A stretch of 64,000 bases of DNA from Acidobacteriota bacterium (GTDB lineage Bacteria > Acidobacteriota > UBA890 > WLXD01): positions 1,280,001 through 1,344,000 of the forward strand of contig CBDBHB010000009.1 of the NCBI GenBank assembly GCA_965205505.1. The letters are read 5' to 3'. Positions 1 to 64,000 of this stretch are shown one piece after another. Under the pieces are notes generated by a model, which was given only the letters and a program-made list of their open reading frames with translations, was not told the DNA's origin and made no database searches. The position numbers were made by a program, and so were the translations under genes. Numbering within the stretch: the first letter of the stretch is position 1; the number at the start of each line of letters is the position of its first letter.

Positions 1-720
1 GCGTATTCGGGTGGCGGCAGCGCGCCGGGCTCGGTAGCGGGCGATCCAGTCATCGGTCGACGCGCCATCGATATCTACGAGGCTTGGCTGCGCTACTCGG
101 GACTGCTGGCTGACTTCGACGGGGTGATCGGCCGTTCGGCGCTCGATCAAATCGCCGAAAAGGTCCGGGCTTTCGAGGATCTCGACGAGGTGGTTGCGGC
201 GGCCAACCTCGCCGACCGACTCTCGGCGCGGCATCGCGCCTACGTGGAGGAGCTCGCTGCCGTCGTTCAGGAGCTCCGCGCCGGCGACCGACAGCTCAGT
301 GCGCCGGAGCTGATCCAATACCTGGATTTGGAGGAGCTCAAGCGCCAGGCTGGTGTGACCGACGATCCCATGAGGGCGCAGGCGATGCAGCGGCGCCTCG
401 AATCCGTCTTCGTGCTGTTCGCTTTCTACCAACCTCGCGACTACCTGGCACAGGGCGACCCGGGGGCGGCGCTCGAGTTGCTGGGGGTGGCCGACTTCAT
501 TCGGCCCGACACCTTCAGCGTGCTGCTGTACCAGGCCCGCGCGCACGCCCAAATCGGGGACGGCGAACAAGCGGTCGAGACGCTACGCCGAGCTCATGCG
601 ATCAGCGGGCTCGATGCGAGCGTGCTCGATGATGATCCCGACTTCGACCCGATCCGGGAAGCTCCCGGATTTCAGGAGCTGATGGCACAGATCCGAGCCT
701 CTGTGCAGTTGCCGCGTTAA
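1..720 (+). CDS. TPR-containing protein, C-terminal part (5' partial)
   Basis: Frame +1 is open from base 1 to TAA at 718-720; TPR-like helices (LLYQARAHAQIGDGEQAVETLRRA) and a C-terminal DPDFDPIR..PGF TPR-end motif. Confidence 0.6.
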   Translation, partial: AYSGGGSAPGSVAGDPVIGRRAIDIYEAWLRYSGLLADFDGVIGRSALDQIAEKVRAFEDLDEVVAAANLADRLSARHRAYVEELAAVVQELRAGDRQLSAPELIQYLDLEELKRQAGVTDDPMRAQAMQRRLESVFVLFAFYQPRDYLAQGDPGAALELLGVADFIRPDTFSVLLYQARAHAQIGDGEQAVETLRRAHAISGLDASVLDDDPDFDPIREAPGFQELMAQIRASVQLPR

Positions 721-728
721 CGTGCGCT

Positions 729-1421
729 TCAGCGACTGTCGGTGACCGGCTCAGCCACCTTGTCGAACACTCGGCGAACCGAAATCGGTTCGTCGAGCCT
801 CGGGCTCTCGATCTCGAGTATCAACACCAGACGATCGGCCTCGGGTAGCACCTCCCAGGTTTCCGTCGACTTGAAGCCGCGGTCGGCGGCGGTGGTGATC
901 TGGAGCTTCCCGTCGGCCCACTCCGACTTGATCTCGGCGCGCGAGCCGTCCGGCAGCTTGCGCTCCACCCAGAGCCCGTCGGCAACGACGTAGCGCAACA
1001 AACCAGTCTCGTTGGCCATCATCAAGCCGGGGTCCTTGCTGGTGATCTCGATCTCGTTGCTGGTTGCCCATCCCAGACCGGGCCCGCCGGCGCCTGGGTC
1101 GGGCCGTCCACCGCCGCCGCCAGGAGCACCGCCGCCGCCGGGTCGTCCGCCGCCACCACTACCGGGTCGCCCGCCGCCGCCACCACCACCGGGTCGCCCG
1201 CCGCCGCCACCCCCGCCGGGTCGTCCGCCGCCGCCCATTCGCATGCCACCGCGGCCGCCGCGCATGGCGTCACGCATGGCCTCGCGGGGGTCCTCGCTCA
1301 GCTGCTCGTCGAGCAGCCAGGTGCCAGCCATCAACGAGACGGTGGTTGAGAATTGCGGCTTGGCCTCTTGCTGCAGCACGCCGCCGATCATCACCGTAGC
1401 GATCAAGATCCAGGTGCTCAT
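729..1421 (-). CDS. Secreted hypothetical protein with Gly-rich (GGGGRP) insert
   Basis: Likely start ATG at 1421 (MSTWILIATVMIGG, signal-like) inside the 729..2156 ORF; GTWLLDEQLSEDP motif followed by a Gly-rich tract. Confidence 0.6.
   Translation of the reverse strand: MSTWILIATVMIGGVLQQEAKPQFSTTVSLMAGTWLLDEQLSEDPREAMRDAMRGGRGGMRMGGGGRPGGGGGGGRPGGGGGGGRPGSGGGGRPGGGGAPGGGGGRPDPGAGGPGLGWATSNEIEITSKDPGLMMANETGLLRYVVADGLWVERKLPDGSRAEIKSEWADGKLQITTAADRGFKSTETWEVLPEADRLVLILEIESPRLDEPISVRRVFDKVAEPVTDSR
1075..1262 (-). repeat. Coding low-complexity repeat (GGGGGRP)n
   Basis: Repeated ccgggtcg-ccgccgccg units on the + strand. Confidence 0.7.
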
Positions 1422-1712
1422 CAGGACTCTTCCTAGGTGCTCTGTGGCAGGGGCCCACTTTCTAGCCAGGGTGCTAAAGGTTAGACGCCTTTGTGGCGCG
1501 CAAAGACGACACGTTGCTTGCAGAGGAGCGTATGGGCCCTGCACTGGTGCTCGGTCTTGACGATGGGTCTCGTCTTTCCCTCGACGACCGCGGCTCATTG
1601 GCGACGCGACCAGGCGGTAGGATGAACAGGCGGGGCACAGGTTCCGCCGGGCGCTCTCCGTTGGAGGCTTGGCCGCCTCCCAGTCCTGCCCCTCTACCGA
1701 TAGCTGCGATCG

Positions 1713-3644
1713 ATGATCTCTGTCTCCGGCCTCTCGAAGTCGTTCGGCGCCCAGACGCTGTTTACCGACGTGACGTTTCGACTCAACCCCGGCGAGCGCT
1801 ATGGGTTGGTCGGCGCTAACGGCTCGGGAAAGACAACGTTGCTGAATCTCCTGATCGGCGTCGAGCAGCCGTCTGAGGGCTCCGTGGCCATCCCGAAGCG
1901 GCTCAAGCTGGGGACGCTGCTGCAGGACCAGTTTCTCTACGAGGATGAGGAAATCCTCGGCGTCACGATGATGGGCAATCGCGAGCTGTGGGAGGCGATC
2001 GTCGAGAAGGACGAGGTGCTGGCGAACGCCGAGGCGCACTTCGACAGCGACCGGTATGCCGAGCTCGAAGACATCATCGTGCGCCACGACGGCTATTCGG
2101 CCGAAGCCCGTGCGGCCGAGGTTCTCGAAGGGCTCGGGCTGCCGACCGCGGGTCATCGCGACGCGCTCTCGACGCTGTCCGGTGGCTTCAAGCTACGGGT
2201 GCTGCTGGCGCAGGTCCTGGCCGGCTCGCCCGACATTCTCCTGCTCGACGAGCCCACCAATCATCTCGACATCGTGTCGATCCGTTGGCTGGAGAAGTTC
2301 CTGCAGAACTTCGCCGGGCCAGTGGTGGTGATCTCGCACGATCACCGCTTCCTCGACAACGTCAGCACCAGCATTCTCGACGTCGACTATCAAACCGTGA
2401 CCCTCTACGCGGGTAATTACACCGCCTTCCTGAGCGGCAAGCAGGCAGAGCGCGACCGCAAAGAGAAACAGATCGGCAAGCGCGAGAAGGAGATCGCGCA
2501 CCACCGAGCTTTCGTCGACCGCTTCCGTGCCAAGGCGAGCAAGGCCCGGCAGGCACAGAGCAGGGTGCGGATGATCGAAAAGAAGGCCGAGAGCCTCGAG
2601 ACCCTGCCGCCGAGCTCGCGGCGCTACCCGACGTTCCGCTTCTCGCAGGTCCGTCCGAGCGGCCGAGAAACGCTCAAGATCAAGGGCATCGCCAAAGCGT
2701 TCGGCGACAACCAGGTCCTGCACGGCGTGGATCTCACCGTTCGACGCGGTGATCGGCTTGCGATCATGGGGCCCAACGGCATCGGCAAGTCGACCCTGCT
2801 GAAGATCATCGTCGGGGAGCTCGCCAGCGACTCCGGCGAGGTCGAATGGGGCTACGAGACCTACCCCGGGTATTTCGCCCAGGATCATCGTGAACAGCTC
2901 AAGCCCGACGGCCAGACCGCCGAGGCCGCCATCCACGATGCGTGGCCGGGCGAGGCTATCGGCTCGGTGCGTGCTCAGCTCGGCCTGGTGCTGTTCTCGG
3001 GCGACGAGGCCAAGAAACGCCTGGGCTCATTGTCGGGTGGGGAAGCGGCGCGACTGGTGTTTTGCCGGCTGGCCGTCCAACAGCCCAACGTGCTCGTCCT
3101 CGACGAACCCACGAACCACCTCGACCTGGAGTCGATCGAAGCGCTCGTTGAGGGGCTGCGGAGCTACGACGGCACGCTGATCTTCGTTTCCCATGATCGT
3201 TGGTTCGTCGCCCAGTTGGCTTCGCGTATCGTCGAGATCAAGTCGGATAAGATCCTCGACTACCAAGGCAGCTACGACGAGTACGTGCACTACTGCGGCG
3301 ACGATCATCTCGACGTCGACACCGTCGTTCTCAAGGCGCGCAAGAAGAAGCGCAAGGCCAAGTCGGCGGCTGGTGGGCGCACCGACGGCGAGCGGCCAAG
3401 CCCCGAGCTGCAGAAGAAACTGCGGCAGTTGAGGTCGCGTCGCGATCAGATCGCCGCCACGATCGATCAAGCCGAGGCGCGCGTGGACGAGATCGACGAG
3501 CTGTTCTGTGATCCCGCCTACTTCGATCGCAGCCGCCCGCTGGTGCGTAAGGTCGAGGCCGAGCAAAAGCAGCTCAGGGCGAAGGTGGAAGAGCTGATGG
3601 CGGAGTGGGAGACCACCGAAGCGGAGCTCGAGAGCCACCGCTAG
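1713..3644 (+). CDS. ABC-F family ATPase (YbiT/YheS-like)
   Basis: Two ABC cassettes (GANGSGKT, LSGG, LLLDEPTNHLD; GPNGIGKST, LSGG, VLDEPTNHLD), no transmembrane segments, C-terminal coiled coil. Confidence 0.93.
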   Translation: MISVSGLSKSFGAQTLFTDVTFRLNPGERYGLVGANGSGKTTLLNLLIGVEQPSEGSVAIPKRLKLGTLLQDQFLYEDEEILGVTMMGNRELWEAIVEKDEVLANAEAHFDSDRYAELEDIIVRHDGYSAEARAAEVLEGLGLPTAGHRDALSTLSGGFKLRVLLAQVLAGSPDILLLDEPTNHLDIVSIRWLEKFLQNFAGPVVVISHDHRFLDNVSTSILDVDYQTVTLYAGNYTAFLSGKQAERDRKEKQIGKREKEIAHHRAFVDRFRAKASKARQAQSRVRMIEKKAESLETLPPSSRRYPTFRFSQVRPSGRETLKIKGIAKAFGDNQVLHGVDLTVRRGDRLAIMGPNGIGKSTLLKIIVGELASDSGEVEWGYETYPGYFAQDHREQLKPDGQTAEAAIHDAWPGEAIGSVRAQLGLVLFSGDEAKKRLGSLSGGEAARLVFCRLAVQQPNVLVLDEPTNHLDLESIEALVEGLRSYDGTLIFVSHDRWFVAQLASRIVEIKSDKILDYQGSYDEYVHYCGDDHLDVDTVVLKARKKKRKAKSAAGGRTDGERPSPELQKKLRQLRSRRDQIAATIDQAEARVDEIDELFCDPAYFDRSRPLVRKVEAEQKQLRAKVEELMAEWETTEAELESHR

Positions 3645-3672
3645 CAGCGTCGCTGCCAAGCCGGTCCGCGAG

Positions 3673-4284
3673 CTACTTGCCCGGTTTCCGCACCGTATGG
3701 AGGTCCATTACGACCTCGCCTTGCGACAGGATGCGCGCCTTCCGATCGATGAAACCGGCGTCGCGCAGGGCCGCCTTCACGTCGTCGGTCCCCACCCCGT
3801 GCATCTCTTGCACGTCGTGGTCCTCGGCCACGTAGAAACGGCCTCCGGGAACCAGCACGCGCAGCACTTCGGCAAGACCGTCCCCGATGTTGTCCCAGTG
3901 ATGCAAGGAGTTGATCGACATGGCGACCGTTGCGGTGCAGTCGTCGAGCTGCAGTGCGGCGGCGCCGCACTCGATGAGCTCGATAAGCTCGCCGTCTGGA
4001 CACTCTGTGACCTGCTGCCTGGCGATACGCATCATGCCGGGAACAGGATCGCAGCCGATCAACCGACCCTCGGTCACGTGCCGGGCGGCGTGACGAAGCG
4101 CACAGGCGGTGCCGCAGCCAATATCCACCACGACATCGTCGGCTCGCCAGTCGATTGCCTCGACGGTCATGCGGTTGCTAGGCCACTCGCCGTATTCTCG
4201 TGCGTACCACTCTGCCGTCTCGTCGGACCAGTCGGAGTGGTGGTCGTGTTCCTGTTGATCCGTTGCGTTCATGGCCGTCTCCAT
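3673..4284 (-). CDS. Class I SAM-dependent methyltransferase
   Basis: VVDIGCGT motif I, SLHHW, RVLVPGG. Confidence 0.85.
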   Translation of the reverse strand: METAMNATDQQEHDHHSDWSDETAEWYAREYGEWPSNRMTVEAIDWRADDVVVDIGCGTACALRHAARHVTEGRLIGCDPVPGMMRIARQQVTECPDGELIELIECGAAALQLDDCTATVAMSINSLHHWDNIGDGLAEVLRVLVPGGRFYVAEDHDVQEMHGVGTDDVKAALRDAGFIDRKARILSQGEVVMDLHTVRKPGK

Positions 4285-4336
4285 TTGAGAAGTTCGACTA
4301 ACTAATTAGTTGCCAAAAACAAAACGATCCGAGAGG

Positions 4337-4786
4337 TCATAGCTTGGCTACCTTGGCGAGGGCACGCTCCAGTTCGCGGTATTGCTCGGGCTCCAGCAGC
4401 TTTTTCATCCTCGCAGCCGTCCGCGTATAGACGGCATGCGCCTTGCCGAGCGACGTGCGCCCTTCGTCGGTCAGCATGATGTGCTGTGCTCGGGCGTCGT
4501 ACCGACAGGGGACTCGGCGGACAAGGCCGCGTCGCTCGAGCTTCTGCACCATGGCGCTGGCCGAGGCCTTGCGCACTCGCATCTCCGAGGCGACCTCCGA
4601 CACGTGGTGACCGTCGGCGAGATCGTCGGGCGAGGCCGAAAGCGGGTTGTCATCGAGCGTATCGACGGCGCGCAGGTACTCGTATTCGTTGTAGGTCAGC
4701 CGGTTCTCACCGCCTGAGTGTTCTGTGTTCTGCCAGCTGCGTGCGAGGTGGCGCTGCAGATGCTCCAGAGACTCGCTCAGTTTCAT
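4337..4786 (-). CDS. MarR-family winged-helix regulator
   Basis: VSEVASEMRVRKASASAMVQKLERRGLVRR..DAR..LTDEG. Confidence 0.85.
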   Translation of the reverse strand: MKLSESLEHLQRHLARSWQNTEHSGGENRLTYNEYEYLRAVDTLDDNPLSASPDDLADGHHVSEVASEMRVRKASASAMVQKLERRGLVRRVPCRYDARAQHIMLTDEGRTSLGKAHAVYTRTAARMKKLLEPEQYRELERALAKVAKL

Positions 4787-4807
4787 GGGACCGTGTTGTC
4801 GGTTAGA

Positions 4808-4852
4808 TAGTTAGGAAGACTAAATAATAATTTAACGCCATCGGAGCGTCAA
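4808..4852 (-). promoter_or_regulatory. Sigma70-type promoter with putative operator for the MarR-methyltransferase pair
   Basis: Minus strand TTGACG (4852-4847), 17 nt spacer, TATTAT (4829-4824); dyad TTAG-N5-CTAA at 4811-4823 next to the -10 box. Confidence 0.65.
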
Positions 4853-4888
4853 GAATCTCCAGAAGGGTGCGTCGAGTTGGTCCAACAG

Positions 4889-5292
4889 TCAGCGCGGCGG
4901 CCACCACGTCCAGGCCCGTGGATTGTGCTCGAAACCGACGCGCGGGTAGTAGTCGTTGGCGGCCGGCGCCGAGAGCAGGGTCACGAAGCAGGTGGGCTCG
5001 AGGCATCGCTTGGTGATTTCGATCAGCTCGACACCGATGCCACGACGTTGCCATTCGATGTGCACGGCCAAGTCGGCGAGGTAGGCGCAGTAGGTGTAGT
5101 CGGTGAGCGTGCGAGCGATCCCGACGAGCTCGCCCTCGTCCCAGGCGGTCACGATGAGGTCGGAGTTGTCGATCATCCCTGCATCACGTGCCGGTCTTCG
5201 ATCGGCCGCCGCTCGCCCAGCGTCGAGATGCGATAGAGCTCGATCACCTGATCCAATGTAGGTCGCCGTGAGCTCGAGTAGATAATCGGCAT
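4889..5292 (-). pseudogene. GNAT acetyltransferase, frameshifted near 5177 (or sequencing error)
   Basis: MPIIYSSSRRPTLDQVIELYRISTLGERRP..MQG* continues in another frame as MIDNSDLIVTAWDEGELVGIAR..QRRGIG; one extra G in a GGG run restores the frame. Confidence 0.75.
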
Positions 5293-5866
5293 ATTGGCTG
5301 CTAGCGCCCCTTGATTTCCTTGGCGGCCCGCAGGCCTGAGAGATAGACGCCGTGGACGGTGGCGGGGTGTTCGCGACTGGTTGCCTCGCCGGCGAAGAAC
5401 AGGCGACCCTTGACGGCGCGTCCCAAGCGCCGCCGGTGCACCGATTTGGCGCCGGGCGGCAGGTAAGAGTATGACCCGTAGGCATACGGATCGGTGTTCC
5501 AACACGTGATTCAGTACCCCCATCGCGAGCGCCTCAATAGCTTTGCGCTTCTGCCTGGGCAGCGCCGGAGTGAAGGACACGTCGCCGCCGCGGAACTCCT
5601 TGCCCTCATCGAGCGTGCGGACGGACATCAGCGCGGCGTCGGCGGCGAACTCGTGCTCCAGCTCCGTGTTGACCAGGAAGGCGAGCTGTCGGTCGTTGAG
5701 GAAGTCGAGATCCCCCTGAGCGCCAGCATGGCCTTGCGGAGTGTCAATCGATATCTCCCGATCTGCCGTTTCCAAACGGACGATGCCCGTTGACGGTATC
5801 GTACTAGCGTCTGCGGCCGGCCTGCCTGCTAGAACCCTGCCCTGACTCCACCAGAGGAAACCCGCC

Positions 5867-7324
5867 GTGAGCCTCCGCCGCACCACGACCCGCGTCGCCG
5901 CCATGCCGGCGTTGAGCTTTCTGATCATCACCAGTCTGGCGCCCGCCGCGCCGCAGGAGGCCAACTGGCCTCGTTTCCTCGGACCCGCCGGGATTCCGGT
6001 CGGCGATCACCCTGACCTGCCGGACACCTGGTCGCGGACCGAGAATGTCGAATGGTCGGCAGAGATACCGGGCATGGGCTGGTCCTCGCCGATCGTCTGG
6101 GGCAACAAGGTGTTCCTTACGGCCGCCACCAGCGATCAACCAATGAAGCAGCCGAGCTTCGGCGTCGACTTCTCCAACGACTACATCGCCGAGCTCCTGG
6201 ATCAGGGCCTGGAGATGGACGAGGTCATGCGCCTTTCCGAGGAACGCGACACGGAGCTCGCCGATGCGATCGTCATCCGCCTGATGCTCTACTGCCTCGA
6301 CCTCGAGAGCGGCGAGATTCTCTGGGAGCGGGAGGTACACCAGGGCAACCCGCCGGTGGGGCGTCACCGCAAGAACAGCTTCGCCTCGGAGACACCGGTG
6401 ACCGACGGGGAGGTCGTATACGTCTACTTCGCTCATCGGGGGCTGTACGCGTACGACTTCGACGGCAACCAGCTATGGACGACCCCCCTGAATCCCTATC
6501 AGGTCTATTTTGATTTCGGCGGCGGTACCTCGCCAGCGCTGCACGAGGATCGCATCTACATCCTCAACGACAACGAGGAGGCCGGGTTCGTCGCGGCTTT
6601 CGACAAGCACACCGGAGAGGAGATCTGGCGCCGCGCGCGCCTCGGGCTCGGGGAGCACCGCAACTCCGGCTGGTCGTCACCGTTCGTGTGGAGCAACTCG
6701 TTGCGTACCGAGCTCGTCACTATGGGGCCGGAGACAGCGATTAGCTATGACCTCGAGGGCAACGAGCTCTGGCGCATGAAGAAGATGTCGTTCATGCCGA
6801 TTCCGACGCCGTTTGCCGCCGGCGATGTTCTGTACCTGACGGCCGGCCCCCCGGGGGCCGGCTCGTGGCCGATCGCGGCGATCACGCCGGGTGCCGCTGG
6901 AGACATCACGCTGGACGACGGCGCGACCAGCAGCGAGCACGTGGTCTGGTACGACTGGCGCGCCGGTACCTACCTGAGCACGCCGGTGCTCTACGAGGGA
7001 CACCTGTATGTGCTGCAGGACAAGGGCATCATTGCCAAGTACGATGCCGATACGGGTGAGCGCATCTACCGGTCGCGCATCGGCCCTGGCGCTAGCGCCT
7101 TCACCGCGTCGCCCTGGGCCTACAAAGGCAAGATCTTTTGCCTGAGCGAAGACGGCAACACGTACGTTCTCGGCACCGGCGACGAGTTCGAGTTGATCAG
7201 CGTCAACGAGCTCGGTGAGTTTGCCCAGGCCACGCCGGCGTTGGTCGGCGATCGCTTGCTGCTGCGCACCCAGCAACATCTATGGTCGATTCGCGCCTCG
7301 ACAGGAACGGGCGCGCGCGACTAG
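5867..7324 (+). CDS. PQQ-binding-like beta-propeller repeat protein (secreted)
   Basis: NWPRFLGP, WSSPIVW, TPVTDG and repeated GxxxW blade motifs. Confidence 0.85.
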   Translation: MSLRRTTTRVAAMPALSFLIITSLAPAAPQEANWPRFLGPAGIPVGDHPDLPDTWSRTENVEWSAEIPGMGWSSPIVWGNKVFLTAATSDQPMKQPSFGVDFSNDYIAELLDQGLEMDEVMRLSEERDTELADAIVIRLMLYCLDLESGEILWEREVHQGNPPVGRHRKNSFASETPVTDGEVVYVYFAHRGLYAYDFDGNQLWTTPLNPYQVYFDFGGGTSPALHEDRIYILNDNEEAGFVAAFDKHTGEEIWRRARLGLGEHRNSGWSSPFVWSNSLRTELVTMGPETAISYDLEGNELWRMKKMSFMPIPTPFAAGDVLYLTAGPPGAGSWPIAAITPGAAGDITLDDGATSSEHVVWYDWRAGTYLSTPVLYEGHLYVLQDKGIIAKYDADTGERIYRSRIGPGASAFTASPWAYKGKIFCLSEDGNTYVLGTGDEFELISVNELGEFAQATPALVGDRLLLRTQQHLWSIRASTGTGARD

Positions 7325-7382
7325 CGCTCCTGAGGAGCGCGAGTCATTGCCCATCATAGCGATCTCGTGTGACGATACTCAC

Positions 7383-7922
7383 ATGTCCGATTCGTTGACC
7401 AAACTGTCGAGCTCTCGCTGGCTCGGTCCCGCCGTGGCGCTGGGCGCCGCCGGGGTGCTGGTGTCGATAGAGGTTCTAGACGAGCCCGGTATGACCGTCG
7501 GCGAGGCGATGGTCGAGTCGATCGAGTCGATCCTGCTCGTTTCGATCGCGGCGATGGTTGCCTACCTGTTCGGCCGCGTGAGCCGCCAGGAAGCCGACCG
7601 GCAGGCGCTGTTGGCCGATCTGCGGGTGGCTCGTGTCGAGGGGGCTCAATGGCGATCGGAGATGACCGAGCTGCTGCGCGGGCTCGGAGCGGCGATCGAC
7701 GCGCAATTCGATCGCTGGGACCTCACCGACGCCGAGCGCGAAGTGGCGATGCTCATGCTCAAGGAATTGAGCCATCGGGAAATCGGAGCCGTGCGCGACA
7801 CGAGCGAGCGCACGGTGCGGCAGCAAGCGCAGGCGATCTATCGAAAGGCGAACCTCAGCGGCCGCACGGCTTTGTCGGCCTTCTTCTTGGAAGACCTGCT
7901 GCTGCCAGCGAACGAGCGCTAG
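7383..7922 (+). CDS. Membrane-anchored LuxR-type HTH regulator
   Basis: Two N-terminal hydrophobic helices, then LTDAEREVA..LSHREIG..SERTVRQQA..IYRK. Confidence 0.8.
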   Translation: MSDSLTKLSSSRWLGPAVALGAAGVLVSIEVLDEPGMTVGEAMVESIESILLVSIAAMVAYLFGRVSRQEADRQALLADLRVARVEGAQWRSEMTELLRGLGAAIDAQFDRWDLTDAEREVAMLMLKELSHREIGAVRDTSERTVRQQAQAIYRKANLSGRTALSAFFLEDLLLPANER

Positions 7923-7949
7923 CGCGCCGGCGCTCAGTCGGCGCGCCGC

Positions 7950-8600
7950 CTAGCAGCGGCCGCGGTGGCGATGATCATCATCGTCATCATCGTTCGCCTC
8001 GAGCCCCTCGAGCTTGATCTCGGTGATATGGCCAGCTCGTCCTTCGACCTCGACCTCTATCAGCGAGCGGCCGTTGGCGAAGACCAGCTCTGCGACAGGT
8101 TGGCCGTCATCGAACTCAAGCTCAGCCTCGACGAGGGTGCCGTTGACGACGGCTTGCCCGCTGGCGATCAGCTGCTCGAGGCTCAGCTCCGCGTGACGTA
8201 GCACCCGCATGTACCGGGCAAGCTCGCCGTGATCTTCGTCTTCGGCCTCGTCGGTCGCTCCGACGACTTCACCGCTCGAGGCATCTACCCGCAACTCGCG
8301 GAGGGCTCCGTCCCCGACGATTGCGATCTCGAACCAGACGTTGCTGCCGGCCGCACCATGGCAGCCCTCGAGCTCGGCTTCGACCACCTCGCCATCCGCC
8401 TGCTGCCGCACTGCCGCGATGGCATCGAGCAAGCTGACCTGCGTCAGCGTCGCGAGGTCCCTACCGTCCGTTTCGACTGCACCGTCGCTGCAGTCGTCTT
8501 GCGGCGCGGGGGTGCTAGGCTCGGCAAACGTGCTGGATGCCGGTGAGAAAACCAGGCCGATTGCGGCGGTCAAGGTCGCCGAGGCGGCCGACAGCTTCAT
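7950..8600 (-). CDS. PepSY-domain secreted protein (two repeats)
   Basis: Signal peptide; SLLDAIAAV..GEVVEAELE..VDASSGEV and a second similar repeat. Confidence 0.75.
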   Translation of the reverse strand: MKLSAASATLTAAIGLVFSPASSTFAEPSTPAPQDDCSDGAVETDGRDLATLTQVSLLDAIAAVRQQADGEVVEAELEGCHGAAGSNVWFEIAIVGDGALRELRVDASSGEVVGATDEAEDEDHGELARYMRVLRHAELSLEQLIASGQAVVNGTLVEAELEFDDGQPVAELVFANGRSLIEVEVEGRAGHITEIKLEGLEANDDDDDDHRHRGRC

Positions 8601-8610
8601 ATGGCGTTCT

Positions 8611-9375
8611 CTAGCTGGCATCTCCAACCTCCTGCAGCTCCTGGTCTTTCGGTTTGCTTTCTAGGAGAGACGTGCGTTTCTTGATTACAACGCAGAGCAG
8701 GAATAGAGGCGACGCACCGGTGAGCAGGACCGCCCAGCTCAACGGCAGCGCCAGCCCCGGGCCGTGTAGCCACGATCGCCAGAGAACGAGCGAACAGAAC
8801 AGAGCACCGGTGGCGAGCAGCGCGTTGTACTCACGCCGTAGCACGCGGCGCATCGAAAACGGCGCGCGCGGCGATCGCCATACCGTGGCTGAGGGCAGAA
8901 ACGCGGGTGTCAGCTTGGCCCAGGCTCGGAAGTTGTCGCCGAAGCGCGCCTCGAGGAAGTCCTCCTCAGCGCACATGATGCGCTCGTGGCAGATCCAGAA
9001 CCCCAGCACGCAGATGAGCGCGACCCAGACTGAGCGCACGAAGAGCGTCGGTCCGAGCCACATCAGAAGGTTCCCGAGATACAACGGATGCCGCACGAGC
9101 GAGTAGGCGCCGGTCGTATTCAGCTCGCCGGCCGCTTGTTTGTGCACGTTCCCGCCCGAGGTGAACGGCGGGGCGTGACCGATCGTATAGATCCGGAGCA
9201 TCAGGCCCAGCAGGCTTACGGCCAGCGCCAGCCAGTCCCACCAGGCGGCCAACGGCCATATCGGGGCGGGTGGCAACGCGATGGCGGCGAACAGCAGTAG
9301 GGCCAGCGGTACGGGCACGTAGCTCCTCCACCGGTAGAGCGTGTCGCCCTGTTGCCGCAGCTCGTCTAGGAGCAT
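8611..9375 (-). CDS. ICMT/PEMT-family membrane methyltransferase, lipid A phosphate methyltransferase (LmtA)-like
   Basis: LNTTGAYSLVRHPLYLG, EEDFL..FG motifs; N-terminal QG..LYRWRSY resembles Leptospira LmtA from memory. Confidence 0.75.
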   Translation of the reverse strand: MLLDELRQQGDTLYRWRSYVPVPLALLLFAAIALPPAPIWPLAAWWDWLALAVSLLGLMLRIYTIGHAPPFTSGGNVHKQAAGELNTTGAYSLVRHPLYLGNLLMWLGPTLFVRSVWVALICVLGFWICHERIMCAEEDFLEARFGDNFRAWAKLTPAFLPSATVWRSPRAPFSMRRVLRREYNALLATGALFCSLVLWRSWLHGPGLALPLSWAVLLTGASPLFLLCVVIKKRTSLLESKPKDQELQEVGDAS

Positions 9376-9595
9376 TGCCGCCGCCGGGAGCCGGGCGTGC
9401 CGACATGCGGCGCCGTTAAGCAGCGTGAGCCGACTGTCGCCGCCACGATTGCCGAGAGCATATTCGAACGCTATGAGCAACGTTGGTCGTGCGCCATCCG
9501 ACGGACGGCGTACGTCACGATTGTAGGATGGGTAATGTCGCACTAGGCGGTTCGACCGATGATCGGGCAGTCGGTCGGTGCGAGCTTTCCTCTCC

Positions 9596-10360
9596 ATGAG
9601 ACTCGTCGCGCGCCCATTGGTGGCTGGGACCCTGGCGCTGTGCTCGGTGCTCTGGGCTGCGGGCCCTGCGAGGGCGCAGCAGCAACCAAGCGCCCTGGAG
9701 GAGCTGTTTGCTCCGGCAGACCTCATCCGAAGTCTGGGCGAGATAGCTACGGGCAAGGACACCACTGGCCTGGCCATCCTCGCAACTGGTCTGGGGCTGT
9801 CGATGGCCAGCCTGGACGAGGCCGACGAGTGGGCATTTCGCGCCATCGGTCCCAGGTCGTTGGGAACCGGTAGTGATGTGCTCTCGGTCGCCGGGTCGAG
9901 GTTGGTGCTCTATCCGGCGTTGATCGGGGGGTTCTTCGTGAGCCAAGCTCTCGAGAAGCCCGGCATTGCGGCGACCTCGGCCCGCGCCGTCCGCGCTCTG
10001 CTGATCACCGATCTCATCGTCGCACCGACGAAGCTCGTCGTGGCGCGCCAACGACCCGATGGCTCCAACCGCCGGTCCTTTCCTTCAGGCCACGCCGCCG
10101 GCTCGTTCGCGGTTGCCGTGGCGATGAGTCACCGGACGGGTGCGGCTGTGAAGATCCCAGTGTTTGCGCTGGCCGCTGCCATCTCGGTGTCACGAATCGA
10201 CAAGCGACGCCATTTCCTCTCAGACGTGCTGGCCGGGGCGGCGATCGGTTTGGTCGCTGGTCGGGCCGTGAACCGGCGGGCTGGCGTCACCCGAGTGCAG
10301 GTCCACCCGGTGATTGGCTCCCACGGAGGCAGCGGTGTTGGGTTCACGCTCCTTTACTGA
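9596..10360 (+). CDS. PAP2-family phosphatase
   Basis: KLVVARQRP, SFPSGH, SRIDKRRHFLSD catalytic motifs. Confidence 0.88.
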   Translation: MRLVARPLVAGTLALCSVLWAAGPARAQQQPSALEELFAPADLIRSLGEIATGKDTTGLAILATGLGLSMASLDEADEWAFRAIGPRSLGTGSDVLSVAGSRLVLYPALIGGFFVSQALEKPGIAATSARAVRALLITDLIVAPTKLVVARQRPDGSNRRSFPSGHAAGSFAVAVAMSHRTGAAVKIPVFALAAAISVSRIDKRRHFLSDVLAGAAIGLVAGRAVNRRAGVTRVQVHPVIGSHGGSGVGFTLLY

Positions 10361-10422
10361 GACCGTAGGTTGGCGTGATGGCAATGTTGGGGCTGCGGCG
10401 ACATCGTAGCGACTTGGTCACG

Positions 10423-10820
10423 ATGTTTCCGAAGACCGTCGCGCTCCTGCTGGTCATGCCGGTTGCGGTATCGTCCTGCGGCGTCGCGCCGATCCGTTAG
10501 ACGAGCCACGTTCTCGTCGGGGCCGACGACATTGCCTCGTGTAACTCACGCGGCGACGAGCGCACCGCGTTGCTGCTCGACGAAGTCGAAGGCACGAACT
10601 TCACCGCCGGAGACAACCACCCGCTCTTTTCGTCCGATAGCCACAGCCGTCAGTAACGGGTGCGGGAGTTCTGGGAGCTGCTCTTCGAGGATGGCGCCGA
10701 CGTCGTCGTCAACGGCCACGACCATCACTACGAGCGCTTCGTGCCCCTGACGCCGGACGGTGAGCCCGACCCGGATCACGGCATTCGACAGTTCATCGCT
10801 GGCACCGGCTGCCTTCGAGT
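10423..10820 (+). pseudogene. Degraded calcineurin-like metallophosphoesterase
   Basis: Fragments VLVGADDIA, FTAGDN, GADVVVNGHDHHYERF..GIRQFIAGTG spread across frames with stops and a large internal deletion. Confidence 0.65.
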
Positions 10821-12334
10821 TAGCGACCGGAGTACATCTTTCCGAGCACCGGGCGCCCCGGTCGCGCACCCTCGACGGTCTCCCCGTCACGCACCACGAA
10901 GGTGCCGTTCACCAGCACGTGCTCGACGCCTTCCGCAAACGACAGGTCTTCTTCGAAGGTCGCAGTGTCGATGATTCGGCTGGGCGCGAACACCGTGATG
11001 TCGGCGTCGCTGCCCACCTGAATGCGCCCTTTGCGAGCCATTGCCGGGGCAATTTTCTCGAGGCGTCGCGCCGGCATGAGCGAGACCTTCGACAGGGCCT
11101 CGAGCAACGGCATGATCTCCAGCTCGCGCACGTAGTATCCCAGGAAGCGCGAGAACGTTCCGGCGCTACGTGGGTGGGCGCCGGGTGCGTAGGGCATGCC
11201 GTCTGAGGCCACCATGACGAACGGCGTGCGCATGGCCAACTCGATCCACGCGGGCTTCATCACGTGGATGATCACTGTGCCGCCCTCGGCGCGGTACTTC
11301 TTGAAGGTCTCTTCCGTGAGGCGCTCGCCGGTGTCCTCCCACTGGATATCGTCGTAGCTTATGCCGAGCTTTTCCTGCCAGCCGTCGTCGAAGATGGCCG
11401 AGCCGATGCCGGTCGAGGCAGCGGTGTAAGGGTAGGCCTCGGTGCTGATGTCCATGCCTCGTCGCTGGGCGGCGGCGATCATGTCCAGCACCGTCGGCAA
11501 GTTGCCCAGGCTCATGCTGTTGACGTGCACGATATGCAACGGCGCACCGGTCATGGCGGCGTTGGCGATGACTTCCTGGAACGCCTCGACCTCCATGCTG
11601 CGCACATGCGTATAGATGGGAACATCCCACTCGGCGGCCATCTGGAAGACGCGGAAGATCTCGTCGTGGTCAGCGCCGGGGTAGTACTGGTGCGGTACAC
11701 CGAGACCCAGACCGCCGGCACCCAGTCCCCGTTCGAATCGGTCGCGCAGTCCGCCGATCGCCTGGCGATCGATGGGGTCGTAGCCGGTGCGTGCGAGCGC
11801 GCTCATGATCTCCGCGATCCCGGCGGCGCCCTCGGACTCAGACGCGAACATCTCCTCGAGCCGGGTCGTCTCGGTTGCTCGGTCGGGCATCGCCCAGACG
11901 CGACTGAAGTCGTGCGCTACCGAGGCGCCGAAATTGAGGATCGAGTCGCCGCGGCGACGGTTGAAGAAGCTCGCCACATCGCCGACACCGCCTTCGAGCT
12001 CGAGCGCAGTCGTAACGCCGTCGTGGGCCTGGTAGATGTTGGCGTCGTTGCTCTGACCATGGGCGTGGAGGTCGATGAACCCCGGTGCCACCACCAATCC
12101 GGAAACGTCGACGATCACATCGCCCCGCAGCGCGCCCTCGGAGATCGCGTCGATTCTGTCGCCGCGAATGCCGACATTACGTACCGCATCGAGCCGGGTC
12201 TCCGGGTCGAGAACGCGCCCACCGGCCAGCACGATGTCGAAAGTCTCACCGGTCTGTGCGTTGCTGGGCGAGGCGAGAGCAACGATCACGACAATGAGCA
12301 GGCCGAGGGGGGATTGCTTCAACGCGTCTGGCAT
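10820..12334 (-). CDS. N-acyl-D-amino acid deacylase / amidohydrolase
   Basis: APGFIDLHAH, MVASDG, AHPRSAGTF, GRIQVGSDADI; RBS GAGGAG before ATG at 12334. Confidence 0.88.
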   Translation of the reverse strand: MPDALKQSPLGLLIVVIVALASPSNAQTGETFDIVLAGGRVLDPETRLDAVRNVGIRGDRIDAISEGALRGDVIVDVSGLVVAPGFIDLHAHGQSNDANIYQAHDGVTTALELEGGVGDVASFFNRRRGDSILNFGASVAHDFSRVWAMPDRATETTRLEEMFASESEGAAGIAEIMSALARTGYDPIDRQAIGGLRDRFERGLGAGGLGLGVPHQYYPGADHDEIFRVFQMAAEWDVPIYTHVRSMEVEAFQEVIANAAMTGAPLHIVHVNSMSLGNLPTVLDMIAAAQRRGMDISTEAYPYTAASTGIGSAIFDDGWQEKLGISYDDIQWEDTGERLTEETFKKYRAEGGTVIIHVMKPAWIELAMRTPFVMVASDGMPYAPGAHPRSAGTFSRFLGYYVRELEIMPLLEALSKVSLMPARRLEKIAPAMARKGRIQVGSDADITVFAPSRIIDTATFEEDLSFAEGVEHVLVNGTFVVRDGETVEGARPGRPVLGKMYSGR

Positions 12335-12427
12335 GGGGGTCTCCTCATGAGCACACCGGAGATCGTGCGGCGGTTGCGGATGGGCCATCGGGCCGCACCA
12401 TAGCAGAAGCTCGCCCGCTACGGTCTG

Positions 12428-12600
12428 CTAGTCGTGTGCCTGCAGCAAAGCTGTGAGCAGCGCGTCTGCGGATTCGCTGAGGGTCGTGGCACCGCTGTTG
12501 TAGTTGCGCAACAGGACGGCGCCATACCCGCTGTCGGGCTCGAATACCAGGTAGGCCGTGTAGCCGGCGACCGACCCCCCGTGGCGACCGAATCGGCAAC
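12428..12600 (-). pseudogene. C-terminal remnant of a serine hydrolase (beta-lactamase family)
   Basis: HGGSVAGYTAYLVFEPDSGYGAVLLRN motif with no upstream catalytic domain. Confidence 0.55.
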
Positions 12601-12693
12601 CAAGTTCGCCAGCTGGGTGCACCTCTGGCGCCCTGTTAGACTCGCGCCGACACTGGACCCATGTTTCAATTACCACCTGCGCTGGGGACTTTG

Positions 12694-12951
12694 ATGACAG
12701 CACACGCTCGAACAGCGTTCCTTGCGGCAGTCTGCCTTGTGCTGGCCTCGACCCTGAGTGCCGCTCAGTCCGAGCCGCTGCTTACCGAGGACGAGGTCGA
12801 GGGGGTGCTCGGTATGTCGGTACAGATCGATAGCCGCGGCAACAACGGGTTCATCCTGTCGGTTACCTACCCGACCGGGAGGCCCACCGGGATCACCGAT
12901 CTCGAGGAAACAGCCGTGGCGCTGGCCAAGATCGCGGCCGCGAAACTCTGA
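12694..12951 (+). CDS. Small secreted hypothetical protein (possibly truncated)
   Basis: Signal-peptide-like MTAHARTAFLAAVCLVLASTLSA. Confidence 0.4.
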   Translation: MTAHARTAFLAAVCLVLASTLSAAQSEPLLTEDEVEGVLGMSVQIDSRGNNGFILSVTYPTGRPTGITDLEETAVALAKIAAAKL

Positions 12952-13038
12952 GCGGTGGTAGGCTGCGCGCCACCCCGGGCAACCCTCCAGCCGGGTTTCT
13001 GAGGCCGATCGAAAACAACCAGCAGGAGGTACCACGTC

Positions 13039-15045
13039 GTGGGAGGCTCCCGTAGGCGCGACCTTGGTATGGACCGTGAGATCACGCGGCGCGACTTCGT
13101 CAACGGCATGGCGGTGCCGGTGGGCGGGGCGCTCGCCTTGCCGAGCCTGGGTCGGGGTAAGGCCGCGCCAGCTGCGCGGCACGCGGCGCCGGCGGTACCG
13201 CAGGATCCGGCCGACTACCCGCCAGTGCGACACGGGTTGCGTGGCAGCCACGACGGTTCGTTCGAGGTCGCCCATCAGATGCGCGATCAGCGTGGTTGGG
13301 ACTTCTCGGGTGCCGTCGATACCGATGAGCGCTACGACCTGGTGGTGGTCGGTGGCGGCATCAGCGGCCTGGCCGCGGCACAGATTTTCGTCAAGAACGT
13401 CGGCCGCGAGGCTCGCGTCCTGATCCTCGACAACCACGACGACTGCGGCGGCCACGCCAAGCGCAACGAGTTCCACTACAACGGGCGTATGCTGGCGCTC
13501 AATGGCGGGACCTACAACATCGAGTCGTACGGGCGCTACAACCAGCCGTCGCGGCGGTTGCTGACCGACATCGGTATCGATCTTGACCGCTACATGGAAG
13601 ACAACGCCGATAGCCAGCAGATGTACAGCCGCATGGGGCTCGGATCGGCCTACTTCTTCGATGCTGAGACCTGGGGTGAGGATCGGCTGGTGAAGCGCTC
13701 CGGCGGGTACGGTGGGCTCGACGCCGATTTCCTGGCCAAGACGCCGCTGTCGCCCAAAGCCCGGCACGACTACCTGGCACTCTACTCGGGAGACCAACCG
13801 GACCACTTCCCGGGCCTGTCGTCCGCCGAGAAGAAGGAGCGGTTGGCGAAGATTTCTTACACCGACTACATGCTCGAGGTGGTGAAGGTCGATCCCGAGG
13901 TCATGTGGTTCTTCGCCGGCAGCGGCAACGGCGTGTTTGCGGTCGGCGCCGACGCGCTGCCGGCGCTGTTTGCGTGGAGCATGGGGCAACCGGGGTTTGA
14001 CGGCCTGGACCTCGAACCGATGCCCGACGGCGTGTTCGCCGACCTACCCGGTGGAATTCACGGACGCCAGCGGCCAAGCGGCGAAGAGGTCCATTTCCCC
14101 GACGGCAACGCCACCATCACGCGGCTCCTGGTGCGATGGCTGATCCCTGACGCCGTTCCCGGCAAGACCCAGGAGGACGTCGGGGTTGCACGGGTGGCCT
14201 ACGATCTGCTGGACCGTGAGGGCCAAACTGCCCGCATCCGGCTCAACAGTACGGTGGTGCATGCACGACACACCAGCTCCTCAGGCAACGACGCGGTCGA
14301 GGTCAGCTACGTGCACGACGGCAGGACCTACCACGTTCGCGGGCGCCACTGTGTCATGGCGTGCTGGAACCGTGTGATCCCGTATTTGGTTCCCGAGATG
14401 CCAGTGAAGCAGAAGGAGGCACTGGCGTTCGCGGTGAAAGGCCCACTCTTCTACACCAGCGTCGCCGTCCGCAACTGGAACTCTTTCGTGAAACTGGGCG
14501 TGAGCTCCGTTAGTACGCCGACCATGCAACACACTTCCGTCGGCCTCGATCAAGCGGTGAGCCTCGGCGACCTCCGACACGCTGAGTCGCCCGAGGAGCC
14601 CATCGTTCTTTCGCTCGAGGGCTACCTGAACTACCCGGGGCGGACGCGCAAGGAGCAGCACAAGATGGGCCGCGAGGAGCTCCTCGCTACCTCGTTCGAG
14701 ACCTGGGAGGAGAGGATCCGCGACCAACTCGGGCGGGTGCTGGGTGGCGGTGGCTTCGATCCGGCCGAGGACATCGTTGCCATCGCCGTCAACCGCTGGC
14801 CGCACGGATACGCGTACACCTACAACAGCCTCTACGATCCGATGGAATGGGTGTTTACGACCAGCGACGAGCGTCCCTGTGTGGTTGCACGGCAGCCCTT
14901 CGGATCGATTACGATCGCCAACTCCGACGCTGCCGCCAGCCCACACACGGACGCCGCCATACTGGAGGCACACCGGGCCGTGCAGGAGGTGTTGCAGCGC
15001 CGGGCCATGCCGGCGATCGGCAGACCGGCCAGCGGGCCGCAGTGA
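13039..15045 (+). CDS. Tat-exported FAD oxidoreductase, spermidine dehydrogenase (SpdH)-like, copy 1
   Basis: ITRRDFVNG Tat motif, YPP..GLRGSH, VVGGGISGL, GGHAKRNEF, HFPDGNA, VNRWPHGY, IANSDA. Confidence 0.85.
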   Translation: MGGSRRRDLGMDREITRRDFVNGMAVPVGGALALPSLGRGKAAPAARHAAPAVPQDPADYPPVRHGLRGSHDGSFEVAHQMRDQRGWDFSGAVDTDERYDLVVVGGGISGLAAAQIFVKNVGREARVLILDNHDDCGGHAKRNEFHYNGRMLALNGGTYNIESYGRYNQPSRRLLTDIGIDLDRYMEDNADSQQMYSRMGLGSAYFFDAETWGEDRLVKRSGGYGGLDADFLAKTPLSPKARHDYLALYSGDQPDHFPGLSSAEKKERLAKISYTDYMLEVVKVDPEVMWFFAGSGNGVFAVGADALPALFAWSMGQPGFDGLDLEPMPDGVFADLPGGIHGRQRPSGEEVHFPDGNATITRLLVRWLIPDAVPGKTQEDVGVARVAYDLLDREGQTARIRLNSTVVHARHTSSSGNDAVEVSYVHDGRTYHVRGRHCVMACWNRVIPYLVPEMPVKQKEALAFAVKGPLFYTSVAVRNWNSFVKLGVSSVSTPTMQHTSVGLDQAVSLGDLRHAESPEEPIVLSLEGYLNYPGRTRKEQHKMGREELLATSFETWEERIRDQLGRVLGGGGFDPAEDIVAIAVNRWPHGYAYTYNSLYDPMEWVFTTSDERPCVVARQPFGSITIANSDAAASPHTDAAILEAHRAVQEVLQRRAMPAIGRPASGPQ

Positions 15046-15132
15046 AAGTGAAGGATGCTAGGTTGTGCGATCAGAGGCATGCTCTCGATCGGGTTTTGAG
15101 ACCGATTGAAACCAATTAGCAGGAGGTGCTGC

Positions 15133-17133
15133 GTGGGACGTAGACGTGACCTGGGTATGGACCGTCAGATCACTCGGCGCGACTTCGTCAACGGCGTGGC
15201 GGTTCCGATTGGCGGGGCGCTCGCCCTCCCGAACCTGGGCCGACGCAAGGCCGCACCAGCTGTCCGGTCCGCGGCGCCGGTGGTACCACAGGATCCCGCC
15301 GACTATCCGCCACTGCGACACGGGTTGCGCGGCAGCCATGCCGGCTCGCTCGAAGTCGGCCACCAGATGCGCGATCAGCGCGGCTGGGACTTCTCCGATG
15401 CGGTGGACAGCGGCGAGCGCTACGACCTGGTGGTGGTCGGTGGCGGTATCAGCGGCCTGGCCGCGGCCCAGATGTTCGTCAAGAACGTCGGACGCCAGGC
15501 CCGCGTGTTGATTCTCGACAACCACGACGACTTCGGCGGCCACGCCAAGCGCAACGAGTTCCACTACAACGGGCGCATGATGGCGCTCAACGGTGGGACG
15601 CTCAACATCGAGTCCTACGGACGATACAACCAGCCCGCCCGGCGGCTGCTCGCCGACATCGGCATCGATGTGGAGCGCTTCCGCGCCGACAATGCCGACA
15701 GTCGCCAGATGTACCGTCGCATGGGGCTCGGATCTGCCTACTTCTTCGACGCCGAGACCTGGGGTGAGGATCGGCTGGTCACGCGCTCCGGAGGTCCCTA
15801 CGGCGGGCTCGACGCCGACTTCCTGGCCAAGACGCCGCTGTCGCCCAAGGCCCAGCGCGACTACCTGGCGCTCTACTCGGGAGACCAACCCGACCACTTC
15901 CCGGGCCTGTCGTCGACCGAGAAGAAGGAGCGGTTGGCGAAGATGAGCTACACCGACTACATGCTCGAGGTGGTGAAGGTCGATCCCGAGGTCATGTGGT
16001 TCTTCGCCGGCAGCGGCAACGGCGTGTTCGCCGTCGGTGCCGACGCGCTGCCGGCACTGTACGCGTGGATCATGGGGCAACCGGGGTTTGACGGCCTGGA
16101 CCTCGAACCGATGCCGGACGGCGTGCTCGCCGACCTGCCCGGTGGAATTCACGGACGCCAGCGCGAGAGCGAAGAGAGTGCCGTCCACTTCCCGGACGGC
16201 AACGCCACCGTCACTCGGCTCATGGTCCGCTGGCTGATTCCCGACGCCGTTCCGGGCGAGACCCAGGAGGATGTCGGCACGGCGCGCGTCGCTTATGACC
16301 TGCTGGACCGTGAGGGCCAGACGGCGCGCATTCGGCTCAACAGCACGGTCGTGCGTGCCAGACATATCGGGTCCTCGGGTACCGATGGCGTCGAGGTGAG
16401 CTATGTGCACGACGGCAGGACCTACCACGTGCGCGGGCGCCACTGCGTCATGGCGTGCTGGAACCGAGTGATTCCGTACCTCGTTCCCGAGATGCCCGAG
16501 AAGCAGAAGGAGGCGCTCGCCTTCGCGTTGAAGGGGCCGCTAGTCTACACCAGCGTCGCCGTCCGGAACTGGACCGCGTTCGAGAAGCTGGGCGTGAGAA
16601 GTATCGCCACGCCGACGATGTATCACGACCGCGTCGGTCTGGACGAGGCGGTGAGCCTGGGCGACCTGCGACACGCGGAGTCGCCCGAGGAACCCATCGT
16701 GCTGTCGCTCAGCCGCCACCTCAATTACCCCGGTGAACGGCGCAAGCGGCAGCACGTGATGGGTCGTGAGGAGCTCCTGGCGACGCCGTTCGAGACCTGG
16801 GAGGAGAAGATCCGCGACCAGCTCGGGCGGGTGCTGGGGGGCGGCGGTTTCGATCCGGCCGAGGACATCGTGGCCATCGCCGTGAACCGCTGGCCGCATG
16901 GCTACTCCTACACCTACAACACGCTCTACGACCCAATGGAGTGGGCGTTCACGACCACCGACGAGCGCCCGTGCGTGATCGCGCGCCAGCCGTTCGGCTC
17001 GATCACGATCGCCAACTCGGATGCGGCCGCCAGCCCCCACACTGACGCCGCCATCCTGGAGGCGCACCGCGCCGTACAGGAGGTTCTGCAGCGACGCTCG
17101 ATGCCGTCGATGAGCAAGCTGCCGACCAACTAA
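15133..17133 (+). CDS. Tat-exported FAD oxidoreductase, spermidine dehydrogenase (SpdH)-like, copy 2
   Basis: Same motifs as copy 1; AGGAGG RBS before GTG at 15133. Confidence 0.85.
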   Translation: MGRRRDLGMDRQITRRDFVNGVAVPIGGALALPNLGRRKAAPAVRSAAPVVPQDPADYPPLRHGLRGSHAGSLEVGHQMRDQRGWDFSDAVDSGERYDLVVVGGGISGLAAAQMFVKNVGRQARVLILDNHDDFGGHAKRNEFHYNGRMMALNGGTLNIESYGRYNQPARRLLADIGIDVERFRADNADSRQMYRRMGLGSAYFFDAETWGEDRLVTRSGGPYGGLDADFLAKTPLSPKAQRDYLALYSGDQPDHFPGLSSTEKKERLAKMSYTDYMLEVVKVDPEVMWFFAGSGNGVFAVGADALPALYAWIMGQPGFDGLDLEPMPDGVLADLPGGIHGRQRESEESAVHFPDGNATVTRLMVRWLIPDAVPGETQEDVGTARVAYDLLDREGQTARIRLNSTVVRARHIGSSGTDGVEVSYVHDGRTYHVRGRHCVMACWNRVIPYLVPEMPEKQKEALAFALKGPLVYTSVAVRNWTAFEKLGVRSIATPTMYHDRVGLDEAVSLGDLRHAESPEEPIVLSLSRHLNYPGERRKRQHVMGREELLATPFETWEEKIRDQLGRVLGGGGFDPAEDIVAIAVNRWPHGYSYTYNTLYDPMEWAFTTTDERPCVIARQPFGSITIANSDAAASPHTDAAILEAHRAVQEVLQRRSMPSMSKLPTN

Positions 17134-17230
17134 AGCGTCATCGTACTCATGATCAGGAGCACTGGCCGGAGGTTTGTTGGGCGACCCGCGCGCTTCGCTG
17201 GTAGGCGGGAGACTGTGCTGTGCGCGGCAG

Positions 17231-17746
17231 CTACGGCTGGTTGCCGCCGGCGGCATCCGGCGAGGTCGCAACGGCGTCTGCCGTCCACTCCAGGCTCGGC
17301 TGTCCGCGCACCGTGACGACGATTTTTCCGGCCGCGAGCTCTGCATCGAACGGCCCTGGCTTCCACGCTAGTCGAGGCAGCCCGCATTCGAACAGCACGG
17401 TCGCGACGGTGAGCAGGATGCATCCCATTGCGGCGCCTTCGAACACGATGATCGCGGTTGACATGAGTGGAACGATCGGCATACCGCCGGTGACGAGCGG
17501 GTAGGCACGAGCGGTCAGCGACACCAACAGATAGGCTGCCACCCCACCGAACACGCCGCCGAGCACGGCAAGCAACGGTACACGAGAGCGCGGACGCTGC
17601 CCTGATGGCACGATGCAGTGCTCGTCGAGCGGTACGGAGCTGCGAATCTCGATGTCGTCGGGCCCGATACCGCCCCGGGACAGCAGGCTCAAAGCCTCGC
17701 GCACCTGCGAGCCGGTAGCGAACACTGCGTGAGTCACGGTCGCCAT
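17231..17746 (-). CDS. DUF3341 / ActD-like membrane subunit
   Basis: Two transmembrane helices, YPLVTGGMP motif, position downstream of an NrfD-type gene. Confidence 0.7.
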   Translation of the reverse strand: MATVTHAVFATGSQVREALSLLSRGGIGPDDIEIRSSVPLDEHCIVPSGQRPRSRVPLLAVLGGVFGGVAAYLLVSLTARAYPLVTGGMPIVPLMSTAIIVFEGAAMGCILLTVATVLFECGLPRLAWKPGPFDAELAAGKIVVTVRGQPSLEWTADAVATSPDAAGGNQP

Positions 17747-17752
17747 GGCCTG

Positions 17753-19153
17753 CTACGACTCCCCGCCGACGGGTCGAAGCGACGGCTGGTCGCTGGTGAG
17801 CAACTCGCCGGCGAGATGCTCACCTTCGCGTACCTCCCAGATCGACACGATCGGGGCGAATTGGAGGAATAAGAAATACAGGAACCCGAAGAGGCCGAAC
17901 GATCCGAGGAGGATTCCCCATTCCACCCAGGTGGGCCCGTAATAGCCCACCGTGTAATCCAGCCGCGGGACGCTGAGTGACCCGACCACGATCAGATAGC
18001 GCTCCAGCCACATGCCGATCAGCACACAGAGTCCGACCAGCGCTGTCCAGACCGGACGCCGCCCCCAGCGGAACGGCAGCACGGCGAGCGGGATAACGGC
18101 GTTCAGCACAAGCATCGTCCAGAACGGGGCGGCGAACCGTCCCCACACGCGCTCGTTGAACACCGCGACCTCGGCAGCCTGATCGCCATACCAGATGGTC
18201 AGGTGCTCGGCGTAGGTGAAGTAGGTCCACAGCAGCGTCATGGTGACGAACAGCAGGCCGAGGTTGTTGAACACCCGGTCGTCGAGGTATCTCTCCAGGC
18301 GCAGGCCGGCGCGTAGAAGGAACATCGCCAACATCAACACGGCGATACCCGAGTAAATGGCGCCGACCACGAAGTAAGGCCCGAAGATCGTGCTGTGCCA
18401 CATCGGTGTCAGGGTCATCGCGAAGTCCCAGGAGACGATCGTGTGGACCGAGACGGCGACTGGAATGATCACCACCGCCATGACGCCAATGCCACGCTCG
18501 AGCGAGTGCCACTGCTGTGGCGTGCCGCGCCAACCGAGGGCCATGATGCGATAGAGGAGTGCTCTGAATGTTCCGGGCTTCTCCGCCAGCACCCGATCAC
18601 GCAGAATCGCCATGTCGGGGAGCAGGGGCAGCGACAAGTAGAGCAAGCTGCCGAGCAGGTAGGCGTTGATCGCCACCATATCCCACATCAGCGGCGACCT
18701 GAAGTTGGGCCACAGCCCTCGGCTATTGGGCAACGGCAGCATGTAGTAAAAGTTCCACACGCGGCCGAGGTGGATCAGGGGAAATAATCCACCGATGCTG
18801 AGCGCGAACAACGTGATGGCCTCAGCGCAGCGCGTGATCGGTCGTCGCCATTCTGCTGCAGTCACCCGCAGGATGGCCGAGATCAGCGTGCCAGCATGGC
18901 TGATGCCGATCCAGAAAACGAAGTTGGTGATGTAGAAGCCCCAGAACACCGGTCGGTTGATGCCCGCCACGCCGATGTCGTTGCGGACCTGATAGCCCCA
19001 GCAATACAGGAACAATCCCACCAGCGCTCCGGTGACCAGGCTGCCCGCGACCAATCCGGGGCGCAGCCCGATGACGGGTCGAAAGATCGCCTCCTCGTGC
19101 CGGTGCTGTCGAGGGGTCGGTGCGTTGTCCCGACGCTCAGGCGTTGTCTCCAC
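17753..19153 (-). CDS. NrfD/PsrC-family quinol-interacting subunit (ActC-like)
   Basis: WGFYITNFVFWIGISHAGTLISAIL, HLGR, NFRSPLMWD, SVHTIVSWDF, WHSTIF, WLERY. Confidence 0.9.
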   Translation of the reverse strand: METTPERRDNAPTPRQHRHEEAIFRPVIGLRPGLVAGSLVTGALVGLFLYCWGYQVRNDIGVAGINRPVFWGFYITNFVFWIGISHAGTLISAILRVTAAEWRRPITRCAEAITLFALSIGGLFPLIHLGRVWNFYYMLPLPNSRGLWPNFRSPLMWDMVAINAYLLGSLLYLSLPLLPDMAILRDRVLAEKPGTFRALLYRIMALGWRGTPQQWHSLERGIGVMAVVIIPVAVSVHTIVSWDFAMTLTPMWHSTIFGPYFVVGAIYSGIAVLMLAMFLLRAGLRLERYLDDRVFNNLGLLFVTMTLLWTYFTYAEHLTIWYGDQAAEVAVFNERVWGRFAAPFWTMLVLNAVIPLAVLPFRWGRRPVWTALVGLCVLIGMWLERYLIVVGSLSVPRLDYTVGYYGPTWVEWGILLGSFGLFGFLYFLFLQFAPIVSIWEVREGEHLAGELLTSDQPSLRPVGGES

Positions 19154-22086
19154 CCCAATCGCCTCCCTTGAGGTAAATCACCGAAGGCTGCGTGTCGAGA
19201 TCCTCCAGCAGGTGGTAGGCGCGGTTGCTGCGAGCGCGTCGTGCGACGCGGCTCGACGGATTTTCCAGATCGCCAAAGACGATCGCCTCGGCCGGGCACG
19301 ACTGTGCACAGGCCGGCTGGATCTCGCCATCGTTCACCTCGCGCTCCTCGTCTTTCGCGTGGTCCTGGGCGTCCTGGATGCGCTGCACGCAGAAGGTGCA
19401 TTTCTCCATGACGCCGGCCGGTCGGGGGCTCACGTCGGGGTTGAGCTGCCGATCCAACGGCGTTGGCCAGTCGCCGGAGTGGAAATTGAACACGCTCACC
19501 GTGTAGGGGCAGTTGTTGGCGCAGTAGCGCGTGCCGATGCAGCGGCTGTAGACCATCGCATTGAGGCCCTCGTCGGTGCGGTACGTAGCGTAGACCGGAC
19601 AGACGGGCTCGCAGGGCGCCTCGGCGCAATGCTGGCAGAGCACCGGCCGAAAACGCACCTTGATGTCGGGAAACTCGCCCTCGTACTCGCGCTCGATGCG
19701 AAGCCAGTGCATGGCGCGCCCGTTGGCGGCCTCCTCGGCACCCACCGATTGGATGTTGTTCTCGGCGGCACAGGCCACGACGCACGCCTCGCAGCCGGTG
19801 CACACGTCGGTGTCGATAACCATTCCCCAGCGCGTCATGCGACGTCCTCGGGGCGCGCTCCCTGTGGCCGCCCAGCCGACCGGAATCCTCTCGTTCTGGC
19901 CGCGCTCGGCGAGACGAGCGCCGTGACGTATCAGTGTTCCGGGAGCCAGACGCTCGATCCTCACCCGCGTTGCTGCCCATGCCGGCACGGCCCGGCCGGC
20001 GACCTCGATCCCGCCGACCAGGTCAAGCGGGTTCGCTCCCCGGCCTCGAGCGTAGCGCCCGTAGTCTCGATGTCCTTGGCCCCTCGGCACGCCGACAAGG
20101 CCAGGACGAACAGCCGGGTCGATGACGGCTGCGACCTCGATCGAGCCGGCCGGCGACTCGATCCTGAGCCGGTCGCCGTCACGGATGCCGAGATCGTCGG
20201 CGTCGGCGGGCGACAGCTCCGCCCAGCTGTCCCACATGACGGTCGACAACGGGTCCGGGAGCTCCTGCAGCCAGGGTCGGTTCGCTCCGCGACCATCGCC
20301 GAGCTTCACCGACTCGAACAGTTGGAGTACGAACGGGAAGCGTGTCTCGTCGCCATTGAACACCGCCTCGCTGGCTTCGGGTGCACCCTCTGTGGGGCCG
20401 GGTGGCGTCATCGTCAGCGCTTCGCGGACGAAGACACCACCCCGTGCCAACGCCTCGGAGGCCGTCGAGGGCAGCTCGGGTGGGGCCGTGTCCGCTAACC
20501 GCTGCAGCTCCTCGTCGACGCGCGACCGTGCCAGCGACGCGAAGCTCGACCACGGGAGCTCGTTGGCAATCGGCTCACCCAGGGCGGTTGCAGTAGCCAG
20601 GATGATATCGCCCACGTGGTGCCCTTCTCCGAGCGGCTCGACAACCGGACCCGCCAAGCCGAGCGCCGGCACCCCGACGGACGTCGTCGGTTCGACGGCG
20701 CTGAACTGCTCGAGCTCAGTGTGCAGGGGCAGGAGCAGGTCCGCGTGATGAGCGGTGTCGTCGAGGAAGCTGCTCAGCACGATGATCTTGCCCGCCCCGG
20801 AAAGCGCCTCCGCGAACCCCCAGCTGCGAGGCAGCGTGTGTAGAGGATCGTTCGCGGCGATCAGCAGGGTCTCGACGGGTTCGGCCGACTCCCCACGGAG
20901 GCGCGGCAGGAGTTGTGTCATCGAGCCGTCGACGGCGTTGGTCGGGGCGATGCCGCTCGCCAGCCTGAACGACGCGGGAGCGAACACGCCGCCGGGTTGT
21001 CCGAGATTGTCGAGCAGGAGGTTCAGAGCCAGGGCAGCTACTACATTGAACAGCCCATTGGAATGTGCCGCCGCCGAGCCGCCGGCGATTACCATGCCGC
21101 GATCCGCGGCACCGAGCTCCAGACTGATTCGACGAATCCTGTCGGCCGGTAGGTCACAGACGGCGGCGCCCTCATCGAGCGTCGGCGGCTCGATGGCGAA
21201 CAGGGCGCCATAGCGCGCCCGGGCGGCCTCGTTGATCGACACCTCCGCCAGCAAGACGCCGGCGATGGTGCGTGCCAGCATTCCCTCGGTGCCGGGGCGC
21301 GGCGCCAGCCACTCGTCGGCGTTGGCCGCCGTCAACGACATGCGCGGCTCCGCATGCACGAGCTTGCCGCGCCGGCCTGGTCGACCACGGCGCATGCGCG
21401 CCAGCATGCGCGTGTAGTGCACGGGGCTACGCCAGCGATCGAGGAAGGGTGCTCCGATCGACAAGGCGTAGTCGGTGCGCCCGAGGTCGAAATAAGGCAT
21501 GTCGTCGACGCCGAGACTGATTGCTGCGGCCTGTTGCTGCGGCCTGCCGCTCCACCTCGAGCTCCGGAGGCTCCAGGAAGGCCGGGGGTGGTGCACCGAC
21601 CGCCGCAGCGAAGCGGTGCCAGAGCGCACCCACCAGACCGGATCGTTCCGAGGCGAGAATCGCCAGCCGTTCGCCGGGCGTGGCCGCGATCGTCTCGACG
21701 ACGTCGGCCAGTGCCTCCTCCCACGAGATTTCCTCGAACTGCCCCTCGCCGCGCGCGCCGCTGCGCCGCTGGGGAAGCAAGATCCGATCGGGATTGTAGA
21801 GCTCTTGCAACAGGGACTGGCCCAGCGCGCACAGGCCGCCCTGATTCACCGGGTGTTCGGGGTTGCCTTCGATCTTCTTGGCGTTGCCGTCGACCACACG
21901 GACCTGGATGCCGCACCCCGCCGAGCATTGCTGGCACACTCCGAACCGCCAGGTGCTCTCGCCCGCAAGCTGGTCGGGGCGCATCGCCGGCTGTATGAGC
22001 ACCTGGTCTTCCGGCCGCGAGCAGCCTTCGAGCAGCGACACGCCGGCTGCCAGAGTCGTTGCTTTCAGAAAGTCTCGTCTACGCAC
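19137..22086 (-). pseudogene. ActB/QrcBC-like molybdopterin-oxidoreductase-fold plus 4Fe-4S protein, frameshifted by a 13-bp duplication at 21521-21546
   Basis: Tat RRDFLK, CQQCSAGC, GGLCALG; downstream frame has NRPWLQELPDP and Fe-S motifs CTGCEAC, CQHC..CEPVCP, CIGTRYC, CTFC. Confidence 0.8.
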
Positions 22087-22112
22087 TCTGCTCTCCGCGG
22101 GGCACAATCACC

Positions 22113-22610
22113 TCAATGGTGGCAGGTGAGGCAATCGATGCTGGCGCCTTGCTGCTGATGGCAGCTCACGCACCAGCCCATGTCGGCCACGTCGACGGCC
22201 TGGCGCGCGACGGTCATCTCACCGACGTTTCCGTGGCAGCTGTCGCACGATACGCTGGCGCGCGCATGGGGCTTGTGCTTGAAGTGCACCATCGCCGCGT
22301 CCGGGATCACGTTGACTCGGTTCCACACCAGCGGCTCGCGGTTGCGGAAGCGCTCGATCACCTTCATCACCTCCGGGTGATCGGGGATGATGGCCCGCCG
22401 GTGGCACGTGGCGCACCCTGCGAGCGGCGTGAGGCCGGCCTGAGCCTGCGTCTCGGCACCCGGGTGGCAGCTCGTGCAGGCGATCTCGTTGTCGACGTGC
22501 GCCTTGTGGCTGAAGGCGACAGCCTGGGAAGGCGGCTGTGGCTCGGGCGTGCACCCGGCTACCCAGAGCAGGCACACGAGCGGCAGCAGATTGACTCAAG
22601 ATCGGCGCAT
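22113..22610 (-). CDS. Pentaheme cytochrome c lipoprotein (ActA/QrcA-like); in-frame TGA at 22596-22598 within the probable signal peptide
   Basis: Five CxxCH motifs (CTSCH, CATCH, CDSCH, CVSCH, CLTCH); lipobox VAGC; ATG at 22610 is in frame but codon 5 is TGA. Confidence 0.8.
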
Positions 22611-22826
22611 GACGGCCAGACTATACGCGCTCGGTGCGAGTCAATCTGCTTGGCGGCCAGTACTGCTCCTTGTGGTTTTTCAGCACCCTGCTAGGCGACG
22701 GCAGAAGCCGCGCTGGCTCTCGATGCTCGGCGATCCCCCTTCCGCCAGACGGGCCCCTGAGGCTAAGCTGCCTCGATTCGCAGGTTTCCCCGTCGTTCGA
22801 GTTGTCCTGATCGAGAGGCTAAGGCG

Positions 22827-23867
22827 TTGAAGAGCTGGATATCCGGGAGCATCACCTGCGCCGCGCTGGCGGCAATAACGGTTGCGAGCGCTAGCGCGGG
22901 CCAGACCAACCTCACCACTAACCCGGCCTTCGATGGCAGCCTCGCTTGGTCACCCGATGGCAGCAGGATCGCGTTCGTGACCAATCGCGATGGTGATCGC
23001 GAGATCTACGTGATGAAGGCGGATGGCTCCGACCAGGTCAATCTCACCGCGAACCCCGAGTACGACGAGTGGGATCCGGTCTGGTCCACGGACGGTTCCA
23101 GGATCGCCTTCGAGTCCGACCGGCACGGGCGCACGTCGGGCTGGAACTTCATCATGAACGCCGATGGCAGCGACGCAGACGTGCTGTCGAGCAATGGCTA
23201 CATCAACGGCGATCCGCGGTGGTCTCCCGACGGCAAGTGGATCACCTTCTACACCAGCTCTGGACGGCTCGGGAACGGTGATATCTCCATCATGGATGCC
23301 GAGGGCACCGAATACGTCGCCTGGTACGGCAAGTACCTGAACCTGACGGAGAACGGCCTCGGCAACCGGAACCCTGCATGGTCGCCCGACGGATTCCGCA
23401 TTGCCTTTGCAAGCCAGCGTGATGACAACGGCGAGATCTATGTCATGGACGACGACGGCGCCGAGCAAGTGAACCTCACGAACAGCCCTGCCGACGACGA
23501 CTTTCCAGCCTGGTCACGGGACGGCTCCAGGATCGTGTTCGTGTCGAGTCACGGCCTCGGTCTCAGCGATATCTGGATCATCGGGGAGGACGGCAGCGAT
23601 CCGCGCAACCTCAGCAACGACGACTCGACGAACGAGAGCCCGGCCTGGTCGCCCGACGGCACCCGGATCGCCTTCGTGTCTGATCGGGACGGCAACCGCG
23701 AGATCTACCTCATGAACGCGGATGGCGGCGATCTCGTGAACCTGACCAACGACCCGGCCAGGGACGACAGCCCGGCCTGGTCGCCGAGTGGCGACAGGAT
23801 CGCGTTTGTCGCCAGCCGCGACGGCAATCGCGAGATCTATATGATGAGTGTCGAGGGCAACCGGTGA
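22827..23867 (+). CDS. TolB-like PD40-repeat beta-propeller protein
   Basis: Repeated P(A)WSPDGSRIAF.S.RDGN.EIY.M units. Confidence 0.88.
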   Translation: MKSWISGSITCAALAAITVASASAGQTNLTTNPAFDGSLAWSPDGSRIAFVTNRDGDREIYVMKADGSDQVNLTANPEYDEWDPVWSTDGSRIAFESDRHGRTSGWNFIMNADGSDADVLSSNGYINGDPRWSPDGKWITFYTSSGRLGNGDISIMDAEGTEYVAWYGKYLNLTENGLGNRNPAWSPDGFRIAFASQRDDNGEIYVMDDDGAEQVNLTNSPADDDFPAWSRDGSRIVFVSSHGLGLSDIWIIGEDGSDPRNLSNDDSTNESPAWSPDGTRIAFVSDRDGNREIYLMNADGGDLVNLTNDPARDDSPAWSPSGDRIAFVASRDGNREIYMMSVEGNR

Positions 23868-23877
23868 GGTCGGATTG

Positions 23878-25152
23878 ATGGCGAGCAGCATGCGAGCTTC
23901 AGGAGGTCGTCGGGGTTGCGCCTGGCTGGCTACCGCCCTCCTGATTGCCCTGCCGACGGGCGCGCTGGCGCAGGAATGGAGTCAGTGGAGGGGGCGCGAT
24001 CGCGACGGGGTAGTACACGATTTCGTTGCGCCCGAGACATGGCCGGAGGAGCTGCACCGGCGCTGGAAGGTGGAAGTCGGGACCGGGCATTCGACGCCGC
24101 TCGTCGTCGATGACCGGATCTACCTGCACACCCGCGACGTGGAAGCGGATGCCGAAGTGGTGCGAGCACTGCAACTGTCGGACGGGCAGGTGATCTGGGA
24201 GGACACGTACGCGGCGCCCTACCGCATGCACCCTGCCGGTAGAGCGTTCGGCAAGGGGCCGGTATCGACGCCAGTGGTCGCCGACGGCAGGTTGTTCACC
24301 CTCGGCAAGGGTGGCGCGGTGTCGTGCTACGACCTCGCGTCGGGGGAGCGTGTATGGCAGGAGGACTTCGGAGGGCAGTTCGCTGCCAAGTTCCCGCTGT
24401 ACGGCGCCGGCATGTCGCCGATCCTCGATGGCGGCAGGCTGATCGTCCAGGTCGGCGGACCCGACGACGGGGCGCTCATGGCGCTCGACCCAGCGACTGG
24501 CGAGATCATCTGGTCGCTGGAGGGGGACGGCCCGAGCTATGTCTCACCGATCGTGGTCGAGCTCGAAGGACAGCGGCAGGTCGTCACGCAAACCGATGCG
24601 CACATCATCAGCGTTGCAGTCGACTCCGGCCGCCTTCTGTGGCGCATACCCTTCCGCACCGAGTTCGACCAAAACGTGGTGACGCCGGCGCTACACGGCG
24701 ACAAGCTCATTCTCTCCGGCCTGAACCAGCCCCTGTTCGCAATTCGTCTGACTCGAGATGGGGACGCGTGGACAACGCAAGAGCTTTGGAGCAACCTGTC
24801 TACATCGCTGTACATGAGCACTACGGTGTCCATCGGAGATCGGCTCTTCGGCATGACCCATCGTCGCAAAGGGCAGTTTTTCGCCATGAGCGCCGAAACC
24901 GGCGAGACGATTTGGACCAGCGAGGGTCGCGAGGGGGACAACGCCTCGTTCCTGGTGCTCGACGGTCTGCTGGTGGTCCTTACGGACTCGGCGGAGTTGA
25001 TCCTGCTGCGCCCCGACGCCGTCGAGTTCGCGCCGCTGCGCCGCTACACCGTTGCCGATAGCCAAACGTGGGCGCACCCGGTCGCCACGCGCGACGGATT
25101 CTTGATCAAGGATCTCTCGAGCCTGGCGCTCTGGGGGTTCGAGGGGAGCTGA
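23878..25152 (+). CDS. PQQ-binding-like beta-propeller repeat protein
   Basis: WSQWRGRDRDG, STPLV, STPVV, SYVSP, TWAHP. Confidence 0.85.
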   Translation: MASSMRASGGRRGCAWLATALLIALPTGALAQEWSQWRGRDRDGVVHDFVAPETWPEELHRRWKVEVGTGHSTPLVVDDRIYLHTRDVEADAEVVRALQLSDGQVIWEDTYAAPYRMHPAGRAFGKGPVSTPVVADGRLFTLGKGGAVSCYDLASGERVWQEDFGGQFAAKFPLYGAGMSPILDGGRLIVQVGGPDDGALMALDPATGEIIWSLEGDGPSYVSPIVVELEGQRQVVTQTDAHIISVAVDSGRLLWRIPFRTEFDQNVVTPALHGDKLILSGLNQPLFAIRLTRDGDAWTTQELWSNLSTSLYMSTTVSIGDRLFGMTHRRKGQFFAMSAETGETIWTSEGREGDNASFLVLDGLLVVLTDSAELILLRPDAVEFAPLRRYTVADSQTWAHPVATRDGFLIKDLSSLALWGFEGS

Positions 25153-25155
25153 CGC

Positions 25156-25488
25156 GTGACAGAGGTCGGCCGCGTCGCCGGCGGTGTGCTGCAGCAGGCC
25201 GCCGATTGGCTGCGTGAGGGCAAGGTCGTGGCGCTCGCCACCGTGGTGCGGACATGGGGGTCTGCCCCACGCCAGCCCGGCAGCCACATGGCAATCGAGG
25301 AGGGCGGACACTTCGTCGGCTCGGTCTCGGGCGGCTGCGTGGAGGGCGCCGTGGTGTCGTCGTCGCGCCAGGTCATGGACACGGGCATCCCGCAACTGCT
25401 GGAATTCGGCGTTACCGACGAGGAAGCCTGGGCGGTGGGCCTCGCCTGTGGCGGTCAGGTCGACATCTGGGTCGAGCGCGTCGATTGA
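25156..25488 (+). CDS. XdhC/CoxF family, N-terminal half
   Basis: ATVVRTWGSAPR, GSVSGGCVE, GLACGG. Confidence 0.88.
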   Translation: MTEVGRVAGGVLQQAADWLREGKVVALATVVRTWGSAPRQPGSHMAIEEGGHFVGSVSGGCVEGAVVSSSRQVMDTGIPQLLEFGVTDEEAWAVGLACGGQVDIWVERVD

Positions 25489-26210
25489 AGGCCGCACTGC
25501 TGGAACGCATCATCGCCGACCGCGCCGCGAAGCGCGCCGTCGTGCTGGTTACCGACTTGCGATCGGGCGACCAGCGCTTGCTGTATCCGTTCGCTTCTGA
25601 CGGCGACGTGGCCCCGGGCCCGGAGAGCGGCGTTCCGGTTGACGACCTGCTGCTGGAGGGCGCCCGGGTGTCGGTGCGTGATGATCGCTCCGGGATCGTA
25701 GGCCACGGCGATCGCAAGCTGCTGTTGGATGTCTTCAACCCGCCGGTACGCGTCGTCCTCGTCGGTGCGGCGCACATCGCTCAGGCAATGGCGGCGATGG
25801 CGGCGATCAATGGCTTCGAGGTAGTGGTGGTCGATCCTCGTCGAGCGTTCGCTACACCGGAGCGGTTTCCAGGGGTCGAGTTGGTGCGGGACTGGCCGCA
25901 GAAGGTGTTGCCCGGGCTGCGTATCGATCATCGCACCGCGGTGGTGGCGCTGAGCCACGATCCCAAGATCGATGACCCGGCGCTGCAGCACGCCGTAGGG
26001 AGCCCGGCGTTCTACATCGGCGCGCTCGGCAGCAAGCGCAATCACGTCGCACGCATGGAGCGACTCGCCGAGGCCGGGTGTAGCGGCGCCGACCTGGCGC
26101 GCGTGCATGGCCCGGTGGGACTCGACATCGGCGCACGGACACCGGCCGAGATCGCCACCGCGATCCTGGCGCAGGTAATCGAGCGGCTGCGCAAGCGACG
26201 CGGATCGTGA
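25485..26210 (+). CDS. XdhC/CoxF family, C-terminal Rossmann half
   Basis: VGAAHIA, DPR..FA, HDPKIDD, YIGALGS, PVGLDIGA.TP.EIA; TTG start overlaps the upstream stop. Confidence 0.85.
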   Translation: MKAALLERIIADRAAKRAVVLVTDLRSGDQRLLYPFASDGDVAPGPESGVPVDDLLLEGARVSVRDDRSGIVGHGDRKLLLDVFNPPVRVVLVGAAHIAQAMAAMAAINGFEVVVVDPRRAFATPERFPGVELVRDWPQKVLPGLRIDHRTAVVALSHDPKIDDPALQHAVGSPAFYIGALGSKRNHVARMERLAEAGCSGADLARVHGPVGLDIGARTPAEIATAILAQVIERLRKRRGS

Positions 26211-26827
26211 GCCGTGCCGAGTACAGGGTTGGCGCGGTGCTGCTGGCGGCCGGGGAGTCGAAGCGCTTCGGCGACCGCAACAAGCTACTGACCGAGATCG
26301 CCGGCCGGCCGATGGTCAGGCACGTGGCGCGCGTCTTGGCGCAGTCGCTCGCCGATCCGGTTGTCGCGGTCACCGGCCACGATTGCGCCTTGGTGGCGGA
26401 GGCGCTCTCGGGATTACCTCTGCAGCTCGTCTACAACGCCGACTACGCGAACGGCATGAGCAGCACGCTTCGTGCCGGTGTGGCGGCGCTGACCACCGGC
26501 CACACACCGCCCGTCGACGGTGCGTTGATCTGCCTGGCCGACATGCCGTGGGTGCGACGGGAACATCTGGACGGGCTGATCGGAGCCTTCGATCCTGCAG
26601 CAGGGCGTCCGATCTGTGTTCCGGTATACGATCGCAGGCGCGGCAACCCCGTTCTATGGTCTGCTGACTATTTCGGACAGATCGATGAGATCACCGGTGA
26701 CGTCGGCGCTCGCGGGCTGCTCACACGCCACTCTGCCTGTGTGCACGAGGTAGCGTTCGGGGATTCGGGCGTGGCCTGCGACGTTGACTCGCCGGACCAG
26801 ATCCAGGGCCCGTTAGTGTCCCTTTAG
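26207..26827 (+). CDS. mocA: Molybdenum cofactor cytidylyltransferase (MocA-like)
   Basis: LLAAGESKRFG.NKLL, GMSS, LADMP, GNPVL, GDVGAR, DVD. Confidence 0.8.
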   Translation: MSRAEYRVGAVLLAAGESKRFGDRNKLLTEIAGRPMVRHVARVLAQSLADPVVAVTGHDCALVAEALSGLPLQLVYNADYANGMSSTLRAGVAALTTGHTPPVDGALICLADMPWVRREHLDGLIGAFDPAAGRPICVPVYDRRRGNPVLWSADYFGQIDEITGDVGARGLLTRHSACVHEVAFGDSGVACDVDSPDQIQGPLVSL

Positions 26828-26876
26828 GAGCACCGGAGATGTTGCGAGACCGAGACACGGACGACCAGGGAAAGCC

Positions 26877-27425
26877 GTGGCAACGCTGAAGATCAGCGAG
26901 TCGTTCAGCCTGCCGGCACCGCCAGAGCGTGTCTGGCCGTTGCTCACAGACCCTGCCGGTATCGCCGATTGTCTCCCCGGGGCAGAGTTGGAATCGGTCG
27001 ACGGAGACGTCTACCTGGGTACCGTCCGAGTCAAAGTCGGTCCGGTTACGGTGAACTACAACGGCCAGATCCGTTTCACCGAGGTCGACGAGGACAACCT
27101 ACGACTGCGCATGGTCGGTAACGGTACGGATCGTCGCGGCGGCGGCACCACATCGCTCACCATGCAGACCGTCGTGACGGAGGATAACGGCGGCGCCCTC
27201 GTCAGCATCGACGCCGATGTGCAGATTACCGGCAAGCTGGTGCGCTTTGCGCGCGGCATGTTTCAGGCGGTGTCGAAGCAACTGCTTGGTGAATTCGCCG
27301 AACGGCTCTCCCGAAAGCTCCAGGGCGAGGCCGCAGTGCCGGAAGGTGAGGGCGAGACGCTGGACGGCGGCAAGCTGCTGCTGCGCACGCTCGCCGACAA
27401 GCTCAGACGGTCCGACGACGACTAG
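26877..27425 (+). CDS. coxG: CoxG / SRPBCC family protein
   Basis: VW..L.DP..IA.CLPGA, VKVGPV; next to cox genes. Confidence 0.8.
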   Translation: MATLKISESFSLPAPPERVWPLLTDPAGIADCLPGAELESVDGDVYLGTVRVKVGPVTVNYNGQIRFTEVDEDNLRLRMVGNGTDRRGGGTTSLTMQTVVTEDNGGALVSIDADVQITGKLVRFARGMFQAVSKQLLGEFAERLSRKLQGEAAVPEGEGETLDGGKLLLRTLADKLRRSDDD

Positions 27426-28599
27426 GCCTGCTAGCTGTGTGGTCCGGACGCCGCGATAGCGCCATGCCGAGATCGTCGAGCGACGAGATGCTGTGGGCCG
27501 CACGCATCTCGTCAACATGCGGCAGCATGGCGCGGATTCCCGCGGCACGTGGCTCGAAGGCCTCGTAGCGCAGCAACGGATTGAGCCACACCAGTTGCCT
27601 GCACGAGCGCTTCAGGCGAGCCATCTCGTGTCCGAGTCCCTCGCCGTTGTCGCGGTCGAGCCCGTCGCTGATCAGCAGCACCACCGCTCCCGGGGCTAGC
27701 ACCCGGCGCGACCAGCGGAAGTTGAAGCGGCGTAAGCAGGGGGCGATGCGCGTACCGCTGTCCCAATCCGGCACCTCGCGCCCGAGGCACGAGAGCGCTG
27801 CATCGATGTCGCTGTGCTGCATCGTGCGGGTCACGTTGGTAAGGCGGGTGGCGAACAGAAACGTGTGTACCCGATGAGCGTCACTAGTGAACGCATGGGC
27901 GAAGTGCAACAGCATGCGGCTGTAGGTGCTCATCGATCCGGAGATGTCGCATAGCACCACCACCACCGGTGCGCGCCGCCGCGGCGCGCGCCATCGCAAA
28001 GGGATGCGGTCGCCGCCCTCGCGCAGGCTGGCACGGATCGTGGCGCGCAGGTCGGGGTGTCGGCCGCGCGCCACGGCGCGCGTCCGGCGCATAGCGAGCT
28101 GAGCCCAGGGGGGTCGAAGTCGGGCGATCATTGCTTTTGCCTGGGCAATCTCGTCGGCGCTCATCTGCTCGAAATCCTTGCTACGCAGCATCTCTCGTTG
28201 CGACCAACTCATGCGAGCAACGAGCTCGTGTGGCGAAGCTTCGTGCGAGCGTGTCGGCGTGCGCTGCTGCCAGGCCTCGGACAGGCGCCTACCACCCGGG
28301 TTCGACGAATCCGGCGAGGGTAATCGCGATTGCGATAGGAGCTCGGCGAGTGCCGGGTTGATCGCGGCGCGTTCCGGGTCTCGCCAGAAGCGGCGAAACG
28401 CCAGGTCGAAGAGCTCACGCTGCTCGTTGCGCTGTACCCACACCGCATGCAGGGTCCAGTAGAAATCCTCGCGGCGCGTTATGTCGATGGCTCCGAGCGC
28501 ACGCAGGGCCGCCAGGCTCCGTCCTGGCCCCACGGGAATTCCCAGGACGCGCAGCAGGCGCCCGAAATGCACCACGTTGACGGCCAGTTGGCCGCTCAC
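27403..28599 (-). CDS. coxE: CoxE-like VWA protein
   Basis: LCDISGSM MIDAS motif, FATRLTN, SGTRI, LISDGLD, WLNP. Confidence 0.88.
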   Translation of the reverse strand: MSGQLAVNVVHFGRLLRVLGIPVGPGRSLAALRALGAIDITRREDFYWTLHAVWVQRNEQRELFDLAFRRFWRDPERAAINPALAELLSQSRLPSPDSSNPGGRRLSEAWQQRTPTRSHEASPHELVARMSWSQREMLRSKDFEQMSADEIAQAKAMIARLRPPWAQLAMRRTRAVARGRHPDLRATIRASLREGGDRIPLRWRAPRRRAPVVVVLCDISGSMSTYSRMLLHFAHAFTSDAHRVHTFLFATRLTNVTRTMQHSDIDAALSCLGREVPDWDSGTRIAPCLRRFNFRWSRRVLAPGAVVLLISDGLDRDNGEGLGHEMARLKRSCRQLVWLNPLLRYEAFEPRAAGIRAMLPHVDEMRAAHSISSLDDLGMALSRRPDHTASRPSRRRTV

Positions 28600-29531
28600 G
28601 CTCCGGGCTCTACTAGCGTCGCCGCCAACTCCTTCTCGACCTGGCGAAGGATGCTCGCGGCCTCGTCGCCGCGGATGCGCGACAGGTCATCCTCGTATTT
28701 CAGCAGCACGCCAAGGGTGTCGTCGACGGTCTGGGGATCGAGCGAGGTCCGGTCGAGTGCTTGGAGGGCACGTGTCCAGTCAATCGACTCGGCCACTCCG
28801 GGTCGCTTGAACAGCTCGTGGTCGCGCAACGCCTGCACGAAGCCGACCACCTGCCGAGTCAAAGCCTCTGCTACCTCGGGGGCGCGCGCTCGTAGGATGC
28901 GCAGCTCCCGAGCGGCGTCTGGATAATCGATCCAGCAATACAGGCACCGCCGCTTGAGAGCGTCGTGAATCTCGCGCGTGCGGTTGGATGTGATCACCAC
29001 GACGGGGGGCTGTTCGGCGCGGAACGTGCCGAGCTCGGGCACGGTTACCTGGAAATCCGACAATATCTCGAGCAAGAAGGCCTCGAACGGCTCGTCGGCA
29101 CGATCGAGCTCGTCGATCAGCAGCACCGGCGGTCCGTTCGGGTGTGGCTCGAGCGCCTCCAGCAGCGGCCGCCGGATCAAGAAGCGCTCGGAGAAGATGC
29201 CGGCTTCCAGCGCGGCGCGGTCGTCGTCTCCGGTCGCCTCGGCGAGGCGGATCTCGATCATCTGGCGCGGATAGTTCCACTCGTAAACCGCAGTGGCTAC
29301 GTCGAGACCCTCGTAGCACTGCAGTCGGATGAGCCGGCGGCCCAGCGCCGTCGACAGCACCTTGGCGATCTCGGTCTTGCCGACCCCGGCCTCGCCCTCG
29401 ACGAATAGGGGGCGGCCGAGGGCCAGCGACAGGAAAACCCCCGTGGCCAGCGACCGGTCGGCGATGTAGTCGTGCTGCAGTAGCAGCTCGGATGTCGCGT
29501 CAACCGACTCCGGGGGCGCGCCTATCCGCAA
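28596..29531 (-). CDS. coxD: CoxD-like MoxR AAA+ ATPase
   Basis: [42 protein letters not shown]. Confidence 0.9.
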
Positions 29532-30316
29532 GCCTCCACCGCCCGCTTGGTCATTACTTTGATCAGGTGGGCTCGGTAGTCGGCGCTGGCGTCGCCGTCG
29601 TCCAGGAGGTCAGCACCGTCAATCTCGACGCCATCGACTGCCGCGGTGCTGAAATCGGCGTCCAGAGCGGTCTCCAGAGCCTCGGAACGGTACGCTCCGT
29701 AGCCCGCCCCGGTAACCGCGACGCGCGTGCCGCTGCCTGTCCGGGCGACCATTACGCCTACGAGGGCGTATTTCGACGCCGGGTTGGCGAACTTCTCGTA
29801 CGCTGCCGCCTGCGGAACGCTGAAGCGCACCGCGGTGACGATCTCGTCGTCCGCCAGAGCTGTTTCGAACATCGTGCCGAGGAAGTCGCGAGCCGGTATC
29901 TCGCGCCCATCGGTGATCACCGTCGCATCCAGCGCCAGCAACGCCGCCGGGTAGTCGGCGGCCGGATCGGCGTGTGCTACCGAGCCTCCGAGGGTGCCGC
30001 GGTTTCGCACCTGCGGGTCACCGATGCCGCCAGCCAGCTCCGCTAGCGCCGGAATTGCTCCACGCACAACCTCCGATGCAGCGACCTCCGCATGCGTGGC
30101 CGTGGCTCCGATCAGCAGCTGATCGCCCTGAGCCTCGATGCCGTCGAGCTCGGGTACGTCGCGTAGGCTGATCACGTCGCTCGGCAGGGCCAGGTCGAGC
30201 TTCATCACCGGCAACAAGCTCTGACCACCGGCCAGCAGCTTACCTTCGTCGGCGTTTTGGAGCGTCTGTTTGGCTTCGTCGATCGAGCGCGGACGATGGA
30301 AGTTGAAGTCTTGCAT
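29522..30316 (-). CDS. coxM: CODH/xanthine dehydrogenase family FAD subunit
   Basis: [29 protein letters not shown]. Confidence 0.9.
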
Positions 30317-30327
30317 CGTGTCCTCCT

Positions 30328-32685
30328 TCAGGCGCTCGCTTGCGCGTTGCGAATGGCGCGCCACACTTTCTCGGGTGTGGCGGGCATATCGATGTGCTCG
30401 ATTCCCAGGTGGGCGACAGCGTCGACCACGGCGTTGATCACCGCCGGTGGTACGCCGATGGAGCCCACTTCACCGACGCCTTTGACCCCCAGCGGATTGT
30501 GGGCACACAGCGTAGTGTTGTGGCCGGTCTTGTAGAGCGGCAGGTCGGCAGCGCGCGGCATCGTGTAGTTCATGTAAGAGCCGGTCACCAGCTGACCGTC
30601 GTCGTCGTAACGGCATTCCTCCAGTAGCGCTTGTCCGATCCCCTGCGCCAGGCCGCCGTGGATCTGCCCGTCGACGATCATCGGGTTGATCACCCTGCCC
30701 ACGTCGTCGACGCAGGATACGTCCACGAGCGCGACCACTCCGGTATCCGGATCGATCTCCACCTCGACCACGTGGGCGCCGGCCGGATAGGTGAAGTTCT
30801 TCGGATCGTAGAAGGCCGTTTCGTCCAGACCGGGCTCGAGCTCCTCGGGGTAGTTGTGCGGCACGTATGCCATCAGCGAAACGTCAGCGAGCCCCTTCGA
30901 CTTGTCGGTGCCGGCGACGGTGAACTGCCCGTTGGCGAACTCCACATCGCCCTCGGAAGCCTCCATGAGGTGAGCGGCGATCTTCTTGCCCTTCGCGATG
31001 ATCTTGTCGATCGCCATCTGGATCGCGGATCCGCCTACCGCCAGCGAGCGTGACCCGTAGGTGCCCATGCCGAAGGCTACCTGGCCGGTATCGCCATGCA
31101 CGACCTCGACTTGATCTATAGGCACCCCGAGACCCTCGCAGACGAGCTGCGCGAACACTGTCTCGTGTCCCTGGCCATGGCTGTGGGAACCGGTAAAGAC
31201 CGTCACGCTGCCGGTGGGGTGCACCCTCACCTGGCCAACCTCGTACAGGCCCGCACGGGCTCCGAGCGCTCCGGCGAGCGCCGACGGCGCCAGCCCGCAG
31301 GCCTCCACGAACGTCGACAGACCGATCCCTCGCAGCTTGCCCCGGTCGCGTGCCTCCTGACGCCGTTGCTCGAAGCCGTTGTAGTCGGCCAGCTCGAGTG
31401 CCGCTTGCAGGGTGGCGTGGTAGTCGCCGGAGTCGTACTCCAGCGCCACCGGTGTGGCGTACGGGAACTCCGTGATGAAGTTCTTGGTGCGGATCTCCAC
31501 CGGGCTCATGCCCAGCTTGCGCGCCGCGAGATCGGCCAGACGTTCCACCACGAACGCGGCTTCGGGGCGTCCGGCGCCGCGGTAGGCGTCGACCGGTACG
31601 GTGTTGGTGAACGTTCCCTTGACGTTCACATAGATCGCCGGGGTGCGGTAGCAGCCGGCGAACAACGTTCCGTACAGCCAGGTCGGCACCGACGGACCGA
31701 AGGTCGACAGGTAGGCGCCGAGGTTGGCGTGCGTGTGCACCCGAATGCCGAGGAACATGCCATCGGCGTCGACCGCCAGCTCGGCCTTGGTGAGGTGATC
31801 GCGGCCCTGAGCATCGGAGATGAACGACTCTGAACGCTCGGCGGTCCACTTTACCGGCCGGCCGATCTTCTGGGCGGCGACGGTAACCATGACCTCCTCG
31901 GCGTAGTGGAAGATCTTCGAGCCGAAGCCACCGCCCACGTCGGGCGAGATCACCCGCAGCTTGTTCTCCGGAATCTGCAGTACGAAGGCGCCCATGAGCA
32001 ACCGGATCACGTGCGGGTTCTGGCTGGTGGTATAGAGCGTCCGCTCGTCCTTGTCGGGGTCGTAAACACCGCTCGCCGCTCGCGGCTCGATGGCATTGGC
32101 CACCAAGCGGTTGTTGACGACGTCGATGCTGACGATATGCTCGGCGCTCTCGAACGCCGCGTCGGTCGCCGCCGCGTCGCCCAGTTCCCAGTCGAAGCAA
32201 ATGTTGTCGGGTGCATCGTCCCACACTGCCGCGGCACCGTCGGCAATCGCCTGGTTGAGGTGGGCAGCCGCCGGCAATGGCTCGTAATCGACCTCAACCA
32301 GCGCTGCCGCAGCTTTCGCCTGCGCCTTGGTCTCGGCGATCACCATCGCCACCGGATCGCCGACGTGACGCACGCGGTCGGTGGCCAGCACCGGGTGCGG
32401 TGGCTCGACCATCGGCGAACCGTCCTTGCTGTGGATCTGCCAACCGCACGGTAGGCCGCCGACGCCCTCCAGGTCGGCGCCGGTAATGATCGCCACCACG
32501 CCTGCCGCGCTGGCGGTAGCGCTCGTGTCGATACCGCCGATCGCGGCGTGTGCGTGCGGCGATCGGACGATCACGGCGTGGGTCTGATCCGGAAGATTGA
32601 TGTCGTCGGTGTAGCGTCCGCGTCCCGTCAGGAAGCGGGCGTCTTCCTTGCGGCGTACCGCTGCGCCTATGCCTTGCTCAACCAT
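30328..32685 (-). CDS. coxL: Form II CoxL-like molybdoprotein large subunit
   Basis: [15 protein letters not shown], active-site loop AYRGAGR (form II), GQGHET, KGVGE. Confidence 0.9.
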
Positions 32686-32690
32686 CGCGC

Positions 32691-33161
32691 TCACTCCCGC
32701 GCCGCCGTCGCGGCGGCCTGAATCGCCTCGACGATGTTGTGGTAGCCGGTGCAGCGGCAAAGGTTGCCCTCGAGCCACTCGCGCACATCGGCCTCGTCAG
32801 GGTCGGGATTACGGCCCACCAGATCGACAGCGCTCATCACCATGCCCGGTGTGCAGAACCCGCACTGCAGCCCGTGGTGCTCGCGGAAGGCCGCCTGCAT
32901 CGGGTGCAGCTCGCCGTTCGTTTCGAGACCCTCGATGGTGGTGACCTCCTGGCCGTTTGCCTCGAGCGCCAGGCACGTACAGCTCTTGATCGACTGGCCG
33001 TCGAGCAGCACGCAGCAGGCGCCACACTGGCTGGTATCGCACCCCACATGGGTTCCGGTGAGACCGAGCGATTCGCGGATGAACTCCACCAGTAACGTCG
33101 GCGCCGCGACTTCGCCGCTCACCGACCTACCGTTAACTGTCATCGAAACGGTGGGCATCAT
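32691..33161 (-). CDS. coxS: CoxS-like 2Fe-2S subunit
   Basis: [26 protein letters not shown]. Confidence 0.92.
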
Positions 33162-33346
33162 GCCTCCGGCATCTCTGTCATCGTGTCGCGGCCGAACCGC
33201 CGCACCTGGCTCGCTTGAGGAACGGCAAGTCTGCGCGGCGCCCCACGGAATCGTCAAGGGGCTCCCGTGCCCGGTCTGTTTACCACAAGAGGCGGCCGGT
33301 GGTGGCGGGGCTGCGGTTGCGCGGTCGCGATGGTTGCTACGGCGAC

Positions 33347-35260
33347 TCAGCAGGATACGCAGTTATCGTTGTTCTTGGAGCCCAAGCGCTCCAGCAGCGC
33401 CACCGTCTCGGAAAACGCCTGGGTACGTTGCTGAGGGCCGTTGGCCATGTCCGCGGTAGTCTGCCCGGCCCGGTTGACGACCGTGACATCGGCTCCGCGC
33501 TCCACCAAGAAGAGGATCATCTCGTTGTCCCCTCGGGCTGCAGCGTTGTGCAAAGGCGAAAAGCCCTCGTGATCGCGAGCGTTCACATCGGCGCCGAGCT
33601 CGCCGACCAGATACCGCATCGCCGGCATCCAACCGTCGGGCACATGACGGTGCGAGTTGCCGGCGAAGCCGGTGCCGTAGCCGTGCCCCGAGGTTGCATG
33701 GATCGGCCAGACCGCGGGTCCGCCAACCGCGACCAGCGCTAGTCCGGAGGGGTCCTCGGTCGGCTCTTCTTCCTCGTCGGGCGCGTTGAACCGCCGCTTC
33801 GGCGCCTTGCGCGTCGGAGTGTCCGGCTCGGCGCCATATTCCACTAGCAGCCGCATCACCTCGACATCGAGAGCGTGAGCGGCGCGCCAGAACGGCGTCG
33901 CGCCACGGGTGTCGATCTCCAGGTGGGTGAACGTGTACTCCATGTACCAGAGGTGCTTGGTGAGCCTGACGTTGGGGTCGGCGCCGGCGGCCAGCAGCAC
34001 GCTCATGAGCTCGAGGTAGGTGGTTTGCTGCTGTAGATACGCCTGCTGCTGCGGGTAGCGTGCCTTGGGAGCCCACTGCGCGTTGATCGCAGTGAACAGC
34101 GGCGTTGCGCCGGCGTCGCTGGCGATGTTCGGGTCCGCGCCAAGCTCCAGGAGCGTCATCGCCAGATCGAAGTGCCCGTTGATCGTCGCCATCAGCAACG
34201 GCGTCGTGTGGTCGCCGGCGCTCGGCTGGTCGATGTCGGCGCCGGCGTCGATCAACGCCAGCGCGGTGTCGGCATGACCTTCTCGAACAGAGTGCAACAG
34301 GGCCGTCAGTCCGCCGTGGGCCCCGACCAGGTTCGGGTACGAAGCGTTGTAGGCGTCCGCCGATGCCGGCTCATCCGGGTCGGCCGGTTGGGCCGCCGTT
34401 GCCGCGAGCGTTTCCGAGCCTTGATCGGGTACGGTGCCTTGCGCGGGTGGAGCGCCGAGTGTTCCCAGATCCTGGTCGATCGGGAACTCGAAATCGTCGA
34501 GCTTGTCGGGGATGTTCGCGCCGGCTCCAGCGGGTGGGTCGTTGGCGGCGCGCACCGCTGCCTGCACCTGAGCCGGCATCGGCTGCCAGGAGGTACCTTC
34601 GGGCTCGTCGCCGCGGAACGACGCCAGGACCTGCTCCCGCACCTTGCCGCCGACCCTCCGCTCGGCCGCCAACGCGGGCAGGTCGGCGACCTGCGTGGTG
34701 ATGGTCATGTCGGCGCCGGCGGCAATCAGCTTCTTCGTCACGTCGAGCCGGCCGCGGGAGGTGGCGAACATGAGCGGTGTCTGCCCCCAGCGCTCCTCGA
34801 GAGCGTCGATTCGAGCGCCGTGTCCGAGCAAGGCGTCGACCGCCGCCACGCTGCCAGAGCTGGCCGCCAAGTGAAGCGGCGTGGCTCCTCCGCTCGTCGT
34901 CTTCGCCTGCGGGCTCGCGCCGGCACCGAGCAGCACCTCGACGACTCGAGCGCGGCCACCTCCGGCCGCCATAAGCAGCGGGGTATACCCACCGAGTCGG
35001 GTTGCCGCGGCGAGATTGGCGCCGGCGTAGATGAGGATTCGAGCTAGCTCCTCGTTGCCGCTCCTCGCCGCCCAGTGCAAGGCCGTCATGCCGTCGCCCT
35101 GTGCTGCATTGACGTCGACACCCCGTTTCAGCAGCATCCGCACCAGGTCAATGTCGCCACCCATGGCGGCGTCGGCGACGGGTGCGTCGAGTGACGCCAA
35201 TCCGAGCGTCAGCACGGTGCCCAGCAGTGCTGCCGCGGTCGTTAGTGACCGGGTCCTCAT
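33347..35260 (-). CDS. Secreted ankyrin-repeat protein with C-terminal CxxC
   Basis: [23 protein letters not shown] repeats; signal peptide; ends in NCVSC. Confidence 0.85.
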
Positions 35261-35283
35261 TGCTCTCAACCTGTGGCTCCCGT

Positions 35284-36696
35284 TCAGCCTGTCGACGGGG
35301 TTGCGGCTTGCATCGACAAAGACAACTCGCCAGTGCTGTCGCCGAAGCTGTCGAGATCCTCATGCCCGAGCGTGCGCAAGAGGGTCAGCATGGCGTTCGC
35401 CATCGGTGTGCCGTCGGTGGCCTCTACGTGCAGGTTTCCGTCCAGCTTGCCGTTGGCGCCTCCGAGGACGATCAGCGGCGCGCGCCGGTGATTGTGAATG
35501 TTGCCGTCCGCCATCGGCGATCCGTAGACGATCATCGTCTTGTCGAGCAAGTTGGCGTCGCCTTCCTCGATGCTGGCCAGCTTTTGGAGGAAGTACGGCA
35601 ACATCCCCACGTGGTACTTGTTGATCCGATAGAAGTCGCGGATCGCCTCCTCTTTGCCACCATGGTGCGATGCGGGGTGGAAGGGCTTGTCGGTGCCGCT
35701 CTCCGGGAACACTCGGGCCGAGGAGTCGCGTCCCATCTTGAGCGAGAAGACGCGGGTGGTGTCGGAGGCGAAGGCCAGCGCCTGTAGATCGAACATCAGC
35801 TTGACGTGCTCTTCGAACGAGTCGGGCACGCCGGCCGGCGCCTCGGGAAGCTGCCGCTCGGCGCCGCTGGTGTTGCGCACCTCGGTGCGCTCGATACGAC
35901 GCTCGATCTCGCGGACGTTTTCCAGGTATCGGTCAAGCCGGTGGCGATCGTTCGGTCCCAGGTCGCGCCGCAGCTCGGCCACCCGATCCGAGACCCAGTC
36001 GAGGATGCTGCGACTGGCGCGTCGTCGTGAGGCGCGATCCTCGGGCGTGCCGCCGACGCCGAACAGCAGCTCGAACGCCACCCGCGGATCGCGGATCACC
36101 GGCAGCGGCTCGGTTGGCGACGCCCAGCTGATCGAGTCGGTGTAAACGCACGTGTAACCGTACGCACATCCACCCGATTGGTTGATGTTCTCGATGCATA
36201 GCTGCATCGACGGGATCGGCGTGTCCTGGCCGAACCGTTGAGCGTAGATTTGGTCCAAGGATGGGCCTACGAAAACGTCGGACCCCTCGGTTTGCTTGGG
36301 GTGCGATTGGGTGAGGAACACGGCGCTCGAGCGGAAGTGATCGCCGCCGATCTCGTGCGGCTGGAAGGCCTCGGCCATGCGCACGTCGGTGTTGCTGATG
36401 ATCGTCAGGTATTTGCGCCACGGGTCGAGGGATAGCAGCGCGCTGCGGCTGAGGTCGAAGTCGCGACCTACCGCCGCCGGCGACCAGAAGTTCTGCGTTG
36501 CGCCCCATTGGTTGCAGCCGGCAGCACCGTGCACCATCTCGATCGCCACCAGGCGCGTCTTCTCCGATTGGCGCGTCGCCGCTGCCGCCAGGCGGCCTGC
36601 CGGCACCATCGCGTCGAGGAACGGTAGCGCCAGCGACGCGCCCGCGCCGCGAAGGAATGTCCGGCGTCGAAGGTGTTTCCCGGTGATGAGCTTCAT
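35284..36696 (-). CDS. DUF1552 family protein (Tat-like signal)
   Basis: RRRTFLRGAG..LPFLDAM, SISW..P.PLP, FELLFG, HPASHH, YGSPMADGN.H. Confidence 0.85.
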   Translation of the reverse strand: MKLITGKHLRRRTFLRGAGASLALPFLDAMVPAGRLAAAATRQSEKTRLVAIEMVHGAAGCNQWGATQNFWSPAAVGRDFDLSRSALLSLDPWRKYLTIISNTDVRMAEAFQPHEIGGDHFRSSAVFLTQSHPKQTEGSDVFVGPSLDQIYAQRFGQDTPIPSMQLCIENINQSGGCAYGYTCVYTDSISWASPTEPLPVIRDPRVAFELLFGVGGTPEDRASRRRASRSILDWVSDRVAELRRDLGPNDRHRLDRYLENVREIERRIERTEVRNTSGAERQLPEAPAGVPDSFEEHVKLMFDLQALAFASDTTRVFSLKMGRDSSARVFPESGTDKPFHPASHHGGKEEAIRDFYRINKYHVGMLPYFLQKLASIEEGDANLLDKTMIVYGSPMADGNIHNHRRAPLIVLGGANGKLDGNLHVEATDGTPMANAMLTLLRTLGHEDLDSFGDSTGELSLSMQAATPSTG

Positions 36697-36738
36697 CTTC
36701 CAGTCCTCGGGTGCCGGAGTGCCTGGTGGCGTCAGTTC

Positions 36739-39198
36739 CTATTCGTCGGACAAGGCGTCGTCGGCGACGGCGCCGGCGCGCTGCATCTGGAAGGCGTCGC
36801 TGTTGACCACGCCCAAGATGAACGCCGAAATGCGGAAGCCTTCAGCCTCTGCTTGTCGAGCGATCCGCCGCACTGTTGGCTGATCGTAATACTCGACACG
36901 CCTTCCGAGGGCGTAGGCCATCAAATTTGCGGTGAAATTCCGCACCAACAGCACCGGTCGCCTCAGCAGCGCCGCCTGCAGCGAGGCCGGGCTGTCAACC
37001 GGCGTGCCGTCGTACATCTCGCCGCGAGTGTCGAGCGGCTCGCCATGCTCACGGATCCGCCAGCGGCCGGTCACGTCGTAGTTGTCAAGCGCTAGCCCGA
37101 TCGGGTCGATAAATCGGTGGCAGGAGCTACACGACGGGTTCGAGCGATGCTCCTCCATGCGCTCGCGAGTGGTCAGCGTGCGCCCGTTCACCACGCTTTC
37201 GGTCTCGTCGAGGTCGGGGATGCCGGGCGGCGGCGGCGGCGGCGGTGTGCCCAGCAACACCTCCATCACCCACTTCCCGCGCAGTACCGGTGAGGTTCGG
37301 CCAGCGTGTGATGTAAGCGTCAGAATGCTGCCGTGGCCGAGCAGGCCGCGCCGGGTGTCGTCGGGATAGGGAACCTGGCGGAAGTGTTCGCCGCTGACCC
37401 CGTCGATGCCGTAGTGCCGGGCGAGGCGCTCGTTCAGGTACGAGTAGTCCGCCTGGTACATGTCGAGAATACTACGGTCGTTCTGTACCAGGCCCGTGAA
37501 GAACAGCTCGGTCTCGCGGCGCATGGCATCGGCGAGCTGCTGATGGAAGTCGGGGTACAGCAACCGGTCCGGATGCACCTTGTCGAGGTCGTCGAGGCGC
37601 AACCATTGCGCCGCGAACCGCGTTCCGAGCGCTTCGGCGCGCGGGTCGGCCAGCAGCCTGTTTACCTGCGCCTCGAGCTCGGCCGTTTTCGAAAGCTCAT
37701 CGTTGGCAGCCAGGTTCAGCAGCTCCTCATCCGGCGGCAGCCCCCAGAGGAAGAACGACAGCCTGGTGGCCAGGTCCTCGTCGCGGAGGCGGTACACGGA
37801 GCCCGGCTCGATGCTCGGCGGCGCCTCCTCGAAGCGGAAGATGAAATCGGGGCTGGCGAGGATGGCCTCGAGGGCGGTGCGTACTCCCTGCTCGAATCCG
37901 CCCCGCTCGGCGCCCGCTTCATAAAACCGCATCAAGGCGTCGAGATCGTCAGGCGTCAGCGACCGTCGGAACGCCCTGGTGCCGAGCTTCGAGACGATCT
38001 CACCGGCGCACGGGCGTTCTTCGTCGCGCATTGTCGGTCGGCAGCTGAATAGCCTTTTCCGGATCGAGTTATCCGATACCCCCGTCACCCTGAAGGGTCC
38101 GGCAACCACCAGATCCTTCAGATGCGCTACCGAGGTGACGCCATAGCCGCTGACCCCGATCTGCCGATCGGTCAGCGACCACTCGTGCGGTGACAGTAGG
38201 TCCTCCATCGGACCTTCGCTCTGCATGATGAACGCCGCGGTCACTCGCCGGGGCCCGCCGCGGACGAAGATCGGCTCGGTGCGCATGTTGACGCCGTTGG
38301 GATCTGCCACGCTCATCCAACGGTCGACATCGAGCAACGCGACGCGCGCCCCGTCGATCGATACCTCGATCTGCTCACCCTTGGTGACGCCGCCGAAGTA
38401 ACCCCCTGTGGTGGTGTGCTCGAAGGCCATGCGGAACTCGTAGTCGCCGTCCGCAGGGAAGATATGGGTCACGCTGATGCCGCCGCGGGTGCCGAATGGT
38501 GCGCCCTCGACGCGGTCCCACTGCGACACGTAGCCGGGGTTTGTGTACGTCGACGAGGTTGCTGTGGTGTTCGGATCGCCCACCGCCAGCCGGCTGATCT
38601 CGGCGGCGGCGCTCAGGTAGGAGTTGAGCAGGGTAGGCGACAGCAACTGCACATCGGCGATGTTGTCGAAGTTGGCGCTCTTGGTATCGAGCGGCAGGTA
38701 GTCGGCTGCGTCGATCTCCAGCCCCAACAGGTCGCGAACGGATAGCGAATACTCCGCCTGGTTCAGACGCTGGAACGAGCGGCTGCCGGGGTTCGGGTCA
38801 GCGGCGCCGGCCGCGTCCAGATGTGACTCCAACGACTCCACCAGCGCGAGGAGCGACTCGCTCGGGGGGCGCCGTGCGTTCGGCGGCGGCATCATCCCGG
38901 CGCGTAGCTTGACGATCATCTTCTCGGCGAGCTCGGCGCTGACGTGCGGCGACGCCGCGTCGAAACGCTCCAGCGACATGTCGCCGCGCCGCAGCTCGTC
39001 GTTGTGGCAGCGCACACAGTACTGCTGGATCAACGCGTTGTCCGAGGCCGCGGCCCGCGTTTCGGGAGAACCGATGACCGGCAGCGCGGCCACCGCCACA
39101 CGCCGAGCTTCGACCGGCGTCTGCCGAATACCAATTGCATCGCCGGCATAGCCCAGGAACAAGCCCATTGCCGCCAACGCCCCGGTTAGCTTCTTCAT
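36739..39198 (-). CDS. DUF1587/1588/1592/1595 (PSD) c-type cytochrome protein
   Basis: CVRCH and CSSCH heme motifs, RLNQAEY, LSFFLW..PD, TSPVLRGKW, DPIGLAL. Confidence 0.85.
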   Translation of the reverse strand: MKKLTGALAAMGLFLGYAGDAIGIRQTPVEARRVAVAALPVIGSPETRAAASDNALIQQYCVRCHNDELRRGDMSLERFDAASPHVSAELAEKMIVKLRAGMMPPPNARRPPSESLLALVESLESHLDAAGAADPNPGSRSFQRLNQAEYSLSVRDLLGLEIDAADYLPLDTKSANFDNIADVQLLSPTLLNSYLSAAAEISRLAVGDPNTTATSSTYTNPGYVSQWDRVEGAPFGTRGGISVTHIFPADGDYEFRMAFEHTTTGGYFGGVTKGEQIEVSIDGARVALLDVDRWMSVADPNGVNMRTEPIFVRGGPRRVTAAFIMQSEGPMEDLLSPHEWSLTDRQIGVSGYGVTSVAHLKDLVVAGPFRVTGVSDNSIRKRLFSCRPTMRDEERPCAGEIVSKLGTRAFRRSLTPDDLDALMRFYEAGAERGGFEQGVRTALEAILASPDFIFRFEEAPPSIEPGSVYRLRDEDLATRLSFFLWGLPPDEELLNLAANDELSKTAELEAQVNRLLADPRAEALGTRFAAQWLRLDDLDKVHPDRLLYPDFHQQLADAMRRETELFFTGLVQNDRSILDMYQADYSYLNERLARHYGIDGVSGEHFRQVPYPDDTRRGLLGHGSILTLTSHAGRTSPVLRGKWVMEVLLGTPPPPPPPGIPDLDETESVVNGRTLTTRERMEEHRSNPSCSSCHRFIDPIGLALDNYDVTGRWRIREHGEPLDTRGEMYDGTPVDSPASLQAALLRRPVLLVRNFTANLMAYALGRRVEYYDQPTVRRIARQAEAEGFRISAFILGVVNSDAFQMQRAGAVADDALSDE

Positions 39199-39370
39199 TT
39201 GGCTCCGCTCCCGCCCCGCGAGCACCAAGTGCTGAACCGTTGTCGTTGCCGCGGCGCTCGGTCGATCGTCGAGCCCACTATTCCACAATCCTACGGCAGA
39301 TGCGCCTGATAGGCTCGGGTGCGATCAGAGACTCCTGACAGAGTTCTTCAGAACCCTGCTGAGAGAGGCC

Positions 39371-41779
39371 GTGCGCGATCTGAGGGAAGCCTTCCGCTCA
39401 CTGGTGTCGACGCCCATGCCGACGCTGGTGATTGTCGTCACGCTTGCCGTGGCCATCGGTGCGAATACCGCAATCTTCAGTGTCGTCAGCGGGGTGTTGC
39501 TGCGGCCCTTGGGCTATGCCGACGAAGATCGACTCGTCGTGGTGTGGGAAGAAAACCAGCAACAGGGGGTCGAGAAGTCGCAGGCCTCCATCGGCGACTA
39601 CCGCGACTGGAGGCGCCAGTCCGAGTCGTTCGACGGCCAGCTGGCTCTGTACCGGCAGCGCGGCTTCACCATGACCGGCCGCGACAGTCCGGCGCGGATT
39701 GGCAGCCTGCAGGTGTCGCCGCGGCTGTTCGACGTGTTGGGGGTGCCGCCGCTCATGGGGCGGACCTTGCTCGATACCGACGAGGTGCCGGGCAACGAGC
39801 ACCTGGCCGTGATCACGCATGCTTCGTGGAATAGCCGGTTCGGCGCGGCCATCGACATCGTTGGCACGCAGGTCGAGCTCGACAGCGAGTCGTACACCGT
39901 TGTCGGGGTGATGCCGCCAGGTTTCTCGTTTCCGCCCGGCGACGGTGGTGTGGAGATCTATTCGCCGCTCACCATCGGCGAGTCGAATCCCATGGACAGG
40001 CCGCATCGGATGTACGACGCCGTGGGCCGCCTGGCGCCCGACGTGACGCTCGGGAAAGCACAGCAGGAGCTCGACGCCGTCGCCGCGCGGATCGCGGCAG
40101 ACTTTCCGCGCTCGAACGAGGGTTGGGGAGTCTCGCTCGTACCGATCCGCGACGAGCTCATCGGCGATATCGGGGCGACGTTGTGGGTACTGCTCGCGGC
40201 GGTGTTCGCGGTATTGCTCATTGCCTGCGCCAACGTCGCGAACCTGCTGATCGCCCGGTCGACCGAGGTGTCGCTGGATTTCATGATCCGCGCAGCGCTG
40301 GGTGCCGGCCGCTGGGCGTTGATCAGGCGGTCGTTCGCCGATGCTGCGTTGCTGGCCGTGGCCGGTGGTGGTGCGGGCCTGCTGCTGGCGACGTGGGGCG
40401 TGGAAATGCTGAGCTCGGTGATCCCGCCTTCGATACCACGTGGCGACGCGATCGGTATCGACGCACCGGTCCTCGGCTTCGTGGTGGCGGCGTCGATGTT
40501 CGCAAGCGTCGCCTTCGGGCTGGTCCCGGCGCTGCGCGTGATGACGCCAAACCTTTCGGATGCGCTCAAGGGCGGCGGCGCCAGCGTGATGGCGGCTCGG
40601 TCGCGATGGCTCTCGGGCGCGATGGTGGTGGCGGAGGTGTCGCTGGCGATGGCGCTTCTGATCGGTGCGGGCTTGATGGTTCGAAGCTTCAATCGGCTCG
40701 GCGAGACCGATCCGGGATTCCGACGCGACGGTGTTGTCGCGTTCACCGTCCAGCTGCCGCCATCGCGCTACGACGCTTCCATGGATCGTCGAGCCTTCTT
40801 CGTTGAGCTGACGGACCGCGTCAGGGAGCTACCCGGCGTGATCGAGGTTGGGGCGGTGTCCGATCTGCCGATGAACGAGGTCGGAACCGCCTTCGAGATG
40901 CCGTTCACGATTCTCGGCCTCGACGTGGCGTCGCCTACCGAGCGACCGCGCGCCGATTTCCGTGGGGTGATTCCCGACTATGTCTCGGCGATGGGCATTC
41001 CGCTGGTCAGCGGGCGCCTGTTCGACCGCCTGGATGGCGAGGAAGGCCGTGAGGTAACGATGATCAACGATGCCCTCCTGGAGCGCTATTTTCCAGAGGG
41101 CGACGCCATCGGCAAGACTCTGCAAATGCCGATGGCGGGTGAGCTGGAGATCGTCGGCGTGGTTGGCAGCACCCGGCACGGTGGCTTGCAATCGGAGACC
41201 GGTCCGGAGCTCTACGTTCCATACGGCCAGCTTCCGGTCAGCGACATGCACCTGGCAGTACGGTCGGATCTCGAAACCGTCGTGTTGTCCCGCGCAGTGG
41301 GCGACGCCATCCTCGCCATCGACCCCGAGCTGGTTCCCACCGAAATCGCGCGGATTGACGATCTGCTATGGGAGTCGGTGGCTCAGCCGCGCTTCAACAC
41401 CGCGCTGCTGGTCGGCCTTGCCCTCTGCGCCGCCGTGCTTGCGGCGGTGGGCATTTACGGGGTGGTCAACTACACCGTGGCGCAGCGCACCGGCGAGATC
41501 GGCGTCCGCATGGCGATAGGTGCTGATGCGCGAGCCACGGCCTGGATGGTCATTCGACAGGCCATGGCCCTGGTAGTGGCGGGGTTGGTGCTCGGCGTTG
41601 GCGTGGCCTTGCTCATGTCACGGTTTCTCGCGGGAATGCTCTTCGGGGTAGCGCCGACCGACGTGGGCACCTACGTGTCGGTAACGCTGTTGATCATCGC
41701 CGTCGGCTTCGTGGCCTCGCTGGTGCCTGCTCGTCGTGCAACGCGCGTTGATCCCGTGGTGGCGCTGCGCAGCGACTGA
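39371..41779 (+). CDS. ABC transporter permease, ADOP/MacB-FtsX duplicated type
   Basis: GANTAIFSV, IACANVANLL, QR..EIGVRMAIGA, PARRA..DP..ALR. Confidence 0.9.
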   Translation: MRDLREAFRSLVSTPMPTLVIVVTLAVAIGANTAIFSVVSGVLLRPLGYADEDRLVVVWEENQQQGVEKSQASIGDYRDWRRQSESFDGQLALYRQRGFTMTGRDSPARIGSLQVSPRLFDVLGVPPLMGRTLLDTDEVPGNEHLAVITHASWNSRFGAAIDIVGTQVELDSESYTVVGVMPPGFSFPPGDGGVEIYSPLTIGESNPMDRPHRMYDAVGRLAPDVTLGKAQQELDAVAARIAADFPRSNEGWGVSLVPIRDELIGDIGATLWVLLAAVFAVLLIACANVANLLIARSTEVSLDFMIRAALGAGRWALIRRSFADAALLAVAGGGAGLLLATWGVEMLSSVIPPSIPRGDAIGIDAPVLGFVVAASMFASVAFGLVPALRVMTPNLSDALKGGGASVMAARSRWLSGAMVVAEVSLAMALLIGAGLMVRSFNRLGETDPGFRRDGVVAFTVQLPPSRYDASMDRRAFFVELTDRVRELPGVIEVGAVSDLPMNEVGTAFEMPFTILGLDVASPTERPRADFRGVIPDYVSAMGIPLVSGRLFDRLDGEEGREVTMINDALLERYFPEGDAIGKTLQMPMAGELEIVGVVGSTRHGGLQSETGPELYVPYGQLPVSDMHLAVRSDLETVVLSRAVGDAILAIDPELVPTEIARIDDLLWESVAQPRFNTALLVGLALCAAVLAAVGIYGVVNYTVAQRTGEIGVRMAIGADARATAWMVIRQAMALVVAGLVLGVGVALLMSRFLAGMLFGVAPTDVGTYVSVTLLIIAVGFVASLVPARRATRVDPVVALRSD

Positions 41780-41926
41780 ATGAAGGGGTGGTCGTCAGGG
41801 CAGAGGAGTTCGATGCGAGCGTTGCACCTCCTGGCGCGTGTTGGCCTCGCAAGAGAGAATGAGCACCGCTAGTGAAATGAGCCCCATTAGTGAGATAGCG
41901 CGTGGCCGGGGAACGCGGGAGCGATC

Positions 41927-42139
41927 GTGAGCGAGAAGGAAACCGTGAACAAGGAAGAAGTCGAGACCAAGGGTAAGACCGAGGGCATCAGCCGTCGCGA
42001 TTTCGCCAAGACATCGGTGACGGCCGGCGTCGCAGCGGTGGCGGCCCCGGGAACGTTGCGTGGCGAGGTTGCCAGCCGGATCATACCCGCCACTGGAAGG
42101 GCTCACCCGGCGGCGTGGTCGCACGGTCGCGCAGCGTGA
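41927..42139 (+). pseudogene. Orphan Tat-signal remnant
   Basis: ISRRDFAKTSVTAGVAAVAAP followed by a stop after about 25 codons. Confidence 0.45.
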
Positions 42140-42151
42140 CAAGGCAGGCTG

Positions 42152-42604
42152 ATGCGGTTCACCATCACCGTCAACGGCACCCCCGAGACCGTCGATGCCG
42201 AGCCAGACGCGCCGCTGCTATGGGTGCTGCGTGATCACATCGGGCTCATGGGCACGAAGTTCGGCTGTGGCCTGGGCGTGTGTCGCGCCTGCACGGTGCA
42301 CATCGACGGCGAGCGCGCGCTGAGCTGCCAGACGGCGATCAGCGACGCCGCCGGAGGCGAGGTGACCACCATCGAGAGTCTCGCAGTGATGCGCCACGCG
42401 CTGCTGGATGCCTGGGTCGAGGAGCAGGTGCCCCAGTGCGGCTATTGCCAGCCGGGGATGATCATGAGTGCCGCCGATCTGCTGGCGCGAAACAAGCAGC
42501 CGAGCCGCGCGGAGATCGTCGCGCACATGCAGAACATCTGCCGATGCGGCACCTATCCACGCGTTATCCGTGCCATCCAGCGCGTCGCCGCGGAGTCGGC
42601 ATGA
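42152..42604 (+). CDS. Isoquinoline 1-oxidoreductase alpha-like 2Fe-2S subunit
   Basis: PLLWVLRD, GTKFGCG..C..C, VPQCGYCQ, NICRCGTY. Confidence 0.9.
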   Translation: MRFTITVNGTPETVDAEPDAPLLWVLRDHIGLMGTKFGCGLGVCRACTVHIDGERALSCQTAISDAAGGEVTTIESLAVMRHALLDAWVEEQVPQCGYCQPGMIMSAADLLARNKQPSRAEIVAHMQNICRCGTYPRVIRAIQRVAAESA

Positions 42605-44799
42605 CGTCGCTCGGCGCGGCGAACCGGGGTGGCGAACGACAGCTCACTCGCCGCAACGTGTTGCATACGGCCGCTGGGCTCACCTTCGGCCTGGTGGTCG
42701 CAGCTCCCGGCAACCCGTTTCGGATGGCCGCGGCCGCCGCTGCGACGTCGGAGCCGTTCGTTCCCAACGTCTGGGCAAACATCGCACCCGACGGAACCAT
42801 CACCATCCTCGCCCCCGCCGACGAGATGGGCCAGGGCTCGATGACCGCCTTGCCGATCATCTTCGCCGAGGAGCTCGATGCCGACTGGGACGCGGTTCGC
42901 ATCGAGTTCACCCCGGCGCAAGACGAACACTACGGCAACCCCGGTTACTACGGCCTGCTGATGACCGAGTCGAGCGCTTCGGTGGCCGGCTACTACGACC
43001 TGCTCCGACGTCAGGGCGCTCAGGCGAGGCGTGTCTTGTTGGATAGCGTGGCCTCCCGATGGGGCGTTCCGGTGGAGGAGCTGAACACCGAGCCGAGCGT
43101 TGTGGTGCACGCCAGAAGCGGCCGCCGCATCAACTATGGCGAGGTGGCCGCCACGGCTTCGCTGCCTGCCGCCATGCCCGAGATCAGCGACGCTGACCTC
43201 AAGGACCCGGCTGTCTTCCGGCTCATCGGTCACGATCTGCCGCGGCGCGATATTCCATCGAAGGTTACCGGGGCGGCGCAGTACAGCATCGATGTGAATC
43301 TGCCCGGCATGGTGTACGCGACTGTGGCTCGCGCACCGGTACCGGGTGCCGCGCTGCTGCGCGTCGACGACGAGGCCGCCAGAGCCGTGCCCGGGGTGCT
43401 CGACGTGGTGGCGCTGCCCTACGGCGTCGGGGTGGTGAGCGCCACGTACGAAGGCGCCATCGCCGCGGGTACGAAGCTGCAGATCGAATGGAGCTCCGCG
43501 GAAGGCGACGACTTCGACTCCGATGCGGAGCTCGAGGTGCACATGGAGATCGCCCGCGACCAGCCTACGCTGGCGGTTGAGGGCACGGGGGTAAGCACTT
43601 ACGAGCGGGAATACCGCACCGACTTCCTGTACCAGGCGCAGATGGAGCCGTTGAACGCGGTCGCCCAGGTCACGGACAACGGTCGGAGCGTCGAGATCTG
43701 GGCCGGCACTCAGGCTCCCACACACCTCGTCCACGCCGCCGCGGGCGCCCTCGGAATTCCGACCGACAAGGTCAAGTTGCATCGCATGTTCATTGGTGGC
43801 GGGTTCGGCCGTCGCAGCGACATGGACCATGACTGGGCCATCGACGCGGTGCTGCTGTCTCGTGCTGTCGGCCGGCCGGTGAAGTCGATTTGGACTCGGG
43901 AGCACGACGTCCAGTTCGGTCGCTTCAAGCCGATCAGCGCCCACTGCGTGCGTTGTGGGGTTGACGATCAAGGGAGGATCGTCGACTGGGGCCACCGCAC
44001 TGTCGGAGAGGACGTGATGAGCCGGGCCGATCCTCGCCTGGTCGCCGCGGTGCGAGACGGCACCCCCGAGCAGCACGCGGCGGTCTCCTGGGGTACGGGC
44101 GAGGAGTTTACCTACGACTTCGGACGCGCCTCGCGGCGGGTTCGCCGCCCGATCCCCACTCGCGTCTCTTGGATGCGCGGCGTCTCGTCAGCCCAGCAGC
44201 AGTTTGCTGCCGAGAGCTTCATCGATGAGGTGGCGGTCGCCGAGGGAGTCGATCCGGTGGAATTCCGCTTGCGGTTCCTGCTATCGGAGCAGGCGCGCAA
44301 GGTACTGCGAACCGTGGCCGACATGGCGAGTTGGGAATGGCGCGGCGAGCGAGCGCTGGGCGTTGCCTACACGCCCTCCTTCGGAACGATCATGGCGACG
44401 ATCGCCGAGGTCACGCTCGACGAGCAACGCGGCGCAATCCGCGTGCCGAACGTCTGGATGGCCGTCGACCTCGGTATCGCGGTGCAGCCGAGAAACGTCG
44501 TCGGCCAAATCGAGGGCGCCGTCATCTACGGCGCCAGCAACGCGTTGTACGAGCGCATTACGATGAAGAACGGGCGCGTCGAGCAGTCGAACTTCCACGA
44601 CTACGCCGTGATGCGAATGACCGACGCTCCCGAGACTCATGTCGAGCTGATCGACAGCGATCGCCCCCCCACGGGCATCGGCGATCGTGCGGTGCTCGGT
44701 ATCGCCCCGGCCATCGCCAACGCCTTCGCCGCCCTGACGGGTCGTCGCGTGTGCCACATGCCGATGAACCGTCAGCGTGTCCGGGAGGCGCTAGCCTGA
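42601..44799 (+). CDS. Isoquinoline 1-oxidoreductase beta-like molybdopterin subunit (Tat)
   Basis: LTRR, EMGQG, AEELD, MEP.N, GGGFGRR, ESFIDE, NFHDY; ATGA overlap with the alpha gene. Confidence 0.88.
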   Translation: MTSLGAANRGGERQLTRRNVLHTAAGLTFGLVVAAPGNPFRMAAAAAATSEPFVPNVWANIAPDGTITILAPADEMGQGSMTALPIIFAEELDADWDAVRIEFTPAQDEHYGNPGYYGLLMTESSASVAGYYDLLRRQGAQARRVLLDSVASRWGVPVEELNTEPSVVVHARSGRRINYGEVAATASLPAAMPEISDADLKDPAVFRLIGHDLPRRDIPSKVTGAAQYSIDVNLPGMVYATVARAPVPGAALLRVDDEAARAVPGVLDVVALPYGVGVVSATYEGAIAAGTKLQIEWSSAEGDDFDSDAELEVHMEIARDQPTLAVEGTGVSTYEREYRTDFLYQAQMEPLNAVAQVTDNGRSVEIWAGTQAPTHLVHAAAGALGIPTDKVKLHRMFIGGGFGRRSDMDHDWAIDAVLLSRAVGRPVKSIWTREHDVQFGRFKPISAHCVRCGVDDQGRIVDWGHRTVGEDVMSRADPRLVAAVRDGTPEQHAAVSWGTGEEFTYDFGRASRRVRRPIPTRVSWMRGVSSAQQQFAAESFIDEVAVAEGVDPVEFRLRFLLSEQARKVLRTVADMASWEWRGERALGVAYTPSFGTIMATIAEVTLDEQRGAIRVPNVWMAVDLGIAVQPRNVVGQIEGAVIYGASNALYERITMKNGRVEQSNFHDYAVMRMTDAPETHVELIDSDRPPTGIGDRAVLGIAPAIANAFAALTGRRVCHMPMNRQRVREALA

Positions 44800-44853
44800 C
44801 GTAGGCTGGAAGGTTAGCCTGGCCCTTTCTGAACCCCTGCTGACGAGGACCTC

Positions 44854-45513
44854 ATGCGCCCGCCTCGAGTTGCCGTTACCTTCGCCGTCGCCGCCATCGC
44901 CATCGCTGTTTTCGCTCTCACTGTGACCTCCGCGCCGGCGCAGGTAGGCATCAACCAGAGCCTGCTCAACCCGAACCTGGCCACCGAGCAGGAGCTCGCC
45001 GCGGTGCCGCACGTTGGTGTCGACGGCGCCGCGACCATCATCGGCGGAAGACCTTGGGTGAGCGTCGCAGCGCTCGACACGGCGATCGGCGGCGGGCTGA
45101 GCGACGAGCAGCGCGATGACGTCTACTCGCGTCTCTGGCTGCCAATCAACCTGAACGACGTGACCGACGCCGAGATTCAGCTGATTCCCGGGGTCGGCCC
45201 CCGTATCGCGCACGAGTTCGAAGAGTCCCGGCCGTATGCGGCGCTGCCGCAGTTTCGTCGAGAGATCGGCAAGTATGTCGACGACGACGAGGTCGCACGC
45301 CTCGAGCAGTACGTCTTCGTGCCGCTAGACCTGAACTCGGCCTCCGCGGAGCAGCTCGCAACGATTCCGGGAATTGGTCCGCGAATGATCCACGAGTTCG
45401 AGGAGTACCGTCCCTACGTGGCGATCGAGCAGTTTCGTCGGGAGATCGGTAAGTACGTCGACGACGACGAGGTGGCGCGCTTCGAGCGCTACGTGGTCGT
45501 CGAAGGCCACTAG
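44854..45513 (+). CDS. Secreted ComEA-like helix-hairpin-helix repeat protein
   Basis: Signal peptide; three HhH-like units (VPHVG, IPGVG, IPGIG); 60-aa internal duplication. Confidence 0.75.
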   Translation: MRPPRVAVTFAVAAIAIAVFALTVTSAPAQVGINQSLLNPNLATEQELAAVPHVGVDGAATIIGGRPWVSVAALDTAIGGGLSDEQRDDVYSRLWLPINLNDVTDAEIQLIPGVGPRIAHEFEESRPYAALPQFRREIGKYVDDDEVARLEQYVFVPLDLNSASAEQLATIPGIGPRMIHEFEEYRPYVAIEQFRREIGKYVDDDEVARFERYVVVEGH

Positions 45514-45702
45514 TGGCCTGTAACAGATGATCGTTGCGTATCGTGGTGGCGAAATGGGTCCGGATGCCAGGCGCGACGACGAGACGATGTTTGCCCATCT
45601 TGGAGGAGGAGCAACGCCGCAGACGGGCCGATTTCGCAGCCATCCTGCGGACAGATGGGCAGTTGCGGGCGATATCGGCGTTGCGCCTCGTCGACGATGC
45701 CC

Positions 45703-45987
45703 CGGCAGGTCGTGGTGGAAGTGTGATGGGTCTGGTTACGCCGCCAAGGGCGCAGATCCAAGGCGCCGCGTCGCCGGCGATGCCCGTGCGCATCGTCTAG
45801 GAGCGGCAACGCCGGAGACGCGCCGTTGGCGGCGTAACCCGTAGGGCATAGGGCAAGTGGGAGTCACGGGCGATGGCGGCGTCTCTCCTCCTCGACGATG
45901 GCTCCAACATCGCCTCGTCGTCGATCCTTGCCCTAGCCCGTGAGTCCCACTTGCCAGACCCACCACACTTCCATCACGGCCTGCTAG
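45703..45987. repeat. Nested palindromic element B
   Basis: Left arm gcaggtcgtggtggaagtgtgatgggtctgg + caagtgggagtcacgggc pairs with right arm gcccgtgagtcccacttgccagacccaccacacttccatcacggcctgctag; absent from the 59.3-kb copy. Confidence 0.75.
45734..45839. repeat. Nested palindromic element C inside the left arm of B
   Basis: ggttacgccgccaagggcgc ... gcgccgttggcggcgtaacc (19/20 inverted match). Confidence 0.7.
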
Positions 45988-46080
45988 CATCGCCTTCCTC
46001 GCCGCGCCTTGATCTCACCCGCAAATCCCATCTGCGATAGGCAACGATCATCTGCTACAGGCCACTTCTATGAGAAGGCC

Positions 46081-46326
46081 TAGTTCGGTCAAGGGCAATG
46101 TGGTGCCCAGCGAAGAATCGATCTGCACGCCATGCTCCTATTCGCACTCTGGTGGACGAGGATTCAGGTCGTCCGGTGCATTCTGGGGTCCGTCCCGATT
46201 CGAGGCGCTGCAATCTAGCTGCCGAGCTCGAAGCTCGTAGTGACCTTCGCAGTCGCCCGGACCGGGCGGTCAGATCGATAACCGTTGGGTCGCGTCGCCC
46301 TACCGACCTCCTGGTTGCGGGTTAGT
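46081..46326 (-). ncRNA. Putative bridge/seek RNA of the IS1111 element
   Basis: Position typical of IS1111; stem-guide-hairpin-guide-stem at 46205-46256 with guide AGGUCACUA resembling target AGGCCACTA. Confidence 0.65.
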
Positions 46327-47373
46327 TCATGCTGCTGAAACCTCTACAGGTGCGCGCAACGGTTCGTACTCGTCTCCACTCAGCCACAGTCGGTGCAGCA
46401 CAACGGCGAGCTTACGGGCGACAGCAACTGCTGCCTTTTTGTTGCCATGAGGACCACCGCGTCCGGCCAGCTTGAGCCCCCAGCGTCTGAGCTCAGTATC
46501 GGGCCCGAAGGGGCCCAGGATGTAATGCGCCGAGCCCACCAACAGGCGTCGGAGCATTTTGTCGCCCGCCTTGGTTATTCGTAGCGCAGGGTCCTTGTCC
46601 CCCGACTGCCGTTTCTTCGGTCTCAGTCCCAGGTACGGGCCCACGGCTCTGGAGGTATTGAACCGCTCCGGCTCCTCGAGCGTCAGCACATACGCCAGTG
46701 CGGTCAGAGCTCCGACCCCGGCCACTTGCTGGAGCTGCTGTGTCTCCGGGTATCGCCCCTGGCACAGCTGCGCGATCTGACGCTCGTATTGCTGGATGTT
46801 GCCCGTCAGCATGGCGATCGTTTCAAGCACCGGCTCGAGCGCTCCCTTGAGCCGCTCCGGTATGTGCTCTGGCGCGGTGCGCGCGAACGCCGGCGTCGAG
46901 CACCTGGGAATACGACAACCGGCCGACTTGACCGCACCACGCACATGGCTCACCAACTGCGTGCGGCTCTTTACCAGAGCATCTCGGCTCCGAATCACGG
47001 CTAGATCCGCTCGCGCTTGTCTGCCTCGATGCTGCACCGTCTTAAGCAGCTTTGGGTCCATTCTGCCCACTCGTGCCAGGTGCTCGGCATCCAACCGGTC
47101 GGTCTTGTCGTGCTCGCCATAGATCAGCTTCAGCCGCCTCGGGTTAGCCACCAGCACCTCATGACCCAGTTGCTTCAACTGCTCACTCATCCACGGCGAG
47201 TGCGTTCCAACCTCCAGCACTACTCGAGCGGGCTCCTCGCACCCGAACCGCCTCGCCAGCCCCTCCGGGCTCGTCCTCACCCGCCCTTCCTCCATCACCC
47301 TGCCCTTACTGTCGAGCACGCACATACGGCTGTACCGGTCGCTTACGTCCAGTCCAATCGTTACACTCCTCAT
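46327..47373 (-). CDS. IS110-family transposase/recombinase
   Basis: GLDVS, VLEVG, KTDRLDA (DEDD RuvC-like), GVG..TA, YLGL.P...QSG serine motif, AVARKL. Confidence 0.95.
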   Translation of the reverse strand: MRSVTIGLDVSDRYSRMCVLDSKGRVMEEGRVRTSPEGLARRFGCEEPARVVLEVGTHSPWMSEQLKQLGHEVLVANPRRLKLIYGEHDKTDRLDAEHLARVGRMDPKLLKTVQHRGRQARADLAVIRSRDALVKSRTQLVSHVRGAVKSAGCRIPRCSTPAFARTAPEHIPERLKGALEPVLETIAMLTGNIQQYERQIAQLCQGRYPETQQLQQVAGVGALTALAYVLTLEEPERFNTSRAVGPYLGLRPKKRQSGDKDPALRITKAGDKMLRRLLVGSAHYILGPFGPDTELRRWGLKLAGRGGPHGNKKAAVAVARKLAVVLHRLWLSGDEYEPLRAPVEVSAA

Positions 47374-47500
47374 CGGCCAACCTCCTTGGGCTTCGAGCCC
47401 GTTACGTTTGAAGAAACGTTTGCAGAGCCGTCAGGCTACTGCGTTCAGGAGGTTGGCCTTCTCATCTCATCTAGAGCTTGCCCCCATCTCGACCCAGCAA

Positions 47501-47531
47501 TATGCAACGAACCTCTGTTACAGGACACTAG
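47501..47531. repeat. Degenerate element-A terminal repeat
   Basis: tatgcaacgaacctctgttacaggacactag versus consensus tatgcaacgatcatctgttacaggccactag. Confidence 0.6.
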
Positions 47532-47535
47532 CTCG

Positions 47536-48015
47536 ATGGTCCGACCGGCTCCTGCAGGTGGCGCCGGGATCACGAACGGCGTTGCCACGGCTGGCGGGCT
47601 TCGTCGTGGTGTGCTCGCGATCCTCCTGTTCGGCAGCATCGGGGTGCTCATCGAGCTGTTGCTGATAGGGCATACGGAGGACTGGTGGCAGATACTTCCG
47701 CTGGCCTTGCTCGGTGGCGTCATCGTCGTCGCCACGGCTGCTTGGTTTGCTTCCAGTGGCGCCGTGCTGTTGACGTTGCGCGTGCTGATGTGGGCTTGCG
47801 TGCTGAGCGGCGCGACGGGCCAGTGGCTGCACTATTCAGGCAACGCCGAGTTCGAACGGGAGATGTATCCGAACATTGCCGGGGTGGAGCTGCTGCGGGA
47901 GTCGATGAGCGGCGCCACCCCGGTGCTGGCCCCCGGAACGATGACCGTGATCGGTCTGCTGGGCCTGGTGTTCTCCTGGCGGCACCCCTCCTCGAAAGCT
48001 GGAGTTGAACCATGA
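47536..48015 (+). CDS. Hypothetical membrane protein
   Basis: Four hydrophobic segments, conserved-looking H..N.EFE.E and GATPVLAPG. Confidence 0.65.
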   Translation: MVRPAPAGGAGITNGVATAGGLRRGVLAILLFGSIGVLIELLLIGHTEDWWQILPLALLGGVIVVATAAWFASSGAVLLTLRVLMWACVLSGATGQWLHYSGNAEFEREMYPNIAGVELLRESMSGATPVLAPGTMTVIGLLGLVFSWRHPSSKAGVEP

Positions 48016-49317
48016 GCATGAGACGTATTGCCCCTGTCGTTCTTGCCCTTGCCGCCACCCTGCCTGCGGTGAGTCTCGCTCAGGGTGGAGGGGCGGTGCT
48101 CATTCGGGCCGAGCGCCTGATCGATGGGCTAGGCAACGTCATCGAGCCCGGCCGGATCCTGATCGAGGGAGAGCGGATAGTCTCGGTTGGCCCGGAGCTT
48201 ACGGCGCCGGCTGGCACGCGGACAATCGATCTCGGGGACGCCACCATCCTTCCGGGCCTGATCGATTTCGCACACGCACCTCACCTCCGAGGTCGGGGTG
48301 CACTGGGAGGAGGTGCTGATCACCACGACTCCTGGTGAGTCGGCGTTGTACGGGGCCGCCAACGCGCTAGCGACGCTGCGTGCGGGTTTCACGACGGTTC
48401 GCGACATGGGCCCGGAATGGCCGTACACCGACGTCGATCTTCAGAAGGTGATCGACGCCGGTGTGCTCCCGGGACCGCGCATGCAGGTCGCGGGCAATTA
48501 CGTTTCGGCCACGGGCGGGGCGGGGGATGCGCGTCAGTTCTCCATCTACGTTGACGTGCCGACGGTGCGCAACCTTGCCGACGGCGTCGACGCTGTACGT
48601 GCCATGATTCGAACCAACTTCAAGCACGGCGCCAATTTTACCAAGATCCTCGCCACCGGCGCGGTGCTGTCGCGTGGGATTTCCCCAGGTGCTCAGCAGT
48701 ACTCTGACGAGGAGTTGATCGTCGCAGTGGAGGAGACAACCCGCCGGGAAGGGTTCGTTGCGGCCCACGCCCACGGGGCCGAGGGCATCAAGGCGGCCAT
48801 CCGTGCCGGGGTGCGCACCAGCGATCACGGCTCGATGCTGGACGACGAGGGCCTGGAGATGCTCGCCGCCAGCGACTCCACCTTCTACGTTCCGACCCTG
48901 TACGTCGGCGTGATCATTCCGCGCGACGGACCCAGCCTGGGAATTCCGCAGGACCAGATCCAGCGATCGCTGGAGATGATGAGGTTCCGCAATGCGACCT
49001 TCCGTCGCGCCGTGGAGCGCGGGCTGACGATCGGGTTCGGTACCGATGCCGGCGTCTTCGAGCACGGACACAACGCGCGCGAGTTCCAGGAGCGCACCGA
49101 GAACGGTGAGAGCGAGCTCGACGCGATCACCTCGGCCACCAGCGTGTCGGCGATGATAATGGGCTGGGAAGACCGAGTGGGCAGTCTCGAGGTCGGCAAG
49201 CTTGCCGACGTGATCGCGGTGGCCGGCAACCCGCTCGACAACATCACCGTGATGGAGCGCGTGATGTTCGTGATGAAGGGCGGCGAGGTCTACCGGAACG
49301 ACGGCGAGTCGCGCTAG
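48012..49317 (+). pseudogene. Xaa-Pro dipeptidase-like amidohydrolase, one-base frameshift near 48267 (possibly an error)
   Basis: ILPGLID then HTH in another frame; AGFTTVRD, AHAHG, FGTDAG, GKLAD. Confidence 0.8.
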
Positions 49318-49343
49318 CACAGGGCGCGGCGAGTCAGATGGAA

Positions 49344-51011
49344 TCAGGACGCCGCCGCGTGTGTGTGAAAGGGGGCCGTGGAGGGCTCCAGCAGCGTATC
49401 TCCGCGGATCATGTCGGCGGCCTTCTCGGCGATCATCAGCACCGGTGCGTAGATGTTGCCGTTGGTGATGGACGGCATGGCTGACGCGTCCACCACGCGA
49501 AGGCCGTCCAGGGCGTGCACCCGTAGCTCGGCGTCGGTCACCGCGCCATCGTCCGCACCCATACGACAGGTACAGCACGGATGGTAGGCGCTCTCGCCCT
49601 CGCGGGCGACGAAGCTCAGGATGTCCTCGTCCGTCTCGACCTCGACGCCGGGCACCAGCTCCTCACCCCGGAGCGGCTCGAGGGCCGGCTGGTTCATGAT
49701 GTGGCGCGCGCAGCGTATGGCCTCCACCCACTCGCGCCGATCCTGCTCCGTGGAGACATAGTTGAAACGAATGGAAGGATGCTCGTCCGGATCGGAGGAG
49801 CGGATCCGCACCCACCCGCGTGCGTCGGAAAGGGTGGGCCCCACGTGTACCTGGTAGCCGTGGCCCGAGTTAGGGGCCGAACCGTCGTAGCGGATAGCGA
49901 TGGGAAGGAAGTGGAACTGCACGTTGGGAATGTCTACCTGGTCGTTGCTTCGGATGAAGCCGCCAGCCTCGAACTGGTTGCTGGCGCCGATACCGCGGCG
50001 GCCGAAGAGCCACTTGGCGCCGATCCATGGCTGGCGCCACCAGGCCAGCGCCGGGTAGAGGCTTACCGGCTGGGTGCAGGCGTACTGCACGTAGACTTCC
50101 AGATGATCTTGGAGAGTCTCGCCCACCCCGGGTAGGTCCTGGATCACCTTGATTCCCAGTCGCTTCAGTCGGTCGGCGGGACCCACGCCGGAGAGCTGCA
50201 ACAACTGGGGCGAGTTGATGGCGCCGCCGCAGCAGATGATCTCGTTGCCGTATGCGGCATGTTGCTGCCCGCCGTGCCGGTACTCGACACCTACCGCCCG
50301 ACGTTCGTCGAAGAGGATGCGCGTGGTGAGCGCCCGGCACTTCAGGGTGAGGTTCTTGCGGCGCTTGATCGGGTGGTAGTAGGCGCGAGCGGTACTCCAG
50401 CGGCGTCCCCGGTAGGTGGTGCGGTCAAAGCCCGAGAAGCCCTCTTGCTGGAAGCCGTTGACATCCTCAGTCAGCGGGTAACCGGCTTGCTGCGCCGCCG
50501 CGAAAAAGGCCTCGACGAGCGGGCCGTCGCATCTCGGCGTGGTAAGAAACAGCGGCCCCGAATCGCCGTGGTAGGTGTCGGCGCCGGACAGCCGGTGCTC
50601 CAGGCGGCGGAAGTAGGGCAGGCAGTGCGCAAAGTTCCAGTCTGCCAGCCCCGGTTCGCGCCCCCATCTCTCGTAGTCGAGCGGGTTGCCACGGATCCAG
50701 ACCATGCCATTGATGGAGCTGGAGCCGCCGAGCACTTTCCCCCGCGGTTGGTATATCCGCCGTCCACCCATGCCGGGCTCCGGACCGGACTCGTACCACC
50801 AGTTGTACGTGTGCCCAGCCAGCGGCCACGCCAGGGCAGCCGGCATGTGGATGCGAAAATCCCAGCGATGGTCCATCGGCCCCGCCTCCAGCACCAGCAC
50901 CCGCGCGGAGGGATCTGCGCTGAGGCGATTGGCCAACACGCATCCGGCCGAGCCACCGCCGACGATGACGATGTCCCAGGTTGTTTCTTTGCTCGGCGTG
51001 CGCTCAACCAC
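49344..51011 (-). CDS. betA: Choline dehydrogenase (GMC oxidoreductase)
   Basis: GGGSAG, IHMPAAL, RGKVLGGSSSINGM, QDHLEVYVQ, ESAYHP, GNIYAP. Confidence 0.9.
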   Translation of the reverse strand: MVERTPSKETTWDIVIVGGGSAGCVLANRLSADPSARVLVLEAGPMDHRWDFRIHMPAALAWPLAGHTYNWWYESGPEPGMGGRRIYQPRGKVLGGSSSINGMVWIRGNPLDYERWGREPGLADWNFAHCLPYFRRLEHRLSGADTYHGDSGPLFLTTPRCDGPLVEAFFAAAQQAGYPLTEDVNGFQQEGFSGFDRTTYRGRRWSTARAYYHPIKRRKNLTLKCRALTTRILFDERRAVGVEYRHGGQQHAAYGNEIICCGGAINSPQLLQLSGVGPADRLKRLGIKVIQDLPGVGETLQDHLEVYVQYACTQPVSLYPALAWWRQPWIGAKWLFGRRGIGASNQFEAGGFIRSNDQVDIPNVQFHFLPIAIRYDGSAPNSGHGYQVHVGPTLSDARGWVRIRSSDPDEHPSIRFNYVSTEQDRREWVEAIRCARHIMNQPALEPLRGEELVPGVEVETDEDILSFVAREGESAYHPCCTCRMGADDGAVTDAELRVHALDGLRVVDASAMPSITNGNIYAPVLMIAEKAADMIRGDTLLEPSTAPFHTHAAAS

Positions 51012-51083
51012 CGGCCGACTCTATCAAGCTCGGAGCCCGTTGGCGCATTGTTGCCCGTGCGGCGCGCCGCACCGGCTGCGGGG

Positions 51084-52031
51084 TCAGCCCTGTAGCTTCT
51101 CCAGCAATTGCAGCGTCGGTCGCGGGTTCTGCATGACGTACAGGTGGATGGCCGGCACGTCGTGCGCCAGCAGATCCTCGATCTGCTGGCGTGCCCAATC
51201 GATTCCGACTTCGGTGACTGCGTCATCGTCGGCCGCTTCTACCGCATCGACGAGCTCGGGCGGCAGGTGGATGAAGAATGACTTCGGCAGTAACGTCAGC
51301 TGTCGCTTGGCGGTGAGCACCTTCAGCGCCGGGATGATCGGCGCCTCGATGCCCATCTCACGACACAGCCGCACGTAGTCGTAGTAGCTCTGGTTGTTGA
51401 AGAACATCTGGGTGACGACATAATGCGCGCCGGCGTCGAGCTTGCGCTTCAGCCAGCGAACGTCGGCTTCCAGGTTGGGGGCCTGGATGTGCTTCTCGGG
51501 GTATCCGGCCACACCGATCTCGAAGCGGATCGGAGAGCCCTCGCGAGGCGTCGATACGTACTTGCCCTCGCCCAGATCGCGAATCTGCCGCACCAGCTCG
51601 AGGGCGTTTTCGTTGCGGGTTCGATTGTCGGTGAGCGGCTTGTCGTAGCCGTGGTCGTCGCCGGCGATCGCCAGCACGGTTTCGATGCCGACGTAGCTCG
51701 TGTCGATGAGGAAATCCTCGGTCTCCTGGCGCGTGAAGCCCTTGCAGACGACGTGCGGGACGGTGGGGATGCCGTACTTGTGCTGGATCAGCGAGCTAGC
51801 CGCGAGCGTGCCGGGTCGGCGCCGGACGATGTGCCGCTTGAGCCCGTCAGGACCTTCTTCATACGTCACCACACCGGCGTGGCTGGTGACGTCGATGAAG
51901 GCGGGACGGTAAGGCAGCAGCGCCTCGACGGTCTCGAGCAACGGTGCGATGGTGCCGCCGCGTAGCGGCGGCAGCAGCTCGAAGCTGAAGAAGGGCGCTT
52001 CGGCCGCGGCGATTCGCTCGGTGATTCTCAA
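51084..52031 (-). CDS. metF: Methylenetetrahydrofolate reductase
   Basis: FSFELLPP, IDVT, AGYPEKH, KLDAGA.YVVTQMFF. Confidence 0.88.
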   Translation of the reverse strand: MRITERIAAAEAPFFSFELLPPLRGGTIAPLLETVEALLPYRPAFIDVTSHAGVVTYEEGPDGLKRHIVRRRPGTLAASSLIQHKYGIPTVPHVVCKGFTRQETEDFLIDTSYVGIETVLAIAGDDHGYDKPLTDNRTRNENALELVRQIRDLGEGKYVSTPREGSPIRFEIGVAGYPEKHIQAPNLEADVRWLKRKLDAGAHYVVTQMFFNNQSYYDYVRLCREMGIEAPIIPALKVLTAKRQLTLLPKSFFIHLPPELVDAVEAADDDAVTEVGIDWARQQIEDLLAHDVPAIHLYVMQNPRPTLQLLEKLQG

Positions 52032-52227
52032 GGCGTCGTCTCCAGAGGCGATAACGCTACTGCTTCCGGGCGGTTCGGGTATGCGGTCGCGGATGGACGC
52101 AGGTCGGTGCGCGTGCCGGAGATCGGCACCGGCTCCGTCTACCAGGCCGCCGTGCTCGGCGAGCTGGGCTCGGTGGTACCCAAGAGCGTCACCTGCAAGT
52201 TCTTCAACGAGGCGAGCAACTGACGGG

Positions 52228-52917
52228 TCAGGGCGTATCGACGGCCTCGATGCGGATTCTCTCGCCCACCCAGACGCCGCGGACGGCGACGCGCTGCCCG
52301 GCGTGGGCCCGGAGCTCCGCCTCGAACTCCTCGGCGTTGGTGAACTCGACGGCGAGCCTGTGGCGGCGGCCGACGATCAGCGCCAGGTCCTGAGGCGAAT
52401 CGACGCGGCCGATGACCCAACCTGCGGGGTCGGGGTGGTCGTCGGGAGGCTGTAGGTCAGTGCGGTGGCCGATGATGCCGGTGCGCGTGAAGTGGTACTC
52501 CTCGGGTTCGTCGCCGACATACAGCAGCGTATCGTACTGACGGAAACCGACGATCTGCCGCTCGCCCAGCGGGCTGACGACGGTTCCTCCGATGTCGTCA
52601 CCATCTATGTCGAGTGTGTACTCGTAGGCGCCGGACTTGACCGACATCACGCCGTCGTCGTAGTCGAACCTCTGCGCCGGCAGGAAAACACCGCCGATCG
52701 ATGTGATCTCGGCCTGAAGCTCGCCGTCGACCTCCTGGACCCGCAGCAGCACCGTGCGGATGCCACCCGTAGCCCGGTTCGTCAGATCGCCGGATTTCAG
52801 GTTCCACATGCCCGTAGGGTCGACGGAGGCCGAGCCCGAGCAGGCACCGGCTACCAGCGCTGCTGCCCCGAGACCCGCTAAGGCGACACCAGCTCCAGAG
52901 CGCCGGCCGAAGATCAT
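52228..52917 (-). CDS. Hypothetical lipoprotein
   Basis: Lipobox-like VAGAC; start overlaps the upstream stop. Confidence 0.6.
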   Translation of the reverse strand: MIFGRRSGAGVALAGLGAAALVAGACSGSASVDPTGMWNLKSGDLTNRATGGIRTVLLRVQEVDGELQAEITSIGGVFLPAQRFDYDDGVMSVKSGAYEYTLDIDGDDIGGTVVSPLGERQIVGFRQYDTLLYVGDEPEEYHFTRTGIIGHRTDLQPPDDHPDPAGWVIGRVDSPQDLALIVGRRHRLAVEFTNAEEFEAELRAHAGQRVAVRGVWVGERIRIEAVDTP

Positions 52918-54206
52918 CGCGCCCCGGAGTCAGAGCCCGAAGCGCTCTCGACGTTGTCGGGCACGATGGGCTCCTCGAGCTTCACCCGGTAGTCGAACCA
53001 GCCCTCCATCATCTCGTCGCGGGAATCGGCGCCCCAGATCACCTGCACGGTGGGATCCGGATTCCAGGGATTGCTCGAAGAGTTGTCGAAGTGGGCGACG
53101 ACCTCGAGCTTGGTCCCCTTGGGCATCGGGATCGGCTCTGCGAGCTCGTAGGAGATCTGCCAGTACATGTCGTAGTTGGGCACGTGCAGCAGGATCTCCT
53201 CGGTGCCGTCGGGGTAGATCGCCCGGTACGTCATGTCCTTGCCCCGGTAGTGCATGTGGGGCTTCATCAGCGTGAGCTCGGCGTCGACATCGAAGATGAA
53301 CTCGCCGCGGCTCGTGTAGTTCGGCTCGTGCGGAGGGATCTGCAGCGTCGAGTCGGCAACGACCGACGAGTGGATCGTGTGGCTGATGGGGTTGTCGACG
53401 AGCCACACCGCGACGCGGGACCGATCCCTCTCGACAGTGTTGCTGGGGTGGTAGTGCAATCCGTGGCGCAGCCGGGACCCGGCGGGGATTAGCTTGCCCG
53501 CGCCTTCGGGGAACCGATCCCATTGCTTGCCGGGAACGGCGCTGGCAAGCCGCCCAGACGGATCGTAGGTGCCGTCGGGGCGCATCACGGTGACGACGTT
53601 GTGGTGTACGACACGCGCGTTGCCGCGCACCTCGACGGCCTGCACCCAGATGTCCTCTTCGTGGGTGGTCGGGGCCATGATGTCGATGTTGATATCGGCG
53701 CCGCCGGCCGGCACTTCGAACTCCTCGTCCATCTCGAACACGTAGTCTGGAGGTCCGAGCAGGCCTCCGAGCAGCCAGCCCTCGGGGAACTCGGGTGGGA
53801 TGAAGTCACCCTCTCCGCGCGGCGCTCCCCCGTCGACCCACGCCAGGATCGTCTGCCGCTGCGCGTCGCTCAGCCGGCGATCGTTGCCGAAGTGGCCGTA
53901 GCGTGGGTCGGCGTGCCATGGGGGCATGATGCCCAACTCCACCATCAAGCGAATCGAGTCGGCCCACGGGCGCGCCTCCTCGTAGGTGAGCAGCGACAGC
54001 GGCGCTACTTCGCCCGGCCGATGACAGTTCATGCACTTGACGGCCATGAGAGGTCCGATGTCTTCAGTCCAGGTGGGCGCGCGCTGCTTGGACGAGTCCT
54101 CCTCCAACGCGGCAGGTGTTGCCTGTGCCGCGCCGGCGGCCGGCACTCCGTTCCAGCCGCAAATAGCAACGATCGAACCGATTCCGACCAGCAATGCTCG
54201 CTTCAT
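52914..54206 (-). CDS. Cytochrome c plus copper type II monooxygenase (PHM-like) fusion, copy 1
   Basis: CMNCH..MPPW; VVHH, LHYH, PHMHYRG, DEMM copper-ligand pattern. Confidence 0.75.
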   Translation of the reverse strand: MKRALLVGIGSIVAICGWNGVPAAGAAQATPAALEEDSSKQRAPTWTEDIGPLMAVKCMNCHRPGEVAPLSLLTYEEARPWADSIRLMVELGIMPPWHADPRYGHFGNDRRLSDAQRQTILAWVDGGAPRGEGDFIPPEFPEGWLLGGLLGPPDYVFEMDEEFEVPAGGADINIDIMAPTTHEEDIWVQAVEVRGNARVVHHNVVTVMRPDGTYDPSGRLASAVPGKQWDRFPEGAGKLIPAGSRLRHGLHYHPSNTVERDRSRVAVWLVDNPISHTIHSSVVADSTLQIPPHEPNYTSRGEFIFDVDAELTLMKPHMHYRGKDMTYRAIYPDGTEEILLHVPNYDMYWQISYELAEPIPMPKGTKLEVVAHFDNSSSNPWNPDPTVQVIWGADSRDEMMEGWFDYRVKLEEPIVPDNVESASGSDSGAR

Positions 54207-54368
54207 GGTGCCTCCTCGGAGCTACCGATACCTGAAGATAGCCGTGAAGCCGCCGAGGTGTCCAATGGCGGGGCGGAACAATTACCTCACCTGCGGCTCG
54301 GTAGGGTAGTGTTGCCGGGGTTGCTGCCGGAGTGCGCTGGCTCGCTGCCGTAGGAATCGGAGACGCAG

Positions 54369-54818
54369 GTGACAAAGACGGTCCTCAGCACGTTGGCGGG
54401 AACGCTGGCGCTCGCCGGGGTGACGCTCGCAGCCGACATCGCCGGCTCCGGGACGCCCCAAGCCACGGCCGAGGACGGTGTCTATACGGCCGAGCAGGCC
54501 GATCGGGGCCAGCGCACCTACGTACGCGAGTGCGGTACCTGCCACGGGGTAGATTTGCGCGGCGGCGAGGCCTCCATCGGATTGGTGGGCAGGGACTTCA
54601 TGCACTACTGGGCACAGGAGTCGCTGGGGATCCTGTACGCGATAATTCAGGAGACCATGCCTGAGGATGACCCCGGCCGACTGTCGCCGGGCGAAACGGT
54701 CGACCTCATCGCGATGATCCTGCGTGGCAATGGGTTCCCGCCCGGCGAAGAGGAGCTTGAGGCCGACCCTGACCCTCTGTTCGAGATCCCGCTCACAGCT
54801 GCCCAAGAGCAGCGATGA
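54369..54818 (+). CDS. Monoheme cytochrome c
   Basis: GVYT..QA.RG, CGTCH, TMP. Confidence 0.85.
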   Translation: MTKTVLSTLAGTLALAGVTLAADIAGSGTPQATAEDGVYTAEQADRGQRTYVRECGTCHGVDLRGGEASIGLVGRDFMHYWAQESLGILYAIIQETMPEDDPGRLSPGETVDLIAMILRGNGFPPGEEELEADPDPLFEIPLTAAQEQR

Positions 54819-56764
54819 GAACGGGTGCGGCCTTCGTGGGAATGGCGTTGCTGCTGGGCTCGGCCATCGCGTCGACCGGCGGAATGCAGTACGGCGCCGG
54901 CGGCGGCGAGTGGCACTACTACGGCGGCGACGCGGCCAGCACCCGCTACGCGCCGCTCGACCAGATCGATCGAGACAACGTGGCGGAGCTGCAGATCGCT
55001 TGGCGTTGGAAGTCCGACAATTACGGTCCGCGGCCGGAGTTTAATTACCGCACCACGCCGCTGATGGTGAACGGCGTGCTGTATGCGACGGCGGGAACGC
55101 GTCGCGCCGTGGTGGCGATCGACGCGGCCACCGGCGAGACGCTGTGGTCGTACCGCATGGACGAAGGGGCGCGCGGCGACACCGCGCCGCGCCCCAACTC
55201 GGGCCGTGGGGTAGCGTACTGGTCGGACGGCGCCGAGGAGGCGATCTTCCTCGTTACGCCTGCCTACCACTTGGTGGCGCTGAGCCCGAAGACCGGGCGA
55301 CCCATGCCGGACTTCGGCATCGATGGAACTGTGGATCTGCGGCGCGGGCTGGACCGCGAGCTCGATGTCGATAAGGCAACCATAGGCTCGAGCTCGCCGG
55401 CCGTCGTGGTGGGCGATGTGGTCGTGGTCGGCAGCGCCTTTCCGGCCGGCGGCAATCCGGCGACCAAGGAGATGCCAGCCGGCCACATTCGCGGCTACGA
55501 CGCGCGAACGGGCGATCGCCTGTGGATCTTCCACACCATTCCCGAGGCCGGCGAGCTCGGCCATGACACCTGGGAGGAGGGCTCCGCCAGCTACACAGGC
55601 AACGTCGGCCAGTGGACGACGTTTTCCGCCGATCCCGAGCTCGGCTACGTGTATGTGCCGCTCGAGGCCCCGACCGGCGACTACTACGGCGGCCACCGCC
55701 CCGGCGACAACCTCTTCTCCCAGAGCCTGGTGTGCCTCGACGCCAGGACCGGCGAGCGCGTCTGGCACTTCCAGACGGTTCGCCACGGCATCTGGGACTA
55801 CGATCTGCCGGCCGCCCCGATCCTGCTCGACATCAACGTCGACGGTCGCTCGATCAAGGCGGTCGCCCAGGTCACCAAGCACGCGTTCACCTTCGTCTTC
55901 GACCGCGTCACCGGCCAGCCCGTATGGCCGATCGACGACCGCCCCGTCCCGCAGACCGATGTCCCCGGTGAGCGCACCGCGGCAACGCAGCCATTTCCGA
56001 CCAAGCCGGCGCCGTTCGATCGTCAGGGTGTCACCATCGATGACCTCATCGACTTCACGCCCGAGCTCTTCGAGGAGGCCAAGGTGCTGGCTTCGGGCTT
56101 CCGCCTCGGACCCCTGTTCACGCCGCCGTCGCTTATCGAGGAGAACGGGACCAAGGGAACCCTGGCGATGCCGGGAAGTGTGGGCGGGGCCAATTGGCCC
56201 AGTGCCGCAGCCGATCCGGAAACCGGCATCTTGTACGTGACCTCGACCACCAAACCGGATGTGTACGGGCTGTGGAGCGATCCCGCGAGCTCCAACATGA
56301 GGTACGTGCAGGGTCGGAGCGTGAGGCTGCCGCAGGGCGGCGGGCCACGCGGGTTGCCGCTAGTCAAGCCACCCTGGGGGCGCATCACTGCCATCGATCT
56401 GAATACCGGCGAGCATGTATGGACGCGACCGAACGGCGACACTCCCGATTATGTTCGTGAGCACCCGGTGCTCCGTGGGCTCGACATCCCGCCGACCGGC
56501 CGCACCGATCGTGGCGCCCCGCTGGTGACCAAGACGCTTCTGTTCGTTGGTGAGGGCTCCGGTCTGTTCGCTGCCTATGGAGGCGGTGGAAACAAGCTCC
56601 GCGCCCACGACAAGCTCTCCGGTGAGGTGCTCGCCGAGATCGAGCTGCCGGCCAATCAGAGCGGGGTGCCGATCACCTACATGCACGACGGCAAGCAGTA
56701 CGTGGTGGTCGCTGTCGGCGCGACCGCGCACGCGGGCGAGCTGGTGGCGTTGGCGCTTGAATAG
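54815..56764 (+). CDS. PQQ-dependent glucose/quinate dehydrogenase-like (soluble)
   Basis: W..YGGD...RYAPLDQI, RGVAYW, YGGHRPGDNLF, HGIWDYD, GGANW, KPPWG. Confidence 0.88.
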   Translation: MRTGAAFVGMALLLGSAIASTGGMQYGAGGGEWHYYGGDAASTRYAPLDQIDRDNVAELQIAWRWKSDNYGPRPEFNYRTTPLMVNGVLYATAGTRRAVVAIDAATGETLWSYRMDEGARGDTAPRPNSGRGVAYWSDGAEEAIFLVTPAYHLVALSPKTGRPMPDFGIDGTVDLRRGLDRELDVDKATIGSSSPAVVVGDVVVVGSAFPAGGNPATKEMPAGHIRGYDARTGDRLWIFHTIPEAGELGHDTWEEGSASYTGNVGQWTTFSADPELGYVYVPLEAPTGDYYGGHRPGDNLFSQSLVCLDARTGERVWHFQTVRHGIWDYDLPAAPILLDINVDGRSIKAVAQVTKHAFTFVFDRVTGQPVWPIDDRPVPQTDVPGERTAATQPFPTKPAPFDRQGVTIDDLIDFTPELFEEAKVLASGFRLGPLFTPPSLIEENGTKGTLAMPGSVGGANWPSAAADPETGILYVTSTTKPDVYGLWSDPASSNMRYVQGRSVRLPQGGGPRGLPLVKPPWGRITAIDLNTGEHVWTRPNGDTPDYVREHPVLRGLDIPPTGRTDRGAPLVTKTLLFVGEGSGLFAAYGGGGNKLRAHDKLSGEVLAEIELPANQSGVPITYMHDGKQYVVVAVGATAHAGELVALALE

Positions 56765-56909
56765 TCACCGACGAGATCTTCGACGGTTGCGCGCCTGATT
56801 CGATTGACTTCTAGGGCGGCACCGATGACCCTCCGAAAGGAACGTGTGGCGGGAGCTTCGAGCACCGGAGGGGTTCCAGCGCTCAGTGCAGCTCTCCAGG
56901 AGGACCTTC

Positions 56910-57782
56910 GTGCGCAGACCGACATCGGTTGCCATCGTCGTGGCTGCCGGCTTGGTCACCGGGGGCGCAGCAGCGTTGTCGGCGACGCCATCGCCGCAGC
57001 TGCCGTTCGCTCCTGAAAGCGCCGCCGGGATGACGGTCACGCCGGCCTTCGAAGGGTGGTACGAGAACCCGGACGGCACGTTCAGCCTTTCGTTCGGCTA
57101 CTACAATCGCAACACCGAAGAAGAGCTCGAGATCCCCCTCGGCCCGAACAACTTCATCGAGCCGGCCCAGTTCGACGGCGGCCAGCCGTCGCACTTTCAG
57201 CCGCGCCAGAACTGGGGCGTGTTTGCGGTCAAGGTGCCGGCGGACCACGGTGATACGAAGGTCTACTGGACGCTGAAGATCCGCGGCGAGACATTCTCCA
57301 TTCCAGGCCATCTCAGACCTGACTGGCAGATTGACGCACTGGCCGGCGAGGCGGGCTCGGGCAACACGCCGCCGGTGCTCAAGTTTGGCGCCGCCGAGGG
57401 AGCCGGCCCGGCTGGTGTCATGAGCGCCCCGCTGACGGGGTCGGTGGACGAGCCGACGACGCTCACGGTGTGGGCTCACGACGATGGCCGGCCGGCCCCG
57501 AGAATCGCCAGCGCAGGGGTGGATGACGTTCCGATAACTCTCACCTGGTTCAAGCACCAGGGCCCAGGGAACGTGGTTTTCGACCCGCCGACCGCCGAGC
57601 TTCCAGTGAGCGGTGCCGAGATGGCTACGGCGGCGACCTTCAGCGCTCCGGGAGAGTACTTGCTCCGGGTACGAGCTAACGACGCATCTGGATACAGACC
57701 CGGATCTTCCGCCTTCGCGTCCGCCGGGCATGCGCAATGTTGCTGGACCAATGGTTTCGTGAAAGTAACGGTAGATCCGTAG
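56910..57782 (+). CDS. Secreted hypothetical protein with Ig/PKD-like C-terminus
   Basis: AGGAGG RBS then GTG; PAFEGWY.NPDG..FGYYNRN; W....GPG, APGEY.L; CCWTN. Confidence 0.65.
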   Translation: MRRPTSVAIVVAAGLVTGGAAALSATPSPQLPFAPESAAGMTVTPAFEGWYENPDGTFSLSFGYYNRNTEEELEIPLGPNNFIEPAQFDGGQPSHFQPRQNWGVFAVKVPADHGDTKVYWTLKIRGETFSIPGHLRPDWQIDALAGEAGSGNTPPVLKFGAAEGAGPAGVMSAPLTGSVDEPTTLTVWAHDDGRPAPRIASAGVDDVPITLTWFKHQGPGNVVFDPPTAELPVSGAEMATAATFSAPGEYLLRVRANDASGYRPGSSAFASAGHAQCCWTNGFVKVTVDP

Positions 57783-57798
57783 ACTGCAGGAGAAGATC

Positions 57799-59226
57799 GT
57801 GATGAAGACAACCATGTTCGGTCGTCGCGGAATCGCTGTCGGTGTGATGGGGGTGCTGGCGTTCGCCGGGTTGCTGATCCCTCAAGGGCAGGCGGTATCC
57901 CAAGAGCGGTCGAGCGCTCAGATGGTTGCCGACGCCGCGGTGATGGTGGAAGAGAGCCCGGACGCGATTACCTTCGCCAAGCACGTGGCGCCGATCCTGC
58001 AGCGGAAGTGCCAGGTGTGCCATCAGCCGGATTCCATCGCGCCGATGTCGCTGATGACCTACGACGAGGTGCGAACCTACGCGGCAATGATCAAGGACAG
58101 GGTCGAAAGACGGCAGATGCCACCCTGGCATATCAACCGTTCCGTCGGTATCAAGAAGTTCAAGAACGATCGTGGTCTCACCGCCGATGAGATCGAGACG
58201 ATCGGTGCCTGGGTCGACGCCGGCGCCCCGTTCGGCGCCGCGGCCGACATGCCTCCGCCGGCCGATTTTCCTGATCCGGGTGCCTGGCGGCTGGTTGATG
58301 ACTTCGGCGAGCCCGATCTCATCATTCCGTCGAAGTCGTACACGCTCGCGGCCGTGACCCAGGACAAGTGGTTTCGCCCCCTGACTCCCACAGGCCTGAC
58401 CGAAGCGCGCTGGGTCAAGGCGATCGAGATCCGCCCGGTCGGCAAGGACGCGCGCACGATCATTCACCACGTGCTGGCATTCCTCGAGCAAGAGGAGGAG
58501 GAGGGCGAGATGAGCGCCGGAGCCGTGGTCACCAGCACCCGGGGTGCCATGGGTGGGCCGGGTCTGTTCATGGAGTGGGCGGTCGGGAAGGCGGGCGAGA
58601 TCTTCCCCGAGGGGGCCGGCAAGGTGATGCTGCCGGACTCCAAGATCCGCTGGGAGCTGCACATGCACGCCATTGGCAAGCTGGTCGAGGACGTACAGGT
58701 CGAGCTCGGTGTTTGGTTCCACGACAAAGGCAACGAGCCCAGGAACCGCACCAGGCTCAACTTTCTCGACGCGCGCGGCCGCACCGGCATCGACATCCCC
58801 CCGGGCAAGATCGCGGTCACTCAGCAGCACCATGTCATGCAGTGGCCGGCGCGTCTGGAGAACTTCCAGCCGCACATGCACATGCGCGGCAAGGCGATGC
58901 AGATGTCGGCGATCTACCCCAATGGCCGCGAAGAGATCCTCAGCCTGGTCGACAACTTCAATTGGAACTGGCACATCAACTACATCTACGCCGATGAGGT
59001 CGCGCCGCTGTTGCCTGCCGGCACCACCATCGTCATTACGGCGTGGCACGACAACACGGCTGACAACCCCAATAACCCGGACCCCGAGCAATGGATCGGG
59101 TGGGGCGACCGTACGGTCGACGAGATGGCCCACGCCTGGGTCGATGTGACGTACTTGCAGCAGGAGGAGTACGACGAGATCGTCGACCAGCGACAGGCGG
59201 CCGCGGAGGCGATCAATCCCGAGTGA
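57799..59226 (+). CDS. Cytochrome c plus copper type II monooxygenase (PHM-like) fusion, copy 2
   Basis: CQVCH..MPPW; IIHH, LHMH, PHMHMRG, DEMA. Confidence 0.75.
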   Translation: MMKTTMFGRRGIAVGVMGVLAFAGLLIPQGQAVSQERSSAQMVADAAVMVEESPDAITFAKHVAPILQRKCQVCHQPDSIAPMSLMTYDEVRTYAAMIKDRVERRQMPPWHINRSVGIKKFKNDRGLTADEIETIGAWVDAGAPFGAAADMPPPADFPDPGAWRLVDDFGEPDLIIPSKSYTLAAVTQDKWFRPLTPTGLTEARWVKAIEIRPVGKDARTIIHHVLAFLEQEEEEGEMSAGAVVTSTRGAMGGPGLFMEWAVGKAGEIFPEGAGKVMLPDSKIRWELHMHAIGKLVEDVQVELGVWFHDKGNEPRNRTRLNFLDARGRTGIDIPPGKIAVTQQHHVMQWPARLENFQPHMHMRGKAMQMSAIYPNGREEILSLVDNFNWNWHINYIYADEVAPLLPAGTTIVITAWHDNTADNPNNPDPEQWIGWGDRTVDEMAHAWVDVTYLQQEEYDEIVDQRQAAAEAINPE

Positions 59227-59278
59227 TCCTGGCGCGGCGAGGGGCGCGCTATTCCGAAAAGGGGCGCCTCTCAGGCCA

Positions 59279-59556
59279 CTAGTGGCCTGTAACAGATGAT
59301 CGTTGCATATCGCAGATGGGATTTGCGGGTGAGATCAAGGCGCGGGGAGGAGGGCGATGCAGTGGGCATCGTCGACGAGGCGCAACGCCGATATCGCCCG
59401 CAACTGCCCATCTGTCCGGAGGATGGCGGCGAAATCGGCCCGTCTGCGGCGTTGCTCCTCCTCCAAGATGGGCAAACATCGTCTCGTCGTCGCGCCTGGC
59501 ATCCGGACCCATTTCGCCACCACGATACGCAACGATCATCTGTTAGAGGCCACTAG
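59279..59556. mobile_element. MITE-like element A, copy 2 (uninterrupted)
   Basis: CTAG at both ends; 34-bp TIRs with 2 mismatches; no transposase. Confidence 0.85.
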
Positions 59557-60377
59557 ACGAGTCCTCCACCACAGATCACCAGCTGGCCGCTGATGTAGTT
59601 GGATTCCGGCGTGCACAGCAGGTACACGGCGCCGGCCGCCTCCTCGGGGGTGCCGGGGCGCCCCAGCGGGATTAGTTGGGGCGCTGCCTCGAGCAGCTGC
59701 CGGTTCGCCCCGGCCTTGATGGTCCGTCCCTCGATCTCGATCTGAGCGTCCTCGTCACCCCAAGGCCTGGTCAGGCGCGTGGAGATCAGCCCGAAGGCGA
59801 CGGCGTTGACGTTGACCTTGTAACGACCCCATTCCTTGGCCATTGCCCGCGTCAGGCCGAGGATACCCGCCTTCGCTGTCGAGTAATTGGCCTGTCCGGC
59901 GCCGCCGCCCGTGCCGGCAATCGAAGAGATGTTGACCACCTTGCGGAGCACTTCCTCACCGGCCGCGGCCTCCGCCTTGGCGGCCGGACGGATGAACTCC
60001 GCTGCGGCACGCAGAATGCGGAACGGCGCGGTCAGGTGGACATCCATGATCGCTTGCCACTGCTCGTCGGACATCTTCTGGATAACACCGTCCCAGGTGT
60101 AGCCGACGTTGTTGACAATGATGTCGAGCCCGCCGTAAGTATCGATCGCCGCGGCCACGAAGCGGCTGCCGAAATCCACATCGGTGACGTTTCGGACGCA
60201 TGCGGTTGCTTCACCGCCGGCCTCGCGGATGCGCGCCACAGTCTCTAGAGCGGGCGCTTCATCGAGGTCATTCACCACCACGCGAGCCCCTTCGCTTGCG
60301 AGCTTGCAAGCGATCGATTCCCCGATACCGCGACCGCTTCCCGAAACCAACGCAACTTTGCCCGACAAGTTGTTCAT
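59553..60377 (-). CDS. SDR family oxidoreductase (3-oxoacyl-ACP reductase-like)
   Basis: SGSGRGIG, NNVG, NISS, YSTAK. Confidence 0.9.
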   Translation of the reverse strand: MNNLSGKVALVSGSGRGIGESIACKLASEGARVVVNDLDEAPALETVARIREAGGEATACVRNVTDVDFGSRFVAAAIDTYGGLDIIVNNVGYTWDGVIQKMSDEQWQAIMDVHLTAPFRILRAAAEFIRPAAKAEAAAGEEVLRKVVNISSIAGTGGGAGQANYSTAKAGILGLTRAMAKEWGRYKVNVNAVAFGLISTRLTRPWGDEDAQIEIEGRTIKAGANRQLLEAAPQLIPLGRPGTPEEAAGAVYLLCTPESNYISGQLVICGGGLV

Positions 60378-60426
60378 GCTCTCTCTTTCTCTTGGTTATG
60401 AGGTCGTGGCAGATGTCCTGCAGACC

Positions 60427-61194
60427 TTAGCGCGGTGGGGCGAGCATCAGCTGCCGCACGTCCACGGCGAATGAGTAGATCAACAGCAGCAGCGCACCGG
60501 CGCCCAATACCGTCGCCGGGGCCGCCGGAACGACCGGCGCGAGACAGACCAGCAACGTGATGCCCTGAACCACACAGATCGACTTGCGGCGCCGGCTGGG
60601 CGGCAGCTCGCCCCGCAGCGCCGGCCAGATCCAGCCGGCGGCCAAGAAAAGGTAACGGAGGACGCCGATCAGCAGCACCCACCAGCCGACCTTGTTGCTC
60701 GTCCAAACGAGTACCGACAACCCCAGCATGAGGAAGGCATCGAGCTCCATGTCGAAGCGACCACCGAAGTCTGTGCAGGTTCCAGTGCGGCGGGCCAGCC
60801 ATCCGTCGATGCCGTCGAGCGACAAGGCCGCCGCGCCCACCAAGATGATCCACCATTGGGCGCGATTGCCCGATGCCGCCGCCGGGTATAGCGCCAGCGC
60901 AGCCAACGGCATCACCAGTGCAGACCGTCCCAGCGTTACGCGATTTGCAACGCCGGCGCCGGGTGCGGGAAGGTCGGCAGGAACTGCCCGTAGCACCAGC
61001 GCGCATTCGAGCGCGTAGAGTGTCAGCGCAACCAGCACGTAGTCGAGCGTAAGGCCGAGAAGGGTCCGCAAGCCGACTGCCACCGCGAGCATCGGTAGCA
61101 GCCCGAGGGCGAGATCGTTGCGGGCGCGGCGCGCGGGGGTCTTTGACGGTACGGTTGCGCTCACCGGATCCTTGGCGGTAGTCAGAAGCTTCAA
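60427..61194 (-). CDS. CDP-alcohol phosphatidyltransferase family protein
   Basis: ANRVT..R, DGIDGWLARR.G....GGRFD.ELD. Confidence 0.85.
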   Translation of the reverse strand: MKLLTTAKDPVSATVPSKTPARRARNDLALGLLPMLAVAVGLRTLLGLTLDYVLVALTLYALECALVLRAVPADLPAPGAGVANRVTLGRSALVMPLAALALYPAAASGNRAQWWIILVGAAALSLDGIDGWLARRTGTCTDFGGRFDMELDAFLMLGLSVLVWTSNKVGWWVLLIGVLRYLFLAAGWIWPALRGELPPSRRRKSICVVQGITLLVCLAPVVPAAPATVLGAGALLLLIYSFAVDVRQLMLAPPR

Positions 61195-61218
61195 ACCTGT
61201 TTCGAGAGCGCAAGAACG

Positions 61219-62205
61219 ATGTCAGGAACCCACACCGCTCGCCAGTTTTGGATCGAGGCTCCCGGAAAGGGTGGGATCAGACAGGCACTCCTGCCATCCG
61301 CGGGCGACGGGCAGATACTCGTACGTACCCGCTACTCGGCGATCAGCCGGGGAACGGAGACTCTCGTGTTCCGCGGTGAAGTTCCACCGTCGCAGTACGA
61401 GGCGATGCGAGCCCCCTTCCAGGAAGGCGAATTCCCCGCTCCCATCAAGTACGGCTATATCAGCGTCGGAGAGGTCGTCGAGGGTCGGGAGCCGCTCCTG
61501 GGCCGCAACGTCTTTGCCCTATACCCACACCAGGATCTTTACCGGGTTCCCGCGGGCAGTGTGACACCGTTGCCGGACGGCGTTCCCGTCGAGCGCGCCG
61601 TGTTGGCGGCGAACATGGAAACGGCGGTCAACGCGATGTGGGATGCACTCCCCGGGGTGGGAGACAGGGTGGTTGTCGTTGGCGCCGGCGTTCTGGGCTT
61701 GTTGACGGCCTGGCTGTGCCGGCAGGTGCCGGGCACCGATGTGACGGTGATCGATATCAACCCCGAGCGCGAGACCGTCGCCCGGGAGCTCGGCGTAGCG
61801 TTTCTCGGTGAACCGCCCGACGCCGCGGACGCCGATCTCGTTGTCCACGCCAGCGGCCGCCCCGCGGGGCTCCGCAGCGCGCTGGCAGCGGCCGGAGTGG
61901 AGGGGAAGATCGTCGACGTGAGCTGGTACGGAAGCCTGGATGTCGCGTTGCCGCTCGGAGAAGCGTTCCACTCGCGCCGGCTGACCATCAAGAGCAGCCA
62001 GGTGGGCCGCCTGCCGCCGGAGCGCACCCCGCGTTGGAGCTACCGCCGGCGAATGGAGCTGGCTCTGCGGCTGCTCGCAGACGCGAAGCTCGACGCGCTG
62101 ATTACTGGAGAGAGCGACTTCGAGGATCTGCCCGAGGTGCTCGAGCAGCTCAGTGCGAATCCAGGGGACGCATTGTGCCACCGTATCCGCTATCCGACAT
62201 CTTGA
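61219..62205 (+). CDS. MDR-family dehydrogenase
   Basis: SAISRGTE, KYGY..VG, HQD, VVGAGVLG. Confidence 0.8.
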   Translation: MSGTHTARQFWIEAPGKGGIRQALLPSAGDGQILVRTRYSAISRGTETLVFRGEVPPSQYEAMRAPFQEGEFPAPIKYGYISVGEVVEGREPLLGRNVFALYPHQDLYRVPAGSVTPLPDGVPVERAVLAANMETAVNAMWDALPGVGDRVVVVGAGVLGLLTAWLCRQVPGTDVTVIDINPERETVARELGVAFLGEPPDAADADLVVHASGRPAGLRSALAAAGVEGKIVDVSWYGSLDVALPLGEAFHSRRLTIKSSQVGRLPPERTPRWSYRRRMELALRLLADAKLDALITGESDFEDLPEVLEQLSANPGDALCHRIRYPTS

Positions 62206-62277
62206 ATGCGATGACCTTGTTGGGCCTCGCTCTGGTATAGCCGCAACGGATCGAATCCGACGACGGGAGACACGAGC

Positions 62278-62676
62278 TTGTACAGCCTCAACGTTCGAGA
62301 CCACTTCATGATCGCGCACAGCTTCAGAGGCGAAGTGTTTGGCGCGGCGCAGGCACTCCACGGGGCGACCTATGTGGTGGATGCGACGTTCCGACGTCGC
62401 GAGCTCGATTCGGATGGTCTCGTCGTCGACATCGGTCTCGCTACCCAGCAGCTCCGGGTGATCTTGAGCGAGCTGAACTACACGAACCTGGACGACGCAC
62501 CTGCGTTCGATGGAGTCAACACCACCACCGAGTTCCTGGCGCGGGAGATCTTCGACCGCCTGGTCACGGCGTTGCGCGAAGGCAAGCTGGGAGAGGCGGC
62601 GCGCCGCGTCACACGGCTATGCGTGACGCTCAGCGAATCTCACGTTGCCTGGGCCAGCTATGAGGGCGATGTCTGA
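62278..62676 (+). CDS. QueD/PTPS-like (COG0720) protein with atypical active site
   Basis: HFMIAHS, LHGATY, NLDD, TTE.LA, ES; lacks CxxxHGH. Confidence 0.8.
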
Positions 62677-64000
62677 CTGCTTCGAGCTGCATCTGGTTGT
62701 TCCTGGATCCCTGGCCCGACGCACCGGCGGCACGATCTACGACGCCCGGATGACAGGCCGGCTTCGGCAGCTGGGATGGCGGGTCGTTGTCTACAACCTC
62801 GCCGGCCGTTTTCCGGACGCCGACGCCGCCGCACGAGAGAGCCTGGGGGGCGCCCTTTCGGAGGCACCGGCCGGTGCTCGTGTGATGATCGATGGGTTGG
62901 CCATGGGGGCCCTTCCCGACGTCGTCCGCGCCCATGGGGATCGGCTGCGGATCCTGGCCCTGGTGCATCATCCGCTCGCCGACGAGACTGGCTTGACGGC
63001 CAAGGAACAGGAACGGTTCGCGGCGCTGGAGCGAGCCGCGTTGGATGCTTGCGACGGGATCGTGGTGACCAGCGAGTTCACCGCGGCGCGGCTGCGAGCG
63101 CTGGGAGTCGCGGCCGAGAAAGTACGGGCGGTGCTTCCCGGCACCGAGCCTGCGCGATTGGCAGCCGGGCCGGGAGGCGAGCAGGCGCCGCGGTTGCTGA
63201 GTGTCGGGTCGGTGATCCCCCGCAAGGGATACGACGTTCTGGTGGATGCCCTTGCCCGATTGCGGCACCTGCCCTGGAGCTGCGTGTGCGTGGGCAGCTT
63301 GAGTCGCGATCCCGACTACGCGGCGGCGCTGGTCGATCAGGTTGCCGATAGAGGGCTCGACAAGACGATCGAGCTCGTTGGGGAATGCGACGAAGACGCG
63401 TTGGACGCCTACTACGACTCCAGCTCGCTGTTCGTGTTGGCCTCGCACTACGAGGGCTTTGGCATGGTCCTGAGAGAGGCGGTGGCGCGCGGGCTGCCGG
63501 TGGTCAGCACCACCGGTGGCGCTATCCCGGAAGCCGTTCCTTCGGAAGCGGCGGTGTTGGTCTGCCCGGGCGACGCAAAGGCGCTGGCCGATGCCCTGGA
63601 ACGTCTGCTGGCTGGCTCCGAAGGCGCCGAGCGCCGCAACGATCTGGCCGTCGGAGCTCGCCGTGCCGCGGCGCGATTGCCGGGCTGGGATCAGGCAGGA
63701 GGCGCATTCGCGGAAGCGCTCCTCGAGTTGACCCCGGAAGGGTCGGCCGCCTCACGACACCTGCCGCCGGGCGACCGCGCGGACCGCTTCGCCGCCGACT
63801 GGTTGGCGTTGCGCGAACCGGTTGATCATCGGTCGCGAGCCCACGAGCTGGCCGCCCGGCTGCAAGCAACTTGGCAGCAGCGACGATGGTCGCGTATCGT
63901 CGACCTGGGGAGCGGTACGGGCTCCAACCTACGGTACTTGTCTCCAAGGCTGGCGTTGCCTCAAGAGTGGACGCTGGTCGATCACGACCCCGGCTTGCTC
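62669..64000 (+). CDS. GT4 glycosyltransferase fused in frame to a SAM methyltransferase domain (3' partial)
   Basis: Read by hand (absent from the ORF track): [39 protein letters not shown], then with no stop [23 protein letters not shown]. Confidence 0.8.

Follow-up and report, generated by a model that had tools for sequence, protein, structure and literature searches.

Structure of the Locus

An IS1111-type insertion sequence (IS) of 1406 bp, including a single copy of its CT core, lies on the minus strand of the window, which here means the whole 64,000-nt stretch of Acidobacteriota DNA that was analysed (Table 1). Its ends were set by blastn with the 27 full-length copies of the same genome, which are 98.7-100% identical and whose flanks diverge exactly there; for the inverted repeats in Table 1, right (3′) and left (5′) ends are named in the transposase orientation. 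The transposase (348 aa) falls inside the 330-350 aa range of the IS1111 group and matches PF01548 (E 1.1e-17, residues 6-149) and PF02371 (E 5.6e-17). The NCBIfam model NF033542, "IS110 family RNA-guided transposase", is matched with 206.9 bits (cut-off 140), and GLRPKKRQSG in the translation corresponds to the IS1111-group motif GL-P----S(t)G. Among plasmid-borne relatives of the transposase (tblastn), the best identity is 36.4%, and all 4070 matches are below 60%. Twelve IS copies carry the same 4-bp deletion, by which the transposase is frameshifted.

The subterminal inverted repeats are 11 bp long and perfect. Beyond them the element continues for 3 nt on one side and for 5 nt plus the core on the other, and this layout is also present in the relatives of the IS. 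The non-coding region downstream of the transposase gene measures 260 nt, as compared to 99 nt upstream. In their right end, all relatives share a conserved TTGAC motif; a strict sigma-70 promoter scan of positions 45950-47550 gave 0 sites, and the promoter claim is therefore limited to this conserved motif.

Table 1. Features of the IS and of the MITEs around it (positions in the window).
Feature	Position	Strand	Remarks
Unoccupied AGGCCACTAG	45504..45513	+	Upstream gene end (Gly-His-stop) plus the flanking TA of the MITE
MITE A copy 1 (IS630-type)	45513..46065		Carries a nested 284-bp repeat
Nested element	45703..45986		Inside MITE A copy 1; second repeat family, many genomic copies
Left half of interrupted target, AGGCCACT	46059..46066	+	Last MITE repeat bases plus T of the flanking TA
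IS1111-type IS	46067..47472 (equivalently 46065-47470)	minus	1406 bp including a single CT core copy
Subterminal inverted repeat ATGAGAAGGCC	46070..46080	+ (reading)	Right (3′) end of the IS, 3 nt from the end
Predicted seekRNA/bridge-RNA-like region	46124..46266	minus	Conserved stems around variable guides; 13-sequence alignment
Putative donor guide, AUAGGAG	46135..46141	minus	Same sense as the final 5 nt at the IS right end, with core (ATAGAAG)
Putative guide 2, GCAGCUAG	46215..46222	minus	Consistent target match limited to the final 4 nt (CUAG)
Putative guide 1, AGGUCACUA	46238..46246	minus	9 nt; predicted to pair with 5′-TAGTGGCCT-3′ of the target, one G-U pair
Transposase gene	46327..47373	minus	348 aa; DEDD/RuvC-like N-terminal domain, PF02371 C-terminal domain
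Subterminal inverted repeat GGCCTTCTCAT	47455..47465	+ (reading)	Left (5′) end of the IS; followed by CTCAT and the CT core
Right half of interrupted target, AG	47473..47474	+	
B-type MITE tail	47474..47528	+	55 bp; ends CAGGACAC, then TA(G)
MITE A copy 2	59282..59553		272 bp; both ends unoccupied

The left junction reads ctaca-ggcca (46060-64)-CT (46065-66)-tct (46067-69)-atgagaaggcc (46070-80), and the right junction ggccttctcat (47455-65)-ctcat (47466-70)-CT (47471-72)-ag (47473-74). Only the 2-nt core is common to both. At one end of a 272-bp MITE, the IS breaks up AGGCCA-CT-AG; the insertion is site- and orientation-specific and without target duplication. The initial annotation had described an IS1111-type element lodged in the terminal CT-AG of a MITE, and this observation is confirmed as real. 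The DEDD and PF02371 transposase, the subterminal repeats and the long 3′ non-coding region bear out the assignment of the element, both junctions read as had been claimed, removal of 46067-47472 rebuilds caggccaCTAG, and the intact end used for comparison, aggccactag, is present at 59547-59556.

The Target MITEs and Their Relatives

MITE A is small and non-coding, and the genome has 22 full-length copies free of interruption, besides many partial copies. Copy 2 of the window has terminal inverted repeats of 34 nt that are 94% complementary, with ends reading AGGCCACTAG (59547-59556) and CTAGTGGCCT (59279-59288), and the same arms are present in copy 1. The nested element of copy 1 is absent from contigs of two sequencing runs (X2 and X16), which join 45702 to 45987. 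Beside the IS, the inverted repeat of the MITE is intact to its last base.

In a genome of the same genus (G004), the orthologous loci of both window copies contain neither MITE nor IS, and the empty site orthologous to copy 2 reads GGCCTGCTAGACGAG. CTAG occurs once at these empty sites and at both MITE ends in the genome under study, a pattern in which duplication of TA and duplication of CTAG are inseparable by sequence. The rule for IS630, as given in PMC2170065 and in the title of Tenzen and Ohtsubo 1991, is insertion into the TA within CTAG with duplication of TA. The target MITEs appear by their sequence to be IS630-type elements of this kind, with a CTAG target and a TA duplication, which would put the crossover of the IS where MITE end and duplication meet. 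Elements encoding DDE_3 (PF13358), of 1190 and 1143 bp and flanked by CTAG, are present in the genome; one of them has ends TAGTGTCCTGAGTCAG..., near those of B-type MITEs and unlike those of A-type. No autonomous element with A-type ends was found in the genome, as no long element and no transposase-like ORF lies between end pairs; A-type end pairs 600-6000 bp apart are only neighbouring MITEs or a MITE plus the IS.

Site Specificity in the Genome

In a blastn search of the IS against its own genome, 33 rows were obtained, of which 27 are full-length and 6 partial, with 31 left ends and 29 right ends. Nearly all of the ~30 copies sit at MITE ends. The left flanks of the copies are not unrelated: AGGCCACT abuts 30 of the 31 left ends and AGGTCACT the remaining one. 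At the right ends AG comes next in 27/29, the two others showing a repeated CATCT followed by AG and an AA, respectively; a regular-expression count recovered one right end more than blastn (n = 30; 28 AG, 1 AA, and 1 CA). Beyond AG, the right flanks are unrelated DNA. Two points are supported: recombination at a CT core (AG in the transposase orientation), as the initial annotation had proposed, and a location of the copies almost only at such ends and in one orientation.

The word is occupied at either end of MITE A, in two or more further repeat families related to it, in solo terminal remnants, and at four sites where a MITE end is barely recognisable or not at all. Among the copies, the left flanks are similar over stretches of 8 bp to more than 250 bp, and these stretches stem from several distinct repeat families. 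The word AGGCCACTAG occurs about 140 times in the genome and is occupied by the IS at 30 of these sites; 109 are intact and IS-free, as against 13.3 expected from base composition. A single-base comparison is provided by AGGACACTAG, which is one base off and is present at related MITE and IS630 ends: 87 such sites are empty and none is occupied (Fisher p = 2e-7 against 109 empty and 30 occupied). The variant AGGTCACTAG is found at two empty sites and at one occupied site.

These counts modify what had first been supposed, namely that the IS is programmed to the ends of this MITE family. The part that stands is the location in the last bases of the MITE, together with a candidate guide in the non-coding region that matches the site; the target is the word AGGCCACTAG, not element A itself, and it also takes in the TAG that remains once the MITE has gone into CTAG. 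The AGGACACTAG ends of related MITEs and of IS630 elements stay unused (0/87). Empty sites exist in the form of the 109 intact words; an empty allele of the exact locus was not found in the public runs examined. Public runs covering part of the stretch number 20 of 24 (11 studies); in the four examined (three of contigs, one of sparse Hi-C), neither the joint 46066→47473 of an empty allele nor a circle joint was seen, which is no evidence either way.

A Candidate Guide RNA in the 3′ Non-Coding Region

The consensus fold of the predicted RNA region, built from 13 sequences, has 14 pairs, with compensatory changes in 5 of them. A single-sequence fold of the non-coding region is marginal (z = -1.94 versus shuffles) and does not recover the comparative structure, and a permissive Rfam search of positions 45400-47700 gave no family match. 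The single run labelled as RNA consists of contigs only and cannot show transcription or RNA ends.

Guide 1 sits between the conserved blocks GACUGCG and AUUGCAGC, inside the 260-nt region, and its complementarity takes in MITE end and core plus one more base of the target. The guides are identical in 31/31 IS copies of the genome. The U at guide position 4 predicts the occupancy of the sites, since it would form a G-U pair with AGGCCACTAG, a mismatch with AGGACACTAG, and an A-U pair with AGGTCACTAG, which matches the observed counts. As the consistent match of guide 2 is limited to 4 nt, most of the specificity would come from guide 1 or from contacts made by the protein. The donor guide of this element is one base off its own right end (G for A). 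A guide for the left end of the IS was sought and not found.

Covariation of Guide and Flank

The comparison comprised the 12 element variants whose right end could be read, namely the IS itself and 11 diverged relatives whose transposases are 43-68% identical. Searching the genome contigs with the transposase yielded a single relative (L021, a locus of a Myxococcota MAG); the others came from a wider genome search. In 6 of the 11 relatives a different guide is found at the guide 1 position, and it matches the flank of its own element. Pairing of guide 1 with core and right flank reaches at least 8 contiguous pairs in 7/12 variants (own, G011, G129, G217a, G217b, G262a, and L021), where the chance of 8 Watson-Crick pairs at a fixed register is, by our own arithmetic, p ~1.5e-5. 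It is weaker in G262b (7/8) and partial in G090. The relative G011 is 68% identical, and its guide differs at 3/9 positions. The whole clade cannot be said to target MITE ends: this was rejected for G129, whose inferred target has only four near matches in its own genome.

For the second guide, CCGAUAA of G262b matches CCGATAA, and G011 matches GAGTAG at 6/8 positions. The donor guide equals the right-end tail plus core perfectly (7/7) in 10/12 variants, and it tracks the AGA/GGA and AG/AA differences between them.

Recognition of the MITE end by the transposase alone, with an incidental complementarity in the non-coding region, would agree with the short CUAG match of guide 2, with the lack of any RNA seen in Rfam or in the contigs of the RNA-labelled run, and with the absence of a guide 1-flank match in three of the 12 variants (G170, G262c, and G075). 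The non- or partly matching variants are single copies with ends placed by motif, so the ends or the guide model may be wrong there. This explanation is very unlikely, since the seven matching variants pair with their own flanks from one fixed position in a conserved scaffold, and since G217a and G217b, which belong to one genome, combine near-identical scaffolds with different guides and different flanks. The occupancy at base 4 also fits the series of G-U, A-U, and mismatch, and the family is RNA-guided by experiment, according to PMC11187229.

Independence of the Insertions

The right flanks are mutually distinct in 28/29 cases, and 28/29 have at most three genomic matches, the exception being the flank of the window copy with 34. 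As they are both distinct and low-copy, the IS insertions represent many separate events. A small number of insertions, whose MITE+IS units were then multiplied passively (through transposition of the MITE, segmental duplication, or recombination among IS copies), is accordingly a highly improbable origin: recombination of the last kind cannot make new flanks, the IS occupies either kind of MITE A end as well as B- and C-type ends and solo remnants, and the far-side MITE end needed for composite transposition is present in the window copy only. In favour of such a spread, four to five copies share one MITE A subfamily end (ctgctac) of which no empty copy was seen, the far flank of the MITE is common to C6:424494 and C7:9918, and two pairs of copies have a common left or right flank. 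The window block 45513-47528 (2,016 bp) is itself bounded by MITE-type ends, flanked by TA, and absent from the sister genome.

The last alternative, a mis-delimited element in which AGGCCACT and more belongs to the IS and no targeting takes place, is suggested by conservation past 2 nt in the left flank only, a pattern that often reflects wrong IS ends (PMC11187229), but it is extremely improbable and already contradicted by the full word at 109 IS-free sites, by the identity of this word with the MITE end and its mirror image on the other arm, by left flanks that come from several repeat families with similarities of 8 bp to more than 250 bp, by the G004 loci without MITE and IS, and by the tail-plus-core end structure that recurs in relatives with unrelated flanks.

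Proposed Mechanism

The anatomy of the element, its site specificity, the single-base discrimination, and the guide-target covariation were observed directly, and very probably reflect RNA-guided, site-specific insertion of an IS1111-group element into a 10-bp word, AGGCCA-CT-AG, that MITEs have multiplied. Judging from the sequence, the IS is apparently steered by a short guide RNA that it encodes itself.

The 3′ non-coding region would give rise to a seekRNA/bridge-RNA-like molecule with a stem-closed loop that carries two guides. Guide 1 would pair with one target strand along MITE end and core plus one more base, and guide 2 (..CUAG) with the opposite strand along the core and its two preceding bases. 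A second segment of the molecule, the donor guide, would match the IS right end and the core. The RNA is presumably made and bound by the transposase, and would then direct recombination, in which strands would be swapped at the common dinucleotide (CT on the + strand of the window, AG in the transposase orientation). Strand exchange at this core would produce a fixed orientation and no target duplication. Transposition probably proceeds via a circle, whose joint would read ...CTCAT-CT-TCTATGAG... on the + strand and ...GGCCTTCTCATAGA-AG-ATGAGATGAGAAGGCC... in the transposase orientation.

The termini of the MITE superfamily read ...CAGGCCAC and its insertions are always in CTAG, which gives AGGCCAC-TAG at each inserted end. 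MITE ends therefore constitute a multiplied, mostly intergenic landing pad, which may be selectively "safe".

Comparison with Known Systems

Such behaviour is already known from the precedents of Coxiella QMITE2 and of Tn21 ends, and the locus is a clean new example, not a new mechanism. The sites of IS4321 and IS5075 lie inside the 38-bp repeat of the Tn3 family, whereas the target described here straddles the repeat/duplication junction of a Tc1/IS630-type MITE. Both elements belong to the IS1111 group with subterminal repeats and are aimed at the terminal inverted repeat of the transposon at Tn21 ends (title of Partridge and Hall 2003; PMC11187229). In Coxiella burnetii, a QMITE2 fragment lies beside 20/21 copies of IS1111, and IS-associated MITE copies are more divergent, according to PMC5896051. 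That system shares with ours an IS1111-group element with copies in a multi-copy MITE; the site there is a GTAG palindrome 10-20 bp inside QMITE2, in contrast to the last bases of an IS630-type repeat plus TAG.

The seekRNAs of ISEc11, ISPa11, and ISKpn4 were described by Siddiquee et al. 2024 (PMC11187229). The resemblance to these elements extends to the non-coding region downstream of the transposase gene, the subterminal repeats, a transposase of 330-350 aa, and the motif GL-P----SG, and also to two short opposite-strand matches with an overlap at the crossover, of which the top-strand one is 5′ of the bottom-strand one. Unlike theirs, the RNA of the present element is predicted from sequence, and its guides are of 9 nt and, in practice, 4 nt.

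The target of IS621, too, is REP-like and multi-copy. The logic of a target loop and a donor loop with a common core dinucleotide resembles that predicted here (PDB 8wt6), and the transposase gives a weak sequence match to the IS621 recombinase in the C-terminal half (E 4.5e-8). Elements of the IS110 group have their RNA upstream of the transposase gene and lack subterminal repeats, whereas here the candidate RNA lies downstream and repeats are present. In the literature searched, no IS110/IS1111-type element targeting the termini of IS630-type MITEs turned up, although ISfinder, or the target logos of PMC11187229 for more than 300 IS, may hold one.

A Possible Interaction of IS and MITE, and the Significance of the Locus

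MITE A copies adjacent to the IS are less similar to the consensus (median 92.3%, n = 10) than free copies (98.5%, n = 12; Mann-Whitney p = 0.006), a difference not counted as support for the immobilisation of the MITE that the initial annotation had considered, because 4/10 belong to one subfamily and two represent one duplicated locus. A wider reading, which we regard as tentative and rather unlikely, is that the guide was retuned in nature to the transposon repeat/duplication junction and that IS and MITE now interact. On that reading, the IS marks only inserted MITE ends and may hinder the excision of the MITE; the IS itself can ride inside MITE-bounded composites; and frameshifted IS copies would spread in trans as guide-bearing non-autonomous elements.

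The locus offers a natural and internally controlled picture of seekRNA/bridge-RNA specificity, in which the controls are ~140 perfect sites with 30 occupied, 87 one-base-off sites with none occupied, and a rare occupied variant that exchanges the G-U for an A-U pair. The clade of diverged IS1111-type elements, with covarying guide and flank, is useful for deriving guide rules and for finding new programmable recombinases. For the genome itself, one mobile element uses the ends of an unrelated transposon family as a landing pad, which leaves ~30 IS copies for the most part outside genes and generates numerous places where repeats can recombine.

Structure and Classification of the Element

The IS1111-type element is an insert of 1406 bp with one long ORF of 348 aa. 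On the plus strand its junctions read CTACAGGCCA-CT-TCT-ATGAGAAGGCC...GGCCTTCTCAT-CTCAT-CT-AG-AGCTT, exactly as the initial annotation had written them on both sides. Deletion of the insert gives CAGGCCACTAG, the word with which the unoccupied MITE A copy 2 ends, so that the claim that removal of the IS restores the MITE end also holds. The MITE repeat is not disrupted by the insertion; only the base following ...GGCCACT is altered.

The transposase contains PF01548 and PF02371 and scores 206.9 bits (cut-off 140) against the NCBIfam model “IS110 family RNA-guided transposase.” The gene is preceded by 99 nt of noncoding DNA and followed by 260 nt. Each 11-bp inverted repeat is set in from the IS end, by 3 nt on one side and by 5 nt (plus core) on the other, and the protein carries GLRPKKRQSG. 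A long downstream noncoding region, subterminal repeats, and such a motif are described as traits separating the IS1111 from the IS110 group (PMC11187229, section 6); all these features agree with the IS1111-type assignment made earlier. Plasmid-borne relatives reach at best 36.4% identity (all 4070 matches below 60%), and the solved IS621 and ISCro4 proteins are matched weakly.

Features of the locus (window positions; the window corresponds to C9:1280001-1344000).
Feature	Position	Remarks
Junction before MITE A copy 1	45504-45513	near palindrome
MITE A copy 1	45513-46065	adjoins IS
Composite block	45513-47528	2,016 bp, TA...TA at its bounds
Nested repeat element	45703-45986	284 bp, second very abundant family, in MITE A copy 1, replaces 3 nt
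Left CT	46065-66	
IS	46067-47472	
Inverted repeats of IS	46070-80, 47455-65	
Transposase ORF	47373..46327	minus strand
Right CT	47471-72	
AG after IS	47473-74	
B-type MITE tail	47474-47528	55 bp
Junction before MITE A copy 2	59273-59282	near palindrome
MITE A copy 2	59282-59553	unoccupied
End word of MITE A copy 2	59547-59556	

Genomic Copies and Target Specificity

A blastn search of the genome with the IS as query gave 33 rows, corresponding to 27 full-length copies (98.7-100% identity) and 6 partial ones. The initial annotation had placed the target in the ends of this MITE family, and the oriented flanks largely bear this out: the left end is preceded by AGGCCACT in 30 of 31 cases and by AGGTCACT in the other. 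At the right end AG follows in 27 of 29, extra CATCT and then AG in one, and AA in one. The right flanks are unrelated to each other past AG; 28/29 are distinct and 28/29 have three or fewer genomic matches. Since recombination between copies swaps flanks but cannot invent new ones, many separate insertions must have occurred. Among the 31 left flanks, 20 fall within repeats that have at least 30 genomic matches. On visual inspection of the other 11, the terminal CTG-NNN-(C/G)AGGCCACT of the same type of inverted repeat is still recognisable in 7, standing alone or in a minimal pair, and is loose or absent in 4 (C9:818914, C9:68587, and C6:11751/C6:191362, a pair with a common flank).

Empty sites are also present: uninterrupted AGGCCACTAG occurs 109 times, compared to 13.3 expected from base composition, mostly as MITE A ends. 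Of all the sequences one base away from this word, AGGTCACT alone carries the IS (1 occupied, 2 empty). The variant AGGACACTAG, which ends B-type MITEs (related repeats with a different end) and an IS630-like element, is occupied at none of 87 sites; the corresponding figures for AGGCCACTAG are 30 occupied and 109 empty sites (Fisher p = 2e-7). This is an unusually clean specificity control within one genome.

Three pairs of copies share one flank and differ in the other (C6:11751/C6:191362, C6:424494/C6:512432, and C6:424494/C7:9918), which is the signature of rearrangement by IS-IS recombination or of segments duplicated at contig ends. The extra CATCT, at C9:2703637, repeats the 5-nt terminal extension and is possibly a product of slipped or imprecise recombination.

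Predicted Guides

In transposase orientation, the 3′ noncoding region contains ...GGGCGACUGCGA-AGGUCACUA-CGAGCUUCGAGCUCG-GCAGCUAG-AUUGCAGCGCC... The segment AGGUCACUA (guide 1) is complementary to the target 5′-TAGTGGCCT-3′, with guide position 4 as the only G-U pair. This position would form an A-U pair with AGGTCACT and a mismatch with AGGACACT, in agreement with site occupancy. The predicted guide 2, GCAGCUAG, has only CUAG in common with the other target strand. Downstream, within AGAGUGCGA-AUAGGAG-CAUGG, the right-end tail and core (ATAGA-AG) recur, except for a G in place of one A, as a predicted donor segment. The guides are identical in all 31 copies of the genome. RNAalifold, applied to a 13-sequence alignment, predicts two stems, one of which closes the guide loop (14 pairs, 5 with compensatory changes). 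Rfam holds no model matching the IS region, and no such RNA was seen in the public runs compared, which consist of contigs or sparse reads.

IS1111-type seekRNAs are described as matching the target in two short segments, one per strand, with an overlap at the crossover and with the top-strand match 5′ of the bottom-strand one (PMC11187229, section 9). The same arrangement is predicted here for the putative RNA of this element. No guide for the left end was recognised in the element. A circular intermediate and a junction promoter would be expected from the family (PMC12288879); a TTGAC motif is kept at the right end in all relatives, and a strict scan of the IS region returned no promoter.

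Covariation of Guide and Flank in Relatives

Across 301 genomes of the phylum, a protein search gave matches at E <= 1e-40 in 16, the present one included; one further relative, L021, is a Myxococcota MAG locus from other genome contigs. Transposase identity to the relatives is 43-68%. All share the same plan (subterminal repeat, 3-nt tail, and a 2-nt core of AG, AA, or GG) and have conserved blocks in common, which flank variable segments. Element ends in G129, G262, and G217 were fixed by multiple copies within each genome.

Guide 1 and core-right flank in element variants of relatives (leading letter, target base preceding the core).
Variant	Guide 1	Flank	Pairing
G011	CGGACUCUA	T-AG-AGTCCG	9/9; left flank also checked
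G129	CGACCUGCUG	C-AG-CAGGTCG	10/10
G217a	AGCCGACUU	AA-GTCGGCT	9/9
G217b	UGCGCGUUU	AA-ACGCGC	8/8
G262a	UGUCGGGUU	AA-CCCGAC	8/8
L021	CACGCGCUU	AG-CGTGTG	8, one G-T
G262b	UGUCGGCUU	AA-CCCGAC	1 mismatch in 8
G090	CCGGCGGCUU	AG-CCGGCG	partial

Guide 1 pairs with its own flank over at least 8 contiguous positions, at a fixed place, in 7 of 12 variants including the element under study; G170, G262c, and G075 have no convincing match to their own flank. The contigs of G113 and G275 lack the IS right end and stand outside the 12. The donor segment equals right-end tail plus core in 10/12 variants, tracking the AGA/GGA and AG/AA differences.

The Host MITE

MITE A is an IS630-type MITE of 272 bp with 34-nt inverted repeats. 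The genome has six DDE_3 (IS630-type) transposase genes, carried by elements of 1190 and 1143 bp with CTAG on each side, one of which ends in TAGTGTCCTGAGTCAGAAGTTCG, a sequence resembling the B-type MITE ends that adjoin several IS copies. CTAG is depleted genome-wide (5853 observed, 19712 expected from composition), and because of this scarcity a large share of the existing CTAG may sit at ends of IS630-type elements.

The closest congener, G004, is 91-97% identical in the region of the locus. Its sites orthologous to both MITE copies are empty and read ...GAAGGACACTAGCTCGATGG... and ...GGCCTGCTAGACGAG..., with one CTAG each. This is consistent with the IS630-family rule of insertion into TA, preferably within CTAG, with duplication of TA (PMC2170065; title of Tenzen and Ohtsubo 1991). 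Under this rule the MITE proper would end ...GGCCAC, the crossover CT would consist of the final base of the MITE and the initial base of the duplication, and the AG after the IS would be the remainder of the CTAG target, which on this reading would explain why conservation stops at AG.

MITE ends are often followed by TGGCCT-, TGTCCT-, or TGC-like bases, so that the junction approximates the palindrome AGGCCACTAGTGGCCT, at both window copies and among the intact sites. In the site at 45504, the left half coincides with the native end (Gly-His-stop) of the upstream gene, and GGCCACTAG occurs also in another congener, G002. The IS630-type transposase may prefer a palindromic target beyond CTAG.

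The initial annotation also proposed that the IS may immobilise the MITE. MITE A copies adjoining the IS are more diverged, a comparison confounded by subfamily structure and duplicated loci; QMITE2 copies next to IS1111 are likewise reported to be more divergent (PMC5896051).

The composite block comprises MITE A with its nested element, the IS, and the B-type tail. It is absent in G004, where the site is GAAGGACAC-TA-GCTCGATGG. Either MITE A hit a B-type MITE whose left part was deleted by recombination across the pair of direct left repeats, or the IS travelled inside an A-left/B-right composite that moved as a whole. A solitary identical 59-bp B tail lies at C9:1239563. The nested family has dozens of copies (about 275-283 bp, ~70% identity, ends CAGGYCGTGGTGGAAGTG...); in contigs of two public runs this nested element is missing and 45702 is joined to 45987.

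History of the Element

A search of four congeners gave neither a full-length copy nor a transposase match at E <= 1e-40; three IS fragments, 39-125 bp long, are present in G004. A 5-kb query gives 100-132 matches in G002-G004, mostly to its MITE part. The MITE family is thus older than the IS expansion, being abundant in congeners without the full-length IS. The closest relative is in G011, a genome of the same order; its IS ends are identical, and its guide differs at 3/9 positions. This relative, at G011:C1:3908074-3912196 (L042, L032; 63-68% aa identity), is interrupted by an insert of ~2.7 kb between IS positions ~549 and ~543.

The 348-aa ORF is intact in only 10 of the 27 full-length copies (which include C9:498709 and C7:50596). 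A 4-bp deletion (ACAA, nt 365, transposase orientation) is common to 12 copies at different loci and a 1-nt deletion at nt 509 to 5, and the sets of shared substitutions overlap without being nested. This pattern suggests that defective copies spread in trans, or gene conversion between copies.

Comparison with Known Systems

A landing pad built from the repeats of another element has established precedent. In Coxiella, 20 of 21 IS1111 copies are reported in the QMITE2 repeat (PMC5896051), IS4321/IS5075 target Tn21-family inverted repeats according to the title of their description, and REPs are given as targets of other family members (PMC12288879). In contrast to these precedents, the site occupied here is the repeat/duplication junction of an IS630-type MITE.
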